A stretch of 64,000 nt of DNA from a virus (IMGVR_UViG_3300025913_000025:43420-107419), one strand, 5' to 3'. Shown: positions 1 to 64,000, counted from the first letter of the stretch. Translations and numbers: made by a program. The notes: a model not told the origin generated them from the letters alone.

Positions 1-83
1 GAAAGCGAAGTGAAGGCGACCGAGTCGGCTCAGGTCGATGACTTCGAAGATGAAGATGAGGACGACTGACCGGATCAAACCGG

Positions 84-563
84 TCAGAACAACTCGCCTT
101 GAGTGCGCCGCTCCGATTGCTTCGGGCGGCGTTTCTTTTTGGTCGCTTCCAGACCAGGTCCCGGCATCGACACGGGGACAACATACTCACGCCATGCCTT
201 GCGGAGCCGGTTCCGAAAGATCGCGCCCAGAATCGCCTTTGGCATCTTGTGGAGCTGGAGCTCGACCATTCGGTCGAAGACTTCGACGATCGCCTCGGCG
301 CTCTTGCCTTCGGTGATGACTCGCGTCACCTGCTGGATGTTCTTGAAGATCCAGTAGTCGTCGAGCAGCAGCAGCGAGAGTTCCACGCCGGCCGCATTCG
401 CCGCGGCCTGCCGCGCGCCGCGCGCCAGGTTTATGTTCGCCACGGTCTCCAGCAACGAACAGAGCGTGCCGGTGTACGGCGATTCATCCGTGGCTTCTTT
501 GGCGAGGTAGAGGAAGTCCGGAATCGGACCCTGCGGTTTCCGCCGTGGCCGTTTCTTCGTCAT
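84..563 (-). CDS. Hypothetical protein
   Basis: 159-aa ORF with protein-like composition. Confidence 0.6.
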   Translation of the reverse strand: MTKKRPRRKPQGPIPDFLYLAKEATDESPYTGTLCSLLETVANINLARGARQAAANAAGVELSLLLLDDYWIFKNIQQVTRVITEGKSAEAIVEVFDRMVELQLHKMPKAILGAIFRNRLRKAWREYVVPVSMPGPGLEATKKKRRPKQSERRTQGELF

Positions 564-653
564 TGCGCCCTCGGCAAAAAGAAATCCCCGGGCCGACCGA
601 ACCCTTGGAGAAGAAGAGTTCGGCCAGCCCAGGGGAAAGAATCCGCGTGAAGT

Positions 654-920
654 TCAGTCTGGATCAACATGGTTCCCGTGTAGCATGAAGCAGGTTTGAT
701 CGCCCGGATTCAATTCAAGCGAATGTTCTTCTCCGCGTTCCAACCAGCCCATTTCTTGCTCAGTCACAAATACCTGCGATGCTTCGGTCGTCTTGGCCTT
801 CATCAGCCAGAAGCCGATCGTGCCCCAACGGAAACCGGGGATTCCGACCAAATGCCAAGACTCATCGTCCACGTCGATCATTGCGCCGAAGGTGTACTTT
901 CGGAAGTTTGCGAGACGCAA
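654..920 (-). CDS. Hypothetical protein
   Basis: 88-aa ORF, TTG start preceded by a purine-rich RBS. Confidence 0.55.
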   Translation of the reverse strand: MRLANFRKYTFGAMIDVDDESWHLVGIPGFRWGTIGFWLMKAKTTEASQVFVTEQEMGWLERGEEHSLELNPGDQTCFMLHGNHVDPD

Positions 921-1045
921 CTCTCAACCCCCTCTTGGATTCGACGCAAGCCTATGGAACAATAGGCACATCGGGTTTCGGATCAACGTAAGATAACGAA
1001 GGCCGAATTCGATGGAAATCATAAGCCAGTGAGACGAAGTAGTCA

Positions 1046-2373
1046 ATGGCAACTATCGATCTCATTACCCCCGATACTTTCGCGAGCGGATGGGCGACCG
1101 CCGACGTTGCGCTCAGCGATGCCGATCAGAACTACCTACCGCTTCTTATCACGGCCGCGTCCGAAGGGATTCAGCGCTGGCTCAATCGGTGGATCAACGT
1201 CCGCGACTACATCGAGATCCGGCAGCCGATCCCCGGACAATGGGACAAGCCGGACCCCGATTATATCGGTTTGAGCTGGTTCCCGCTCCGGCCCTCCGCG
1301 CTTAATCCGAGCTTGAGTTGCCGGACCAACCGCTCGTCCGCAGTGTTCATCTCGAACCAGGGGAACACGAACGTTCAGGATGCCTGGTTCTCACTCTACA
1401 CGATCGGCGAGCCGGACTTCGGCCTTCCTACGCCGGCAGGGATCACGGTCTCCTCTGTCTCGAGCGGCATCCAGACCGACAACACGTTCCCCTTCTTTGG
1501 AGTCCCCCTCGCGACCGGGTTTTCAGTGGTCGCCTCTGGTACCGGGGGAACGATCCCGACCGGGACCTATCAGGTCGCCTACTCGAATCTCAACGGTGCC
1601 GGGGAGTCGGTACCGTCTGCGACGAGAAGCGTTGCCGTGACGCTCGGTCAACAACTCATCGCCACGTTCCCGACCCTGATCCTCAGGCGCTCTCGAGGAA
1701 CCTCTACGTTTCGACGACGAACGGCAGTTCGGCGACGATGACGGTCCAGAACTCGGCGCCGATCACCGATACCCGATACGCCGCGAACGCGCTAGTCTCA
1801 GGAGCCGCTCCGCAGACGGCGAACTATGCCACGCTCGGCCAGCTCGCGACCGCGATCAACAACTTGGGCAACGGCTGGACCGCGCAGATCCAGGGACCGA
1901 CCACGACGTTCGGCGAGTGGTCAACCGCCGATGTCTGGGCTTCGTGCGGAACGCAGGTGGGTTGTCTTTCGACTGGATTCACGCAGGGCCTCGATGTGTT
2001 CATGACCCGCATGGTCGGCGTTCAAACCGATGTCGCAGGCGGGGCCGTCTGGTTGCCAAAGGGCGCGACTCAGTATGGATCGGGACCGGGCAACGTGACT
2101 CAATGGCCGGGCAGTTGCGATATCGTGATGGGCGGTTCGAACTGGAACGGACCGGTCTTGCTGAAGTATGCAGCCGGATTCACGACTGTCCCCGCAGCGA
2201 TTCAGGATGCGTGCGTCGAACTCGTGAAGGCCATGTTCGAGCGCAAGGGGACCGACACCACGCTCAAGAGTGAGAACACGGACCGGTACAGGCGCGAAGC
2301 GCTCGAGATGATTCCTTATCTTCCCGGACCGGTGAAGAAGGCGCTTTCGCTCTGGCGATACATCCCTGTCTGA
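1046..2373 (+). CDS. Head-tail connector/adaptor (gp6-like) with inserted Ig/FN3-like segment; split by a -1 frameshift near 1668-1677
   Basis: N-terminal LITAASEGIQRWLNR (ORF 1046..1741) and C-terminal YAAGFTTVPAAIQDACVELVKAMF...LPGPVKKALSLWR (ORF 1318..2373) are the two ends of gp6-like adaptors. Confidence 0.75.
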
Positions 2374-2385
2374 GAAGAGGGTCCG

Positions 2386-5300
2386 ATGTCGACGCCGACA
2401 ATTTGGCAAAGCCCGATCAATGGTGCGCAGGCCGCGCTCGCCGCGAAGTATACGGTCGGGCTCGGATCAATGGTGATCACGAAGGGATACGGCGACGTGA
2501 TCCGGCAGAAGCTCCTCGATCTGGGCTTGCCGTCGATCTCGCCGTCAGCGCCGCTCGCGTACACGATCACGTCGAAGACTCAGCCCTCGACGCTTGCGAC
2601 CTACGAAGCGATCTATCAGGCAACTGGACTCACTGATGATACTCTGAGCGGAGTCAGCACGATCGAGGGTTCGATCGACCAGGCGTTCTCGATCGGCAGC
2701 AAGTTCGCGGTGAATCTGACTGCCGGCCAGATCGCGTTGATACAGACAGCGATCAACGCCGTCGAGACAGGCAAAGCGCCCCTCATCGCGCCCACGTTCA
2801 CTGGCCAGGTTTCTGTTCAAGCGCCGACCGCGTCGACCCTCCTTCAGAGGTGGTTGGACAGCAACGGTTCCATGGTCGCCACGATTGACAACGCCGGGTC
2901 CAATCTCGGAACGGCAGAACTCACGATCCTCGGTATCGCCAACGCCGGGATTCAGGACCTGGGTGGCCAGGTCGTCAACGTCAAGAATCCCGCCTATGGC
3001 TGCACTGGCAATGGCACGACGGATGACGCGCCCGCGCTCCGGCTGGCAATCACCAAAGCGGCGGCAATCGGCGGGACCGTGTTTTTCCCGAATGGAACGT
3101 TTCTGCTCAAGAGCCAGATCACGATTCCCAGTAACGTGACATTTCAAGGCGCCGGTCCCGGCAGCGTGATTCAGGGCGATGGGACATTTCAGGTCCTATT
3201 CGACGTCACCGCAGTCAGTAACGTCCAGTTCGTTTCGCTGAAACTGAACGGCGGAGCCAGCGTCGGCATTTACATCGATACCTCGTCACACATCAGCGTA
3301 ACGAATTGCGAGATCGATAACTTCACCCGCGTTCGCGACACGCTCTACACGTCGGGAATCCTGCTCAACGCGGCAAGCAACGTCCTGATTCGCGGCAATA
3401 AATTCTCGGGATGCGGGTACAACGCCGGACCGGGAACGGCCGCGAACGGGACCATCGTTTTCAAGGACAACGCAACGACTGACTGCACGAACGTCACGGT
3501 TTCCGAGAACGCGATTTTCAACGCCGGACTCTTCGCGATTTGCGGATTCGATATCTCGGAATGCAAGATTCTCGATAACTATATAGATCAAGGAAACATC
3601 GGCAATACAGACTACAATAACGGATATGGCATCCTTGCATACGACGCGCAACACGCATTGCCGGGTCGGAACTTCGTCAAGAACAACCTGATCCGAGGCA
3701 ACTTCGTCACTACCTGTTATGGGACCGGGATTTACTGCGTCGTCGGAATCGACAACACGATCGCGCACAACATCGTTGTCAACAGCGCTCTGACGATGGA
3801 TTCGTCCAGCCTGCGGCAAGGCGGAATCGTCGCCAATGAGTCCGTGCGGACCATCATCGACGGCAACCACGCGATCAACATCGGCGGCGCCCAGCTCAAT
3901 CTCGTGTCGGGGATCGCGAGCCTCGTGGGCACGGGTGACATGGTGACGAATAACACGATCGATAATGTTCCCACATCTGGAGGCGACGGATTCTATTGCG
4001 GGGGCACCGGCGAGGTAGTCACCATTACGGTCGGCGGCACGGTGGCCGATAACACAATCACAAATTGCGGTCAACATGGCTTGCATTTTGATATCACTCC
4101 CGACAAGACCGGGCTCATCATCGAAGGGAACAGCGTCACGTCGGTCGCTGGAGTCGGGATGCGATGCGGCCAGTTGATCCGATGCCTGATCAAAGGGAAC
4201 TCGATCACCGACTTTGGCGACGGCCAACAAGGGTTTCTGAGTGCCGGCACAGGCAGCGGCACCAATCGATGTGTGTTCGAGGGTAACATCGTCGTCACGA
4301 CCGTCTCGAATTCTGGCCGGGCGTTCTCGTTCGCGAACGCGCGAAACCAGTTTATCAACAACGTGGTCATCGGCGCGGGGATCCTTGCGACCGGGTTCTA
4401 CGACACCACCAACCTGTCCTCTGAGCCGAACATCTATTCCGGGAACCGGTGCATTGTCGGGGTGACGAATCCGTTCAGTTTTCTCGGTCAGGTGAGCTGC
4501 CTGAACGGAAACTACAACACGGGGGCCGGCGCGCCGGTCACGACTCCGTTCATTCTCGGCGAGGATTACTACGACTCCACCAACGAAGTCTGGTACACGT
4601 CCAAGGGCACGTCCTCAGCGGCGGACTGGGTTGCTTACGTTTCGGCGATCGCGCCCACGCTCACCGGGCAGGTCATCGTGCAGGCCGCGGCGGCATCGAC
4701 CTTGCTCCAGCAATGGAACGACAATGCTGGAAACCCGATTGCGGCGATCAATAATTCCGGCGCGGTCGGAGTCGGCACCGCACAGCTCGGCATCGGCACC
4801 GCGAACCCCTTGCGTCCGCTTCATATCATGGCGGCGGACATCGGCGCGGGAACGTACATCGCGCTCGACAACACCGATACGACCCACAATAACAACGGAT
4901 CGATTATCGCGTGGACAACGACCACAACCGGCGTTGGAGGAGCCGCGTTTAAAGGCTATGCGTCAATCACGGGAAAGATCCTCACGCACGATCAACCGAC
5001 GCTGGCCAGCACTCTTACCTATCTCACGGCGAACGGTTCCGGTGCATTCAATACATACTTGATGGACCAGTTCGGCGCTTTCACGATTCCGGGGAACGTC
5101 TACGCGACGGTGCGCGACAATGGAGGCGCCGATTTCGACGTTAAGCATCCCACCTACGGATGCAAATGCGATGCGATGAGCGCCATTGCAACGGGCATCA
5201 CGCTCAACTCACCTACGATCACGATGACCGTGCCGACCTCGGGAGATGTCGGCACGGCAATCTCGGTTCCCGGCGCGGGCACTGCGGGCGCTACGCTGGC

Positions 5301-7362
5301 GACGACGATAAGTGCTGTAAATGGCACCCTGATTACGCTCGCGAGTCCCATCGTTACGACCGTCAGGACCGCGATCATTACCTACGGCGCCAGCTCTTTG
5401 ACAGCCGTGGCAACCAATGTAGTGGCCGGATCGACTCTGAGCGTGGTGGTGCCAACTTCGGCCGACGCCGGCAAGACGATTTCGATTCCCGGCGCTGGCA
5501 CGGCGGGCGCCGCACTGGTCACCACGATCAGCACTGTATCGGGCACCACGATCACGCTTGCCGCGAATTGCCTTGCGACCATCGCCTCGGCCACTGCGCT
5601 GTACGGCACCGACGACACGACGCACTTCCGCAACGCGATCACGGCGGCGGCGGCGGTAAGCGGAACCGTGCTCGTGCCAACCGGCAACATGCTCATCGCG
5701 TCTCTGATCACCTTGCCGTCCAACATCGCGGTCATGGGCACCGGGCCGGGATCAATGATCACGGGAACCAGCGGACTCGAGGTGCTGATCTCGCTGAACG
5801 GCTCGACAGGCGTACGGATACGCAACCTCACGCTCAACGGCGGTGCCAGCGTGGGAATCTTCGCGACGGCGTGCAGCAACTTCCTGATCGATAACTGCGT
5901 CATCAATAATTTCAACCGCGTCCGCGATACGCTCTATACCTCGGGAATCCTGCTCAACGCAGCAACGATCGGCTGGATCCAGAAGTGCCAGTTCGCGAAC
6001 AATGGCTACGGCGGCGCTGGCGCGATCACCAATGGCGCGATCGTCTTCAAGGACAACCCGACGACCGATTGCACATTCATCAATGTAGTGTTCAATGAAA
6101 TCGTCGGAGCGGGCCTCTACGGAATCTGCGGCTTCGACGTGTCCGACTGCAAGTTCATTTCAAACACGATCAATCAGGGCAACGTTGGGACCACCGACTA
6201 CAACAACGGTTACGGAATCCTGGTCTACGACGCGCAGCACGCTTCAGGACGCAATTATGTGTTTCGGAACGTCGTCGCGTTCAACAACGTCTCGAACTGC
6301 TACGGGACGGGCATCTATCTCGTCGTCGGTATCGACAACATCATCGCCCACAACATCGTGAAGAGCGTCGCCTTGACGATGGATTCGTCGAGCCTGCGGC
6401 AAGGCGGAATCATCGCCAACGAATCCGTCAATACGATTATCGATGCGAATGAAGTCGATACCGTGGGCGGCGCACAGGTTAACCAGGTTGCCGGGATCGC
6501 GTCACTGATCGGCACGAATGACGAGATCACCAATAACCGGATCGCAAACGTCACGGCAACAGCCGGAGACGGAATCAACGTGGGCGGATCGGGTGAAGTC
6601 GTCACGTCCACCGTGGGCGGCAGGTACAGCGGAAACTCGATCAAGACCGTTGGCCGATACGGAATGAACTTCGACACGTCCACGGCTAAGGTCGATCTCG
6701 TCGTCGAATCAAACTACGTGCAGAGTTGCGGCTCGATCGGCTACTTTATCAACAACGTTCAATACAGTCAGTTCAACCACAACAAGGTACGTGACTTCGG
6801 TGCTGGGTCTCAGGGCTTCTTGATCGGGTCGTCCTCCTCGACGACCAACGTCTCGCTAAACGGCTGCGAGGCCGAGATTACGAGCACGAACTCGGGACGT
6901 GGGTTTCAGATCGCAACCGGTCCCAACACGGTCAATAGTTGCGTTGCGTCCGGCATCGGCGCGGCGCTCAGCGTGGGCTTCCTCGACCAATCGAACACGA
7001 CACCGCCTGTCGTTTGGACGGGCTATAGCTACACGCGCGGAACGGTCACGACGCCGTTCAGTCGATCCGGTCAGCAATCATGCCTAGACAGCATGTACAA
7101 TTCGGGCGCCGGCGCGCCCGCGACCACTCCCAGAGTCGTCGGCGAGAAGTATCTCGACACAACCAATAAGCAATTCTACATTGCCGTTGGCACGAGCGCC
7201 GCGACGGACTGGGCACCGTCCGACACTCCGCTTCTCACGGGTACCGCGGCTCCGGCAACGACGCCGTTCCGGCTCAACCTGATGTTTCTCGACACGACCA
7301 ACAAGAAGGCCTACGTGTCCATGGGAGTGGCCTCGTCGGCAGACTGGGTGTTACTCAATTGA
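2386..7362 (+). CDS. Large virion fibre/spike with two pectate-lyase-like right-handed beta-helix domains (putative depolymerase)
   Basis: VVNVKNPAYGCTGNGTTDDAPAL...GGTVFFPNGTF pectate_lyase_3 start, N/I/G-rich PbH1-like repeats, whole domain present twice. Confidence 0.85.
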   Translation: MSTPTIWQSPINGAQAALAAKYTVGLGSMVITKGYGDVIRQKLLDLGLPSISPSAPLAYTITSKTQPSTLATYEAIYQATGLTDDTLSGVSTIEGSIDQAFSIGSKFAVNLTAGQIALIQTAINAVETGKAPLIAPTFTGQVSVQAPTASTLLQRWLDSNGSMVATIDNAGSNLGTAELTILGIANAGIQDLGGQVVNVKNPAYGCTGNGTTDDAPALRLAITKAAAIGGTVFFPNGTFLLKSQITIPSNVTFQGAGPGSVIQGDGTFQVLFDVTAVSNVQFVSLKLNGGASVGIYIDTSSHISVTNCEIDNFTRVRDTLYTSGILLNAASNVLIRGNKFSGCGYNAGPGTAANGTIVFKDNATTDCTNVTVSENAIFNAGLFAICGFDISECKILDNYIDQGNIGNTDYNNGYGILAYDAQHALPGRNFVKNNLIRGNFVTTCYGTGIYCVVGIDNTIAHNIVVNSALTMDSSSLRQGGIVANESVRTIIDGNHAINIGGAQLNLVSGIASLVGTGDMVTNNTIDNVPTSGGDGFYCGGTGEVVTITVGGTVADNTITNCGQHGLHFDITPDKTGLIIEGNSVTSVAGVGMRCGQLIRCLIKGNSITDFGDGQQGFLSAGTGSGTNRCVFEGNIVVTTVSNSGRAFSFANARNQFINNVVIGAGILATGFYDTTNLSSEPNIYSGNRCIVGVTNPFSFLGQVSCLNGNYNTGAGAPVTTPFILGEDYYDSTNEVWYTSKGTSSAADWVAYVSAIAPTLTGQVIVQAAAASTLLQQWNDNAGNPIAAINNSGAVGVGTAQLGIGTANPLRPLHIMAADIGAGTYIALDNTDTTHNNNGSIIAWTTTTTGVGGAAFKGYASITGKILTHDQPTLASTLTYLTANGSGAFNTYLMDQFGAFTIPGNVYATVRDNGGADFDVKHPTYGCKCDAMSAIATGITLNSPTITMTVPTSGDVGTAISVPGAGTAGATLATTISAVNGTLITLASPIVTTVRTAIITYGASSLTAVATNVVAGSTLSVVVPTSADAGKTISIPGAGTAGAALVTTISTVSGTTITLAANCLATIASATALYGTDDTTHFRNAITAAAAVSGTVLVPTGNMLIASLITLPSNIAVMGTGPGSMITGTSGLEVLISLNGSTGVRIRNLTLNGGASVGIFATACSNFLIDNCVINNFNRVRDTLYTSGILLNAATIGWIQKCQFANNGYGGAGAITNGAIVFKDNPTTDCTFINVVFNEIVGAGLYGICGFDVSDCKFISNTINQGNVGTTDYNNGYGILVYDAQHASGRNYVFRNVVAFNNVSNCYGTGIYLVVGIDNIIAHNIVKSVALTMDSSSLRQGGIIANESVNTIIDANEVDTVGGAQVNQVAGIASLIGTNDEITNNRIANVTATAGDGINVGGSGEVVTSTVGGRYSGNSIKTVGRYGMNFDTSTAKVDLVVESNYVQSCGSIGYFINNVQYSQFNHNKVRDFGAGSQGFLIGSSSSTTNVSLNGCEAEITSTNSGRGFQIATGPNTVNSCVASGIGAALSVGFLDQSNTTPPVVWTGYSYTRGTVTTPFSRSGQQSCLDSMYNSGAGAPATTPRVVGEKYLDTTNKQFYIAVGTSAATDWAPSDTPLLTGTAAPATTPFRLNLMFLDTTNKKAYVSMGVASSADWVLLN

Positions 7363-7790
7363 GCTACGGCGATCCCTACAACACGACGGTCTACAACGCG
7401 CCGCAGCCGGGATCGACGCTCACCCCGAGCGGTCGGTATGGCTATGGTCCGAGCCGGTACATCTATCGGAACCAGGTCGATCTCTACGCCCGGATTGCGG
7501 CGAAGGATCGCGAGAAGGCGACGATCGGTGCGCTCTACGAACTGGTGGCGTCTTCCGTGCCATGCTCGGTCCAGCCCGGGGATATCATGACCAGGTACAC
7601 CCCCGATGAAAAGATCGAGCAGTTCATCCCCTACGAGATTTACTTCCGGACGAACCCGGCGCAGGGTCAATACAACATGGTCAACTGGATCGACGACTCG
7701 GGCGCTTCTCACGATATCGCCGTGATCGGTACGCGATCGTTGGCAGGCCGCGGCAACGTCTGGGCGATCACGGGAGAGGAGCGGATCTGA
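7359..7790 (+). CDS. Putative head-closure/head-tail joining protein
   Basis: Size, position after the adaptor, beta-rich C-terminus ending ITGEERI. Confidence 0.55.
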   Translation: MSYGDPYNTTVYNAPQPGSTLTPSGRYGYGPSRYIYRNQVDLYARIAAKDREKATIGALYELVASSVPCSVQPGDIMTRYTPDEKIEQFIPYEIYFRTNPAQGQYNMVNWIDDSGASHDIAVIGTRSLAGRGNVWAITGEERI

Positions 7791-8368
7791 TGTCGACTGC
7801 CGGACCTAATGGAGTCGGATCGGTCGGAACGAGTAATGTGATCGGAACGATCGATTGGACCGGCGCACTCAATGTTTTCGCACCAGACGGAGTCTATGCG
7901 ACGGCAGTTCTGAATTCGAGCGAGGTGAGTTACTACCTGCATGGGGCCTCGTTTGGTTTCTCGATTCCTCCGGGCGCGACGATCAACGGGATACAACTGG
8001 ACATTCTTTGCCAGGGAACAGGTACCGCACTCATTCAGGATCACTCAATTCGCCTTTATCAAGGCGGAGTTCTCACGGGAACCGATAAGGCCGTGGGGAC
8101 CACATGGCCAGTTTTTGGGGCCGAGGCATACAGGTCCTACGGAGGACCGGCCGATCTGTGGGGTGCATCATGGGGACCTTCGGACATAAACGACGTAACT
8201 TTTGGCGCGGCGATTTGCGCGATCAACAATGCGCCATCGGGCGGAATAGCTTATGTCGATTACTTTCGAATAACTGTCACATTCACGAGCACGAACCAGG
8301 TCTCTCAGCAAGTGACCGTTGCAAGACCTCCTCAAGCCGCTTATGATTGGACGCAGAAGCCCGACTAA
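7790..8368 (+). CDS. Putative virion structural protein
   Basis: FGFSIPPGATINGI...YGGPADLWG..W...DIN...FG motif recurrent in phage structural proteins; translationally coupled. Confidence 0.65.
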   Translation: MSTAGPNGVGSVGTSNVIGTIDWTGALNVFAPDGVYATAVLNSSEVSYYLHGASFGFSIPPGATINGIQLDILCQGTGTALIQDHSIRLYQGGVLTGTDKAVGTTWPVFGAEAYRSYGGPADLWGASWGPSDINDVTFGAAICAINNAPSGGIAYVDYFRITVTFTSTNQVSQQVTVARPPQAAYDWTQKPD

Positions 8369-8427
8369 TCTTACGGCGAACCGCGAGAGCGGAACGTCTT
8401 TACCTGATAAGAGTTGAGGTTGCCCTC

Positions 8428-8895
8428 ATGGCCAGACTTCTCGGATCCTGCTTTGTGGCTCCCACGTCGGTTGTGGGAGGCACTCCGCAAACCCTCATTC
8501 AGATGGTCGCGCCGACGAACCAGCGCGGGGCCGTTTATCAGTTCGCGTGGTCGTTCGACGGCACGAACTCGGCCAATACCCCGGGTACCCAGATCATCTT
8601 GCGCCAGACGACGGCCGGCACGGCGACCAACACGGCTGTTGCTCCCAAGAAGATCAACGATCCCAGTGGCGTCGGCGAGACGCTTCAATTCACCTATCAG
8701 ACGGCCTATACCGTCGAGCCGACCGCGAGCGACGTGATGATGGAATTCACGCAACCGGTCTTCGGCGGCCTTCTGAGCCAGGCGTTCGCGCCCTGGAGCT
8801 CGGAAATCATGATCCCGGGCGGCACGCGGCTCGGCTTCAAGTCGTCGTGCGCGCAGACGGTCAACGCGGGTCTGACGGTCTGGTACGAAGAGTGA
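8428..8895 (+). CDS. Putative virion structural protein
   Basis: GAGG RBS before ATG 8428, T/S/G-rich beta protein ending WYEE. Confidence 0.6.
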   Translation: MARLLGSCFVAPTSVVGGTPQTLIQMVAPTNQRGAVYQFAWSFDGTNSANTPGTQIILRQTTAGTATNTAVAPKKINDPSGVGETLQFTYQTAYTVEPTASDVMMEFTQPVFGGLLSQAFAPWSSEIMIPGGTRLGFKSSCAQTVNAGLTVWYEE

Positions 8896-8971
8896 TCGAT
8901 CCGGCCATTGGGCTTCCAGGTGGGCGCGCTGGGTTCCGGTGCGCCTGCCTTGCACTCAGGGAGAGAACGCC

Positions 8972-9154
8972 ATGGCGGACGAAAACGAAAAGGTCGAGGC
9001 GCCCGAGCCGAAGCACGAAGATACGCCGCTCGGGTTCAAGCGCGAAGAGATCCGATGCGGGAACTGTGGCCAGCCGGCCACGCTCTTGACGCCGCTCAAT
9101 CCCAAGGATGGGCAGGTCGAGCGCGTGCTCCCGCATTACGGTTGCCGCGATTAG
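8972..9154 (+). CDS. Small hypothetical protein with CxxC
   Basis: GGAG RBS, CGNC...HYGC. Confidence 0.5.
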   Translation: MADENEKVEAPEPKHEDTPLGFKREEIRCGNCGQPATLLTPLNPKDGQVERVLPHYGCRD

Positions 9155-9618
9155 GCATTAGCCGCGACGTGTGGCTTGCGGAAATAGTCCTCGAGCGCGA
9201 TCACGGCACGGCGGATCAGGTCCCGTTGCTCGGCGCTGATGTCGAGCACAAGCCCTGCATAGTGATCGACGTTGTAGCGGTCGTCGAGGCTGACGCCGAG
9301 CCGACGAATCCGGGTCTGGCAATCGTTGATGAGATGAAAGTAGATTGTGCGGATGATTCGCGCGTGCATGTGCAAGGATTTGGGAAGGAAGAACTTGGCA
9401 TCGTAGATGAAGGGTCCGTTCAGGTTCACGCGGATCTTGTCCTCGTGGGGAACCATGTAGACGAACATGACGCCCCCGGGATGAAACTGGCGATCGAGAG
9501 CAAAGAGCTTCTCCAAGAATCCTTCGCCAGCCGGTTGATTCGCTAGATCAAGTGCGGCACTGGCGATCCCCATGAAGAGGTGGCGTGACGGCTCGTGATA
9601 CCTGATTGACGTTCCCAT
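9151..9618 (-). CDS. Hypothetical protein, opposite strand within the morphogenesis module
   Basis: AGGAGG RBS upstream of ATG at 9618; part of ORF 9151..9894. Confidence 0.55.
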   Translation of the reverse strand: MGTSIRYHEPSRHLFMGIASAALDLANQPAGEGFLEKLFALDRQFHPGGVMFVYMVPHEDKIRVNLNGPFIYDAKFFLPKSLHMHARIIRTIYFHLINDCQTRIRRLGVSLDDRYNVDHYAGLVLDISAEQRDLIRRAVIALEDYFRKPHVAANA

Positions 9619-9669
9619 CCGCGTTCCCCCTCCTGAAAGAAAGATCGACATCATCGCGATCAACCACCC

Positions 9670-11379
9670 GTGAACATTACAGTTCGGCGCGGAAAACGGC
9701 AACGCTCGTCGATACAATCGACGCCATTCACGGTTGAAGTGTCCGTGGAGGTTCCGGGCCGGACCATCATCACCGGGGTCCCTCCGGCGCCGGTGCGAAG
9801 GCACGGCTCGACCAGGTCGTTGCGGAACAAGATCGGGCCCCTCGTCACCCCGACGACTCCGCCGAGAATCATTCTCAATCCAGCTCGCAAGCAAAAGCCG
9901 GCCGCGCCGATCGCGCGGATCGTCAGAACTCCGTGGCCAAACGTCACGCCGATTCCCGCCAGCGCCAAGCCAATCCCGCTATTCGTTCGGGCGATCGCGC
10001 GACCGCTTCGCCCGGGACGGACGGCGACCACGCTGATCACGCGGCGGGATCACGGCAACGGATGGCCGAGTCCGCAACCGATCATCGCCAGGCGTCACAC
10101 GGCTCGACGGCGTGTCGGCAAAGCAACGGTCGTCTCGAGTCCGGGGACGCCCTATCCGTTCACGCGCGCGGTTATCGGGAGGCTAGCCAAGCACAAGCCG
10201 TTCAGGCGAACGATCCAGGTCCTCAAATCGACGTTCTTCCCGACAACCCAGCTCCCGAAGATCACGATCGGCAGCCGGCCAGCGCGACCGCGGAAGCATG
10301 GCAGGATCGCAAACGTCGTCAATCCCCGCGTCTTCTACGCCGCGATTAGCCGGCCGACAGTCATTGTCGGTACCCGGGCGATCGGCAAACGCCGCGTCGG
10401 TGCGGCGAGCTTCCATCGCTCGCGCGGAGTGCCGACGTTCCGGCCGAACCTATCTGTGTTCAAGGCGCAGCCCCACGGCAAGCCAGCCAAGCCTCCGGTT
10501 GTGCTCAAGACCAAGCGACATAGCGAGTATCCCGTGAAGCCCAAGAGCTTCTCGGTTGCACCTCGACCAGCCAGGAAGCCGATCGGCTCGAGCCTGCTCC
10601 AGTCCGCGAAGGGCGGCCAGGTTGGACCTTTGACCAGGCCGACGCCAATCGTGCGAGCGCGACCGGCGCCGCTCCCGCTCCGCGGCCGAGCACGGATCCT
10701 CAAGGGTGGCCAGAATATCGCGGCCCAGACTCCAATCCCGTCCAGGCTCAGCTTTCATCGAGCGAAGCCGAAGCTCCGGCGCGGTAGCGCGCTCTCGACG
10801 TTCACCCGCGGTCCTTCTCCGCTCGGGATGAACCCGCGACCGCGCCACGTGATCGGAGTTCGTCCGGCTGAGAAGCGCAAGGTCGGCAAGGCCACAGTTC
10901 CCGTCTCGACACCCCTCGGAGCGGCGGGAATGGCGATCAGTCTTCCCAACGCGATGGCGGTCTGGTTACTCCAGCAACCGGCGTTCGTGAACGCGTTCGC
11001 CTGGGATGCGCTGACACACGACTGCGTTTCAGCGGATTGGGACGATCCGGGAGACGCGTATCCCTACTTCGTCTACCGCGAACCGCTCGGCCATCGAGAT
11101 TACATTTCGGACGGAAGCTTCGAAGAAGACGGACAGATTGAAATCGCTGTCTTGCATCCGGAGAAGGAGACGGCGCGGGTGCTGGGTACGATCGTGGGAA
11201 GCATTTTGAAGGACGCTCCGTTAGAATTTCTGGGGGGATCCGTCTTCTACTTTCGTTGGGTCAACCCCGGATTCCCTCCAGTCGCAGAGCCAGGAACCCA
11301 GCAAAACACGTGGGTTTGGCGACGGGTTCTCATCTTTGAGTACAAGATTGACGGGTATGATTTGCCCGTTCTCACATAA
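9670..11379 (+). CDS. Tail completion/terminator-like C-terminal domain fused to a long Arg/Lys/Pro-rich repetitive N-terminus
   Basis: C-terminal ~150 aa (YPYFVY...GQIEIAV...ARVLG) directly before the tail tube gene resembles DUF3168-type proteins. Confidence 0.6.
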   Translation: MNITVRRGKRQRSSIQSTPFTVEVSVEVPGRTIITGVPPAPVRRHGSTRSLRNKIGPLVTPTTPPRIILNPARKQKPAAPIARIVRTPWPNVTPIPASAKPIPLFVRAIARPLRPGRTATTLITRRDHGNGWPSPQPIIARRHTARRRVGKATVVSSPGTPYPFTRAVIGRLAKHKPFRRTIQVLKSTFFPTTQLPKITIGSRPARPRKHGRIANVVNPRVFYAAISRPTVIVGTRAIGKRRVGAASFHRSRGVPTFRPNLSVFKAQPHGKPAKPPVVLKTKRHSEYPVKPKSFSVAPRPARKPIGSSLLQSAKGGQVGPLTRPTPIVRARPAPLPLRGRARILKGGQNIAAQTPIPSRLSFHRAKPKLRRGSALSTFTRGPSPLGMNPRPRHVIGVRPAEKRKVGKATVPVSTPLGAAGMAISLPNAMAVWLLQQPAFVNAFAWDALTHDCVSADWDDPGDAYPYFVYREPLGHRDYISDGSFEEDGQIEIAVLHPEKETARVLGTIVGSILKDAPLEFLGGSVFYFRWVNPGFPPVAEPGTQQNTWVWRRVLIFEYKIDGYDLPVLT

Positions 11380-11390
11380 AGGGGCGGTCG

Positions 11391-11798
11391 ATGGCTAACA
11401 AGCTTACCGGCAAGGCGTCTTACGTCTTGCTCAACAACACCCAGATCCCGATCACGAAATACTCGCCGAAGGTGACGCGGACCCTCGCCGACTCCACCGA
11501 CTCGACGGATTATGACGCCACCATCGACATGATCAATATGTCCCAGCTCCCGGTCACGTTGAGCCAGGAGCTCTCCGTCGAAGGGAAATGGAACCTCGCG
11601 AACACGAATCAGGCGCTCTTGACGATGTGCTACAGCGGCATCACTGCCGTCCCCGTCGTCCTCGGATTGAACGCTGGTGCGCTGTTCGGCAGCGGTCTCT
11701 TCGATATGTCGGACTTCAGCGCCGACTCGCCGATCAACGATACGATCACGTTTACATGTACGTTGCGCAGCAACGGGAAATTCACTCCGGGAAGCTAA
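11391..11798 (+). CDS. Major tail (tube) protein
   Basis: 135 aa, D-S-T-D loop, C-terminal TITFTCTLRSNG, position before chaperone and tape measure. Confidence 0.75.
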   Translation: MANKLTGKASYVLLNNTQIPITKYSPKVTRTLADSTDSTDYDATIDMINMSQLPVTLSQELSVEGKWNLANTNQALLTMCYSGITAVPVVLGLNAGALFGSGLFDMSDFSADSPINDTITFTCTLRSNGKFTPGS

Positions 11799-12715
11799 TC
11801 CTGTTGGCGCGAGTTTACTCGAAGGAACTCGCGCCGCCCTTCTTGATCCAACTCATGAAGGTACTTTCGTTGTTCCGAAGGATAGCCCCATTTGAGGTTG
11901 TTAGCGCGGTTGTTGAGCGGACTCGGATCAGGGCAATGTCTCGCTTCCATGCCCTCGGGGCACGGGCCGACAAAAGCCGTCAAAATGACGTGAGACAACT
12001 GAAGCCGACGTTTATATCCATCATCGCGGCGAAGTCTCACCGCAACGTGACCGTTGGTCATCACGGTCAGTTTCACAGGTTTGTGCGTTCCACCAAGAAC
12101 GATACCCGGTTTACGACCGCGCCCTGAACCTTTTTCGCCATAGATCGGATTCCAGTAGGAACGGACTCGGCCGTGTGATGATGCTTCGAATCCTGGCCAT
12201 TCGGGAATCTCAACCCAGCGTTCCTCACTGGCATCGACGTTCTGGAGGAACTGAGTTGCGATAATCGAACGGCCGCCGAGAACGGCCGCCGACTTCTTTC
12301 TTAACGGAGTAACGATCGCTTCTTCAGGAGTCCAGCCGAGTTCGATTCTCTGACGCAAGCTAAGCGCTTTCACCACGCATCGAGGATCTCTCGACCATGC
12401 CTGAAGATGTTTGGTCTCACCGAAGGCCGTAACCAGTCTTAGCTGAGTGTAGTTCGCATACTGTTGAACGCGAGGAATCCAGGTGCAGTTATCTGGCGAG
12501 TATCCCTTCGAGTTGTCTTTTCGCTCGATCGTCAGATCGTCGGCGTACCCGTTTGCTCTGGCCCAATCCAAAAAAGCTTGGCGGCTATTCCGCCATTCAT
12601 CACAGATCGTGAGTCCCTTAGATCCGTACCACCGAAACGATTTGCAGTTTCGATTGCCGCAACGCTGTTTCATTCCATAGTAAATTCCTATGAGTCGATC
12701 GCGAGCGATGGTCAT
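11795..12715 (-). CDS. HNH homing endonuclease with two nuclease-like domains
   Basis: MKQRC..YG.KG..IC.EW...TIERKDNSKGYSPDNC plus NUMOD4-like WVEIPEWPGFEASSHGRVRS and AFVGPCP...RH...NNRANNLKWG. Confidence 0.85.
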   Translation of the reverse strand: MTIARDRLIGIYYGMKQRCGNRNCKSFRWYGSKGLTICDEWRNSRQAFLDWARANGYADDLTIERKDNSKGYSPDNCTWIPRVQQYANYTQLRLVTAFGETKHLQAWSRDPRCVVKALSLRQRIELGWTPEEAIVTPLRKKSAAVLGGRSIIATQFLQNVDASEERWVEIPEWPGFEASSHGRVRSYWNPIYGEKGSGRGRKPGIVLGGTHKPVKLTVMTNGHVAVRLRRDDGYKRRLQLSHVILTAFVGPCPEGMEARHCPDPSPLNNRANNLKWGYPSEQRKYLHELDQEGRREFLRVNSRQQD

Positions 12716-12825
12716 TCGCGTCCCCTTTTGCTTTGAATCAGGATGAGTTTCGAGTATCGTGATACGAACGCCTGGGATCTTAGCACACTGACTACTCTGT
12801 TTGCTACCTTTATTCGGGGTTGCCC

Positions 12826-13383
12826 GTGAACAACGATCTTCCGACGATGAACAGCCAGCCCAAGCCGATCGTGTGCGGGGGTAAGACCTACATGGCCTAC
12901 CCGCTCACGTTCGAGGACATGGGCGAGGTTCAGAACTGGCTCGATGAACAGCAAGAGATTCGCGTTCAGAGCATGCTCGAGCGCGCGGTCGAGCGTGGCG
13001 TCCTCCCTACTGAGATTCTCAAGTACATGGCGCGGAGCGCGATGGACGTTGCCGCGCGGAACCGGTTGATGCTCGGGAGCCAGGAAGCTTCCGAGGCGCT
13101 CGCGAGCCTGGATGGCTCGGTGTTCGTGATGTGGTATTCGATCCACAAGGGCGATCCCACGTTTACGATCGAGGACGCGAAGGCGATCATCAAGGACAAG
13201 CTCGGCCACGAGTTCGCTCAGAAGGTTCAGGAAGTCGCCGATATCGTAGGACCCCAAGACCCAAAATCGACAGCGCCGGAGAGTGGATCACCGACGCCCG
13301 GCGCTGCACCGATATCCCCGTCGACTGGTGGCGACTCTATTCCAAGCTCATCCGCGAGGGCGAGAAGACCCGCCAGCAGATAA
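12826..13383 (+). CDS. Tail assembly chaperone (gpG-like)
   Basis: Between tail tube and tape measure; slippery site CCCAAAA at 13260-13266. Confidence 0.75.
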   Translation: MNNDLPTMNSQPKPIVCGGKTYMAYPLTFEDMGEVQNWLDEQQEIRVQSMLERAVERGVLPTEILKYMARSAMDVAARNRLMLGSQEASEALASLDGSVFVMWYSIHKGDPTFTIEDAKAIIKDKLGHEFAQKVQEVADIVGPQDPKSTAPESGSPTPGAAPISPSTGGDSIPSSSARARRPASR

Positions 13384-13526
13384 GCCAGATGACCATGCAG
13401 GATCTGCGGCTCTTGACGCACGAGACGCCACCGACGGGCATGGGCGGGAAGATTGAGTCTGCGGCTGAACTGTTCGCGGCCTGGGAAAAGAGCAAGGCGG
13501 AGGCGAATTCGTGGCATTCGATCTAG
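13260..13526 (+). CDS. -1 frameshift extension of the tail assembly chaperone (gpGT-like)
   Basis: C CCA AAA in frame; the -1 frame continues PKIDSAGEW...QISQMTMQDL to 13526. Confidence 0.75.
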   Translation, partial: PKIDSAGEWITDARRCTDIPVDWWRLYSKLIREGEKTRQQISQMTMQDLRLLTHETPPTGMGGKIESAAELFAAWEKSKAEANSWHSI

Positions 13527-15145
13527 GCTCGGGAGTGATCCGCATCGCGGCGGATATGAAGCCGCTCCTGGCCACGCTCGGCGCGGCCCGCTACCAGCTC
13601 GCGCGGTTCGTCGCTGGCACGCGGACGCTTGCTGAACTCTCGGGGTTCGTTGGCGCCTTCGGGACCGTGGGCGCTGTCTATGCGCTCACCAAAGGGTTCA
13701 TTGACGCCAATCAGGCGGCGGCCCATCTCGAAGAGACAATGAACCGGATCGAGGTTGTATTCGGAAGTTCGGCGCGAGTGATCCTCGAATTCGCGGATCA
13801 AATGGCGGCGAAGTTCGGTTATCTCAAAAAACCGATCCTTGAAGCGGCATCCGCATTCGGTGAGTTCGGCCTAGCGGCCGGAATGACCAAGAAGGAGGCC
13901 GCGCAGTTCTCTCAGGCCATGGCGCGAGCCGCCATCGATGCTCAGAGCTTTTTCGACGTGCCGATTGCGACGGCGACTCAGAAGATTCTTGCGGGTCTGG
14001 CCGGCATGCCGCGCCCGCTCCGCGAATGGGGATCGTTGCTCAACGCGACCCAGGTCAAGCAAGAAGCCCTTCGGCTCGGCCTTGCGAAGACGACAGGTAC
14101 GATCAGCGAACAGGACAAGGTTCTCGCGCGGTCGATCCTGATCCTCAAGGATCTCCAGATCGTCGAGGGAGACGCGGCCCGGACTATCAACAGTACGCAG
14201 CGACTCACCGATTCAGCGATCGGGCGGATTGGGAACGCGTTCACGAATCTTGGAATGGCGCTCAAACCGCTCTGGCACGGGATCATGAAGGGACTTGATA
14301 ACAGCGCACAGGGATTCCAGGCGTTCATCAACCGGAACATGAGTGCCATCACGTCCTGGTCCGAATGGGTCGTGAGTACCGTCTCGAAATTCGTGAGGTT
14401 CTTCCAGCCGGTTTGGAATGCACTCTCGGACGGCTGGAACCGATTCTGGGCAGCGCTAGTTGCTGAGACAAACAAGACGATGGGCGCGATATCTCGAGCA
14501 TTCGGTAAGGAAGGCGAGACTAGCGCGGACATGGTTCACTCCTTAGCCGATGGAGTTACCTATCTCGCCGATGCGGTTATCGGCCTGATCGGAGTCTGGG
14601 GCCAGTTCCGGGAAATGTTCGCCGATACGCTCGTCGTCGGTTTGGACCTTCTTTACGGAATCGCGATTGCCGTCGAAGGAATTGCCTACGCATTCAAGGG
14701 GATAGCCCAATTTATCTCTGATACGATCGAGTTGATCGCGGTCCTCAACAATTCGATCATGGACGTCGTCGAGGCAGTAGGCGAAAAGCTCGTCGGAGTC
14801 GCTCCCAACCTCGATCAATTCCGGATGCAAGAGCGCGACGCAGGGAAGGGCAACAAGAAGGCGAAGCGCCGAGGTATCGGCGAGATTGCAGCCGATGTGA
14901 AGGCGGCTGACTTTGCAAAGGACAACGACGCGCGCCGCGAACTCAATGAGCCGGAGGAAGGCAAGAAGAAGGGTTCGGTCTTCTCCTCCTTCGAGGAGTT
15001 CTACAAGAAGCTCCAGGCGGGATCAGGTGAAAAAATCGCCAAGGAGCAACTCGGTGAACTCAAGGGAGCAAACGAGAACCTCATGGCGATCGTCAATGCC
15101 ATGAAGAATGCCAAGAACCCGATCGCCGTTGCAGGGGGACGTTGA
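13511..15145 (+). CDS. Tape measure protein (short, 544 aa)
   Basis: Helical Ala-rich, LEETMNRIEVVFG...GDAART motif, W/F periodic repeats. Confidence 0.85.
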   Translation: MAFDLGSGVIRIAADMKPLLATLGAARYQLARFVAGTRTLAELSGFVGAFGTVGAVYALTKGFIDANQAAAHLEETMNRIEVVFGSSARVILEFADQMAAKFGYLKKPILEAASAFGEFGLAAGMTKKEAAQFSQAMARAAIDAQSFFDVPIATATQKILAGLAGMPRPLREWGSLLNATQVKQEALRLGLAKTTGTISEQDKVLARSILILKDLQIVEGDAARTINSTQRLTDSAIGRIGNAFTNLGMALKPLWHGIMKGLDNSAQGFQAFINRNMSAITSWSEWVVSTVSKFVRFFQPVWNALSDGWNRFWAALVAETNKTMGAISRAFGKEGETSADMVHSLADGVTYLADAVIGLIGVWGQFREMFADTLVVGLDLLYGIAIAVEGIAYAFKGIAQFISDTIELIAVLNNSIMDVVEAVGEKLVGVAPNLDQFRMQERDAGKGNKKAKRRGIGEIAADVKAADFAKDNDARRELNEPEEGKKKGSVFSSFEEFYKKLQAGSGEKIAKEQLGELKGANENLMAIVNAMKNAKNPIAVAGGR

Positions 15146-16137
15146 TGCCGCTCCGACTGAACTCCACGACCAGCAAGCCAGCCGGTCCCACGAGCAGCGA
15201 GAATGAGGACTTCAGCCTCGACATCAATGGCGTCACATGCGCAATGGATCTTCGCGGTGGTGGCGACAGCGTCATCACGGAACAGGTCACTCCGGACGGC
15301 CCGCAGGCGCAAGTTATCCTGAAATGCTTTTGGGAGGATCGGTGGAAGCTCATCAAGGCCCTGATGGGATCCAACACACTCGACAACTCGAACACGATCC
15401 AGCGCAAGATTCCATTCGCCTATCCCTCGCGCGAAGGTCTATTCTGCACGGCGATTCCCGAGATCCGCGGGTTGAAGCCTTACCGTGACGACATGGGCGA
15501 TGTCACGGGGATGCCCGGATGGATGGCCTACGAGTTCGCCTATCTCACGGCGATTTTCTCGAAGCCGAGTTACCAGGTCGTCGAGGATGACAGCCCGCAG
15601 GACAACGATCTTTCAGGGAAGACGTTCATCACGACCCGCATTCAGGAATCCGGAGAGACTCTGAGTCCCCAGGGAGGGACTTACTTCTTCACCGAGGGAT
15701 CCCAGTCCGGCCAGCCGGTCAAAGACACGAACATCGGCCTGATCTACACCCGGTTCGAAATCACAATGACCCGGCACTTCATGCCCGTCGTGCCGATTTG
15801 GGACACCCTTGCCTGTCTCGGACGCACGAATCTGAATGGCTTCGATCTCACGATCGGGACATTCTTGCCGGGAACGGTGTTGTTCGCGGGACTGCACATC
15901 GAACCGCGCGCGGAGCCTTCGACCGGCATTGTGCTCTGGGACGTCGATTACAAGTTCCTCGCGAATGCCGCGAACACCTGGAACACGATCCTTGACCGCG
16001 ACGGGAAGTTCTCGAAGATCAACACCGACGTCTCGGGAAATGGAGCGGTCCCGTTCCCGCAGGTCGATTTCACCCGGCTCTTGAGCGATACGATCGCGAC
16101 CGGACCAGATCCCGCTCCGGGACCGGAGCCAGCCTGA
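15142..16137 (+). CDS. Putative tail tip/baseplate protein
   Basis: Immediately follows the tape measure; FLPGTVLFAG motif. Confidence 0.6.
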   Translation: MMPLRLNSTTSKPAGPTSSENEDFSLDINGVTCAMDLRGGGDSVITEQVTPDGPQAQVILKCFWEDRWKLIKALMGSNTLDNSNTIQRKIPFAYPSREGLFCTAIPEIRGLKPYRDDMGDVTGMPGWMAYEFAYLTAIFSKPSYQVVEDDSPQDNDLSGKTFITTRIQESGETLSPQGGTYFFTEGSQSGQPVKDTNIGLIYTRFEITMTRHFMPVVPIWDTLACLGRTNLNGFDLTIGTFLPGTVLFAGLHIEPRAEPSTGIVLWDVDYKFLANAANTWNTILDRDGKFSKINTDVSGNGAVPFPQVDFTRLLSDTIATGPDPAPGPEPA

Positions 16138-16138
16138 A

Positions 16139-16582
16139 ATGCTGGGACGCAACTTCTCACCGATCCGTCCAGGTCAGCAAAGCGGTTCGCCGTCATTCAA
16201 CCGCGCGCTCACGGCCGGCATGCTCAACGCTCCCCGCGCGGAGCTCGAGCGTCTTGGCCGGCTCCGCGGTGGATCGGGCGTTTCGATCCTCGACACGCCA
16301 GGCGGTCCGCAGGTCAACATCGTCACTCCCGGCCAGCTCTACATTCAGCTCACCGGACCGGCGGCGGGCGACGGCGGGTACCCGTGGGCGGAGTTCGTCC
16401 GGGTCTACCAGCAAGGCTATGTCGCGACCGGGCGCACCGGGGGTAACGATCCCGGAGCGGACGGCTATGATCCGGCCTACGAATCTCAGACCGGGGACAC
16501 GACGTTGACGGCGGACGGGACCACCTATCTGGCGAACTACTCCGTAACCTCGGGAAATTGGTTGTTCGACGGCAAGAACTGA
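16139..16582 (+). CDS. Putative tail protein, paralogue of the N-terminus of the next gene
   Basis: Alignable by eye to 16600..~17010. Confidence 0.65.
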   Translation: MLGRNFSPIRPGQQSGSPSFNRALTAGMLNAPRAELERLGRLRGGSGVSILDTPGGPQVNIVTPGQLYIQLTGPAAGDGGYPWAEFVRVYQQGYVATGRTGGNDPGADGYDPAYESQTGDTTLTADGTTYLANYSVTSGNWLFDGKN

Positions 16583-16599
16583 AGCGACGGGAGCTCGCC

Positions 16600-17799
16600 T
16601 TGTTCCGTTCCCTGATCCCGCGCCAGCGACCCGGCTATCCGATCAGTTCTGGCGATCTCAACCGGACCGCGCGCCAGGTCGAGTGGCTCTCACGGCTGCG
16701 CGGGACCGGGAACATTCGGACGATGGACACCCCGCAAGGGCCGTTACTCCAGCAGGTCCTTCCGGCGACCATTTACGCCGTGCTTACCGGTCCGGCCAAC
16801 GGGATTGGCGGATATCCTTGGAAGGAAGAGGTACGGCTTCCGGATGGGACATGGATGGAAACGGGGGTCACAGGTACGAACGTGGCCGGCGCGGACTTCT
16901 TCGATCCGACCTACGAGCGACGGACCGGAAGCCTCACCGTTCCCCAGGATGGGCGGCGTTACCTGATGGGGCGCACGCCGTCGAGTGGGGAATGGATGTT
17001 TGCCTACCGGGTGGTGTGCAAGAGTCAAGACACGCTTTGTTTCATCGCTCCCGGATGCGGTCTCGATTCTCAAGCGTCACGGAACATCGTTACAGTTATC
17101 GACGCCGATGGAAATGTAGTTGGTGAGGGAGGTGCGTCGTTTGGAGTATTCGGAGGGCAAGGTGGCTGGCATACCTGCATCGACGGCATTCCGCCCGGAA
17201 CCTACACTGCGACCATTACCTCGAATCAAGGCCCAATTGCAAGCCAAGGATTCGAGTACAAGGCACCGTGTAGCCCACTCACAGTCACGATCCCTGGCTA
17301 TGGTTGCATGTTTGTTCCGTCGTTCCTTACATACACTGGATTCATTGGCGGTGTTCCTGGATTCCTTCCGCCGACCAACGGAACAACTTTCAGTTACCAG
17401 GACACGCCGGCCGACCTTCAAGGATTCGGGATATTCAACGACCTAATCAGTCCGTTCTGCGCGAAATTCCCTGATAAGGTTTGGTGTAGCCCGGTTTATC
17501 CGCCACTCGATCCTACGACATCGCCATGGAGATTCGCGGTCGGTTTTACCGGATGCTTGGCGACTGCGTACCAAGTGTTTACGCGGCGTGTGAACGGGAT
17601 ATTCTGGGTACTCAATACGCCGCAACCACTTGGCGCGTTAGGCGGCGGCGGAAATTCCGTGAATACATGCTTCCCGTTTAGTATCACGGTTCCAATTTCT
17701 GTTCAGCCGTTTGCGTTTTCGTTGACCGGAACTCAAAACAACGACTCGATTCCGTTCGATGGAACGCTGGGCGGAGTCGAAATAGTGGACTGCCCATGA
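16600..17799 (+). CDS. Putative tail/receptor-binding protein with Cys-rich C-terminus
   Basis: TTG start at 16600 after GGAG; visibly lower GC after ~17020. Confidence 0.65.
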   Translation: MFRSLIPRQRPGYPISSGDLNRTARQVEWLSRLRGTGNIRTMDTPQGPLLQQVLPATIYAVLTGPANGIGGYPWKEEVRLPDGTWMETGVTGTNVAGADFFDPTYERRTGSLTVPQDGRRYLMGRTPSSGEWMFAYRVVCKSQDTLCFIAPGCGLDSQASRNIVTVIDADGNVVGEGGASFGVFGGQGGWHTCIDGIPPGTYTATITSNQGPIASQGFEYKAPCSPLTVTIPGYGCMFVPSFLTYTGFIGGVPGFLPPTNGTTFSYQDTPADLQGFGIFNDLISPFCAKFPDKVWCSPVYPPLDPTTSPWRFAVGFTGCLATAYQVFTRRVNGIFWVLNTPQPLGALGGGGNSVNTCFPFSITVPISVQPFAFSLTGTQNNDSIPFDGTLGGVEIVDCP

Positions 17800-17990
17800 C
17801 TCCTCGATGCTCGCATTGCCCGATCGCTACGAATGCGTTCTGCCCTGGAATGACGGATAAGGCGGTTTGCGGACATTTTGCATCGTTGCCAATACGAGCA
17901 CCACTAACGATGGCAGAGGCCATCGCGATTTGGTGGAAGCAGTCCGAGGCAATATGGCGTGGAGAGCAACCGCGAGGATGTTGCGGTTGA
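17796..17990 (+). CDS. Small Cys-rich protein
   Basis: ATGA overlap; CSHC..CP..C..GCCG. Confidence 0.6.
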   Translation: MTPRCSHCPIATNAFCPGMTDKAVCGHFASLPIRAPLTMAEAIAIWWKQSEAIWRGEQPRGCCG

Positions 17991-17994
17991 TCCG

Positions 17995-19464
17995 TCACTT
18001 TTGGATGCGTGCCCCCAACTGCGCCGTGTAGAACGGCGCGCTCGTGTCCCGCCCGTTGAAGTCCTCGAGACTATTCGTCGCGACCTGCCCAGTGCGGCCG
18101 AACAGGGTCAAAAGCAACCGCTCCCCCCGGAGCTGACGCCCAGACTGATCACCGTTGACCGGATAGCTCGACGCTGAACCGGGCATCGGCAGCGCGTAGC
18201 CAACTCCGGACTGAACGACCGGCTCGAAGACGTCCGTTCGCTCCGTGATCCAGAAATGCCAGAAGACCCCGCGCTCGCCGAAGCTCGTCGGCGATGAGTA
18301 GACCGTCGAGACGATCGCCTGCCCGTTCGGGTTGAGCATCAGATCGACCGTGTGCGCGATCGGATCCACCGGCAGCCGGGATCGCTCCAAGCTCGAGTCC
18401 CAGGTCGTCGCGTCGATCACGATGTTGGTCGGAAGCGACGTCTCAGGCGTGTTGGCCGAGATGACCGGCCGGCGAGTGATCGTATAGAGGATCGGCGGCT
18501 CGATAAGCTTCGGCGTGGCGATGGGACCGTTTGTGTAGAAGGCGTCCGAGGCCGGCACGTTCCAACGCGACAGTGACGAGAGCCATGTCTCGATCTCCCA
18601 TTCCGCCACGTTGTCCACAGTGCCGTCGAGGCCTGCAAACCCCCCGCCCGCGACGTCGATGCCCTCGTCGATCCCGTCGAATCCCTGGTCGACATACCCG
18701 TCGCGGTTATCATCGAGACCATTCACTATGAATAGGTATTCCGGGTTGACCGTGATCGGCGTCGAGCCCTGCGCGTCGGTGTAGGTCCGCGTGAGATGCG
18801 AAGCCGCACCGGGCACATCGTCATTGACGAACAATTCGGGGTTCGCCACGGTCATCGGCCCGACCACGGTGTACGACTGCCCGGCCTGCCCGAGCTTGAT
18901 CTTGTCGCCGATTCGGACATTCCAGAACCAGCCGGTTGGATTGTCGAATCCGGCGTGCGTGTCGTTATCGAGGAACGGCGATTGCTCGATCATGAGCACT
19001 TGACCGTAGCTTGGGTTGTTCGGAGAAACCTGACCGCTTGTCGGGATAGTCGGTGGGTAGTAGGGGTAAACCGCGCTCGTCCCGTCCGGGTTGCGCACGG
19101 GATACGGAGGAACTCCGCCGTTGAAGACCATGACGGTCTGCGGCACTGGCCAGACGGTGACGTGACCGCTCGAGTAAGGAGGGCCCGGCTCAATCTGGAC
19201 CCAGCGATTGAACGCCAGGACGGTCGGCGAGTTGGCGTAAGTCGGATCAGGAAGCAAGCGAATTCCTCGTGGAGCGTTGGCCTTGGTGGCGGCGGCTCTA
19301 GCCTGGATCAGTCCGCCTTGCAAGAGCCGTGCCGCTTCCGTGACCTGTCGGTGACGAATCGCCGGGATGATCGACGGCAGCAGCGCGGCCGAGACCAAGA
19401 GAATGATCAGGACCACGACCATCAGTTCAACCAGGGTGAATCCGCTTCGTCTCATCGGCAGCAT
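17995..19464 (-). CDS. Prepilin-type N-terminal cleavage/methylation domain protein (GspH/FimT-like minor pilin, planctomycete type)
   Basis: RRSG|FTLVELMVVVLIILLVSAALLP class III signal peptide with E5, followed by an amphipathic helix EAARLLQGGLIQARAAA. Confidence 0.9.
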   Translation of the reverse strand: MLPMRRSGFTLVELMVVVLIILLVSAALLPSIIPAIRHRQVTEAARLLQGGLIQARAAATKANAPRGIRLLPDPTYANSPTVLAFNRWVQIEPGPPYSSGHVTVWPVPQTVMVFNGGVPPYPVRNPDGTSAVYPYYPPTIPTSGQVSPNNPSYGQVLMIEQSPFLDNDTHAGFDNPTGWFWNVRIGDKIKLGQAGQSYTVVGPMTVANPELFVNDDVPGAASHLTRTYTDAQGSTPITVNPEYLFIVNGLDDNRDGYVDQGFDGIDEGIDVAGGGFAGLDGTVDNVAEWEIETWLSSLSRWNVPASDAFYTNGPIATPKLIEPPILYTITRRPVISANTPETSLPTNIVIDATTWDSSLERSRLPVDPIAHTVDLMLNPNGQAIVSTVYSSPTSFGERGVFWHFWITERTDVFEPVVQSGVGYALPMPGSASSYPVNGDQSGRQLRGERLLLTLFGRTGQVATNSLEDFNGRDTSAPFYTAQLGARIQK

Positions 19465-19673
19465 GGGGTTTTCCTTTCTCCGAGGTGGCTGTTGTGAATG
19501 AACACGCGCTCGCGTTCCGGGCCGTCGATAAAGACGTCCTGGAGGACTGCGGCAAGCGCACCGGGGAACCGGCGCGCTTGATCGATCAGAGCAGGGTTCG
19601 CGATCACGTCCGAGATCAGAGCCGCGAGCAGGACAATGATCAGCAGGTGCCAGATCGCGAATTGACGGACCAT
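19452..19673 (-). CDS. Small membrane protein
   Basis: QFAIWHLLIIVLLAALIS hydrophobic N-terminus, GGAG RBS. Confidence 0.55.
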   Translation of the reverse strand: MVRQFAIWHLLIIVLLAALISDVIANPALIDQARRFPGALAAVLQDVFIDGPERERVFIHNSHLGERKTPCCR

Positions 19674-19685
19674 CGATGGTGACTC

Positions 19686-20285
19686 CTATTTCCAGTGACG
19701 TTTGAGGAACTCAAGGACGCGCAACCCTTCTGCGGTCACACGGTAAGCGGTTCCGGCACAATAATTACACGCATGCTCATAACCAAATTCGGACGGAAGA
19801 CCGCAACCGTTGCACGCCGGACACGGAACTTCCAGCGCCGGAAAGAAAGGAGCTGGTTGCGGTTGCGCCTCGGTCGGCTTGTCGCGGTCCGCCCACAGAA
19901 CGACGGTCGACTCTGGTTCGGAAGCTGGGGAAACGATTTCAGCGCATGCCGAGTCTTTCCGATACCGTTCGAGCGCGGCCTCCTGGTGTTGAATGAACGT
20001 GATGATGTCTGCGGTCATCATCGGTGGGCGACCCGTGATCTTCGCTACCTCATCAACAACGAGCTTCCATGCCTCCGCGTGACGCTTGTCCGTTTTTTCC
20101 CTCTCCGCGAATGCCATCACAGCCTTGATGTAGCCGATGACTTCGTTGGCCTGGTCGTCGGCGTCGATCAGCGCTGAGTGCGCCACCGCGAACTGCCAAA
20201 CCTTGATCCAGAGTCGCTCGATCGTCTGGAGTTCCTCGTAACGCTCGGCGGGAATCGTACACGTTCTGGCTTCTTCCACAGTCAT
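19686..20285 (-). CDS. Hypothetical protein with C-terminal Zn ribbon
   Basis: CPACNGCG...CNYCAG; AGGGAG RBS before ATG 20285. Confidence 0.65.
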   Translation of the reverse strand: MTVEEARTCTIPAERYEELQTIERLWIKVWQFAVAHSALIDADDQANEVIGYIKAVMAFAEREKTDKRHAEAWKLVVDEVAKITGRPPMMTADIITFIQHQEAALERYRKDSACAEIVSPASEPESTVVLWADRDKPTEAQPQPAPFFPALEVPCPACNGCGLPSEFGYEHACNYCAGTAYRVTAEGLRVLEFLKRHWK

Positions 20286-20584
20286 TCTCCCTTGAGGATC
20301 TGAAGGCATTCAAGCAACTTCTGACCGAGTGGCTCGATCCGGTAGTAGGTCTCCCGCTTGCGATGCGACGAGATCGCGCCCGCCGTGCGGAGCAGGAGCA
20401 GATGATGATTCACCGAGCCGCGCGGCATGTCGGCCAGCGAGTGAATCGTTTTCAGCGAGCATAGCCCACCCGCCAACATGATCAGGATTCGGGCTCGGGC
20501 CGGCACCGCAAGAAGCGAGAGCCGTTCCGCCGAGACGATCAAATCGCGATCGGTGATTTCGGACATATTCTCATTCACGGACAT
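20282..20584 (-). CDS. ArsR/SmtB-family winged-helix regulator
   Basis: LAVPARARILIML...RGSVNHHLLLLRTAGAISSHRK...YYRI. Confidence 0.85.
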   Translation of the reverse strand: MSVNENMSEITDRDLIVSAERLSLLAVPARARILIMLAGGLCSLKTIHSLADMPRGSVNHHLLLLRTAGAISSHRKRETYYRIEPLGQKLLECLQILKGE

Positions 20585-20623
20585 AGTATAGAGTCCTGAG
20601 TAACAGGAAAGAAAGCATTAGAA

Positions 20624-20697
20624 TCATAGAAGTTTTATGAGTTTCGTGAAAAAAGTCAATGGTCATGTTTGACTTCGCTGGACGTCCGGGCAAGAAT
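20624..20697. promoter_or_regulatory. Divergent sigma70-type promoters with a palindromic operator
   Basis: Back-to-back TTGACT (20654-59 on -, 20669-74 on +); + strand N17-AAGAAT; - strand N16-TAAAAC; TCATAGAA-G-TTTTATGA imperfect palindrome at 20624-20640. Confidence 0.55.
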
Positions 20698-20900
20698 GGT
20701 GACGGCGACAGCAAGCAGACTCGAAAGACTGAATCACGCTTCTGCGGTTGGATCGAGAGACTTTTTACGGCGGAGGTGGGCCATGAACTGCCCGGCAAAA
20801 ACCGGGCGAACCTGGAGGGTTCTCGAGGATGTCTGATTTGATACCAGGGTCCGGTGACGGTTAAAACCGGTCTCCTTCAACTTGCCTGCAAGGGCCGAAC

Positions 20901-21047
20901 ATGGTCGTCGGGTTTCTCGTTTTGACTGTACTGATCCATGTCGTCAACTTCCTCAAATCAATGCAGTCGATCGAGTCCGAAAGCCGCGCCATCAACCATA
21001 AACTCGATGCGATCTGCAAGAAGCTCGAAATCAAGGAGGGCCCCTGA
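20901..21047 (+). CDS. Small membrane-anchored protein (48 aa, not in the ORF track)
   Basis: MVVGFLVLTVLIHVVNFLKS...; stop overlaps the next ATG (TGATG). Confidence 0.5.
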   Translation: MVVGFLVLTVLIHVVNFLKSMQSIESESRAINHKLDAICKKLEIKEGP

Positions 21048-21538
21048 TGGCAAATCCCGTCCACGATCCCGAAGTCTGTCCAAGCGAGCTCGTGTCCTGG
21101 CATCTGGACGCCTGCAACGAGGCCGGCTGGCATTGCGCCGACTGCGGTCTGAAGATGCCGGGAGAACCTCCAGGATATCGACCGGACCTGGACCGATCAG
21201 CGATCGGAGCGAAGGTCGATTCGGTCGTCAACTGGCTTCACGAGTCCGAACTGATCTACGTCTCGAACAGTTCTGAAGGCGAGTCACTGACCGGCAAGGT
21301 CGCCGAGGAATGCAAGCGGACGAGCACCTACGATCAAATGTCGATCATCATCATGATCGCCATGAACAAGGAGAACGCCGACTACTGGAAGAAGCTCGGC
21401 GAGGACGTGCTGGCCGGCAAGGATCCGCGCCGTCGATGCCATTGCGGCAAGCTCGCTAACACGTTCGTCGGCGAGGAGGCATTCTGTTCCTGGGCCTGCC
21501 AGGACAATAACTCCAAGCAGGGCCGGCTTCCCTGGTAG
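21047..21538 (+). CDS. Hypothetical Zn-binding protein
   Basis: AGGAGG RBS; CADC and CHC...CSWAC. Confidence 0.65.
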   Translation: MANPVHDPEVCPSELVSWHLDACNEAGWHCADCGLKMPGEPPGYRPDLDRSAIGAKVDSVVNWLHESELIYVSNSSEGESLTGKVAEECKRTSTYDQMSIIIMIAMNKENADYWKKLGEDVLAGKDPRRRCHCGKLANTFVGEEAFCSWACQDNNSKQGRLPW

Positions 21539-21546
21539 GAACGAGC

Positions 21547-21939
21547 ATGCCGCGAAAGCCGAAGTTTCCCGTCGAGATAGGGGGGAAGTTCCACACTGTT
21601 CGGATTCCCAACTGGCATCCCGCCAGGCTGAACGAGCTAATCGGTCGGCATCGGATGGCAATATCAAGGCGTAAGCGTTCAGATCGCGAGATCGTGGCCG
21701 CTTATGTCTTAATGGCTGGTGCGATTGAAGCTACCGGAAAACGTCGCGTCAACCTGCACATCACCCTTAGCCCACGACAACGGGCTGCTGACCCAGACGC
21801 GTACTGGAAGAGTCTTCTCGACGCCCTGGTTCATTGCAAGGCATTGCGAAACGACAATCGCCAATGGGTCGAATTGATGCCGGTGGAATTCGATCGCGCT
21901 TCGACCAAGGCGACCACTATCGTCTTAACGGACGTCTGA
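21547..21939 (+). CDS. RusA-like Holliday junction resolvase
   Basis: DPDAYWKSLLDALV...NDNRQWV resembles the RusA D-x-D-N..K...D motif. Confidence 0.7.
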   Translation: MPRKPKFPVEIGGKFHTVRIPNWHPARLNELIGRHRMAISRRKRSDREIVAAYVLMAGAIEATGKRRVNLHITLSPRQRAADPDAYWKSLLDALVHCKALRNDNRQWVELMPVEFDRASTKATTIVLTDV

Positions 21940-21990
21940 CGCGCAATACCGGGGGACTGCGTGCTGGTCCCGGCCTGAAGGAGTAACGTT

Positions 21991-22347
21991 ATGAGCGACC
22001 CGAGCTTCTCCGAAGCATTCAAGGCAGCAGCAGACATCGAAGCCGCCTGTCCCATCACGGCCGGCTCTGCACTCGCACACCATGCCGGATGGACAACTGA
22101 GTGGCCGACTGAGCCGGGACACTACTGGCTCTATGGAGTCTGGTATATCGCCAGTTCTCCGCGCCCGTCGCTTTGGCTGATCAAGGCGGAAATGTTGTAC
22201 GGATACCTATACCTAAGCGGTGACTGCGGTAACGTGTATGAGGGCCAGGTCGGTCCCCATCGCTGGGCTCGGGCCACGCTTCCCGAGGTGCCGGCCGCCG
22301 AGGTCGAGAGGGAGATCAAGGAGACCGATGGCGATGACCGAAAGTGA
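21991..22347 (+). CDS. Hypothetical phage protein
   Basis: AGGAG RBS; WTTEWPTEPGHYW motif. Confidence 0.65.
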   Translation: MSDPSFSEAFKAAADIEAACPITAGSALAHHAGWTTEWPTEPGHYWLYGVWYIASSPRPSLWLIKAEMLYGYLYLSGDCGNVYEGQVGPHRWARATLPEVPAAEVEREIKETDGDDRK

Positions 22348-22600
22348 ATTCTGGCGAACCGTGAATTGCGTTCCAGTCGGGGAACTGGTCGCCGTAGAGG
22401 CAAAGTACGGTGGCATCGGTTCGGCGGTCGTATCAGTTGCGACTCAGGAGAGTTTCGAGGGATGCCGAGTCATGCTTTCGGTCGGCTCCGGTCAGCACGA
22501 GCGAATCTTACTGCCGGCTGGCCATGCTCGGGCGCTGGCCTACCTCCTACTCGCTGCGGCTGAACGCACGGAGAAGTCGGCACTACCTCCGAGTCGTTGA
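22328..22600 (+). CDS. Hypothetical protein
   Basis: AGGAG RBS, overlaps the previous stop. Confidence 0.55.
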   Translation: MAMTESEFWRTVNCVPVGELVAVEAKYGGIGSAVVSVATQESFEGCRVMLSVGSGQHERILLPAGHARALAYLLLAAAERTEKSALPPSR

Positions 22601-22873
22601 CTCCGCGATCTTCAACGGTCCAGTTCAGCATCAAACACCGCGGCCCGGACGCACCTTGCGATGCGCCCGGGCCGAATGCGTTGGATGACGGAAGTATCTG
22701 ACGCGACCGCTTCTCCAACAATCTCGTGGGGCATAACTCCCGATTGATCACCCCGCACTTGAGGGCGGGGCCTCTTTCGTGGACCGTCGAGCCGATCAGT
22801 TAAGCTCACGGCGTTGGCTCGGAGCGCCGGGAGCGACGATGCTTCCAAGGCGACTTAATGATGCCGATCGCCG

Positions 22874-23161
22874 TCAGATCACCTCATCCCCGAATGGCTC
22901 GGGATACTCGTTGAGGATTTCCCCCACGCGGTCAAAGAATTTCGAGTCCTTCTCATACCGCTCCAGCAGTTCCTCATCGAGCCGCTCGGCTTCCGCGGAC
23001 GTAGGATCACGGCCATCGATGTCCGTTATGACGAACCGAAGTCCATCGACGCCCGGGGCTTCATCGCACCCCGTAAATCCCGGCGCGCCGGAATAGCCTT
23101 CGCTGATCGAATCCCATTCCACGTCCACGCAGAGCTTCTGGCCGTTGTGTTCCACGATCAT
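22874..23161 (-). CDS. Hypothetical acidic protein
   Basis: ATGA-coupled chain. Confidence 0.6.
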   Translation of the reverse strand: MIVEHNGQKLCVDVEWDSISEGYSGAPGFTGCDEAPGVDGLRFVITDIDGRDPTSAEAERLDEELLERYEKDSKFFDRVGEILNEYPEPFGDEVI

Positions 23162-23370
23162 CGCCGTGCCTTCTTCCTGGCGTCTCGTTGCCGCTTACGC
23201 CGTTTCGCCAGGTCGTCGTGATCCCGAACGCACGCCTTGGTTCTTCCGCCGTGGGAGCGACTTCGCCGTTTCCAGTCTAAGCCGGTAATGAGATTCTCGG
23301 CGCTCGCGTGTGGCATCAGGGCCGGAATTGCGAGTGCGATTGCCGCGAGCGCGGCCGTGTTCTTGTTCAT
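23158..23370 (-). CDS. Hypothetical basic protein
   Basis: ATGA-coupled chain. Confidence 0.55.
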   Translation of the reverse strand: MNKNTAALAAIALAIPALMPHASAENLITGLDWKRRSRSHGGRTKACVRDHDDLAKRRKRQRDARKKARR

Positions 23371-23798
23371 TTCTTGGCCTCAGAGAGAAAGAACTTTCGA
23401 CGGCAATGCGGACATACGACCGCTTCGCCGACCACAATGTCGCGACGAACAGCCTTGCCATCCTCGATGACGAGCTTCCAGCGATCGGAAATGTCGTCTC
23501 CCTGCGCGAGCACTTCGCCGGTAAATCCGAAGTCGGGGAACTCCTCACGCATGAAGGCGAGAATCAAGTTGACGGACTCAACGATTCCGTAGAACTTCTC
23601 GCCGCCGTCCCACTGGATTCCCGAGAAGTCCTTCGTGAGCTCCCACTGGATGTAGGACGTATCCTTGATTCCGTACTGACGCCATTCGCCATGATCGTCT
23701 GAGTCCTCACCGAGCATCTCGTTCAGACGTTTGATCTGCGCGATGCTCGGTTCATTCACGAACTTCAGAATGCCATCGAGTTGCGTCGAATAGCCCAT
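23367..23798 (-). CDS. Hypothetical phage protein
   Basis: MGYST...QWELTKD...WDGGEKFY...GEVLAQG recurrent phage family; AGGAG RBS. Confidence 0.75.
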   Translation of the reverse strand: MGYSTQLDGILKFVNEPSIAQIKRLNEMLGEDSDDHGEWRQYGIKDTSYIQWELTKDFSGIQWDGGEKFYGIVESVNLILAFMREEFPDFGFTGEVLAQGDDISDRWKLVIEDGKAVRRDIVVGEAVVCPHCRRKFFLSEAKK

Positions 23799-23802
23799 CT
23801 GA

Positions 23803-24234
23803 TCATCTCCTTTGAGGTTCATTCGGTTCGATCGTCAAATCGTCCTCAGTCAGTCGCCTCGGTCGATCACCACCGTCGATCAGCCAGACCGTGATCCCAG
23901 CTCCCAGGCACTTCCGCACGCAGTCCCGAGTTCCCCGCGACCTGGCGAGAGTCCGATGCACGGCAATCGCGTAGGCGGCTCCCAGCCGGACCATTTCCGA
24001 GTTCCTGATCGGACCCCCTTTCTTCCCAAGGTGCCAGTCCGCAGGATGGGGCTCATGCGGGATCCCCATCGCCTCACAGGCGTAACGGAAGGAGCGATCC
24101 ACCCCGGTTGGACAGTCACCGTGGACGATCACGACGTCGGTCCCGAGCTTGGCGCGGATGCCGGCGAGTACGTGCGCGGCGATGTCGGCACAGGTCCAAT
24201 GGCGATCGCCGGTGATGATGATGCGGGTGGGCAC
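23803..24234 (-). CDS. SLOG-family protein (DUF2493/YspA-like)
   Basis: IIITGDRHW...IVHGDCPTGVD...ADW...GPIRNSEMV...SRGTRDC. Confidence 0.85.
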   Translation of the reverse strand: MPTRIIITGDRHWTCADIAAHVLAGIRAKLGTDVVIVHGDCPTGVDRSFRYACEAMGIPHEPHPADWHLGKKGGPIRNSEMVRLGAAYAIAVHRTLARSRGTRDCVRKCLGAGITVWLIDGGDRPRRLTEDDLTIEPNEPQRR

Positions 24235-24239
24235 GAAGA

Positions 24240-24479
24240 TTACTTCCGTGGAATAGGGGTCAGACTGACGGCGTGCTTCATGCCCGCATCGAAGACATCT
24301 GCCTGCACGTAACGCACGCTCACACCGCGATCACTCCAGATAAAGATTGGCTGATTCACGGCAAAGTCATAGGATGGATCGCCACCGCGCACCTTGAGAT
24401 TGTCGCGGATCATCGTTTCGACCTCAGTCATCGATAGGTTGATGATGCAAATCTGGGTTTGCGCGTATTGTTTTTCCAT
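24240..24479 (-). CDS. Hypothetical protein
   Basis: Coupled ORF, AGGAG RBS. Confidence 0.55.
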   Translation of the reverse strand: MEKQYAQTQICIINLSMTEVETMIRDNLKVRGGDPSYDFAVNQPIFIWSDRGVSVRYVQADVFDAGMKHAVSLTPIPRK

Positions 24480-24784
24480 CAATCTGGCTCCTGGATTGGC
24501 TTGGCAGCGAACATCGCCTTGAACTCTTCCAGCGTCACCACCAGATCGGTAGTGGGATACAGGCCGATGTTTTTCAGTTCCCATCCAGTTGTATTGCCGT
24601 CGTTGTCGAGTTGTTCGATCCGCGCCATAAGCGACCCGTCAAAGTCTTGGTCATAGCCTGTCACGCGGAACGCCATCAGGACGATTGTCCCGACGGGCTC
24701 TGGTTCCACCGGGTTCCGCTTGATGATGGACGATTCGACGCGAAAATTCTCTTCCTCCACCGTGATCTCGCGAACAGGCCTCAT
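24479..24784 (-). CDS. Hypothetical protein
   Basis: GGAGG RBS, coupled. Confidence 0.6.
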   Translation of the reverse strand: MRPVREITVEEENFRVESSIIKRNPVEPEPVGTIVLMAFRVTGYDQDFDGSLMARIEQLDNDGNTTGWELKNIGLYPTTDLVVTLEEFKAMFAAKPIQEPD

Positions 24785-25056
24785 CGAAATTTCCTCCATT
24801 GCCCAGGCTTGGTAATGAAACAGGAATCAACTCCGTTGTGCGGATTCTCGAACTTGATGAGCGGGTATTCGCCAAACATCGTCAACTCGAAACCGACGAA
24901 CACTCCAACAGCCCCGGAGTGAGGGTGATCCCCGCAAACAATGACGCGGTCACCTGCTTTGATTGAATCGGCGTTGACGAACAGAGGCGTGAAGCCGTCG
25001 TAGAACGCTTTCTCCGCAGCAGTCAGAGGGCCGCGAGATGATCGTTTGCGTTTCAA
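24781..25056 (-). CDS. Hypothetical protein (SH3/KOW-like)
   Basis: IKAGDRVIVCGDHPHSGAVG. Confidence 0.55.
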   Translation of the reverse strand: MKRKRSSRGPLTAAEKAFYDGFTPLFVNADSIKAGDRVIVCGDHPHSGAVGVFVGFELTMFGEYPLIKFENPHNGVDSCFITKPGQWRKFR

Positions 25057-25424
25057 TGTGTTGAATCTCCAGCAGCAACCGGCACCTCGATCGCCGTTGC
25101 CTTGCAGAAGTAGCAACTGAGCTTCAGGAGGCCAGAACCCGCGCGATAAGAAGCCCACACGGTCTGCGTGTCCCAGCCGTCGTTGCAACACGTCAGACGA
25201 ACATCAGGCTTCGCCCCGGCATACTTGACTACCAGCGCGGGAGTTGAACATTCGACACAGGATAGGACCAGCGATCCAGGCTCGCGATCGGAGTCAACGA
25301 ACATTGGTGCCCGAACGTGGCACCGTGAATGGAGAAACATTTCGTGCGCGTTCGGCTCGTGATCGCAGCCGGCCGCGCAGCCCGCAGGCACGAAGCGGTC
25401 GAGAGACTCTTTGGTCAGTTCCAT
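25053..25424 (-). CDS. Cys/His-rich hypothetical protein with internal duplication
   Basis: GSLVLSCVECSTP and GLLKLSCYFCKAT repeats. Confidence 0.6.
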   Translation of the reverse strand: MELTKESLDRFVPAGCAAGCDHEPNAHEMFLHSRCHVRAPMFVDSDREPGSLVLSCVECSTPALVVKYAGAKPDVRLTCCNDGWDTQTVWASYRAGSGLLKLSCYFCKATAIEVPVAAGDSTH

Positions 25425-25430
25425 TGATCG

Positions 25431-25790
25431 TTACGCTCCCCATGAAACACCGAGACGATCCAATTCCGCCTCCGACCGCTTCGGTTCGGTTGTCTCGCCG
25501 TGAATGAACTCGACGTCGATCACCGAGCCGGATTCCAGGGAATCGAAGTGTTCGAGGATGTACTCGTGGGCTCGCTGCATCGTGACATCCGTCCAGTCCC
25601 GTGAATTGTAGTTTGCCTTGGTGCTCGTCAACGACACCATGATGAGGACCGTCGCTTGGATCGAGGGGTCGCTACCGTAGCCCGCGCGGCTGATCAAGTA
25701 GCGGTCCTGTTCGTTGCCCGGTTTCAACTTGGTAGCTAGAACGGAGGTGAATGTGTGCTTATCGCGAATCTCGAACGTCTTACTGATCAC
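25431..25790 (-). CDS. Hypothetical phage protein
   Basis: KTFEIRD...AHEYI..HFDSLESGSVIDVEFI.GE. Confidence 0.7.
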   Translation of the reverse strand: MISKTFEIRDKHTFTSVLATKLKPGNEQDRYLISRAGYGSDPSIQATVLIMVSLTSTKANYNSRDWTDVTMQRAHEYILEHFDSLESGSVIDVEFIHGETTEPKRSEAELDRLGVSWGA

Positions 25791-26149
25791 GGCCTCCCCC
25801 TTTCCGCAATCGCCGTCTCCATCCGCCCCTCTTCATGCTCCGCGATGGCTGTGTCAATGCGGTCCTGATCCCAATGAGCGTTGAGATACAGGCTCTCCAT
25901 CCGTGATTCCAGTTCGGCCCGGATGTCGGCATCGATCGACTTGGCTTCAATCCAGGAGCCGTACTCAGCCGACACTTCAGGATCGATCCCGCGAATCCGC
26001 GCGACCTTGAATCGAACGTCCTCGAACCCGCCCGGGAAGCGCGGCCATTGCGCCGCGCCGCCTTCGGGCGGGAGCGTCTCGTAGCTCACTTCGAACTCGA
26101 TCTCGAGTCCCTCGTCTTCATCAGTGTGGGTGTACTCGATGTTCGGCAT
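25787..26149 (-). CDS. Hypothetical acidic protein
   Basis: GGAG RBS before ATG 26149. Confidence 0.6.
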   Translation of the reverse strand: MPNIEYTHTDEDEGLEIEFEVSYETLPPEGGAAQWPRFPGGFEDVRFKVARIRGIDPEVSAEYGSWIEAKSIDADIRAELESRMESLYLNAHWDQDRIDTAIAEHEEGRMETAIAERGRP

Positions 26150-26202
26150 GGAAAGCTCCAGAAGGAAGGAAGGAAGCAAAGGATTCACCTGGACGGCGCA
26201 GG

Positions 26203-26502
26203 CTACGATTCGACTCCCGAGCCGACCGGCTCGGCGACCTTCTTCGACTTCCTCGATACCGACGGCGCGGGAACGGCGCTCGACTGGCAGTTCCGCTTGT
26301 GAAAGTCATTGATCAGGTGCGAGAAGATTTGAGTCACCGAGAGCGGCGTTTCGAGGTTCGGCGCGAGAAATTTGCTGATGTCCGTCAACTTCTGGATGTT
26401 GTCGGGATTGGCGCGGAGGTTGAAAAACTCGTGATCTGCAAGGGACTTTCTGGAAACACCCATCTTCTGAATCTCCAAAGACTTGGATTGTTCCGCGACC
26501 AC
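26203..26502 (-). CDS. Hypothetical protein, possibly a small DNA-binding regulator
   Basis: First gene after the leftward promoter. Confidence 0.45.
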   Translation of the reverse strand: MVAEQSKSLEIQKMGVSRKSLADHEFFNLRANPDNIQKLTDISKFLAPNLETPLSVTQIFSHLINDFHKRNCQSSAVPAPSVSRKSKKVAEPVGSGVES

Positions 26503-26529
26503 GCATTGACCGCGATGTAGAACATACTC

Positions 26530-26558
26530 AGTTTAACCGCGTGTGTGACACAACGCAA
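26530..26558 (-). promoter_or_regulatory. Leftward sigma70-type promoter
   Basis: TTGCGT-N17-TAAACT; spacer holds TGTCACACACG. Confidence 0.6.
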
Positions 26559-26585
26559 TCAGAAAGAAAAATTTCCAGTCCCCGA

Positions 26586-26614
26586 TTGCCGCAAACGAAG
26601 TTCTCGGATAGAAT
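26586..26614 (+). promoter_or_regulatory. Rightward sigma70-type promoter
   Basis: TTGCCG-N17-TAGAAT. Confidence 0.65.
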
Positions 26615-26620
26615 CCGAAC

Positions 26621-26810
26621 CGCAGTCGACGTGAGACTCGGTACGCTGTTCCCAAGATGCAGGCGGAGTCATCGGGAATGGTGGGGTCTGGTGGTGCAAG
26701 CTACGCCAGGCTTCAGGGTTTCATACTGCCCCGTAAACCACGCCGGCCCGAGGCTCGCATGGGAGCTGATCGGGTAGGGGGGACTTGAATGCCATCGGTC
26801 CCCCTTTTTT
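26621..26810 (+). ncRNA. Candidate ~190-nt structured RNA or attenuated leader
   Basis: Promoter upstream, consecutive GU-rich stems including a GCAA tetraloop, intrinsic terminator at the 3' end. Confidence 0.5.
26776..26810 (+). terminator. Intrinsic terminator
   Basis: GGGGGAC/GTCCCCC stem followed by TTTTTT. Confidence 0.7.
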
Positions 26811-26846
26811 CTTTCTTTGTTCCTTGTCTCGGAGATTGGCAAACGG

Positions 26847-27434
26847 ATGGACGATCGCGCCGAAAGCATTAGGGTGATGTATCCACTCTTCCAGGTGGAG
26901 GAAGGCGGTCCAACTCCGACCTCGGCGCTTACGGCAAAGTCTCTTCGGATCGAAGGTATCCCGTTCACCTTGGCGAAGGAACTGAACCGGAAATGGCATT
27001 CGCGACTTCCTCGCATGGGTACGGGCTTTATCAAAACACAACCATTTCCCTGCTTTGCGGCAACAGACAAAGGGGGAAGGATTTACGCAGTAGCAATCTG
27101 GTCGAATCCCGTTGCGAGGAATCTTCCGCAAGACAACTGGCTCGAACTGAGACGGCTGGCGGCTTCTCCCGAGGCACCAAAGAATACATGCAGCCGAATG
27201 CTTCGCGTGATGGCAATCCTCTTGAAAAAGCAACGCCCCTGGCTTGTGCGTTTGGTCAGCTACCAAGATGTCGACGTTCATTCAGGATCGATCTATCGCG
27301 CGGCGGGATGGGAGCGGACGACGATCAGTCAACCGGGCGACGAGTGGGACAGGCCGGGACGAGCGCGCCCCAAGGCTCAATCGGCGAGTTCTAAACAACG
27401 ATGGGAGAAGGACATTCAGAGCGGAGCGAACTAG
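26847..27434 (+). CDS. Mom/XF1762-like GNAT-fold DNA modification protein
   Basis: WHSRLP...AVAIWSNPVARNL...LELRRLA...PKNTCSRML...LVSYQD...H.GSIYRAAGW. Confidence 0.75.
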   Translation: MDDRAESIRVMYPLFQVEEGGPTPTSALTAKSLRIEGIPFTLAKELNRKWHSRLPRMGTGFIKTQPFPCFAATDKGGRIYAVAIWSNPVARNLPQDNWLELRRLAASPEAPKNTCSRMLRVMAILLKKQRPWLVRLVSYQDVDVHSGSIYRAAGWERTTISQPGDEWDRPGRARPKAQSASSKQRWEKDIQSGAN

Positions 27435-27812
27435 ATGACCGAGACGGTCGGATTCATCGATTCCGTTTGCAAGAAGTGCGGGAAGCGGATCGGCTGGCAT
27501 GGTCGTGTGGTCGACATGCCTTGCTGTCCCCGTTGCGGAGCGAAGCCGGACGCGGCGGCGCTCGAGCACGACCAGGCCGAAGTGGACAGTTTTCGCGAAC
27601 TGCTCCGGGAGATGAAGGAGCGAGTTCCGGGCTGGAGTCAATGGCGGCGGGCGCGCGTCGCGGCGGGACTCACGCTTCGCCAGGCGGCGAGGATCCTCGA
27701 CGTGACTCCGACGTTGCTTTCGCTGATCGAACAGGCTGAGGCGAGCCCGTTGCCATCGCTGGTTGGCCGAATGGGAGCGTGCTACAGCGGGGAAAAGATG
27801 GAGCGGACATGA
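27435..27812 (+). CDS. Zn ribbon plus XRE-type HTH protein
   Basis: CKKC..CPRC; RRARVAAGLTLRQAARILDVTPTLLSLIE. Confidence 0.75.
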   Translation: MTETVGFIDSVCKKCGKRIGWHGRVVDMPCCPRCGAKPDAAALEHDQAEVDSFRELLREMKERVPGWSQWRRARVAAGLTLRQAARILDVTPTLLSLIEQAEASPLPSLVGRMGACYSGEKMERT

Positions 27813-27863
27813 GTGGGATTGCGGCGAGCGTGGCAACGTTTTAACTGAATAAAGGAGCGATCG

Positions 27864-28130
27864 ATGATTGATTACGAAAGCGTTCAAAGAGGGGATATTC
27901 TCCGCATCGTCGGTGCGGGCGCGCCTGGTTACGCGGAGAAGGGCGATCTTGTTCGCGTCATCGAGGTCTCGCGCAACTCCGTAACAATCGAGGACAAGCA
28001 CGGAAAGCCGTGCGATTTTCTCTACAACTGTGGGGCGGCGAGGCTTGAGCCGACCGAGTGGAAGAACGATTTTCCCGCCCCTGACCCCGCCACCGTCCCC
28101 GTCACCGACGACGATGGGGAGGCCGACTGA
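27864..28130 (+). CDS. Hypothetical protein
   Basis: AAGGAG RBS. Confidence 0.65.
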   Translation: MIDYESVQRGDILRIVGAGAPGYAEKGDLVRVIEVSRNSVTIEDKHGKPCDFLYNCGAARLEPTEWKNDFPAPDPATVPVTDDDGEAD

Positions 28131-28417
28131 TGCTCCGCGCATTCTGGCGAGCCGTGGCTCTGTTCGCCTATCGCCGGTGGGCTAAGGGCGAACCATGTAA
28201 GCCGTGGGGCGTCCCGGGCAATCGTGATCCCGATAATCCCTGCCTTGTCTACGCGCCCCGCAAGCGGCAATGGAACGATTTCGTGGACTGCCAGGGAGAT
28301 GGTCATGCGCTCTGCAAGGAATGTTGCCACCTGGATCGTAGGCCCGAGCCGGATGGTCCACCGAGTCACGAAGAGATTCGCAAATTCGTTCGCGGTGTTG
28401 GAGGGCGGCCGTTATGA
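28130..28417 (+). CDS. Hypothetical Cys-rich protein
   Basis: Coupled; CQGDGHALCKEC. Confidence 0.6.
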   Translation: MLRAFWRAVALFAYRRWAKGEPCKPWGVPGNRDPDNPCLVYAPRKRQWNDFVDCQGDGHALCKECCHLDRRPEPDGPPSHEEIRKFVRGVGGRPL

Positions 28418-29226
28418 CGACTGAACTGAGCATCCTCGGGCGCGCCGGTGATATCAAGCTAACCTGGGACAAGGATGATCCTGAGTCGGTCGCGAAGGCA
28501 CGCGCGGAAATCGCGCGACTCAAGCAAGCCGGCTATATGTTCTACATCGTGGACGGTTCGCCGGCCGATGAGATTGCTGCTGGCAACGGCGAACTCACGG
28601 CGCGATTTGCGAGTGAGGCCGAACTGGTCGCCGCCAGATCTGAGCTTGCGAAGCTTAGGCAGTCCTACGAAGCGGCCAATATTCGCGCCGCCAACCTTCA
28701 GGACCCAGACATCGACGCGATCGACCAGCAGCTCGCCGAACTCGAGACGGTCAACCGTCGGGTGCGAGCAAAGAGCGACCGGGCCGCTTTGGTGGCCAAG
28801 ATCCGCGCCGACCGCAAAACGGCCGATTCACTCACGACTCAGCTCGACGTTATCGACGCCGACCGAACACGCCGGCTCGAGGAAGCTTCGGCCAAGCTTC
28901 CCGTCCCCGGCCTGAGCCTCGACGGCGACACGGTGACGCTCAACGGCGTTCCGCTCGTGCAAGCCTCAACCGCCGAGCAGATCCGGACCGGCCTGGCAAT
29001 CAGCGCGGCGCTCAACCCCAAGCTCCGTGTGGCCCTGATCCGCGACGGCTCCCTCATCGACGAGCAAGGACTCAAGGCCATTCAGGCATGGGCCGAGGCT
29101 AACGACACCCAGGTTTTCCTCGAGCGAGTCTCGGCCGGCGCTCCCGTCGGCGTCGTCATCGAGGACGGCGAGGTCAGCGAGATCGCCGCGCCGGCCAAGC
29201 CGGAATTGGCAGCGGCGGGGCGATGA
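28414..29226 (+). CDS. Chimeric protein carrying only the C-terminal half of a phage SMC/AAA-like ATPase
   Basis: NGVPLVQASTAEQ...NPKLRVALIRDGSLID...QVFLERV; no Walker A. Confidence 0.65.
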   Translation: MTTELSILGRAGDIKLTWDKDDPESVAKARAEIARLKQAGYMFYIVDGSPADEIAAGNGELTARFASEAELVAARSELAKLRQSYEAANIRAANLQDPDIDAIDQQLAELETVNRRVRAKSDRAALVAKIRADRKTADSLTTQLDVIDADRTRRLEEASAKLPVPGLSLDGDTVTLNGVPLVQASTAEQIRTGLAISAALNPKLRVALIRDGSLIDEQGLKAIQAWAEANDTQVFLERVSAGAPVGVVIEDGEVSEIAAPAKPELAAAGR

Positions 29227-29411
29227 GCCCCACGCAAACGGAGGGTCGTATGTCTCTGACACCCCAGATCGACACCGCCCACACCGGCCGCTTTGACCAC
29301 CTTCGCTGCGGGACCTGCGGACGGCCCTGGGACGAGCACACGGCGGATTGCACGCGGCATCAGTTCAGGCCGACGGAGAAGGCACCAGAGAAGGAGACAC
29401 CCAAATCATGA
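29223..29411 (+). CDS. Small hypothetical protein
   Basis: ATGA overlaps at both ends; CGTC..H..C. Confidence 0.5.
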   Translation: MSPTQTEGRMSLTPQIDTAHTGRFDHLRCGTCGRPWDEHTADCTRHQFRPTEKAPEKETPKS

Positions 29412-29662
29412 GCACCTGGCGAGACAAGGCCCGGCCAGTCATCACTCAGGCAATCGCCGATGGTCGGGCTCTGGGCCTCGATGGGCCGGCGCTAAATCGA
29501 TTCATCTCGGGTCGTTACCCGTTCGGTAAGCACGAGTGCCACCCGTACAAAATATGGCTCGACGAAGTGCGGGCCCAGCTCAAGGAGGAAGCCAGACGCG
29601 CAGCCTGGGATAAGGCGATCAAAGAGTCGCAGGCAATCAGTATGGAGACCGCCACATCATGA
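29408..29662 (+). CDS. Hypothetical phage protein
   Basis: YPFG...HPYKIWLDEV recurrent phage motif. Confidence 0.7.
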   Translation: MSTWRDKARPVITQAIADGRALGLDGPALNRFISGRYPFGKHECHPYKIWLDEVRAQLKEEARRAAWDKAIKESQAISMETATS

Positions 29663-30165
29663 GCGCCGTTACCAAGCCGGACTTGATCCGCTCCGAGTGC
29701 GGGCGGTATCTCACCGAGCGGAGCGTGGCCATCAACGAGTGGCGAGCGATCTACGCCGCCGATGGGACGCTCTTGGGCAAGACGACGTATTGGAGCAGCC
29801 GCTACACCGACTCCCGGATCGGCTTCGAATGCGGATTCGGGAAGCTCTCTGTCAATTTCTCCTATCCGCGATACCCGAAATGGTTCCGGCGCCGATGGGT
29901 CTTGTGTTTCGACCTGTCAATCGAGGATCTTTCCGCGCTGGTCGAGAGATTGGGCTGCAAGGTGATCGTCGGGTTCAAGGTCGGGATGACAGTGTGGTCG
30001 TCCATCGGATTTCGCGCGACATCGAAGCAGCTCCGCGCGGTCGATGCCGAACTGAATCGGCTGGGCGTGAAATGGAACGGACCACCAGCTAGGGGCGGTC
30101 AATGGGAGATCGAGTGTCCGCGAAATGCCAAGAGTAAAGGGGCGATGGAGACCGAGGCATCATGA
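29659..30165 (+). CDS. Hypothetical protein
   Basis: ATGA-coupled. Confidence 0.6.
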   Translation: MSAVTKPDLIRSECGRYLTERSVAINEWRAIYAADGTLLGKTTYWSSRYTDSRIGFECGFGKLSVNFSYPRYPKWFRRRWVLCFDLSIEDLSALVERLGCKVIVGFKVGMTVWSSIGFRATSKQLRAVDAELNRLGVKWNGPPARGGQWEIECPRNAKSKGAMETEAS

Positions 30166-30653
30166 ACATCGCCTCCCGCGAGCACGCCGTCGCCCTGGGC
30201 CTCGCCGACGTGTGGGACCGCGAGATGAGTGGGCGCGGCCAAATTCCGGAATTTCGGAATTTCGGAATTTCGAGCGGCGCGGCCCAGCGCGGGGGGCGGC
30301 GCCCAACCGTCAAGAACGAGCTTGGGCAGAACAAGACCGAGGCTCGCTACGACGGCCACCTGGCGGAGCTGAAGGCGCAAGGGCGGATCTCTGACTATGG
30401 GTTCGAGGCGTTTAACTGGCGACTCGCGGGGCGGACCTGGCTGCGGATCGACTTTGCGGTCTGGTTGCCGGATGGCAAGCTGATCGCAATAGATGTCAAA
30501 GGTTTTATGGAAGAAGATGCTGCGGTCAAGGTCAAGATCTTGGCCGAGATCCGCCCCCGGCTGCCGGTCTATCTCGTGAGCTACCAGCGTGGCGCCTGGA
30601 CGTACCGCGTGTGCGGTCGGGGCGGGATCGTGGCGAGCGTGGCACCGTTTTAA
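30162..30653 (+). CDS. PD-(D/E)XK endonuclease (DUF1064-like)
   Basis: NKTEARY...IDFAV...IDVKGFMEEDA.VK.K. Confidence 0.75.
   Translation: MNIASREHAVALGLADVWDREMSGRGQIPEFRNFGISSGAAQRGGRRPTVKNELGQNKTEARYDGHLAELKAQGRISDYGFEAFNWRLAGRTWLRIDFAVWLPDGKLIAIDVKGFMEEDAAVKVKILAEIRPRLPVYLVSYQRGAWTYRVCGRGGIVASVAPF
30241..30270. repeat. Three tandem CGGAATTT units overlapping a 14-bp palindrome
   Basis: AAATTC-CGGAATTT-CGGAATTT-CGGAATTT. Confidence 0.85.
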
Positions 30654-30668
30654 AGGGAGGGGGAGAAC

Positions 30669-30989
30669 GTGGAAGAGATTCACGAAGGCCATTCATTGCT
30701 GGTTGTTGTTTCCGCAAACGAGTGGATCGGTTGCGAGATTATCGGATCCACACTGGATAGCTCCGGCGATATCCCATTGAGCGTCTCTGACCTGGCTGAA
30801 GACGTGTTGCCTTCCGGCATGGATCCGGGACTCTATGTCTGGACTGGACGAATCAGCATTTTTCCTCTCGCCCAGCGTTTCGACGGCAAGCTGCGCCCCG
30901 CCAGAATCGACGACCTCGCCTACTTCGGGATGCGCGGCTTGGACCCCGTCCCCGCCACCGTCACCGACGACGACGGGGAGGCGGACTGA
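30669..30989 (+). CDS. Hypothetical protein
   Basis: GGAG RBS; shares its 3' end with 27864..28130. Confidence 0.6.
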   Translation: MEEIHEGHSLLVVVSANEWIGCEIIGSTLDSSGDIPLSVSDLAEDVLPSGMDPGLYVWTGRISIFPLAQRFDGKLRPARIDDLAYFGMRGLDPVPATVTDDDGEAD

Positions 30990-31105
30990 GGACGGCTGCG
31001 AGGGCGAAGGCCAGGCCGGCTCACCACCGGTCCTCAGGGTCAGTTCCGGGGCGCTCTCCTGGAGATTTCTGCGCAAGGATTCCACAACGGAAAGGATGTG
31101 CAACA

Positions 31106-31300
31106 GTGCTGGTCCTGAGCCGAAAACTGAACGAACGCATCATCATCAACGGCAACATCGCCGTCGCCGTGGTCGAGATCCGGGGCGACAAAGTGCGTCT
31201 GGGGATCGAGGCGGACAAGGCAATTTCCATTCATAGAGAGGAGGTGTTCAACAGGATTAACGCAGCCAAAACCGGGGAATCCCAAGGAGAAAACAGTTGA
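31106..31300 (+). CDS. csrA: Carbon storage regulator CsrA
   Basis: MLVLSRKLNERIIINGNIAVAVVEIRGDKVRLGIEADKAISIHREEV. Confidence 0.95.
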   Translation: MLVLSRKLNERIIINGNIAVAVVEIRGDKVRLGIEADKAISIHREEVFNRINAAKTGESQGENS

Positions 31301-31401
31301 TTGGCGACATTCATCCGAATACGGTAAGACGAGTCGAAGGCGTGCTGGAAACACAGCCTCCGACCCTAACCACAATCGACACCTGTTGCGAGGTGCAAGT
31401 C

Positions 31402-32058
31402 ATGGCTGCGCGGAATCGTACCGCTTCCACGTTCTACGTCAACCCGAACGATCCAGCCACCTGGTTGAAGCCAGGCGAGCCACTGTTTGCTGGAGGGTTT
31501 GACTGGTCGTGGTGTTACGTCGTCTATCGCGCGGTGCCCGGTCATCCGGGTTATTGCATTGGCACGAATGGTTCGCTTTGGACGTGTCGGGCATACAGGG
31601 GGCTGGGCTACGGCAAGGGAACCGAATCCTACCTGTCTGCGAACTGGAAGAGGAAACATCCATTTATTGACAGGGACGGATACGAGGTCGCCAGTCTCTC
31701 GGATGGACCGCGCTCACAAAGCATGAGAATTCACGCTCTCGTTTTGAGCGTTTTTGTCGGGCCGCGAAAGCCCGGCCAAGTGTGCCGGCATCTGAACGGA
31801 GTCAGATCGTGCAATCGCCTTAGTAATCTTGCGTGGGGGACACCATTGGAAAACTGCCAAGATCGAGAATCCCACCAACATACAGCACGAGGCGAAAAGT
31901 CCGGCCAAGCCAAACTTACTCGACAAGACGTGATCGAGATTCGGCGGCTCAGGACCGAATCAAAGTGGACGTTTATGAGGATCGCGAAATTCAAAGGTAT
32001 CAGCAAGCGGCAAGCTATGAGGGTTTATTACAGGCAATCGTGGAATCACGTTGCATGA
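31402..32058 (+). CDS. HNH homing endonuclease (NUMOD4-HNH-HTH type)
   Basis: IHALVLSVFVGPR...CRHLNG...NRLSNLAWGTPLEN...AKLT...IEIR. Confidence 0.9.
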   Translation: MAARNRTASTFYVNPNDPATWLKPGEPLFAGGFDWSWCYVVYRAVPGHPGYCIGTNGSLWTCRAYRGLGYGKGTESYLSANWKRKHPFIDRDGYEVASLSDGPRSQSMRIHALVLSVFVGPRKPGQVCRHLNGVRSCNRLSNLAWGTPLENCQDRESHQHTARGEKSGQAKLTRQDVIEIRRLRTESKWTFMRIAKFKGISKRQAMRVYYRQSWNHVA

Positions 32059-32107
32059 TCACCATCAACCGCGAGCAGCGGGCCCAGGACGCGAAAGGGG
32101 GTGGGGC

Positions 32108-32446
32108 TTGAGCGAGCATACACCGGGACCTTGGGTCGTTGATGCAACCAAGGCAACCGGACCCTACAGCGTCCTGACCCAATCCGAAGCGATTCCGCAA
32201 AAGGATTGCATTGTCTGTTCATTCGGCGAATCCCGACGACGCGGAGACCGGGCGCGACTCGAAGCGGACGCTCGTCTGATCGCCGCCGCGCCGGACTTGC
32301 TGACGGCTGCAATCAAGGTGCTTACTTCCGATCTCGGATCGGTTTTACATCTGGATTCATGTGGTCGAGCGATCGGCATTGAATGCGACTGCGGAATCGA
32401 AGACTTGGAACGAGCGGTCTTCAAGGCCACCGGCAATCCCAAATAG
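32108..32446 (+). CDS. Hypothetical phage protein
   Basis: HTPGPW...ADARLIAAAPDLL family. Confidence 0.8.
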   Translation: MSEHTPGPWVVDATKATGPYSVLTQSEAIPQKDCIVCSFGESRRRGDRARLEADARLIAAAPDLLTAAIKVLTSDLGSVLHLDSCGRAIGIECDCGIEDLERAVFKATGNPK

Positions 32447-32460
32447 CGGAGACTGTTGAC

Positions 32461-32766
32461 ATGCGCGGCGTGAACACCAGGCCCCATCCGAAGCGGTACG
32501 ATCGGCGTCGGCACGGCTTCCGGCTGACGTGTCGGCATTGCTTCGCGGACAACGTGGATTCGATCCCTGAAGCCAAAGCTCAAGGATGGGACGTTCACGG
32601 TCTGATCAGCGATTTCCGCGATGCGCCGTGGACACACATTGGTATCTGCCCGGATGCTGGATGCCGCGCAGAAGAAGACGGGACGGCAGCGGATACGAGG
32701 CGTGAAGTGAGCGCGCGGGAACGGGCGAAAACGCTGAGCTTTGCTCGGATTGACCAGGCAGATTAA
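32461..32766 (+). CDS. Hypothetical Zn-finger protein
   Basis: CRHC...THIGICPD. Confidence 0.55.
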   Translation: MRGVNTRPHPKRYDRRRHGFRLTCRHCFADNVDSIPEAKAQGWDVHGLISDFRDAPWTHIGICPDAGCRAEEDGTAADTRREVSARERAKTLSFARIDQAD

Positions 32767-32793
32767 CCACACAGAACGAACAAAGGAGAAGCC

Positions 32794-33714
32794 TTGACCA
32801 TCCTTGCCGACTTCATTACTTCCGTCACAGCGACCGCGTTTCGCGGATCCAACACCGAGCAGTCCGACGCGGTGAAGGCGACCGAGAAAGCCTTTCGCGT
32901 TCATCTCGACCGCTCGTTCTGGGACCGCTACCTCGGCGCGCGTCCCCAGGTCGATCGACCCCCGGTCGGCTCGTTCGCAATGCCGCGCGAGGCCGCCGAT
33001 GAGTTCCGGGCGATCGTCCACGCGAATTCGTTCCTGGCCTGCCGGACCACGCAAGTTAACATTCGCGGCCCGCGGGATGCCGTCGAGACGATCATTGACG
33101 TGACAGGAGCACGCCGGCTGCACATGAAGCCAACGCCATTCATGGGCTTCGCACGGGCGCCGATCGCGGACTTCAAAAAGGAACCGGGCGAGGCACCGCT
33201 CCGGCTCGTGAGGAATGTCGCACGGGCGTTCGGTCAGTTTCTCGATCAGGGCTTTATCGCGGGCACCGGCGACAGGCAGCCGCTCGGAATCATCAACTCC
33301 GCGGCGGCGATCACGGTTCCCCGCGCCTTGAAACATCAGGATGCGGTCGGCACGATCCGGGATGCGTTCTCGCTCTACAAGGAGCCAGACAATTCGTGTC
33401 TCTGGCTGGCGTCGAGCTCGATCAAGTTCTGGGATCTGCTGTTACTCTTCGGCGACATCCCGTACGCCTTTACGGATCTGATGCCGACACTCCTGGCCGC
33501 GAACTGCCTGATGCTCGTCGATCCGCGCGAGTACCTCTCCGCCGTGCGATGGGACCTGGTTGACGTTGCGGCGGCCGTCTCGAATGGCATCGATGTCTCG
33601 CTGATGTTTTCGTTCTACGCCACGGGTGCGCCGCGCTGGGCTGCGCCGAAGGTTCATGAGAATGGCGAACTGTACGTGTCGCCGTTCGTCGGGCTGGCGG
33701 CGGAGGCGATGTGA
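32794..33714 (+). CDS. Diverged HK97-fold major capsid protein-like protein
   Basis: LDQGFIAGTGDRQPLGIINS, PYAFTDLMPTL...LMLVDPREY, GAPRW...NG...VSPFVGLA; AAGGAG RBS. Confidence 0.7.
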   Translation: MTILADFITSVTATAFRGSNTEQSDAVKATEKAFRVHLDRSFWDRYLGARPQVDRPPVGSFAMPREAADEFRAIVHANSFLACRTTQVNIRGPRDAVETIIDVTGARRLHMKPTPFMGFARAPIADFKKEPGEAPLRLVRNVARAFGQFLDQGFIAGTGDRQPLGIINSAAAITVPRALKHQDAVGTIRDAFSLYKEPDNSCLWLASSSIKFWDLLLLFGDIPYAFTDLMPTLLAANCLMLVDPREYLSAVRWDLVDVAAAVSNGIDVSLMFSFYATGAPRWAAPKVHENGELYVSPFVGLAAEAM

Positions 33715-34475
33715 AAGACCTGGCTGATCAAAGCTTCCTGTTTGCCGGCCGCCTACTTGTCTGGTTCTCATGCGGGGCCGCATCGGCGGTTGCTGCGAAA
33801 CTAGCCGTCGAGCAATACGCCGATCAGTATCCTATCGAGGTCTGCTATTGCGACACGCTCGCGCACGAGCATCCCGACAACAGGCGATTCCTCAAGGACG
33901 TAAGCGATTGGATTGGCCAGGAGATCAAGATCCTCAAGAGCCATCGGTACGACACAATTTACGATGTCTTCCGCGGCGAGCGGTATCTGAATGGCCCGAA
34001 CGGCGCCCCCTGTACCCGAGCGCTCAAGCGAGTGCCTCGGGAACGATATCAAGATCCGTGGGATTACCACGTCTTCGGCTACACGATGGAAGAGGCAAAG
34101 AGGATCAACGACTTCGAGTCGGACAATCCTAGCCTCCAAACGATCTGGATTCTCCGCGACAACAAGATCGGCAAATCGGAATGTTACCGAAGGCTTCGTC
34201 AGGCAGGAATTGAACTGCCGACGATGTATAAGCTTGGTTACAAGAACAACAATTGCATCGGTTGCGTGAAGGGGGGGGCTGGATACTGGAACAAAATCCG
34301 CCGCGATTTCCCTGAGTATTTCTGGCGAATGGCGGCACTGGAGCGCGAGTTAGGATTCTGTTTGTTGCGGATCAAAGGCGAACCGGTTTACCTGGACGAA
34401 CTCGATCCCGAGGCCGGGCATTTTGACGAAGAACCCGATATTGAATGCGGCCCGCAATGCGTAAGCCGGGTTTAA
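33711..34475 (+). CDS. PAPS reductase-family (PP-loop) protein
   Basis: VWFSCGAASAVA, EHPDNRRF, CTRALK, NNNCIGCVKGG.GYW. Confidence 0.85.
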   Translation: MKDLADQSFLFAGRLLVWFSCGAASAVAAKLAVEQYADQYPIEVCYCDTLAHEHPDNRRFLKDVSDWIGQEIKILKSHRYDTIYDVFRGERYLNGPNGAPCTRALKRVPRERYQDPWDYHVFGYTMEEAKRINDFESDNPSLQTIWILRDNKIGKSECYRRLRQAGIELPTMYKLGYKNNNCIGCVKGGAGYWNKIRRDFPEYFWRMAALERELGFCLLRIKGEPVYLDELDPEAGHFDEEPDIECGPQCVSRV

Positions 34476-34491
34476 ATCAAGAGGTCTGAGT

Positions 34492-35499
34492 ATGGCCGAG
34501 AATCTCGATGATGAACTATCCCGACTGATTGCAAACGTCGATATTTCGACGCCCGAACGACTCGCGAGATTCGAGAAGTGGCGAAACGAAGACGGATCGC
34601 GGCAAGGTTTGCAAGGCTTGCGCAAACGGTCTTCTCAGTCGGCCCCGCGATCGGTTGTCGAAGCCATCGACCAGGCGAAGCGAATCCTCGACGACGCAAT
34701 CGCCGAGTTCGAGCCCGTTGCGATCTACGCTGGATTTAGCGGAGGATTCGATTCGCTCGTCTCGACGCACTTCGCGATCCAGCACAGTCCATCGATCCGG
34801 CCACTCCACATAAACACGGGCATTGGAATCGAACGGACGCGCGAGTATGTGCGTTCGACATGCGGGGAATTCGGATGGTCGCTGCGGGAAGAAAGAACGA
34901 CGGAGAACTATGAGAAGCTCGTCCTCGAGCAAGGATTCCCGGGACCGCCGCATCACGGGAAGATGTACAACCGGCTCAAGGAACGACCGATTCGACGCGT
35001 GGTCGCTGAAGCCAAAACTGGTTGCTCGCGCACCGATACCGTGATGATCATCACCGGGATTCGGGCGGACGAATCGAAAATCAGGACTGGATACAAGCGG
35101 ACAACCTCGAAGGTCGGCTCGCAAGTCTGGGTGAATCCGCTCTACTGGTCGAGTATCGACGTGTTCCGCGAGTACCGGGAAACCCACAAGCTCCAGGCAA
35201 ACCCGGTCTCCGCGAAACTGGGATTCTCCGGCGAATGCCTTTGCGGTGCGAATGCAGAGATCGGGGAACTCGATCGCATCGAGTTCGTGTGTCCCCAAAC
35301 CGGGGCGTATCTCAGAGACCTGGAACGTCGTGTACGTGAAGCCGGGTTTCCGTGGGGATACGAAGGACGGCCACCGGAATGGTGGCTCGATAAGAAGCGA
35401 GGACAAGGATTGCTTGGGGACTGGTTTGAAGACGAGGAAGACAAGGCGTGCGTCCCTGGCCCGATGTGTAACTCTTGCGAGAAAATCAGGTCCGAATGA
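34492..35499 (+). CDS. PAPS reductase-family (PP-loop) protein
   Basis: FSGGFDS, NTGIG, GFPGP, GIRADES.R, SGECLCGA. Confidence 0.88.
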   Translation: MAENLDDELSRLIANVDISTPERLARFEKWRNEDGSRQGLQGLRKRSSQSAPRSVVEAIDQAKRILDDAIAEFEPVAIYAGFSGGFDSLVSTHFAIQHSPSIRPLHINTGIGIERTREYVRSTCGEFGWSLREERTTENYEKLVLEQGFPGPPHHGKMYNRLKERPIRRVVAEAKTGCSRTDTVMIITGIRADESKIRTGYKRTTSKVGSQVWVNPLYWSSIDVFREYRETHKLQANPVSAKLGFSGECLCGANAEIGELDRIEFVCPQTGAYLRDLERRVREAGFPWGYEGRPPEWWLDKKRGQGLLGDWFEDEEDKACVPGPMCNSCEKIRSE

Positions 35500-35714
35500 G
35501 CAACGAGATCACCCCGCTCGATCCCGAGCTGTTTCCCGAATCCCGACCGACCGCAGGCACTTCCTACAAGGTGCTCGCCGATCCCTCGAAGGGCCGCGTG
35601 TTCGTCCAGTTCTCTGACCCGATCCCAGGCATGGTTTTGACTTACGAACAGGCGATGGCCATGTCCGACGCGCTCACGAAGCAGGCATTTGCGCTCCGTG
35701 GAATCAGTTCTTAG
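35496..35714 (+). CDS. Hypothetical protein
   Basis: ATGA-coupled. Confidence 0.55.
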   Translation: MSNEITPLDPELFPESRPTAGTSYKVLADPSKGRVFVQFSDPIPGMVLTYEQAMAMSDALTKQAFALRGISS

Positions 35715-35795
35715 AAATTTCCTCGCGTGCATCTTGTCACACCGCGAGAACTTGTTAGTATTCGTTTGCGGCAAACGAGAAAGCGGAACAGAACG

Positions 35796-36017
35796 ATGAA
35801 GCTTTACACTCTTCGGGAAGCGGCCGATAAGCTCAAGATCCACCGGAACACGGTCGCGGATCTGGTGCGATGCTGGCGAATTCCGACACACTCCATCGAG
35901 GAACACTATCGGGGCCGAGCACGCGGGCTGACGAGTGCCGCGGTTAACCTGATGGCGGAACGGCTGAAACCCAGAAAGCGAGAAACGGATGGAGCAAGAA
36001 CAGACACCGACGGCTGA
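35796..36017 (+). CDS. Excisionase-type HTH protein
   Basis: LYTLREAADKLKIHRNTV. Confidence 0.7.
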   Translation: MKLYTLREAADKLKIHRNTVADLVRCWRIPTHSIEEHYRGRARGLTSAAVNLMAERLKPRKRETDGARTDTDG

Positions 36018-36669
36018 CGCAGGCGAAGCGCTCACGCCTGAGATCGTCGAGGAGATCATCAATGTTCCGCAGACGCGGACCGAGATGATCGACGAAGACG
36101 GGTTCATCTGGGTCCTCGAGACCGGCGAAGTCATTGGCCACGTGAAGGAACGCGAGGTCGTTGAGGACCGATTCAAGATCGAGTCCACCGAGGCCGCCGA
36201 ATGGGTTCTTCAACTCCGCTCCGAAGCGGAGGGGAAGGTTCTCGGCCTGGTGGCGAGGAAGGCCGCGCTGATCGAGCAGATGGACAAGGTGATCGCGAAG
36301 TCCATGCGGAGGATCAGTTATTGGGACTTCCGGTTCCGTGATGAACTGATCGCCTGGGCCCGCACTCAACTGAAAGGCAAGGAGAAGACGCTTCAACTCG
36401 CGTGGGCGTCGATCTCGTTCCGAGAATCGCGGGGATCGAACGTCATTGTCTCGGACGAAGAGGCCTTGCGATACGTCGAGACCTACGCGCCCCAACTGGT
36501 CAAGGTCAAGCGGTCGGTCGGGATCAAGGAAGTTCTTGAAGCGAAGAAAATCGCCGAGTCGATCACCGATGAGAAGCAAGGCGAGCTTGGGTTCATGAAG
36601 CACACGGGACCGTCTGAGACGGTCAAAATCTCCACCGGAATCTCAATCGAAAGGGACAACAGGTCATGA
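35989..36669 (+). CDS. Gam-like host-nuclease inhibitor (Mu Gam family)
   Basis: FKIES..AAEWVL, coiled coil, KTLQL..ASISFR; adjacent to a recombinase. Confidence 0.7.
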   Translation: MEQEQTPTADAGEALTPEIVEEIINVPQTRTEMIDEDGFIWVLETGEVIGHVKEREVVEDRFKIESTEAAEWVLQLRSEAEGKVLGLVARKAALIEQMDKVIAKSMRRISYWDFRFRDELIAWARTQLKGKEKTLQLAWASISFRESRGSNVIVSDEEALRYVETYAPQLVKVKRSVGIKEVLEAKKIAESITDEKQGELGFMKHTGPSETVKISTGISIERDNRS

Positions 36670-37799
36670 CAGAGTTAGCCGTTCAAGCGACTCCGGCAGC
36701 GCCGCCGATGCAGTTGCGGCAACTGAACGCCATCGAGACGGCGGCAATGACACTCGATTCGTTGTGGTGGCTCGCACAGCGGGTTGCCGACGGAAAGTTG
36801 TTCCCGGGACTCACAAACGACGCGGCCGTCTTCACGCTTATGTGTATCTGTCAGAGCGAGGGGCTTCATCCGATCGAGGCCCTCCGGCAGTACGACATTG
36901 TTGAAGGTCGGCCGGCGATGAAGGCCGCGGCAATTCAGGCCAAGTTCCTCAGTCGCGGCGGCCGGATCAAGATCCTGGTTCGCACGAACGAAGAGGCGCG
37001 GGCCGTCTTCACTCATCCCCAGCTCTGTCCCGATGGATGGGAGAACAGCGTCTCGTTCGCCGACCTTCAGAAGCGAGGGATCACGAACGGCCGCGATGGG
37101 GTGAAGACCAATTACAAACGTTCACCGGCTGAAATGCTCTGGGCACGCTTGGTCTCCAATTCGATCCGAACAATCGACCCCGGAATCGTCGTGGGGATCA
37201 CGAGTTCCGAGGAACTCCGCGACGAGCTCGACAATGATCGCGATGTCCGGTTCGCCCTGCCGATGCAGACGGCGCCGGTTGAAATTTCGGCAACCTCGGA
37301 AGCGGTCACTTCACAGACGCTCGAGGCTCGACTCCCCGGGCAAGACGCGCCGGGCCCGGATTCGCGGACCTATGCGGATGCCGTGAATTCAGCGATCGTC
37401 GCGACCAACCGGCAGATCGAGGAACTGGCGCAGGTCAACGGCGTGGAGGTTCCGCTCAAGATCGCCAAGCCGTCGCCGCATAAATTCCTCTTCAACCAAC
37501 TCATCCAAAACGCCCTGCATCCCGGACCGATGCCGACGAAGCTCGGCGATGCGATCGTCCAACTCGACCAGGCTTACAAGGCGCGCCGGGACTGGGTGCG
37601 GATCACGCTCGGGGCGTTCTTCGCGGAGCAAATGGAAGAGGCGCAGGCGATCGTGGCGAAGCAGGTTCGCGAGCGAGGCGAGAAGGAGGCGCCGAAGACC
37701 GCGGAACCGAAGACGGAGGCAGCGGACGCGGCACCGAATCAGGGATCGCTTCTCGATCTAAATGACGACGTGCGGGGCGAGGGGCCGGACGACGTTTAA
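36666..37799 (+). CDS. RecT-like single-strand annealing recombinase
   Basis: GLHPIEAL...IVEGRPAM...NYKRSPAEMLWAR...IR...PG..GI.S.EE. Confidence 0.75.
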   Translation: MTELAVQATPAAPPMQLRQLNAIETAAMTLDSLWWLAQRVADGKLFPGLTNDAAVFTLMCICQSEGLHPIEALRQYDIVEGRPAMKAAAIQAKFLSRGGRIKILVRTNEEARAVFTHPQLCPDGWENSVSFADLQKRGITNGRDGVKTNYKRSPAEMLWARLVSNSIRTIDPGIVVGITSSEELRDELDNDRDVRFALPMQTAPVEISATSEAVTSQTLEARLPGQDAPGPDSRTYADAVNSAIVATNRQIEELAQVNGVEVPLKIAKPSPHKFLFNQLIQNALHPGPMPTKLGDAIVQLDQAYKARRDWVRITLGAFFAEQMEEAQAIVAKQVRERGEKEAPKTAEPKTEAADAAPNQGSLLDLNDDVRGEGPDDV

Positions 37800-37816
37800 C
37801 CGGAGACCGATAGCTC

Positions 37817-38353
37817 GTGAATCTTGTGACGTTGAAAGAATTAGCCGAAGAATTCGGCGTCGAGCGGTCGAGTCTCAGAAAATGGATCGTCAAGAACGAA
37901 TTCGCTTCATGCTCCGTTCGCTCCAACGATTCACGCGGTCAACTCTCTCTGGCATTCACGGAAGACATTGCTGAACAGATCCGCGAAAAGAGACATGCGC
38001 AGGGCTTTTGTTTCGAGAAACAATTCCCTGCGGCTGTTTCTAATATTGGCATGTTCTACGCAATCCAGGTCGCGCCCGACCTGCGTCCTGAGCGCATCAA
38101 GCTTGGGTTCGCTACAAATCTCGTTGAGCGTTTGGCGGCCCATCGAACCGCATCGCCGACCGCTTCGGTTCTTCTGGTCTTTCCTTGCCGTAGAACGTGG
38201 GAGTTCGCGGCCATTGACGCAATCACAGATTGCGACTGTATCCCGCTCTCGAATGAGGTGTTCGATTTTCAATCCTTAGAAGAATTGGCAGTCAGAGCGA
38301 CTCGGTTCTTCAGCCTCCTGCCCGATCCAAACCGAAAGACTGAACCATCATGA
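37817..38353 (+). CDS. HTH plus GIY-YIG (T5orf172-like) protein
   Basis: GMFYAIQ...RIKLGFATNLVERL..HRTASP...EVF. Confidence 0.75.
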   Translation: MNLVTLKELAEEFGVERSSLRKWIVKNEFASCSVRSNDSRGQLSLAFTEDIAEQIREKRHAQGFCFEKQFPAAVSNIGMFYAIQVAPDLRPERIKLGFATNLVERLAAHRTASPTASVLLVFPCRRTWEFAAIDAITDCDCIPLSNEVFDFQSLEELAVRATRFFSLLPDPNRKTEPS

Positions 38354-38532
38354 ACCGCAAACCCGGCACGTTGTATCACCGATTCTGGCGCGCGTTCCAA
38401 CGCGAGCAAATGAACGCGCGACATCAGCGCCGCGCCAATCGTCGCAAGCTCAAGAGGAGTGCGATCGACAGCGAGAGATTGCTCCAACGCCTCCTTGCGG
38501 ACGTCCGCGCTAATCCCGCGACACACCGTTGA
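38350..38532 (+). CDS. Small basic protein
   Basis: ATGA-coupled. Confidence 0.45.
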   Translation: MNRKPGTLYHRFWRAFQREQMNARHQRRANRRKLKRSAIDSERLLQRLLADVRANPATHR

Positions 38533-38712
38533 TCCAAGCCGCCGTCGGAACGATGAGCGGGCCCTAGGCCGGCGACGACTCGGGCCGTCCGGTTCGCAAA
38601 CCTGATTCGCCACAGGTACATGACGCAAGATGGCAACTTGCCGAACCCAACGGCACCGACGGCGGTTTGCGTTTTCCAAGTTCCGTCCCTTCTGAAACGA
38701 AAGGTCCAGCCG

Positions 38713-39525
38713 ATGAGCCAGGTTGATGAACTGCGCCAGTGCGTGACCGCGTTGCGAGGACTCGCCCAGGGACAATCAGCCAAGGACATTCTGGACCGCC
38801 TGGAGAAGTACCAGGCCGTTCAGGTCGCCGCTTACGACGTGGCCTTACTCAAGCAGCAGCGCGACGCGGCGATCGAGGACAACCGGCATCTGGCAAAGCG
38901 GGTTCAGCATTACACGGACGCCGAAAAGCTCTGTCCGATGACGACAAGCAAGGAGCAGGTCATCGGCGCCATCAAGAGGTTCGACCCGTTCACGAAGACT
39001 CCGAGCGACACGGCGGCGTTCCTGAACTCGATCGTGCCGATGGTCGAGCGGATCGAGATCGTTTCTGCCGAGACATTGTCCGAGGAGCACGCGAGAATCG
39101 CGGAGCTCGAAGCGGTCCGGGAGAATTTGCTCGAAGCCATCGGGAACATGGAGCGTGAGCTTGCCGAAGCGCGCGGAGTGGAGATTTCGGACTGGGCAAT
39201 CCAGGACATCAAGAATCAGCGCCGGGGAAGCGCCAAGGAGATTGACGACGCGGCCGAGATTCCGGTCGCGAAGACCAGCGAATTCCCTCCGTCGCTTCTG
39301 CGGGATCAATCGTCGGTTCAAGACACGACTCCTGCGCACAGGGATGAACCCTCGCCGGCCGCCGCTCCCAAAGAACTCCAGAAGTCACCGGCCCGGATGC
39401 AGCTCTGGGAACTGGCGATGCTCCGGATACTCGATCCCGGACTTCTCAGTGAGAAGGGTTGGTCCGAACTCGCCGGCTTCCTGCACGAGCTTTTGATCCG
39501 GCAGGAGCACGCCGATGGGATCTGA
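38713..39525 (+). CDS. Hypothetical coiled-coil protein
   Basis: Long ORF, AAGG RBS. Confidence 0.6.
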   Translation: MSQVDELRQCVTALRGLAQGQSAKDILDRLEKYQAVQVAAYDVALLKQQRDAAIEDNRHLAKRVQHYTDAEKLCPMTTSKEQVIGAIKRFDPFTKTPSDTAAFLNSIVPMVERIEIVSAETLSEEHARIAELEAVRENLLEAIGNMERELAEARGVEISDWAIQDIKNQRRGSAKEIDDAAEIPVAKTSEFPPSLLRDQSSVQDTTPAHRDEPSPAAAPKELQKSPARMQLWELAMLRILDPGLLSEKGWSELAGFLHELLIRQEHADGI

Positions 39526-40006
39526 TCCCAAGCGGACGCCGATCATTTTCTTGGACATCGACGGCGTCTTGAATTCCGGGTTCCTGCATCCCAAGCTTCA
39601 TTACGCGACGATTGATCCAGTGCTCGCGCGGCGACTTGGAATGATCCTGGAGGAGACTGATGCGCGGATCGTTCTGATATCGGCCTGGCGCTACCTGGTC
39701 CACGGAGGATCAATGACGCTCAGCGGACTCCGGGCTCTTTTCCTCTCACATTGGATCGATGGTACGAAGATCATCGACATCACGCGCAAGGACGCGACTA
39801 AGACCCGCTCTGACCGCGGACCGCAGATCAGCGAATGGCTCTCGGCAAATCCTGAGCGCGTTTCCCGCTACCTTGTGATCGACAACATGGATCTCGAGGT
39901 CACGGCCTGCGGGCATCCGCTCATACTGGTCGATGGAAGTATCGGACTCACCGACAGCAATGTCGCGCAGGCGATTTTCTTTCTGAAAGAAGGGGTTCAT
40001 CCATGA
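39515..40006 (+). CDS. HAD-domain protein (Swiss-army-knife RNA-repair type)
   Basis: IIFLDIDGVLNS...IVLISAWR...RGPQISEWL...YLVID. Confidence 0.85.
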   Translation: MGSDPKRTPIIFLDIDGVLNSGFLHPKLHYATIDPVLARRLGMILEETDARIVLISAWRYLVHGGSMTLSGLRALFLSHWIDGTKIIDITRKDATKTRSDRGPQISEWLSANPERVSRYLVIDNMDLEVTACGHPLILVDGSIGLTDSNVAQAIFFLKEGVHP

Positions 40007-40266
40007 AGACGCTTGAGGAGTTCTGGAAGGAATGGCGCGACGACGTTCTCGAGGACAAACTGTCTCCCGAGATGATCGAGATCGCAAAGGGCGCGTTCTT
40101 CGGCGGGGCCATGGCAATGCTTGCGAGAGCCTCTGAGCTTCAGCCTGGAGATACGTTACCCTCCAGATACATCACGGAGTCCTATGGAGAAATCTCGGCC
40201 TACACGGTCGTTTTGGCGCGACGAATCGCGGATGATAAATTCCGTGACCAGCTCGAGACGATCTGA
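40003..40266 (+). CDS. Hypothetical protein
   Basis: ATGA-coupled; AFFGGA motif. Confidence 0.6.
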   Translation: MKTLEEFWKEWRDDVLEDKLSPEMIEIAKGAFFGGAMAMLARASELQPGDTLPSRYITESYGEISAYTVVLARRIADDKFRDQLETI

Positions 40267-40330
40267 CTGACGACACGCCAGGCCGTCCCCCTCGACTCCG
40301 ATGCCCTGTCCCGAACGAGCGCGTTCCCCA

Positions 40331-41341
40331 ATGCGATGGTTCCGGTTTTACCACGACTGGCCGTTCGATCCGAGGATCCGCGGACTGCGCCCCGAATTGT
40401 TTCGGGCCTGGGTCGAGATCCTCTGTCTGGCGAGTAAGCAAGAGCCCCGGGGAACCCTCCCTCCGGTGCCCGAAATCGCGCTTGCTTTGAGGATGAGAAA
40501 GGATCATGTGGAGCGTTACATCGGCGACTTAGTCGCTCTTGATCTCCTTCAAAGAAGCGACTCAGGAGCGATTGAAGACCCTCACTGGTCCTCTTTACAA
40601 GCCGATAGCGATACCTCTACCAAACGTGTAAAACGCCACAGGGAAAGGACTTCGGGCGACTACAAAACTAGCCGTGAAACGGTCTCACGAAACGGCCATT
40701 CGCGCGCGCCCGCGTCTGAGATTAGAGATAGAGAAAGAGGAGAGGAGAGAGAATCCCCCCTCCCCCTTCACGTTTCGACGCCAGCGGAAAAACCAGACCG
40801 GGAGCCGTTCGATCCGGGAGACGACGGGGACGAAATCGCGACGGTTCCCGAGCCTCCCAAGCGCAATCCGATCGATCAGGCTGATCTCGACAAGGCAATC
40901 GCGCTGCTCAAGGCCGATCACCGGACCTTCGACGTCGCCGCGCATCTGTCCAGGTACCACGCATTGCCGATCAACATGCGGATCGAGGGCTGGCAATGGC
41001 TTCTGGCCGCCGAAGTGATGACCGGCCCGGGCCTCGACGATAGCAAGCGCGGGAGCTTCCCCTACCTGATCGGGGTCGCCAAGACCAAAACGCCGAGAGA
41101 CCGGGTTCCGGCGATCCGCAGCATGGCGAACCGCGGGCCCCTGCCGCGCGGCGCGCAGCCATTCCCCGAACCCGCGCAGGATTTCCACACGGCATCTGCA
41201 GAGGATCGAGAGCGGCTGAACCGGCTCTATGAGAGCTCTCGGAGGATCAACCAGAAGAAAAACGAGGAGTTTCAAAGGCAACGGGCTGAAGCTCTGAGAT
41301 CTCACGACCGTCTCGGCGCTCCGTCGGGGGACGCGGAATGA
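40331..41341 (+). CDS. Phage replication initiator (replisome organiser-like)
   Basis: WFRFYHD...DPRI...WVEILCLAS...STKRVKRHRER; purine-rich central tract; precedes dnaB. Confidence 0.8.
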   Translation: MRWFRFYHDWPFDPRIRGLRPELFRAWVEILCLASKQEPRGTLPPVPEIALALRMRKDHVERYIGDLVALDLLQRSDSGAIEDPHWSSLQADSDTSTKRVKRHRERTSGDYKTSRETVSRNGHSRAPASEIRDRERGEERESPLPLHVSTPAEKPDREPFDPGDDGDEIATVPEPPKRNPIDQADLDKAIALLKADHRTFDVAAHLSRYHALPINMRIEGWQWLLAAEVMTGPGLDDSKRGSFPYLIGVAKTKTPRDRVPAIRSMANRGPLPRGAQPFPEPAQDFHTASAEDRERLNRLYESSRRINQKKNEEFQRQRAEALRSHDRLGAPSGDAE

Positions 41342-42729
41342 GCTCCCGCGAGGCGCTCCCGGCAGAGAACGGCAAGGCCGACTTCAAGTTCCGGATGCCG
41401 CCCCATAGCATACCGCTCGAGCAAGGAGTTCTCGGCGCACTCATGATCGATAACTCCCTGATGCACGTAATCGCGCAAGTGCTTACTGTCACGGACTTTT
41501 ATCGTGATTCGCATCAGGTGATTTACGGCACGATCAAACGTCGCTACGAGGCGAACAAGGGATTCGATCTCCATCTTGTCTGCGAGGACCTGGAACGATC
41601 GGGGGAGCTCGCCGGGATCGGCGGAAGCCACTACCTCTACGAAATCGTTAGCGGGGAAGGTGCGTTGACCTGGCATGCTCTGGAGTATGCGGCGATCGTC
41701 AAGGATAAATCGATCAAGCGGCAACTGATCGTTGCGGCAAACCGGCTACTTCATGAGTCTTACGCCGAAGCTCATGACAGCCAGGTCGTTCTTGGGATGA
41801 CTGGTCGGGATCTTCTCGAAATTCAGCATCAGATGACCGGCTCAAGCCTGAAGACAGGCGAGCAAGTCACGGAAGAGGCGATCAAGTACATCGATCGCCG
41901 GCTTGCGGGCGAGGTCACGGGGATCATGACGGGATTCACCGACATCGACGATGCGACGGATGGCTTCCAGGACGGGGAGATGATCGTTCTCGCGGCTCGG
42001 CCGTCACAAGGGAAGAGCGCGCTCGGGATGAACATTGCCGAGAACGTGGCGCTTCAGGGCGGAGTGACGACGCTCTTTATCTCGCTCGAAATGAAGTCGC
42101 GATCCCTGGGGCTCCGGCTTCTGGCTTCGAACTCTCAGATCGATTCCAAACTGTTCCGGAAGCCGGACAGTCTCAGCGCCGATCAATTTTCGGCGATCGA
42201 CCAGGCCCACGCGTTCGTCAGCAGCGGTCGGCTCTGGATCGATGACAAGGGAGGTCGCACGGTCGATCAAATTGCGGCCCAGTGCCGTTCGCTGAAGATG
42301 ACCGAGAACCTGGGATTCGTGGTGCTCGATTACCTCGGGCGCGTCCAGCCGTCCTACCGGCGCGATGAGAACCGGACGGCCGAGGTCGGCAGGATCTCGA
42401 CGGCAATCTCGGACCTGGCTAAAGAGCTCAATATCCCATTCCTGATTCTCCACCAGCTCAACCGTGCGAGTGAGAACCGCGACGACCGACGCCCGCGGAT
42501 CTCCGACCTGCGTGATAGCGGAGTCATCGAGCAAGATGCGGACGTCGTGATGCTCCTTCACCGAGCTTGTGTCTACAACCCGGAAGACCGCCCGGGTGAG
42601 GCCGATGTCAACATCGTCAAGAACCGCAACGGCGAGCCAAGACCGGTTCGTCTGGCCTTCCTGAAACACCTCACCAAGTTCGGCAACCTGGCCTATTCCG
42701 GGACCGATTATTCTGGGGACTGGAGTTAG
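41338..42729 (+). CDS. dnaB: Replicative DNA helicase DnaB-like
   Basis: PPHSI..EQGVLG, LAARPSQGKS, SLEM, LDYL, QLNR, DLRDSGVIEQDADVV, KNRNG. Confidence 0.97.
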   Translation: MSSREALPAENGKADFKFRMPPHSIPLEQGVLGALMIDNSLMHVIAQVLTVTDFYRDSHQVIYGTIKRRYEANKGFDLHLVCEDLERSGELAGIGGSHYLYEIVSGEGALTWHALEYAAIVKDKSIKRQLIVAANRLLHESYAEAHDSQVVLGMTGRDLLEIQHQMTGSSLKTGEQVTEEAIKYIDRRLAGEVTGIMTGFTDIDDATDGFQDGEMIVLAARPSQGKSALGMNIAENVALQGGVTTLFISLEMKSRSLGLRLLASNSQIDSKLFRKPDSLSADQFSAIDQAHAFVSSGRLWIDDKGGRTVDQIAAQCRSLKMTENLGFVVLDYLGRVQPSYRRDENRTAEVGRISTAISDLAKELNIPFLILHQLNRASENRDDRRPRISDLRDSGVIEQDADVVMLLHRACVYNPEDRPGEADVNIVKNRNGEPRPVRLAFLKHLTKFGNLAYSGTDYSGDWS

Positions 42730-42753
42730 CTTTTTTCCTGGGAGGAGGCATCG

Positions 42754-43197
42754 ATGATTCGCGATCCGGTTGGTTTCATGAAGCGGATGGCCAAGCATCT
42801 TCTCGAGTGCAAGCCGGGCCGCGAGGCACAGACGATGCGAATGGTTGCCTTGCATCTGAGCAGCTACGCGGAGGCGCTCAATGCGGAGGCTATCGCGCGG
42901 ATCGAGACGTCGATCATGGATGCACACGTCAAAGAGATGCGTAAATCGCTCAGCAGCAAAGACTTGATACTCGAGGGAATCATCCTGTCACCTCAGATCG
43001 GCGACCCGCGGATTGCCACGATTCCCCCGCGCACCGAGCTTGGTAACTGCATGGATTGTGGGCAGGCAGTATGGATTGTTGAGATCGATGATGATATTCG
43101 GGAGAAATACAACCCAAAACCGGTTTGTCCGGCTTGCATAAGACAGAGGTTCCCCGGTATAGTCCTGCTCGGCGGCGACGTTGAGCCGCGCGGTTGA
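42754..43197 (+). CDS. Hypothetical protein with Zn ribbon
   Basis: GGAGG RBS; CMDC...CPAC. Confidence 0.65.
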   Translation: MIRDPVGFMKRMAKHLLECKPGREAQTMRMVALHLSSYAEALNAEAIARIETSIMDAHVKEMRKSLSSKDLILEGIILSPQIGDPRIATIPPRTELGNCMDCGQAVWIVEIDDDIREKYNPKPVCPACIRQRFPGIVLLGGDVEPRG

Positions 43198-43230
43198 CGC
43201 ACGATACGTTTGCACGCGAGTCAGACTGGT

Positions 43231-43545
43231 ATGTCTCAATACGTAGGTCCATGCGCTGAAACGTACCTCAACTTCCGTCCCAAGGAGGTCTACACCTCGA
43301 CTGAAATTGCTGCGCTCTTGGGAATGAGTCCCGGCGCGACAGTGCGGGCGATGGACTCGGGAGCGATTCCTTCACGGAGGATCCCTGGTTCGCGACACAG
43401 GAGGACTGACCACGCGGATCTTGTAAAATGGCTCCGCAACTCGCCCGCTCGGCAAAAGACCCTGGAGCGCCTGGAGTGGGCGGAAAAATTGATGTCGCGC
43501 GCGAATTCCGCAGTCACCTTGGAGACGACCGATGGGCAATCGTGA
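43231..43545 (+). CDS. Excisionase-family HTH protein resembling the DNA-binding domain of planctomycete response regulators
   Basis: VYTSTEIAALLGMSPGATVRAMDSGAIPSRRIPGSRHRR. Confidence 0.7.
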   Translation: MSQYVGPCAETYLNFRPKEVYTSTEIAALLGMSPGATVRAMDSGAIPSRRIPGSRHRRTDHADLVKWLRNSPARQKTLERLEWAEKLMSRANSAVTLETTDGQS

Positions 43546-43888
43546 GACCGTCGAATTGAGCCTGGAGACGCTGGCCGAACTCGACGGCGGCATCGTCAAC
43601 GCGATCGTCGCGGACCTGCAGACCAAGGCCGCGATCGATTGCATGAACCGGCCCGAGGAAAGCAAGCCTCGGACCATCAACGTTCAGCTCGAATACACTC
43701 CCGTCTTCGAGCGCGGCGAGTGTGTCGACGTCAACGTTCAGGTGCTCGTGAAGGCGGCACAACCCGTCAGCCGGACCCGGGTGTACCGGGTTGGAGTCAA
43801 GCGGAACGGCCGGCTGTTCTTCGCGCCCGAGAACCCCGACGACATCGGCCAGCGGGGACTCGACTTCGACGACAAGAAGGACAAATGA
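43532..43888 (+). CDS. Hypothetical phage protein (YfdP-like partner)
   Basis: LAELDGG...DCMNRP...KPRTI.VQL. Confidence 0.7.
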   Translation: MGNRETVELSLETLAELDGGIVNAIVADLQTKAAIDCMNRPEESKPRTINVQLEYTPVFERGECVDVNVQVLVKAAQPVSRTRVYRVGVKRNGRLFFAPENPDDIGQRGLDFDDKKDK

Positions 43889-44646
43889 TGGACCTGAAAG
43901 CCGCGATCGAATACGTGGTGGGGCTGGCTATATCGAAGCCGATCGAGATTCACTCATCGGCCACCGAGAAAATCTTCCTTCACGACGGCGAGTCAGTGAC
44001 CGTCGAACTTCCGATCACGCCGCGGCGACACGTCGCGCGAACGCTCGACGACATCATCGCGCTTGCCAACCTGTTCAAGGCGGACGGGTACACGCCGGTC
44101 GTCTGGTACGACGAAGGCAAGGTCTGCGTGGTGTTCGACGACGTTGAGTCGCGCCAGAATTTTGCCGCGATGCCGCTTCATAGGTCGGCGGTCTTTGATA
44201 CGGTCAACTCGCTGGCCTCGGGAACATGGTTGAACCAGGTCCATTTTATCCGTCTGCTCCGCGTCGAGCTTCACGGCGCGCAGACGCCGGTGCAACTCCT
44301 GAACCTGGTCCGCGACGTTGTGTTCGAGAATGGCACGATGACCAGCCAGAAGATCGGTCGGCAGGATGAGTCGGTCAGCCGCGCGATCAAGGCCTCGGTC
44401 ACGACGCAGGCCGGTGACATCCCCGAGGAGATCACGCTTCAACTGCCGATCTACTCCAACCCGAACGAGACGGATTCTTACCCGGTCCTCTGCGCGATCG
44501 ACATCAAGCCGAAGGAGGGACTGTTCCAGTTGATCCCGCTTCCGGATCGGATTCAGGCCGCGGTCAACGCGAAGATGAACCAGATCCGCGGGCGGCTGGC
44601 CGAGGGCCTCCAGGAAGGAATTCCATTCTATTACGGTGCCCCGTGA
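43885..44646 (+). CDS. DUF2303/YfdQ-like protein
   Basis: TLDDII...Q..FIRLLR...IPEEITLQLPIY...FYYGAP; paired with the previous gene. Confidence 0.65.
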   Translation: MMDLKAAIEYVVGLAISKPIEIHSSATEKIFLHDGESVTVELPITPRRHVARTLDDIIALANLFKADGYTPVVWYDEGKVCVVFDDVESRQNFAAMPLHRSAVFDTVNSLASGTWLNQVHFIRLLRVELHGAQTPVQLLNLVRDVVFENGTMTSQKIGRQDESVSRAIKASVTTQAGDIPEEITLQLPIYSNPNETDSYPVLCAIDIKPKEGLFQLIPLPDRIQAAVNAKMNQIRGRLAEGLQEGIPFYYGAP

Positions 44647-45014
44647 CGACCGTCGTGAAGGTCACACGCGCGAACCGGGATGAGCTCCGAGCGAATCCCC
44701 TCTTCACCTGGGTCGGCCGCCCATGCGGTCGTCTCGGGATGAAAGGTTCGCTGTTCGGGAATCCCTGGGTCGTCGGCATGATGTGGAACGGGCAGATTAT
44801 CACGGCGGGCGAGGCCGTGAGGAAATTCGACCGCTTGCTCGAACCCGGAAATCCCGACATGAAGGCCGCGGCGATCCGCGCGAACCTGTATAAGCTCCGG
44901 GGCCGCGTGCTAGGATGTGTGTGCTGTGACTATGATGGCCATGGTGAGCCGTCCAAACCTTGTCACGCGGTCAGCCTGGCAAGGGCAGTCGATGCGATGG
45001 AGCTCGAAGACTAA
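44643..45014 (+). CDS. DUF4326-family protein
   Basis: VGRP...FGNPW...LRGRVLGC.C...PCHA..L. Confidence 0.85.
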   Translation: MTTVVKVTRANRDELRANPLFTWVGRPCGRLGMKGSLFGNPWVVGMMWNGQIITAGEAVRKFDRLLEPGNPDMKAAAIRANLYKLRGRVLGCVCCDYDGHGEPSKPCHAVSLARAVDAMELED

Positions 45015-45035
45015 CAGAACACGGGAGGAACTCCG

Positions 45036-45386
45036 GTGCATCTCAACGTCGAGATCAGCGCGATCGCCGAATCGATTCGCGAAGCCGCCCGTCCCGATCG
45101 GGACAAATCCATCCCCTCCGAACAACTCTATGGACCCATCATCCGCGCGATGGCGCGGCTTGCAGACAAGTTGATGCGATTGAACATGATCGGCAAGTCC
45201 GAGCGGACGATGCGTCTTATCCAGAACCTCCGCGCGGGCATTTACCAGGACAGTGTTCATCCGCGGCTGATCTCTTGCTACGCAGAAGCCACGATTGCTG
45301 AACTCTCCTGGATCGCCAGTGAGATCCGCACTCGCGAAGAGGCGATGTCGCCGACGCTCGGCGGCGCTGAGCTGGCCATCGGATAA
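45036..45386 (+). CDS. Hypothetical protein
   Basis: GGAGG RBS, GTG start. Confidence 0.55.
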   Translation: MHLNVEISAIAESIREAARPDRDKSIPSEQLYGPIIRAMARLADKLMRLNMIGKSERTMRLIQNLRAGIYQDSVHPRLISCYAEATIAELSWIASEIRTREEAMSPTLGGAELAIG

Positions 45387-45547
45387 CCGGGATTCCGACC
45401 AATGATTCATGGCCTCACGGCCACGAATCATTGGATGCTCGAAACGTGAACCGGTCGCTTTCCGAGACCGGTGAGCATGGCTTCTCGGGGACAAGAGACG
45501 ACCCCCGGGGCGAGGAAGGCCATTCAGCCGGCCGACCTTGGTTTGTG

Positions 45548-45588
45548 ATGGGGCGCCTGGCCTGCAACCGGGCGCCCCATTTCTTTCT
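45548..45588 (+). terminator. Intrinsic terminator directly upstream of the methyltransferase RBS
   Basis: 13-bp stem ATGGGGCGCCTGG/CCGGGCGCCCCAT followed by TTCTTTCT. Confidence 0.7.
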
Positions 45589-45597
45589 GGAGGCAAG

Positions 45598-46914
45598 ATG
45601 TGGATCAATCTCCCGCCGACGTCATCAACGCCATCTCGGTCTGCTCCGGAGGAGCCGGCCTCGAGCTTGGAGTTGCGCTCGCTCTGGGACAACTGCGCAC
45701 TCGATGCTACGTCGAACGGGAAGCCCATGCGATTTCGTACCTTCTTCGGCTTATGGACGCGGACATCCTGGCTCAAGCTCCTGTATGGACGAATCTCCGA
45801 ACCTTCGACGGCAAGCCGTGGCGTGGAAGCGTGGATTGCCTCATGGGCGGTTATCCCTGCCAACCGTTCTCGCTCGCTGGCAGAAGACTTGGACGAGACG
45901 ATCCAAGACATTTGTGGCCGTCGATCCATCGAATCCTTGGCGAAGTCGAACCGGCACTCTGTTTTTTCGAGAACGTGTCCGCCCATCTCAGCCTCGGATT
46001 CGACGAGGTCGCCCGAGACCTTGAAGGATTGGGCTATCAGGTTGCGGCTGGCCTCTGGACGGCGGCGGAAGTTGGCGCGAGCCACAAGCGAGAGCGCCTG
46101 TTCATCCTGGGCTACGCCGATCGCTTCGATTGCCACAGGCGCAGGGCTTCATGGCTCTCAGTCGCCAAATCTACAGACGCAGGTGTCGCTCTGGCCGACG
46201 CCAATAGTCCACGGGAACGCCAACAAGCCGTCAGAGGGAACCGAGAGCGGAACTGGACTGCGAACGGCGGCGGTTCTTTGGACAACGCCGATGGCGCAGG
46301 ACGGAGAATCACCCGAGACGTGGTTGGCCAGGCGGGAGATGCTGAAAGCGGCCGGCCAAAACGGGAACGGCTGCGGCACGCCTCTGGCGATCGCTGCGAT
46401 GATGTGGCCGACACCGACGACAAGCCGCAATCACAACAAGCCCGGCGAGCGAACGCACGGAGGAGCGGGATTACCGGGAGCGGCAACCAACTGGCCGACA
46501 CTAATGGCAAGGGACGGCAAATCCAGTCAGGTGAGCGATGCCACTCTGAACAAGGGTGGTCGCCCGTTGAACGAGATTGCGGTCAATTGGTCTACACCTC
46601 GCGCAACGGACGGCGAGAAGGGCGGACCGAATCAGAGCTTCGGAGCGGGCGGGACACCGTTGCCGACTCAAGCTTGCCAATTTTCCCGCCAGGTCCCGGA
46701 GAGTTCGACCGATGGCGTGACATCCTTGGCGAAGACGAAACGCTCGCTCCGGCTGTCTCCAAGATTTACCTGTTGGCTAATGGGCTGGCCATTGATCGGG
46801 CGAGATTACTCCGTCTGTTCGGAAACGGAGTGGTCCCTTTACAGGCTGCGGTTGCGTTCTGCTCTCTCTGGTCTGCTCTCCGGCAACCCGCCGAGCAACC
46901 AAAGACCCAGTTAG
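45598..46914 (+). CDS. Overlapping-frame methyltransferase partner (beta-like) with a W-x-T-P repeat array and motif IX
   Basis: Six W(A/P/T/S)T(P/L) units and RLSPRFTCWLMGWP; ATG 45598 shares the GGAGG RBS. Confidence 0.75.
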   Translation: MWINLPPTSSTPSRSAPEEPASSLELRSLWDNCALDATSNGKPMRFRTFFGLWTRTSWLKLLYGRISEPSTASRGVEAWIASWAVIPANRSRSLAEDLDETIQDICGRRSIESLAKSNRHSVFSRTCPPISASDSTRSPETLKDWAIRLRLASGRRRKLARATSESACSSWATPIASIATGAGLHGSQSPNLQTQVSLWPTPIVHGNANKPSEGTESGTGLRTAAVLWTTPMAQDGESPETWLARREMLKAAGQNGNGCGTPLAIAAMMWPTPTTSRNHNKPGERTHGGAGLPGAATNWPTLMARDGKSSQVSDATLNKGGRPLNEIAVNWSTPRATDGEKGGPNQSFGAGGTPLPTQACQFSRQVPESSTDGVTSLAKTKRSLRLSPRFTCWLMGWPLIGRDYSVCSETEWSLYRLRLRSALSGLLSGNPPSNQRPS

Positions 46915-46931
46915 GGTTCTGCTTCGACTGA
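45600..46931 (+). CDS. C5 cytosine DNA methyltransferase, catalytic (alpha-like) polypeptide
   Basis: Motif I SVCSGGAGLELG, IV GGYPCQPFS, VI FENV, VIII HKRERLF, X RLFGNGVV. Confidence 0.93.
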   Translation: MDQSPADVINAISVCSGGAGLELGVALALGQLRTRCYVEREAHAISYLLRLMDADILAQAPVWTNLRTFDGKPWRGSVDCLMGGYPCQPFSLAGRRLGRDDPRHLWPSIHRILGEVEPALCFFENVSAHLSLGFDEVARDLEGLGYQVAAGLWTAAEVGASHKRERLFILGYADRFDCHRRRASWLSVAKSTDAGVALADANSPRERQQAVRGNRERNWTANGGGSLDNADGAGRRITRDVVGQAGDAESGRPKRERLRHASGDRCDDVADTDDKPQSQQARRANARRSGITGSGNQLADTNGKGRQIQSGERCHSEQGWSPVERDCGQLVYTSRNGRREGRTESELRSGRDTVADSSLPIFPPGPGEFDRWRDILGEDETLAPAVSKIYLLANGLAIDRARLLRLFGNGVVPLQAAVAFCSLWSALRQPAEQPKTQLGFCFD

Positions 46932-47026
46932 CCCACGCAACGAATGGGGTAGCATCATCGATGTTCGTTGGCTACCATCGGCCAAACGTCAACCGTGATT
47001 CTCTCAAACGACAACGGAGTCAACGA

Positions 47027-47731
47027 ATGCGACGTGTCTTTCTTCTCGCCGCGGTGATCCTCGGAATGGCCGCCCCGGCGCAAGCGCAATGCGGACTGCT
47101 TGGCCGGATCTTCCATCGCCGTTCGCAGGCGCAGGTATCCGCTTGCTACAGCACACGAGCGACGGCTTGCTACAGTTCCGCCCAGGTCCAACCGACCTAC
47201 GCCGCGCCGGCAGTCTACGAGCAGACGTTCCAGGTCGTCACACCGACACCTCAGGCGCTGGCCGTCCCCCAGAAATCGCTTCCCTTACCGACCGCTCCAG
47301 CCAAGAGCACACCGCAGGCTTCGCCCCAGGCCTCCCCGCAGGCGCCGCCGAAGGTTCCCCCGAATTCGCGCCATCGCGGGCATACGGAGCTAGCTCCCCC
47401 TATTGCACCTGCGCCGGTTCCGGTCGTGGTCGTGACGGATCCTTACGGCTTTCACGTCTATCTGAATGACTACCGCGCGCGAGCAGGCCTTCGGCCGCTT
47501 CGTTACTCGGCGCACCTCGCCGGCTGGGCTTATCAGAATAGCCTTCGAGGATTCGGTCATTTCATTCGCGTGGGCCGGCGTCAGAACGCTGCGGCGGGAC
47601 AGGCGAACGCGCAGGCTGTCGCCGCCCAATGGATGAACTCCCCGGCGCATCGAGACGCGATGCTCGACCCGACGGTCACAACCTACGGGATCGCGGTCGC
47701 GAACAATGCCTGGACACTAAATCTTGATTAG
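47027..47731 (+). CDS. Secreted CAP/SCP-domain protein
   Basis: Signal peptide ending AQA; LNDYRARAGLRPL...QWMNSPAHRDAML. Confidence 0.85.
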   Translation: MRRVFLLAAVILGMAAPAQAQCGLLGRIFHRRSQAQVSACYSTRATACYSSAQVQPTYAAPAVYEQTFQVVTPTPQALAVPQKSLPLPTAPAKSTPQASPQASPQAPPKVPPNSRHRGHTELAPPIAPAPVPVVVVTDPYGFHVYLNDYRARAGLRPLRYSAHLAGWAYQNSLRGFGHFIRVGRRQNAAAGQANAQAVAAQWMNSPAHRDAMLDPTVTTYGIAVANNAWTLNLD

Positions 47732-47758
47732 GACATCAAGACATCATGATAACACAAC

Positions 47759-47793
47759 GAGGGACGTGACGACCGACAATCGTCACGTCCCTC
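47759..47793. promoter_or_regulatory. Perfect 14-bp hairpin upstream of an HNH gene
   Basis: GAGGGACGTGACGA/TCGTCACGTCCCTC. Confidence 0.6.
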
Positions 47794-47816
47794 TAACCCT
47801 ACCCTCTTGAAAGGAG

Positions 47817-48371
47817 ATGGGCATGGTTCGGAAGCATTATCCAGATTTGAACTTCGTTAGGGAATGCTTTGAGGAAAAAGACGGGAGATTGTTTTGGAGA
47901 ACACGGCCGCTTAATCACTTCAAAAGGGAACGGCTTCATCGATCATTCAACACGCGGTGGGCAGGCAAAGAGGCTGGAAGTTGTGGCGTTGATTTTGGAA
48001 AATACGAACGTGTGTCTGCGCACGTTTTGGGTGTTTTTATTTTGCGGTCGACAATTGTTTGGGCTTTCCACAACAACCGCTGGCCAGACGGTGAAATCGA
48101 TCACAAAGACAGCAACACGTTGAACGACAACATCAGCAATCTTCGCCAGGCAACGAAATCACAGAACCAAGCAAATCGTCGTCTTGGACGCAATAGCACT
48201 ACGGGATCCAAGGGCGTTTACAGAGCAGCGACTCCAGGCAAGTGGATTGCCAAAATCGGATTCTCCGGCAGAAAGCGTCACCTCGGAACTTTTGCAACCA
48301 AGGAACTTGCAGAGACGGCGTACATTGAAGCCGCAAAAACCTTCTTTGGCGAGTTTGCAAACCCAGGCTGA
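47817..48371 (+). CDS. HNH endonuclease with AP2 domain
   Basis: IDHKDSNTLNDNISNLR...NQAN...KGV...KWIAKI...HLGTF. Confidence 0.92.
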   Translation: MGMVRKHYPDLNFVRECFEEKDGRLFWRTRPLNHFKRERLHRSFNTRWAGKEAGSCGVDFGKYERVSAHVLGVFILRSTIVWAFHNNRWPDGEIDHKDSNTLNDNISNLRQATKSQNQANRRLGRNSTTGSKGVYRAATPGKWIAKIGFSGRKRHLGTFATKELAETAYIEAAKTFFGEFANPG

Positions 48372-48519
48372 TCACTCATCTCGTGATCGATCCTTGAACC
48401 AACTCCCCCGATTCGCTCCGGCGAGCGGACTGTTTGGACGGAACGCCGTGGCTCCGGTCACGGCGTTTTCGTTGGTTGTGAAATCGACGGAAACAGCGTA
48501 GCATGGAACACCACAAGCT

Positions 48520-49026
48520 ATGTTTCCGACACGACATGCGTTGAGGAGGTCGCACTTGGGCACCAACGATGTAAGGTTCTATCTCACCGCGATCGTGAGT
48601 GTCACGACTCTGGCCGTGGTCTCGGCGAGCGTGCTCACCCTGGCCGGCGTGAACGAGAGCGTCACAGCGTCGATCGTGGCCCCGGTGGCAGGCTTCTCGG
48701 CGATGATCGTGATCCAGTTTCGGTCGGCCGCCGCGACCAACGCCAAGGTGGAAAACGTTGCCGAGAAAGCGGATCTTGCCGCCGACAATGCGCGCAAGCT
48801 CGCTGCGACGGTGGCGGTTAAAACCCAGGAGCATTCCGACCAGCTCGCCGAGATCAAGCAGACGGCCCAAGAAGTCAAGGCGACGACCGAGGATTTGAAG
48901 GTCAAGGCGGAGCAGATCCAGGCCTCGGCGGACTCCCATGGCGCGGGACTCAACAACCTGGCAGTCGTGCTGCAGGTTACACCGCCGCCGATTTCCGAGA
49001 AATCAGAAAATAGCGGAACAGCCTAG
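48520..49026 (+). CDS. Membrane protein, two TM segments plus coiled coil (holin-like candidate); start uncertain
   Basis: Two hydrophobic stretches followed by heptad repeats. Confidence 0.6.
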   Translation: MFPTRHALRRSHLGTNDVRFYLTAIVSVTTLAVVSASVLTLAGVNESVTASIVAPVAGFSAMIVIQFRSAAATNAKVENVAEKADLAADNARKLAATVAVKTQEHSDQLAEIKQTAQEVKATTEDLKVKAEQIQASADSHGAGLNNLAVVLQVTPPPISEKSENSGTA

Positions 49027-49220
49027 TCTTGTTTGCGGCAATCGAATCGGGTAGTCTGAGCTTACTTCAATCGCCCTCGACCCCGCAAAATACCTCGCCC
49101 CTGGGTTTCTGGGGCAATACGACGAGAAGCGCCGGGACTCTCGGAGAGATCGGCCGGTCAACTAAGAAACGATCTCATCCCGGCAATTCCTTATTCCCCG
49201 CAGAAAGGGGAACATGATGC

Positions 49221-49259
49221 GAGACGCCCGGTTCCGAAAGGTGCCGGGCGTTCTCGTTT
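49221..49259 (+). terminator. Terminator-like hairpin
   Basis: ACGCCCGG/CCGGGCGT stem, GAAA loop, TTCTCGTTT tail. Confidence 0.6.
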
Positions 49260-49268
49260 GGTGATAAG

Positions 49269-49297
49269 TTGACCGATCGGTTCCCCTGTCGTACTCT
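49269..49297 (+). promoter_or_regulatory. Sigma70-type promoter
   Basis: TTGACC-N17-TACTCT. Confidence 0.55.
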
Positions 49298-49332
49298 GAG
49301 GTTGCGATTCTATTCAACCGAAAGGGACCATC

Positions 49333-50181
49333 ATGCGATTCACGATTCGCGAATTTGCATGTTCGCGCCGCTGGTTCGTATACCTGCTGGCACTCGCGCT
49401 ACTCGGAGCATCGGGACACGCGGGAGCTGTCGAGCCAAAGGCCGGCATCAGAGGACCGGCCAAAGCGGGAGCGGGCGAACAGATCACGCTTCAGTTCACC
49501 GCCGTTGCCAGCGACGGCGCGGTCTACCTGAAGTATAAAGGCCCAGGCCTAGTTACTCCCCAGGTGCTTTATACGCAGAATGCGGACGGCACTTACACTC
49601 CGGCTGGAGCGGTCGCCAGCGCTCTTGTGCCCGGGACCTATCAGTTTGCCTTGATCACGAGCGGGACTCCCGACGGAGCGAAGAAGCCGGACGTTGCATA
49701 CGACTCCTGGAACGTGGTGGTGTCGGCTCCAGGTCCTCCGACGCCTCCCGATCCGGTACCGACGCCGACCCCGACCCCGACGCCCACCCCGACTCCAGGC
49801 CCTCCGACGCCAACGCCGACCCCGGCACCAACTCCGATCCCCGCGACGACCGAGCTCTACGCGATTGCTTTGTACACCGGTGACAACACCGATGCGAACG
49901 AGCTCAAGTTCGCGCAGGTGCGCGACGATCCGAGCCTGAAAGCGACGCTTACGGCGCTCAAGGTCGAATGGCGCGCGTGGGACAACGGCAACGCAATGAT
50001 CGACACTCTTAACCTCCGGCCCTACTTCTCGCGGCTCGGAAAGACGCCGGCAATCCTGATCTATGACGCGAACGGGAACGTCTATGACGCGAGCGGACAC
50101 AACACGTCCTCGGCGATTTCGGCACCGATGACAACAAGCGAAATCGTGTCAGTCTTCAAGAAGATTCGAGGTGTTCAATGA
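49333..50181 (+). CDS. Secreted two-domain protein with Pro-Thr linker
   Basis: Signal peptide, Ig-like N-domain, (PT)n linker at ~49735-49845, C-terminal TPAILIYD possibly thioredoxin-like. Confidence 0.7.
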   Translation: MRFTIREFACSRRWFVYLLALALLGASGHAGAVEPKAGIRGPAKAGAGEQITLQFTAVASDGAVYLKYKGPGLVTPQVLYTQNADGTYTPAGAVASALVPGTYQFALITSGTPDGAKKPDVAYDSWNVVVSAPGPPTPPDPVPTPTPTPTPTPTPGPPTPTPTPAPTPIPATTELYAIALYTGDNTDANELKFAQVRDDPSLKATLTALKVEWRAWDNGNAMIDTLNLRPYFSRLGKTPAILIYDANGNVYDASGHNTSSAISAPMTTSEIVSVFKKIRGVQ

Positions 50182-51050
50182 GCCTGATTTTTGAAGGACA
50201 TGACCAATCGCTCGACCTTCCGTTTGTCGATCAGAAAATGCCTGACGGCACAATCGAACGGCGATTCCTGGCGAGACTTCCGACGCCACGGGACCATCCA
50301 ATGATGGCACTTCCGGGTATCGAAGCGGATCCCGCGCTTGTTCCGTTGCCAAAGAGCCAATGGCCGAGCCTCGCCTTCAATCGGGTCCATGAGGAAGTGC
50401 CCATTCTGGACCAGGATGGCAAAGGAGCGTGCGAGGCATTCGACTGGACGTCCTCCTTCATGCTTCTCCGGGCCCGCGCCGGCGCGCCCTACGTTGCGCT
50501 TTCGCCGTGGTTTCTTTACTCCTTGATCAACGGCGGTTTTGACGGCGGATCGAATGCAGGCGATGCCCTCCAAGCTCTTTTGACCACAGGAATTTGCGCC
50601 GACGCGCTCGTGCCAGGCCAACCGATTCGTCCGGCTGGAATCAGTGCCGCCGCAAGAGCCGGTGCGGCGCGGTTCAAACTCAAGGAGGCGATTCAACTTA
50701 CGGCTGGCAACGGCGACGACACGATCGGCCAGGTTCTCGTTGCAGCCGCGATGGGATGGAATATCTCGTGCGACGTTCAGGCAGGTGGCGCGTACAACAC
50801 GAGTTCGGACGGCACGACGGCCTTTCTCGGAGGTAGGACGAACCACGCTCAAACGATCGGGGAAGGAATCCGTTTCGATTCCCAGGGAAATCCCCAGTTC
50901 CGCCACAGAAACTCATGGGGAACGTCGTGGGGACAGGGCGGATTCGGCTGGTTGACGACGCGGCACATTCTGGCATCGCAGGAACTTTACGCGATCCGCT
51001 CGACCATCGAGGATCCCCAAGACCCGGACATGCCGCCACGGCTCGCGTGA
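50178..51050 (+). CDS. Papain-like (C1) cysteine peptidase
   Basis: DQDGKGAC (Q, C), LSPWFLY, NHA (H), RNSWGTSWGQGG (N). Confidence 0.9.
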   Translation: MSLIFEGHDQSLDLPFVDQKMPDGTIERRFLARLPTPRDHPMMALPGIEADPALVPLPKSQWPSLAFNRVHEEVPILDQDGKGACEAFDWTSSFMLLRARAGAPYVALSPWFLYSLINGGFDGGSNAGDALQALLTTGICADALVPGQPIRPAGISAAARAGAARFKLKEAIQLTAGNGDDTIGQVLVAAAMGWNISCDVQAGGAYNTSSDGTTAFLGGRTNHAQTIGEGIRFDSQGNPQFRHRNSWGTSWGQGGFGWLTTRHILASQELYAIRSTIEDPQDPDMPPRLA

Positions 51051-51131
51051 TCCGGTACAATTCCCCTGTCGCGCCGGGTTGTTCTCGGCGCGATGGCATG
51101 CTTCTGGGCTTACCGCAGAATGGAGCTATGA

Positions 51132-51701
51132 ATGCTGTCCGCCTTCCCCCAAGAATTTCCGACATCCGCAGTTCAGGACATCATCGCGACGATCGAGGCC
51201 GGCAACTTCACGACGTCACACGGCGCGCTGATCGAGGATCTCTATGAGATCATCGGATACTTCCTCGGCCAGATCGGCGTGAACCAAAAGAAAACGTTCG
51301 GCCAGGCCGTCACCGGGCCGGCACCGCAATTGATGCGGGACAAGGACGCTATCCCACACCTGAAGGCCTTGCTCGCCTCCGAGGACAATACGCCGGCCAA
51401 GCGGGTGACGGCCTTCCCGCCCGAACTGTATGCACAGCTCGTCACGTGGGCGGTTAAGCTCCTGCTCCAGTTGATCAGCCATGGATCGGGATCGGTGATC
51501 CCCGGTCCGGCCGATCCGAACGCGCCCGCACTTGTTCCTGGCCAGCTCCCTCCGGAGATCAAAGAGGCCAACGAGAATCAGACGCACATCGCGCCGGGGG
51601 CTGTCTACGGTCAACCGACCGCCCAAGAGCAATCCGTACCGCTTCCGGCCGCGGAAGAGGACAAACCACCGGCCAATCCCAACCAGCCGGTCACGGAGTA
51701 A
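51132..51701 (+). CDS. Hypothetical protein
   Basis: GGAG RBS; Pro-rich tail. Confidence 0.65.
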   Translation: MLSAFPQEFPTSAVQDIIATIEAGNFTTSHGALIEDLYEIIGYFLGQIGVNQKKTFGQAVTGPAPQLMRDKDAIPHLKALLASEDNTPAKRVTAFPPELYAQLVTWAVKLLLQLISHGSGSVIPGPADPNAPALVPGQLPPEIKEANENQTHIAPGAVYGQPTAQEQSVPLPAAEEDKPPANPNQPVTE

Positions 51702-51769
51702 GTTCCTTTCGACAAAGAGATTCCGGCCGCGTGTCGCCGGGACAAGAGGCACCGAAGAGGGTCCCCACG

Positions 51770-51991
51770 ATGACGACGCTGATTCTTTGCCTGGCGCTCA
51801 CCGGCCAGTGTTCCGCGGCGGGTTGCTCTGCTCCCCAGGCGGCTTACTACGTCGCCGCTCCGGCCGTGACGTTCTATCAGGCTCCAACCGCCTACACGGT
51901 CGCCGTGACGACGAGGACGACCGTCTTCGCCGCTCCCGGTCGCCCCGTGCGCCGGGTGATCGGGCGATTACTCCACCCCTTCAGGCGTTGA
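51770..51991 (+). CDS. Small secreted protein
   Basis: MTTLILCLALTGQC...RPVRRVIGRL. Confidence 0.55.
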   Translation: MTTLILCLALTGQCSAAGCSAPQAAYYVAAPAVTFYQAPTAYTVAVTTRTTVFAAPGRPVRRVIGRLLHPFRR

Positions 51992-52150
51992 AATCGCGAC
52001 CGCCAGTCCTCGCCTGGTGGTCGCTTTCCTGGTTCTCTCCTCCGTCGTGCTTTGTACCTTTCGGCGGCGGAGGGGAGGACTAAGGGCCCTCCTCGGATAG
52101 TGAAAGGTGCGCAGACGTTCGATCAGTTCCTTCTCTTGGAAAGGTTCAAC

Positions 52151-52447
52151 ATGGACAAGCTCAAGCTCGTGATGTCGGCCAGTCTCGACGAAGCCGGCCC
52201 GCAGACCAACGTGCAGACGATCATCAGCCAGATTACGAGCTTCCTCGAGTCGCTCGGTGGCCGGGTGATCGCCTCAATCAACGTGCAGGCCCTCGAGACG
52301 ATTGCCGAGGGGGCGTTCGTGTCCGGAGGACCGGCCGCCGTGATCCCGGCGCTGGTCAACGGTGTCAGTCAATGGTGCTCGAGCCCCGTCGAGTGCTGGG
52401 CCATCGTCTTCGCGCTCAAGTTCGCCGAGACGTTGCTTCCCGTCTAA
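52151..52447 (+). CDS. Hypothetical protein
   Basis: AAGG RBS. Confidence 0.6.
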   Translation: MDKLKLVMSASLDEAGPQTNVQTIISQITSFLESLGGRVIASINVQALETIAEGAFVSGGPAAVIPALVNGVSQWCSSPVECWAIVFALKFAETLLPV

Positions 52448-52650
52448 CAGCCTTTCCCCGGCGCGTTGTCCAGATCATCGCGCCGGGGTGTTCACCCACG
52501 GAATAGTCAAAGGCGGCGCGGTCAATTATATTGTCCCGAAGGAAACTCTTATGTGGTTCACGGTCCGAAGGGTTTTCGGCCAACCCGAGGGCATCACACG
52601 TGCGGATCTTCAGCGCGAAGCGCATTCACTCCTTCCAAGGGAGTCATGAA

Positions 52651-53232
52651 ATGACAATTTCGCTCGCTTCTGGGCTTGCCCGGGAGCATCGCGAACTGCC
52701 CAAAGACTTGTCACGCGGGCATTTCGAGCGATGGCAAAGTCTTCCCTGTTCGACTCGCGTCCTTTACGCGATCTCAGCAGTCCTGTTTTCGACCTCCATC
52801 GGCGAGGGTCTAGTCTCCATGCAAACAAGCGGCCTTCCCGGGCTGATCATGGCGTTGACGGCCCTATTCACGGCGATCGGGACGTTTTGGCTCGGGAATA
52901 GACGGTTGACGATTTTCGAGCAGAATCAGCGACCGCTCGCAGCTCAAGAGAGGGCACGCACGCGCCACGTGATCGAGGAACGGGACAAACAAATCGCCAA
53001 GCTTGAGGGAAAGCTTCTCGTCACGGAACTTTCGCTCAAGAGGTTGACGGAGCGATTCACCTACCTTGACGATAAGGTGGATGATTTCGAGCGTCACCAC
53101 AATACCGCCGCAAAGGTGATCGATGGTCTCGAGCAGGCGTTTCGGAAAAACGGCATCAGTGACCCGGAAGCCATGGCGCTTCTCGCCGCCTGGCACACCT
53201 CGACGCCACCGATCCGCCACAAGAACGAGTAG
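52651..53232 (+). CDS. Membrane protein with coiled coil (holin/spanin-like candidate)
   Basis: Two hydrophobic segments then a coiled coil; last gene of the + strand block. Confidence 0.6.
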   Translation: MTISLASGLAREHRELPKDLSRGHFERWQSLPCSTRVLYAISAVLFSTSIGEGLVSMQTSGLPGLIMALTALFTAIGTFWLGNRRLTIFEQNQRPLAAQERARTRHVIEERDKQIAKLEGKLLVTELSLKRLTERFTYLDDKVDDFERHHNTAAKVIDGLEQAFRKNGISDPEAMALLAAWHTSTPPIRHKNE

Positions 53233-53268
53233 AAAAAGCATGCTTTTCTCCCCCCGGATGAAAACATG

Positions 53269-53306
53269 ATGCCCGGCACCCTCAGCAAAGAGCGCCGGGC
53301 ATTTTT
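53269..53306. terminator. Terminator between convergent blocks
   Basis: ATGCCCGGC/GCCGGGCAT stem followed by a T run. Confidence 0.7.
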
Positions 53307-53341
53307 GTTACCCGGAAGGGGATGGAAGCGGTTTCATGAAA

Positions 53342-53953
53342 CTATTCGCTGATCAGGTTGGGCTCCGACGGTTTCTGGTCTCGAAGATAGGAAATTGCGA
53401 CCTTCAACGCAATCTTGGGATCGGCCTTGGCTCGACATGAGAGCGAGTAGAACCCAGTCGCGGTTTGCCGCAACACCGCCCAGCCGTCGATCGTCGGTTG
53501 ATATTGTAGATAAACTGTCGGAAGCTCTGCTAACTCGGCGACACGCCGCATCAACGCGTCGATCGATTCATCTTCGCCACCAGCCGCGCGCCATTGATCT
53601 TCGATGCACCCAAGCGTGTCCTCGGGATTAACGACGATCGATTTTCCAACGAGCGTGACGGAGATTGGCCGGTTGAGCGCATAAGCGGCTCTTTGAGCCT
53701 CGACGGCGCCTTCGGAAAATGACGCGTTGCCGAGGTTATAGGGCAACACGTCTGGGCTGTCCTCTTCGGCCTGATTGCAGGCGTTGGCCCATCCCTCGCT
53801 AATCGACAACGGGTTGCAATCCGGATTAATGGTGTGCCGACAACCACGCCAAAGGATCACAGCAGGCTCTCTATAAAGCGTCGCGTTGTAGCAGGCAACT
53901 GCGATCAACTCGCCGGCCGTGAGTTGGCGCGGCGATTCGTCGAAAGTAAGCAT
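53342..53953 (-). CDS. Hypothetical protein with internal two-fold repeat
   Basis: GGAGG RBS; HTINPD...EGW and IVVNPE...DQW. Confidence 0.6.
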   Translation of the reverse strand: MLTFDESPRQLTAGELIAVACYNATLYREPAVILWRGCRHTINPDCNPLSISEGWANACNQAEEDSPDVLPYNLGNASFSEGAVEAQRAAYALNRPISVTLVGKSIVVNPEDTLGCIEDQWRAAGGEDESIDALMRRVAELAELPTVYLQYQPTIDGWAVLRQTATGFYSLSCRAKADPKIALKVAISYLRDQKPSEPNLISE

Positions 53954-53990
53954 TCGTCCTCCGATGAGATGAATTGCGTGAACGTCCAAA

Positions 53991-54419
53991 TCAACTCTGC
54001 GAGAACTTCGGCCGGCGATCTCGCGCCAGGTCCGCCAGGCTCATGACGATCGAATCAAACAGGCCGCGCTCGCTCAGGAGCGGCCCCGTGCCGTCCCATA
54101 AGCCCCGCCAGGGGAACGGGATGAAATCGACGAACCGGCCGCGTCCGTCGAAATAGACCGCCTGCCAGTTGGGCGCGTCGGCCGGATCCTGCAGATAGAA
54201 ATCGACGTGCCCCGCAGGCGACGTCGCGCGGATGAACAAGCCGCCACCATCCTGGAATCCCGCGAACCGGTACTGACTCGAGGGGATTCGTGAGAGCAGC
54301 CCGACCGCGGCGCGGACAATGTCAGTCGTGCTCGTTGGAGCTCCAGCGCCGGCCGGCCACGCGGGAAGAGGATACTCCAGGTCAGCAAATGCGAACTGAG
54401 GGGAAGCCAGGCGAATCAT
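53991..54419 (-). CDS. Hypothetical protein
   Basis: GGAG RBS. Confidence 0.6.
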   Translation of the reverse strand: MIRLASPQFAFADLEYPLPAWPAGAGAPTSTTDIVRAAVGLLSRIPSSQYRFAGFQDGGGLFIRATSPAGHVDFYLQDPADAPNWQAVYFDGRGRFVDFIPFPWRGLWDGTGPLLSERGLFDSIVMSLADLARDRRPKFSQS

Positions 54420-54447
54420 AGGAAGCTCCAAAGAAAGGAAGCGGAGT

Positions 54448-55227
54448 TCAGGGTAACGGGAATAGCTCGTCTTTCGATGCCGCGAGATACTTGATCTCAT
54501 CGTGCGCCAGAAAGGCGTTAAGCGCCATCTCGGTTTTGGCGTAGAACTCGAGATTCAACGGTTTGGGCGATCTCTTGCCTCTCCTCCTGATCACGAGGTT
54601 ACGGAGCAAGACGGCGCCAGCGTCTCCAGGGCCAGTCATGATTCCAGAGGCGAGCACGCGAAGAAATTCGGCCAAACGTTTGTGGTTCGTCGTGTAATAG
54701 GCTCGAGCGACGACGGCCCGGATCGCGGCGTGCCGAAACATTCCGGCGTCTCCAGGGAACTTTTCCGCGAACCGGATTGCGTCAATGTGCTTCTCGACGA
54801 ATGCGATCAGTTGACCGCGTGTCGGGTCGGTCATGCTTCCATCGAGTCCGTACATCATTCGCCGGCCGATAGCCACCTCTAGGGATGATGTCTCGAGACC
54901 GCCGATCGTCAACGCGTCCGAGATCGATCGGGCGCGCCCAGAGTCGATCACCTCCATAGCTCGGACAGGAAGCCCCCGCGTCACGTTCGATTCGATTGTG
55001 CATTGGGACTCGATGACTGCCAGAAGACGATGCTGGCCATCGCAGAGCTCGCCTTGCGTATCGAACTGAATCCCCTGGCCGGTCAAAAGCCACTCCCCCG
55101 CCTTCATGGCGCGTGCAAGGAGGGCCACGTAACCGCGCCGTATCGGCCGGTTCCGACCATTGAGAAGCAGGTAGCTCGCGGCTTTCCGGGGAGTAATTTT
55201 CTCCACTCGCGTAACGATCTTCGCCAT
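54448..55227 (-). CDS. ParB/Srx-like N-terminal domain protein
   Basis: NRPI...YARAM..GEW-type segment, DGQHRLLAV, IDSGRARS. Confidence 0.75.
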   Translation of the reverse strand: MAKIVTRVEKITPRKAASYLLLNGRNRPIRRGYVALLARAMKAGEWLLTGQGIQFDTQGELCDGQHRLLAVIESQCTIESNVTRGLPVRAMEVIDSGRARSISDALTIGGLETSSLEVAIGRRMMYGLDGSMTDPTRGQLIAFVEKHIDAIRFAEKFPGDAGMFRHAAIRAVVARAYYTTNHKRLAEFLRVLASGIMTGPGDAGAVLLRNLVIRRRGKRSPKPLNLEFYAKTEMALNAFLAHDEIKYLAASKDELFPLP

Positions 55228-55266
55228 GAAAACATCCTCGCAGAAGAAAGAAAGGGGTCAGTCTGA

Positions 55267-55680
55267 TCAGAACTTCGTGCGGGTCTTCTCGAACCGCTTC
55301 AGCGACAAAACGACCGCCGTAAAGATCACCTCGGGATAGTGAACCGGGATCACTCCTGACTCGCCAAACCCCATGATAGACACGGGGACCGGCTCAGGTT
55401 CGACGCGAACCCCGGATTTTGCGATCTCTTCAGGTCGATGGTCGAGCATCCAGCGTGCGCCGGGCTCGCAGTTGTAATACAGGCCCTCGACGGCTCCAGA
55501 TCGATCGGACGTCTTGAACCGGAAGTCAACCCACTCCCGGTCATTCAGCCGCGCCCGGAGGATCCAATCGCCGTCAAAGAGAACTTCAGGGTTGAGCTCG
55601 CGATGGTACGCGGAAATCAGCAGAGTTTTTGCATCTTGGAGCGCCGCCTGAATCGGCACCGAGTAGACGAACGTTGACAT
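55267..55680 (-). CDS. Hypothetical protein
   Basis: GAGG RBS. Confidence 0.6.
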   Translation of the reverse strand: MSTFVYSVPIQAALQDAKTLLISAYHRELNPEVLFDGDWILRARLNDREWVDFRFKTSDRSGAVEGLYYNCEPGARWMLDHRPEEIAKSGVRVEPEPVPVSIMGFGESGVIPVHYPEVIFTAVVLSLKRFEKTRTKF

Positions 55681-55718
55681 AGAAACCTCACGGAAGGAAG
55701 TAAGCGAACATCTACAGG

Positions 55719-56123
55719 CTATCCGATCTTAGCCCCGCTTGCCTGCAAATAACTTACCGATGACTCGATAATCGCGGCGACAATCCAGCCGACGGTGAGC
55801 GCCGGAATGGTCGAAATGGCCATCGGCAGATTTTCGACGACGTCAAAATCCTTCGTGCGCCGGACCGCCGAAAGGCTCCAGGGTCCTTGCGCACGGTCGG
55901 CGCCCTCCACTCGAAAGACTAGGTCGCCCAGGTCGGGGAGTTGAAGGGCAACCGTCACGTCGCGACCATCCACGGCCACAAATGACGCCAGGATACCGAG
56001 GGGGAGCTTGTAGAGGATTCCGCCCGCCTGGACGCAGAGCAGGCGCACGGCCCGCGTGCGCTCCACCTCAGGGGTGTCTGTTCGCGTGGGAAAGTTTGGC
56101 TTGAGGGAACGCACGGCAATCAA
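55719..56123 (-). CDS. Hypothetical protein
   Basis: Fills the gap in the - strand array; start uncertain. Confidence 0.5.
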   Translation of the reverse strand: MIAVRSLKPNFPTRTDTPEVERTRAVRLLCVQAGGILYKLPLGILASFVAVDGRDVTVALQLPDLGDLVFRVEGADRAQGPWSLSAVRRTKDFDVVENLPMAISTIPALTVGWIVAAIIESSVSYLQASGAKIG

Positions 56124-56160
56124 CTCCTCGCGGTGTTCTAGCGCGGCTGGTTAAACGACG

Positions 56161-56472
56161 CTACCTCGCGTGCCACCCACTCGGCGCGTATCGGTTGGGC
56201 GCGTACCAGGTCCCGGGAGAGCCCGGAGCCAAAGAGTCCGCACGACTGATCGCCCGAGCGAAAGCCGGGTCCTCACGCCATTCGGCGCGGATCAGGTCTG
56301 CTGCCTTGCGCATGGCATTGCCCGTATCCCAACTTTGCCAGCCACAGGTGCGCCCACACCACTCGACAAAGCGCATCGCCTCCATCATCCCGACTAGGCC
56401 GTCGCGCGATTGCTGCTTGCGGTACAGCGAATCCCAAGCGTCGTGAAGAATCGCAAACAGTGGATATGTCAT
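56161..56472 (-). CDS. Hypothetical protein
   Basis: GAGG RBS before ATG 56472. Confidence 0.55.
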   Translation of the reverse strand: MTYPLFAILHDAWDSLYRKQQSRDGLVGMMEAMRFVEWCGRTCGWQSWDTGNAMRKAADLIRAEWREDPAFARAISRADSLAPGSPGTWYAPNRYAPSGWHAR

Positions 56473-56563
56473 CGACAAGCCCTCAGTATCGTCGCTATCG
56501 TTCCGCCCCGAACGTATCGGGGGCAATGGGGCCACGGCTGGAACCGTGGAACAAACCTCTTCC

Positions 56564-56839
56564 TCACCATGCAAGGATGATTGCCGATTTCTCGCCGCTC
56601 CCCACTCGAAGAATCGGGAGCGAGCACGGAAGCGAGACAACGAGTCCCGTTCCTGCGAACTCGAATTGCTGGCCCGGTCCTTCGGCGGAGCTCCGCTCCT
56701 TCAACCGCTCGAGGTCAACCCTCACGAGCTGTTCCCCGCCTGCGGTCACAAGCGCGATCGAGTGACGGAAGACGAGCACTTGATGGGCTGGCGGCGAGAT
56801 TCGGCTTGTGTTCAAGGTAAAAGGGCCCTCCGTGGCCAT
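56564..56839 (-). CDS. Hypothetical protein
   Basis: GGAGG RBS. Confidence 0.55.
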   Translation of the reverse strand: MATEGPFTLNTSRISPPAHQVLVFRHSIALVTAGGEQLVRVDLERLKERSSAEGPGQQFEFAGTGLVVSLPCSLPILRVGSGEKSAIILAW

Positions 56840-56847
56840 CCCTCCCT

Positions 56848-57831
56848 TCAGGACTGAATCGCGAGATCAGCGACGTAGGCGGCGCCGGCCTTAACCGCAG
56901 CCTTCCCCGTTGAGCATTCGTGCAGAACCACGCGCTCCGGAGAGACCGAGACGACGTATCCGTACCACCTCGAGGCGCTCTTCTTGCCCGATCCGGTGTA
57001 GTAATCCGCTCCGAACTCGATGGCTTCGCCAACGAGCAGAGTCGGCAGAACGTAGAAATAGTCGCCCTTCGCCTTTGCGGCGAACGATCGCGCCAGGCCG
57101 CCAGGTGAACCCGGGTCGACGGTAATCGTCGCAAACCAGTTCCGGCCGCGCTTGTGAGTCTGCCAGAGTCCGTCCGGAACTTCGGTCAACGCGCCCGCGT
57201 CAACGTCGAAATCGATGTCGCCTGGACGCAGGCCCAGAGCGGCGCGGCGCTCGGCCTCAGACTTCTCGGCCGCTTCCTTGGCGCGCTTCGCGGCTTCGAC
57301 CTTCGCAGCGAATCGGGCGGTGGCTTCTTCCTTGGCTTTCTCGTTCGCCGCTTCGAGCTCGGCCGCCCAGGCTTTCGCCTCCGGGCTGTTCTGCACTTCG
57401 GGATCGCAACAGTAGAACCATGCTGGCTCGTTGGTCTCGTAATTCTCACCTTCCCCAAGGTAAAACACACCGCGGCGGGTCGCGCGCTTCTCGAGCACCT
57501 CGAGCGTTCGCTGTCGGTTCTGTTCACGCTCCGCGGCTTTCTTCGCGAGCTTCTCCGCGGCGTAGGCGTCGATCGCGCCGAGCAGCGTTTCGACCGACGG
57601 CACGTCATCGTACTTGGGAGGTCCGGCGAAGTCGTGATCGAACGTGCTGGCGATGGTCAGGTCCAAGAGCGCGTTGCCGTTCGCGTCGATCGACGCCAGA
57701 GAAACGAGCTTTGGATAGTTCGGATCGGTGGGTTGCAGTTTGACCACCTGGACGGCTTCGCCAGACTGACCGGCGAGAATCGCGGCCTTCTGGCCAGCCT
57801 GAGACAGTCGGTACTTGATGGATGCGGACAT
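56848..57831 (-). CDS. Hypothetical protein
   Basis: AGGAG RBS; C-terminal RGRNWFATI...AIEFGADY domain. Confidence 0.7.
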   Translation of the reverse strand: MSASIKYRLSQAGQKAAILAGQSGEAVQVVKLQPTDPNYPKLVSLASIDANGNALLDLTIASTFDHDFAGPPKYDDVPSVETLLGAIDAYAAEKLAKKAAEREQNRQRTLEVLEKRATRRGVFYLGEGENYETNEPAWFYCCDPEVQNSPEAKAWAAELEAANEKAKEEATARFAAKVEAAKRAKEAAEKSEAERRAALGLRPGDIDFDVDAGALTEVPDGLWQTHKRGRNWFATITVDPGSPGGLARSFAAKAKGDYFYVLPTLLVGEAIEFGADYYTGSGKKSASRWYGYVVSVSPERVVLHECSTGKAAVKAGAAYVADLAIQS

Positions 57832-58009
57832 TGGGAAAGCTCCTAGCGCGATTGGCCGCGCTGTGCCTGGCCCCATTTGGGACCGTGAAACGAGCCGCCT
57901 GGCTCGATACCTCGCGCCGGTTTGGTGTCCGGGTTCTCCACGCGAGGGTTAAGGTTGTCTCTTCGATCTCACACCACAACTACGGCGATCGCAGACGTGT
58001 GTGACAGGT

Positions 58010-58141
58010 TTAACGCGGGAATAGTTGGTGAATCAGGATCGTGGTCAGGTCGCGGACCAACGAATGTAACACCGCCGCAATACCGACGATCAGCCAGAAC
58101 ATGCGCTTGCGATCGTCTGGCGGGAGGCTCCAGAAGTTCAT
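58010..58141 (-). CDS. Small membrane protein (43 aa, not in the ORF track)
   Basis: GGAGG RBS, ATGA overlap, MFWLIVGIAAVLHSLV. Confidence 0.5.
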   Translation of the reverse strand: MNFWSLPPDDRKRMFWLIVGIAAVLHSLVRDLTTILIHQLFPR

Positions 58142-60291
58142 GCGTCCTCCCGGGTTCTGTTCTCGATGACGACGAGCGCGGAGTTGACCGAGGTTCCAGA
58201 CGCCTCAAAGCTCCCCGGGGGTAGCTCGATGTACTCTCTCGCGATCGCGCGGAGAGTCGCGGATTGCCGCGGGCCGTTGGCGCAGATCGCAACGAGCCGG
58301 CCGCCCGGCGCAAGAAACGTTGCGGCGTGCTGGATATGCTTGATGTCGGCCGCTCCGCCAAAAGGCGGGTTCATGACGATCCTGTCAAACCGACCAAAAG
58401 CCTCGGTCGTGAGCGCCAGAAAGTCGGCGCAGGTCACGGACACACGGTTGCCGAACGAATCGCAGAGTAGCTCCGCGAGTTGATGGTTGATCTCCACAGC
58501 AGAGAGATAACCCCACGGGATCTCGCGGAGGATCGCGCCGGTTCCAGCGCTCGGCTCGAGCACGCGATGGCGGGGCTCGATGTCGGCGAGCTTGACGACC
58601 CGCCTGGCGAGCCCTTCGGGAGTCGGGAAGAGTTGCGGCGCGGAAACGACCTTGACGCCGGCCTTGAGGCTATCGGCCAGTTGTGCGAACGGGTTCTCTT
58701 CCTCGGCCTTCACCTCGGCGCGGAACGCAATGCTCCGCGCGGCCTGGCGTTCCAGGCTGGGAAGGTCGCGAGTCACGGGCGCGATGGCTGGTTTCTCTCT
58801 CTGGTCGGGTGGCGGGGGATCTTTCCGCTTCTGGTCGATCAAGTAAACCGGTTCCGGGTTTTCACCTCGCCAGAGCGCGCGGACTCGATGACGGCCGAAC
58901 TCCTCGGTACCCTTGATTTCCCGCGTCGTCTTATGGTCCTTCCAGGTGCGATCCCATTCCGCTTTGGTCAGCTCGACGACCCGCACAACTCGTGATACCG
59001 GGTTGACGGTGTGAGGAAGGACCGTAAGAACGGCCTCCGGATAGTTGCAGAGCGGCGCGAGCTTGGTTGCTGCCTTGACGGCTGCCACGTCCTCCGGCGC
59101 GGGCGGTTGATGCTCCTTGATTCGCTCGATGGGGACCACTCGCGGATAACTCTTGTTGTTCGTAGAAACCGAGTTGATCGCCCCACCGGACTTGTTTAAT
59201 TTCGTGATGGTGAGCCAGAGTCCCGAAGCGAGGATCTTGCCGCCAACGGCCAGGTCAAAGCCCTCGGCCTTCAGTCCTCCGGATTCCTCCAACATCGCGC
59301 GTTCGTAGGCGATCCGGTTGTCGTAATGGTCGATCCACTGCCGCCGGCGCGTGTAGGGTGGCGAATACGCAGCGACAGCGTAGGTAACAACCTCCTCGAG
59401 CGTGCGCGGCGCGTAGAGATTCGGATAATCATTGGTCAACGCACAATACGCGGTCGGGCTGCCGTCGAAATCCGGTTTGTCGCCCTCCTTGCGCGGGAGG
59501 TTCAACCAACATGCGTTGGCGGCTGCGAGCGCCATTTCGCGCTGTTTGGCCGGGTCTTGTTCGTTCGCAACGGCCGTCCAGAGCCGAAGGTTTCTCTCAG
59601 ACTCCGCGATGCTGCGCTCAACCTTCCTCTTGTCGGCTTCGATCCCTTTGATTCGCCGATGGCGGACGCCCGGGAGCTCCTTGTACTTCGCGTGGCTGAG
59701 CGCGCCGGCCGCGCGATCGGTCCAATACTTCGACGTCTTCCACAGGTCGACGGCCCGGCGCATGCCGTTCTGGATCCGCTCCGCGTCCTTCCGGGCGCGC
59801 CGCTCGGAATGGTGGCCAACAAGAATCGGTTGCCCGAAGGGAATATGATCCGCGATCGCATCGACCGCGCGCCGAGCGGATTCGGCCTCTTGCAGTCGGC
59901 GCCCGGAATAGTCCTCAAACCGCTCGGAGCGCTCCTCGGCTCGTTCGACAAGCGTTGTGTCTTCGTCCCCGATCTCACCGACGAGTTCCAAGAGCAGATC
60001 GTTCCGCTCCGGGGACCAGGCGGGCGCGACGAACAATTCTTGCTTCGGCGCCCAGCAGAACCCCGCAGCCTTCACCCGAGCGTAGAGGTCTGGGCTGAGT
60101 CTCGAGAGCGGATAGAGCCGCAGTTTGTTATCGGCGGGGTCGTAGGTCGCGGTCGCGCCCGCGAGGACCGGCCGGACGTCTTCGGAGTCCTCGGTTGCCG
60201 AGTCTTCCATGTCGAGCTCTTGCGGTTCGGTATTGTCGGTCGCGAGGTCAGTCATCATTTCGTCCTCGGGCGGTAGTGCTTCGGTTTGCAT
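58138..60291 (-). CDS. DUF3560-domain protein fused to an amino (N6-adenine-type) methyltransferase
   Basis: IPFGQPILVGHHSERRARKD; QLFPTP, VLEPSAGTG, IVMNPPF. Confidence 0.9.
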   Translation of the reverse strand: MQTEALPPEDEMMTDLATDNTEPQELDMEDSATEDSEDVRPVLAGATATYDPADNKLRLYPLSRLSPDLYARVKAAGFCWAPKQELFVAPAWSPERNDLLLELVGEIGDEDTTLVERAEERSERFEDYSGRRLQEAESARRAVDAIADHIPFGQPILVGHHSERRARKDAERIQNGMRRAVDLWKTSKYWTDRAAGALSHAKYKELPGVRHRRIKGIEADKRKVERSIAESERNLRLWTAVANEQDPAKQREMALAAANACWLNLPRKEGDKPDFDGSPTAYCALTNDYPNLYAPRTLEEVVTYAVAAYSPPYTRRRQWIDHYDNRIAYERAMLEESGGLKAEGFDLAVGGKILASGLWLTITKLNKSGGAINSVSTNNKSYPRVVPIERIKEHQPPAPEDVAAVKAATKLAPLCNYPEAVLTVLPHTVNPVSRVVRVVELTKAEWDRTWKDHKTTREIKGTEEFGRHRVRALWRGENPEPVYLIDQKRKDPPPPDQREKPAIAPVTRDLPSLERQAARSIAFRAEVKAEEENPFAQLADSLKAGVKVVSAPQLFPTPEGLARRVVKLADIEPRHRVLEPSAGTGAILREIPWGYLSAVEINHQLAELLCDSFGNRVSVTCADFLALTTEAFGRFDRIVMNPPFGGAADIKHIQHAATFLAPGGRLVAICANGPRQSATLRAIAREYIELPPGSFEASGTSVNSALVVIENRTREDA

Positions 60292-60364
60292 GGGTTGGAG
60301 TCCTGGAACTGGAGGTCAAGGCTAGGTGAAGCCCAGCGCCTTCCGGATGGCGCGGAGAACGGAG

Positions 60365-60595
60365 TCAAGATGGGCGCTCTTCAAGCAAGCAATATGCGTA
60401 ATGCAAACAAAGCTTGCTGCCGAATAGGCCCACGAGACGATTCCCGATTCTGTACCATTTATTCGACGCATCGCCGGAAAGCGCGATTCTCAATTGTCGG
60501 TCTTGCCAAACTGGATCGGTACAGTCGGACCGTGCGGCAATGTACTGTCCGGCGTAATGGTTGATTTCTGGCGTCAATTCAGCGACCGGGAACAT
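60365..60595 (-). CDS. Hypothetical protein
   Basis: AAGGAG RBS. Confidence 0.5.
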   Translation of the reverse strand: MFPVAELTPEINHYAGQYIAARSDCTDPVWQDRQLRIALSGDASNKWYRIGNRLVGLFGSKLCLHYAYCLLEERPS

Positions 60596-60661
60596 AGACG
60601 ATTCTCCTTGCAGGTCAGAACGGGCGCCCCTCCGAAGGGCGCCCCAAGGCACGTGGATAAC

Positions 60662-61414
60662 TCAGACGGCAACCGCAGCGGGTTCCACCTCGCTCGGCTC
60701 GTCAACAGCGGGAGTCGTGTTGTAACGCCAACTGCGCAGGCATCGCGCGGCTTGCTCGGTGGCTCGATGGGCTTTCACTAGGTTTGCGACACACGGAAAA
60801 ATCGAACAGACGTGGCCCTTATCGAGCCCAAAAAACACGTCCGCGGGTTTACCCCATCCGCCGCAGTCGTGAAGGATGATGTCATGAATCTGCCGATACC
60901 TGGACCATGCGCCGATCGTCCCCTCTGCCAAGCCCTCTTCCTCGGTGAACAGGTAGAACACGCTTTCGGCGGTTCCCTTGGTACCCGATGGAATCTCCCT
61001 CCACCGCTTGTCATGGCGCCGGGAGTCCGCCGCGCTCACCTTGTTCTCGCGCAGCGCGTACCAACGCGGTTTATCCGGATCGTGTTTCAGCGTGGCCAGG
61101 AACCGAACCCGCTTGGCGTCGACGTCGCGCGGCCAGTGCTGCGCAAGCCAGTCAATCGCTTCGGCGTGGCGATAGGCGTTGGGATCCTCAAGGTAGGTCG
61201 CAAGACTCGCGAGATAGTCTTCAAAGCATGCTTTCGGCGCGACGGATTCGGGCCCGTGCTGGGTCAAGCCGTCGCCGAACGTGGCGAAGATACCGGCCCA
61301 TGGCGCGAGTCCGTTGAGACGATGGAATTCGTCGCGAAGTTCGTAGGTGCTTTCGTGGATTGTGTAGGCGGACTTCGGGTCTTTGAGACTCGGAAAGGTG
61401 ATGCGTCCAGCCAT
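60662..61414 (-). CDS. Hypothetical protein
   Basis: CAGGAG RBS within the repeated leader. Confidence 0.65.
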   Translation of the reverse strand: MAGRITFPSLKDPKSAYTIHESTYELRDEFHRLNGLAPWAGIFATFGDGLTQHGPESVAPKACFEDYLASLATYLEDPNAYRHAEAIDWLAQHWPRDVDAKRVRFLATLKHDPDKPRWYALRENKVSAADSRRHDKRWREIPSGTKGTAESVFYLFTEEEGLAEGTIGAWSRYRQIHDIILHDCGGWGKPADVFFGLDKGHVCSIFPCVANLVKAHRATEQAARCLRSWRYNTTPAVDEPSEVEPAAVAV

Positions 61415-61421
61415 CGGTGGA

Positions 61422-61460
61422 ACTCCTGGAAAGGTTGCGGTTTGGAGTCAAGCAACGCAA
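61422..61460 (-). repeat. Repeated 39-bp gene leader, copy 1
   Basis: 34/39 identical to 62135-62173. Confidence 0.85.
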
Positions 61461-61473
61461 TGCAAGTCGAGGA

Positions 61474-62130
61474 TCATAAATCCCCGCGTGCTGGTCCGGC
61501 TTCGATCGGTCCCCGTCTGGGATTCCAGTCAAATCCGTTCGTGAGATAGAGCTTCTTCTTCGCGGTCTCGAACGGTTTAAGCCATTTGAGAAGCTTCGGG
61601 CAGGTGCTCAGATCGACCGGATCGGCAGTAAAGTGTGATTCGGGATGTCCGGATGCTCGGGCCCCTCCGCCAACGATAAACATGAAATGATAGAACTCGT
61701 ACCCTGGCAGATTGAGATAGACACGAAACCGATCGCCTCGAGAGTTCGCAGGTGCGACTGAGATTGTGTTCGGATACTTGAACTGAACGGCCGTTGATTG
61801 GCGGCCGAGCTCAGTTTGCGCGGTCGCAATCGCTTCGCTCAGTAGGTTGAAATGTCCGACAACTTCGGGCACCAAAGGCAGATCGAGCGAGTGACTTGAC
61901 CATCCGAGACGCGCAATCGATTCTGCCCGGCAAGCCATTGCTTCCGGACCGTAATCAGCATGCACATACTCCTCAACCGGGAACCGAACGAGCGTGGCAC
62001 GGACGCGATGAACGGGCGGGACCTTATGATCGCCTAGCCGCCAATGAATCACATCGCGCGAGCCGTCTTCGCGGACGATCACGGAGCTCGCCTTGCCGCA
62101 ACCGCCGCATTGAATGTAACCGGGCATCAT
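61474..62130 (-). CDS. Hypothetical protein
   Basis: CAGGAG RBS within the repeated leader. Confidence 0.65.
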   Translation of the reverse strand: MMPGYIQCGGCGKASSVIVREDGSRDVIHWRLGDHKVPPVHRVRATLVRFPVEEYVHADYGPEAMACRAESIARLGWSSHSLDLPLVPEVVGHFNLLSEAIATAQTELGRQSTAVQFKYPNTISVAPANSRGDRFRVYLNLPGYEFYHFMFIVGGGARASGHPESHFTADPVDLSTCPKLLKWLKPFETAKKKLYLTNGFDWNPRRGPIEAGPARGDL

Positions 62131-62134
62131 CCGG

Positions 62135-62173
62135 ACTCCTGGAAAGCGTGAGGTTTGCTGTCAAGCAACGCAA
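62135..62173 (-). repeat. Repeated 39-bp gene leader, copy 2
   Basis: 34/39 identical to 61422-61460; preceded on the - strand by a 10-bp hairpin at 62176-62205. Confidence 0.85.
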
Positions 62174-62212
62174 AGCCGCGCGCCGACGGTCAAGCCGGCG
62201 CGCGGAAGTGGA

Positions 62213-62440
62213 TCAGGCAAGGCGCGAGCGGTCCCGGCAGTAGACCGCGGCTTCATTCTCGAGCACGGTACCGGCCAGCAGAGCCGCGCTTGATTGTGCT
62301 GTGCTTCGGCCGAGCTCGGCCACTCTGAAGACGGCACGGGAAAGCAAGACGGGTTCTAACGCCCCATCCCGCTTGTCCTTTCGCCAGATACAGACGGTCG
62401 GAATCGGCGCGACGCGTTGAACGGAAGAGACTGGGAACAT
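62213..62440 (-). CDS. Hypothetical protein
   Basis: GGAG RBS. Confidence 0.5.
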   Translation of the reverse strand: MFPVSSVQRVAPIPTVCIWRKDKRDGALEPVLLSRAVFRVAELGRSTAQSSAALLAGTVLENEAAVYCRDRSRLA

Positions 62441-62487
62441 GGCACTTAGCTCCGAAGGAAGGAAGAAAAGGAACCCCGATAGCACGC

Positions 62488-62706
62488 TCAGACGTTGCCC
62501 CACCCGAAGTAATCAACCAGCAAATCGCTATCGCTCAGCGCTTGGAGCTCGGCCAGGTGCGCCGCGGCTGTCTCACCCTCCGGGACCGGGACAAGACAGG
62601 TCGACTCGGTCCCGTCGGCCGGATTGTGCAGGGTGTCTACGATCTCGAGCTCATGAAGAGGCACGCCGTTGACGGTCACTTGCCGAACGTGGAAACGTGA
62701 GGACAT
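62488..62706 (-). CDS. Hypothetical protein
   Basis: GGAG RBS. Confidence 0.55.
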   Translation of the reverse strand: MSSRFHVRQVTVNGVPLHELEIVDTLHNPADGTESTCLVPVPEGETAAAHLAELQALSDSDLLVDYFGWGNV

Positions 62707-62753
62707 TGGTAGCTCCCAAGGAAGGACAGGGAAACGAGTTAAGGCGGAGGTCG

Positions 62754-62981
62754 TCAACTCTCGTCGACGTTCGGAATGGTGGCTTCAGACTCGGTCAACG
62801 CGCTGATCTCGAGTGCGATAGCGCGCAGCCGCGCGTGAAATGCCCGGTTCCGCGCGATCGACTCCGCAAGGCTATTGAACGTTCGGCCGGCGCCGGCCCG
62901 GAATTCGGCCTTGAGCGTCTCACGCTCAGCCAGGAGAGCGCAAATCTGATCGTAGGCGTCTTGAGTGACGAAGTGTTGCAT
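62754..62981 (-). CDS. Hypothetical protein
   Basis: GGAG RBS. Confidence 0.55.
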   Translation of the reverse strand: MQHFVTQDAYDQICALLAERETLKAEFRAGAGRTFNSLAESIARNRAFHARLRAIALEISALTESEATIPNVDES

Positions 62982-63000
62982 GTTCTCTCCAGCGTTAGAC

Positions 63001-64000
63001 TTAGCTTGCCAGGGATGTAATGAGCCAGGTTGCGGAACGGCCAGCCGGGCCCATCGAGAACCGATGGTGCGAAGAATCCGGCCGGACGGTTGGAGTCTCG
63101 GCCGGAAGTTCGGCAGGACTCTCGGTCAAAACGAGCGTGGCGGACCGGCCAGCGCGACCAACCCGGTAGGCGCCCGTCTCCAGGGGCTTTAATTCGACCG
63201 TGGCGCCGTCGGTGGCAAGGTCTACGGTAGATTCCAGGTTCGCCCCTGCGGACTCGTCCTGCGCGGTCTCAACGGCCGTCGGCGCGGCTTCGAGCGGGAT
63301 TGACGATCCGGAGTCGAGCTCCGTCTCTTCCTCGGTCTCTTCCTCGGTCTCTTCCTGCGCGGGCCCGCCCTTGCGCTTCTCGCGCTTGGCTTGGAGTTCC
63401 TCCGGAGAGAGCGCCCAATCCGGAGGGCCTTCAAACGGCATAACGGCAACCGTCCAGGCGCCGCGGTGTAGCATCGTCGCGGTTCCGACGGTCCCGAACT
63501 CGAGAGTAACGGTCCGCTCTTTTGCCTTGACGGCAGGTGAGACCGCGTCAAGCAAGTAATCGACCGAAAGAGTGAGCTGTCCCGTATCCCCTGGCACTTC
63601 GGCCGGAAGCTCAGTTGTGATCGGGAGGGCGCCCCATTGGCCACGCAAGGTTAGGGTTTGCGCGGTGGATGACCAATCCAGGATAATCGACGGGTACGCG
63701 TCTTTGTCGGTTTTCTTCCACGCGGTCTTGAGCGCGGAAAGCGCTTTCTGAAGTCGCTTGGAGTCGACCGTAACGTGTTGGCGCGGCGCGTCTTCCTGGA
63801 TTGCCTTGCGCCAGTCTGGATACTTCGCGTCTGTCTCAAGGAAGATGCTTTCATTCCGTTCGAGCGTGGAAACGGAAAGGACCGTCTTTTCGCCGCGGAC
63901 CGTTGAGCCGAGCAGCACATCCCCACTCGCGGACTTGAGAAACGATTTCAGCGCGCGGAGGGTATCTCCTGGCAACGTGGCCGAGAGCGGCGCGGTAGGG
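63001..64000 (-). CDS. DNA polymerase III beta-clamp-like protein with acidic C-terminal extension (5' end beyond the window)
   Basis: KYPDWRKAI, SVDYLLDAV, VAVMP match beta-clamp domain motifs; frame is open to the window edge. Confidence 0.7.
   Translation of the reverse strand, partial: PTAPLSATLPGDTLRALKSFLKSASGDVLLGSTVRGEKTVLSVSTLERNESIFLETDAKYPDWRKAIQEDAPRQHVTVDSKRLQKALSALKTAWKKTDKDAYPSIILDWSSTAQTLTLRGQWGALPITTELPAEVPGDTGQLTLSVDYLLDAVSPAVKAKERTVTLEFGTVGTATMLHRGAWTVAVMPFEGPPDWALSPEELQAKREKRKGGPAQEETEEETEEETELDSGSSIPLEAAPTAVETAQDESAGANLESTVDLATDGATVELKPLETGAYRVGRAGRSATLVLTESPAELPAETPTVRPDSSHHRFSMGPAGRSATWLITSLAS

Follow-up and report, generated by a model that had tools for sequence, protein, structure and literature searches.

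In the DNA methyltransferase M.EcoHK31I, a beta chain of 61 aa is encoded within the gene of the 309-aa alpha chain. In phage lambda, Rz1 is encoded in the +1 frame of Rz, and the product of the nested gene binds that of the gene around it; Rz1 is short, sits entirely inside Rz and begins at an internal start of its own, and it is not an enzyme that is split by domain. M.EcoHK31I is a two-polypeptide C5 methyltransferase of Escherichia coli HK31 (Lee, Kam and Shaw 1995, via PMC2836561), in which the beta chain carries motif IX and is read in the other frame inside the alpha gene, the alpha chain carries the target-recognition domain, and both chains are needed for activity. Initiation in two frames from one site was described by Kohl et al. 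(2022, PMC9841429), for AUGUG and GUGUG sites in E. coli among others. In their E. coli reporters, a site with AUGUG 4 nt behind GGAGG is used in both frames, AUG being favoured over GUG 3.5-fold in vitro and 10-fold in vivo, while the Thermus rnpA-rpmH start AUGGAUG stands behind one GGAGG and both of its frames are translated (PMC9841429). We did not find a published description of a two-frame methyltransferase family; the literature gave only the M.EcoHK31I papers and the paper on ambiguous starts.

Here, we analysed a phage locus in which two long reading frames share one start site and the whole length of the gene. The window, i.e., the entire stretch of 64,000 nt that was studied, is part of a virus record of 107,419 bases that CheckV rates as complete, and the DNA originated from a rhizosphere metagenome. 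We lean, without strong confidence, towards the reading that two full-length chains are made from this gene and form a two-chain C5 methyltransferase, for which there are no protein or methylation data.

A shared start site and two coextensive frames

The sequence GGAGG-CAAG-ATGTG occupies positions 45589-45602 of the window, and all of the features that are described below lie on the plus strand. The Shine-Dalgarno sequence GGAGG (45589-45593) is common to both starts and is separated by a spacer of 4 nt from the ATG and of 6 nt from the GTG of the ambiguous start ATGTG (45598-45602). The ATG opens the beta frame (45598-46914; 438 aa plus stop), which is in the +1 frame relative to alpha, and the GTG opens the alpha frame (45600-46931; 443 aa plus stop), which comprises a C5-methyltransferase large domain, a disordered linker and motif X. 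There are no internal stops in alpha and none in beta, while the third frame of the same strand has 11 over the same stretch. An earlier note on this DNA had placed an ATG at 45598 and a GTG at 45600 behind one Shine-Dalgarno sequence, with both frames open for about 1.3 kb; this description holds, and the ends were confirmed at 46914 and 46931. Upstream of the gene, a terminator-like GC-rich hairpin of 14 pairs, 10 of them G-C, is followed by a T-rich tail (45547-45581), and its end is located 8 nt upstream of the Shine-Dalgarno sequence. It is mentioned as context only, being no more than a consensus match, and terminator-like matches in the region were no more numerous than in shuffled sequence.

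The interleaved starts that had been noticed in the window proved to be a property of the family. Among 51 distinct homologous start contexts, all 51 have an interleaved start in the other frame, and the nearest alpha start is in most cases the sole candidate. ATG serves as the beta start in 44 of the 51, and the alpha start is located at -4 relative to the beta start in 40 contexts, at +2 in nine and at +5 in two. The -4 form reads NTGNATG; the +2 form, to which the window belongs, reads ATGTG, GTGTG or TTGTG. The conserved peptide of beta often stands directly after an in-frame stop. The window fits the definition of an ambiguous start, in which a single Shine-Dalgarno sequence precedes two start codons that are 2 or 4 nt apart and belong to different frames. 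Moreover, its GGAGG-4 nt-ATGTG has the same geometry as the E. coli reporter 'DtoStart 12/14', and the -4 form of the homologues resembles the AUGGAUG of Thermus rnpA-rpmH (PMC9841429). Because of these precedents with matching spacing, it is mechanistically plausible that the choice of the start codon sets the ratio of the products. This remains an inference, as there are no initiation data for the gene or its host, and the calibration in E. coli serves only as an analogy, the host likely not being E. coli.

Distribution of the layout and selection on both frames

The family that carries the two-frame layout is very large, is found in phages and prophages and is not peculiar to this phage. 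Of 80 homologous loci that were taken from bacterial genomes, about 76 have both frames open over the whole length; the 80 span a GC content of 0.44-0.70 and include cultured isolates and the complete chromosome of Paracoccus yeei. Likewise, in a set of 80 IMG/VR loci that was seeded from the beta-frame protein P0198, and not from alpha, coextensive pairs are present in 75 of the 77 loci with a recognisable motif IX. Conservation of both frames in homologues had been proposed earlier as a check on the locus, and both sets of loci pass it. The exceptions are rare and differ from one another: L055, which comes from a polished long-read contig, carries a 1-nt shift, L020 has four stops in the alpha linker although both of its ends look intact, motif X included, in L137 a single stop interrupts the shadow part of beta, in its first half, and in L134 the two frames form a hybrid. 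There are also short proteins of 240-280 aa that resemble beta (P0198, P0166, P0144 and P0210).

Gene callers have often picked up the beta frame: the beta profile matches 38,188 representatives of protein clusters at E<=0.001, of which 4,281 also pass E<=1e-30, and the top matches mostly begin at the conserved methionine. The nearest relatives are in Planctomycetota genome bins. We would put at even the chance that tens of thousands of clusters at 50% identity encode a heterodimer on the same 1-1.4 kb, with coextensive ORFs, one ambiguous start, an interface in the same bases and long unconstrained shadows. In the databases, the beta-frame proteins are mostly named 'hypothetical', and annotation pipelines record one of the two ORFs, inconsistently as to which. 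In Burkholderia phage phi1026b, for example, only the alpha frame is annotated, the start reads GGGAGG-CGGT-GTGAATG, and the beta frame continues into a ParB-like gene, while in Acidovorax phage Alfacinha3 it is the beta frame that bears the annotation 'cytosine-specific methyltransferase'. Three database proteins, P0148, P0192 and P0240, combine PF00145 and the WxTP repeats in frame, all without motif X. We considered whether they represent an ancestral single-chain architecture and rejected this; the points at which the frame switches differ (after motif VI or inside motif VIII), and the proteins were read as sporadic indels.

Selection holds both frames open. When the alpha protein was kept fixed and its synonymous codons were shuffled, 3.9 stops were expected in the beta frame, and with the beta protein fixed, 12.5 were expected in the alpha frame; in neither case was the other frame open in any of the 300 shuffles. 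Region-wise shuffles of 18 diverse loci gave an expectation of 1-4 stops per locus for the part of beta that shadows the catalytic core and of 3-9 stops per locus for the part of alpha that shadows the repeats, and none was observed in either. The third frame of the homologous loci has 9-29 stops.

The variability of the codon positions, which was computed on an alignment of 50 related loci, indicates which frame is constrained where. The third base of alpha is the most variable codon position at nt 0-540, the third base of beta at nt 540-990 and again that of alpha at nt 1080-1170; at nt 990-1080, variability is low and no position dominates (0.31, 0.31 and 0.33). By this pattern, alpha is the frame that is under constraint in the catalytic core and in motif X, beta the one in the repeats and in motif IX, and over about 90 nt both are constrained. 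The stretch that is constrained in both frames is located at 46683-46866, where alpha reads FPPGP...LAPA...GNGVVP and beta has motif IX and its tail (SETEWSLYRLRLRSAL); its three codon positions show equal, low variability, and the junction is conserved at the nucleotide level. The middle of the GTG frame and the first half of the ATG frame had been described in the earlier note as filler, which agrees with the substitution periodicity, by which neither part evolves as coding sequence in its own frame and alpha residues 179-356 follow the periodicity of the other frame, and with a pLDDT below 40 for alpha residues 188-356.

The two chains and their predicted complex

The alpha chain has the features of a C5-methyltransferase large domain. 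Its catalytic core, motifs I-VIII (45639-46115), was recognised using PF00145, a Dcm profile and Foldseek, and over this part beta is a stop-free 'shadow'. By motif positions, motif I (FxGxG-like) lies at 45639-45671, motif IV (PCQ) at 45846-45872, motif VI (ENV) at 45963-45977 and motif VIII (QxRxR) at 46083-46115, and these motifs together with a Rossmann-like fold satisfy what is expected of the large domain. The match to PF00145 in Pfam is limited to alpha residues 11-179 (E 4e-24; profile positions 3-168 of 324). In motifs I-VIII, hhalign aligned alpha to E. coli Dcm with a probability of 97.6%. The alpha fold matches M.HaeIII, M.HhaI and DNMT1 (Foldseek E about 1e-12 to 1e-9), with M.HaeIII (1dct) at E 1.9e-12 and M.HhaI next. 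Motif X, GNGVVPLQAA (46821-46850), of the form GNxVxP, is in the same chain as motif I and is conserved in alignment A2. GNGVVP corresponds to residues 408-413 and is invariant across 34 aligned sequences, G408, N409, V411, V412 and P413 being invariant in A2.

Between these two parts lies the linker (residues 179-356; 46134-46667), which is the shadow of the beta repeats and is stop-free, not conserved as protein and predicted to be disordered. In the AlphaFold2 model, residues 1-178 are confident, residues 188-356 have no secondary structure and the low pLDDT given above, and a helix at 411-428, after motif X, has a pLDDT of about 83-88. Neither a target-recognition domain nor motif IX could be identified between motifs VIII and X of alpha by conservation, periodicity, AlphaFold2 or Pfam. 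Since alpha has no conserved or folded segment in that interval, it lacks a recognition domain and a motif IX of its own, and given the confidence pattern of AlphaFold2 and the matches to Dcm and to known folds, alpha is a large domain with a loop in place of the small domain.

The beta chain begins with the peptide MWINLPP (45598-45618), an instance of the conserved pattern M-x-W-[LI]-[YNH]-x-P of the family, and in alignment A3 its W2 never varies. Further on, beta has six WxTP units, WATP, WPTP, WTTP, WPTP, WPTL and WSTP (46108-46599), which are probably the target-recognition part of the enzyme. They are followed by the motif IX-like segment RLSPRFTCWLMGWP (46750-46791), identified by its pattern and located in the predicted interface with alpha; its core, LNPxFxxWLMGWP, is nearly invariant across the family. 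The sole hhalign alignment of the beta profile to E. coli Dcm puts this segment on RRLTPRECARLMGFE, which is motif IX of Dcm, opposite LNPxFVEWLMGWP of beta, although the support is weak (P 0.023, probability 2%). The last WxTP unit (WxTPTARDxKDG) aligns, also weakly, to RTLSARYYKDG, just upstream of motif IX of Dcm. The identification of LNPxFxxWLMGWP with motif IX is based on this one weak profile alignment and on pattern likeness, and we therefore call the segment motif IX-like. The distribution of the motifs between the GTG and the ATG frame that had been noted before is accurate by the motif coordinates. Against Pfam, PF00145 included, beta had no significant match, and its profile gave only chance-level matches to PDB sequences and Pfam, such as the MS2 coat protein (E 0.019) and picornavirus VP1 (E 0.2-0.3). 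Modelled alone in AlphaFold2, beta reached a mean pLDDT of 45 and a pTM of 0.20, which is too poor for a fold search.

A controlled complex prediction was run for alpha and beta residues 165-438. The pair obtained a score of 0.88, whereas the best of three controls scored 0.00; in the benchmark of this score, 58 of 80 solved complexes and two of 110 mismatched pairs attained the mark. Across the runs, contact agreement was at least 38% and the pLDDT of the partner at least 44, and the partner's own fold is uncertain. In the confidently predicted interface, residues 357-422 of alpha, which comprise the FPPGP segment and motif X, and parts of motifs I and VIII contact beta 383-427, i.e., motif IX and the tail, so that the segments of alpha and beta that are predicted to touch are encoded by the same approximately 100 bases in two frames. 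The earlier note had inferred a heterodimeric enzyme and had suggested a complex prediction, which, as a prediction only, supports it. This result supports the binding of alpha to beta but does not show it; the high score may be due in part to what the model has learned from single-chain C5 methyltransferases, whose motifs IX and X are in contact within one chain.

Alternative readings and comparison with known systems

In the two-chain reading, one ambiguous start site would be read in two frames to give two full-length polypeptides. Alpha, from the GTG at 45600, would provide the AdoMet-binding catalytic large domain with motifs I-VIII, followed by a disordered linker of about 180 residues that is constrained only to stay open, then by the FPPGP segment and motif X. 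Beta, from the ATG at 45598, would have the conserved short peptide, then an unconstrained shadow of the catalytic core and, after it, the six WxTP repeats, LNPxFxxWLMGWP as the motif IX-like segment and a helix at the C-terminus. The two chains would pack together by their C-terminal parts and rebuild the complete enzyme, as in M.EcoHK31I, and the ratio of alpha to beta would be set by the choice of the start codon. The production of both proteins, their mutual binding, the methylation of DNA by the complex and the setting of the ratio by start choice are all inferred. Several observations were counted against the two-chain reading: about 165 apparently meaningless residues of beta are carried rather than avoided by an internal start, beta has no Pfam or PDB match and folds poorly alone, and L020 and L137 are exceptions to the layout.

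We give practically no credence to the possibility that the locus is an artefact or a decaying gene, in which two compensating indels and the accident of open frames at high GC produced the layout. The GC content of the window is 60%, and there are long spurious ORFs nearby on both strands; moreover, L055 demonstrates that a polished long-read contig can carry a 1-nt shift. However, the layout is present in complete genomes of cultured bacteria and phages and also at a GC content of 0.46, no shuffle out of 300 reproduced it, and the frame-specific substitutions point to ongoing purifying selection. Additionally, a Logan contig that spans 45400-47100 (mean word depth 14.2) has zero insertions or deletions, including near 46110 and 46790, where the earlier note had asked for compensating indels to be looked for. 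This contig comes from the only public run with this DNA, a DNA run, which may be the source sample, so it is the assembly that was checked and not the reads; no RNA run is listed for the stretch. Family conservation, shuffles, substitution pattern and the Logan contig together refute a sequencing error or artefact, and the shuffles and the family-wide openness agree with the earlier argument that two chance frameshifts are insufficient. That ribosomes shift frame in a programmed way, by +1 behind motif VIII and by -1 behind motif IX, and so produce a single polypeptide seems to us quite unlikely. It is true that joining the conserved segments gives the canonical order of motifs I-VIII, recognition domain, IX and X, that the spacing between IX and X is then normal (12 residues in the window) and that motif X is intact in L020 in spite of the four stops in its alpha linker. 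Such a mechanism would have no need of open shadows, yet both are stop-free where 1-9 stops per locus are expected, and this is the key argument against it. Furthermore, the conserved start and N-terminal peptide of beta would demand a third shift, the heptamer X XXY YYZ occurs at the second junction in only one of 18 loci, and at the first junction there is no stop and no conserved shift signal was seen. The in-frame fusions in the databases, too, switch frame at differing points, like sporadic indels.

It is also conceivable, if improbable, that both frames are translated and that beta is not the missing half of the enzyme, being instead an overprinted regulator or inhibitor or a protein made mainly from internal starts, with alpha acting alone or with a host factor. 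The lack of significant similarity of beta to a known domain and of a confident fold of its own would suit such a role, and the beta frame of phi1026b, which runs into a ParB-like gene, indicates that beta may have other partners. According to PMC2836561, the beta chain of M.EcoHK31I can start at internal methionines. The open beta frame from the 5' end onwards and the conservation of its start speak against a start that is only internal. Alpha, for its part, has no conserved or folded segment between motifs VIII and X and thus no recognition domain or motif IX; the C-terminal part of beta is predicted with high confidence on the motif X region of alpha, the controls being at 0.00; and the only Dcm alignment sets the beta motif on motif IX of Dcm (P 0.023).

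Should alpha and beta be produced and assemble as the two-chain reading has it, the descriptions of thousands of phage 'orphan methyltransferases' would be wrong, and the specificity determinants of these enzymes would sit in an unannotated protein. Annotation of bacteria and phages usually discards long overlaps on the same strand, and the two-frame family is relevant to predicting which restriction systems of the host a phage can escape. The gene would also be the longest conserved same-strand dual-coding gene that is known in bacterial viruses, a natural case of a subunit ratio set by start-codon competition and a natural system in which to study ambiguous initiation, how dual coding evolves and the tolerated load of meaningless polypeptide.

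Alpha resembles the single-chain enzymes M.HhaI, M.HaeIII and Dcm (PF00145) in motifs I, IV, VI, VIII and X and in the fold of the large domain, but in contrast to them no one phage frame has all of the motifs, and the small domain is absent from alpha. Lambda Rz1 is nested and short, whereas the phage methyltransferase ORFs are coextensive and would encode an enzyme split by domain. In the ambiguous sites of Thermus and E. coli, the second ORF is short, or is nested and has an unrelated function, whereas both ORFs of the phage gene extend over 1.3 kb and probably yield the parts of a single enzyme. The closest precedent remains M.EcoHK31I, which the earlier note had already invoked. Compared with its description in PMC2836561, the precedent stands in that the phage gene also encodes a second chain in an alternative frame of the gene of the first chain. 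It does not stand for the recognition region, which is in alpha in M.EcoHK31I and probably in beta here, where an unconstrained linker joins motifs VIII and X of alpha; the arrangement of a recognition domain in alpha and a small nested beta is not met by the phage gene. The beta of M.EcoHK31I, as described there, is small and nested, while the phage ORFs are coextensive, at 438 and 443 aa, with starts 2 nt apart. The differences from M.EcoHK31I are thus the complete overlap, the shared ambiguous start and the probable recognition region in beta.

Surroundings of the methyltransferase gene

In the window, the methyltransferase gene, which is read in two frames (the GTG frame alpha with the catalytic motifs and the ATG frame beta with the WxTP units and a motif IX-like segment), has as its neighbours the genes for a DUF4326 protein (44643-45014), for a protein that has a CAP (cysteine-rich secretory protein) domain and a signal-like segment at its N-terminus (46961-47731) and for a homing-endonuclease-like protein that combines HNH_3 and AP2 (47817-48371). 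A hairpin resembling an intrinsic terminator, with 14 pairs, a high GC content and a T-rich tail, was found at 45547-45581 and ends 8 nt 5' of the Shine-Dalgarno sequence of the methyltransferase gene. Given this location, expression of the gene may rely on read-through or be subject to gating at the RNA level. Further upstream, positions 45430-45434 read ATTGG in the window versus GCACC in the Logan contig of run X1, the DNA run that holds this sequence, and these were the only differences listed over the 1.7 kb that was compared. This site falls in the right-hand arm of an inverted repeat located at approximately 45400-45435, downstream of the preceding ORF.

In the Rhodobacterales-type prophage loci (L003-L080), the gene is preceded by a conserved third-frame ORF 420-480 codons long. 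The end of this ORF overlaps the stop-to-stop frame of alpha by 80-95 nt, and therefore translation from the dual start may in these prophages also be coupled to that of the upstream gene.

Annotation of the two frames in relatives

In Burkholderia phage phi1026b (NC_005284.1, 1096-3213), beta is not terminated ahead of the following gene but continues in frame into the ParB-like partition protein, which results in a stop-to-stop ORF of 706 codons. This run-on probably explains why the locus is labelled “chromosome partitioning protein” in related Burkholderia phages. In Acidovorax phage Alfacinha3 (OP131587.1, 1099-2265), the CDS labelled “cytosine-specific methyltransferase” (gp46) corresponds to the beta-frame ORF; its N-terminus is MWLYIPSNF, and the catalytic motifs are located in the other frame.

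The nearest database relatives of alpha and beta are P0018 (ENA) and P0122 (JGI), respectively. The longest contig is 8,118 bases for both proteins, and hence they may be encoded on one contig. If so, two pipelines would have called different frames of a single gene.

Variant loci

Four stops interrupt the alpha linker in L020, a locus on JAGWIK010000013.1 from an Alphaproteobacteria genome bin. Beta is whole, motifs I-VIII and X of alpha are apparently intact, and an ATG is present between the last stop of the linker and motif X. This locus represents either a decaying gene or a variant in three pieces.

A compact version of the gene was found in L137 (IMGVR_UViG_2839335573_000001), where beta carries a single WxTP unit and its shadow, the unconstrained first part over the catalytic core, has one stop. 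Alpha of this locus has a short linker and, at 299 aa, is near the alpha of M.EcoHK31I in size.
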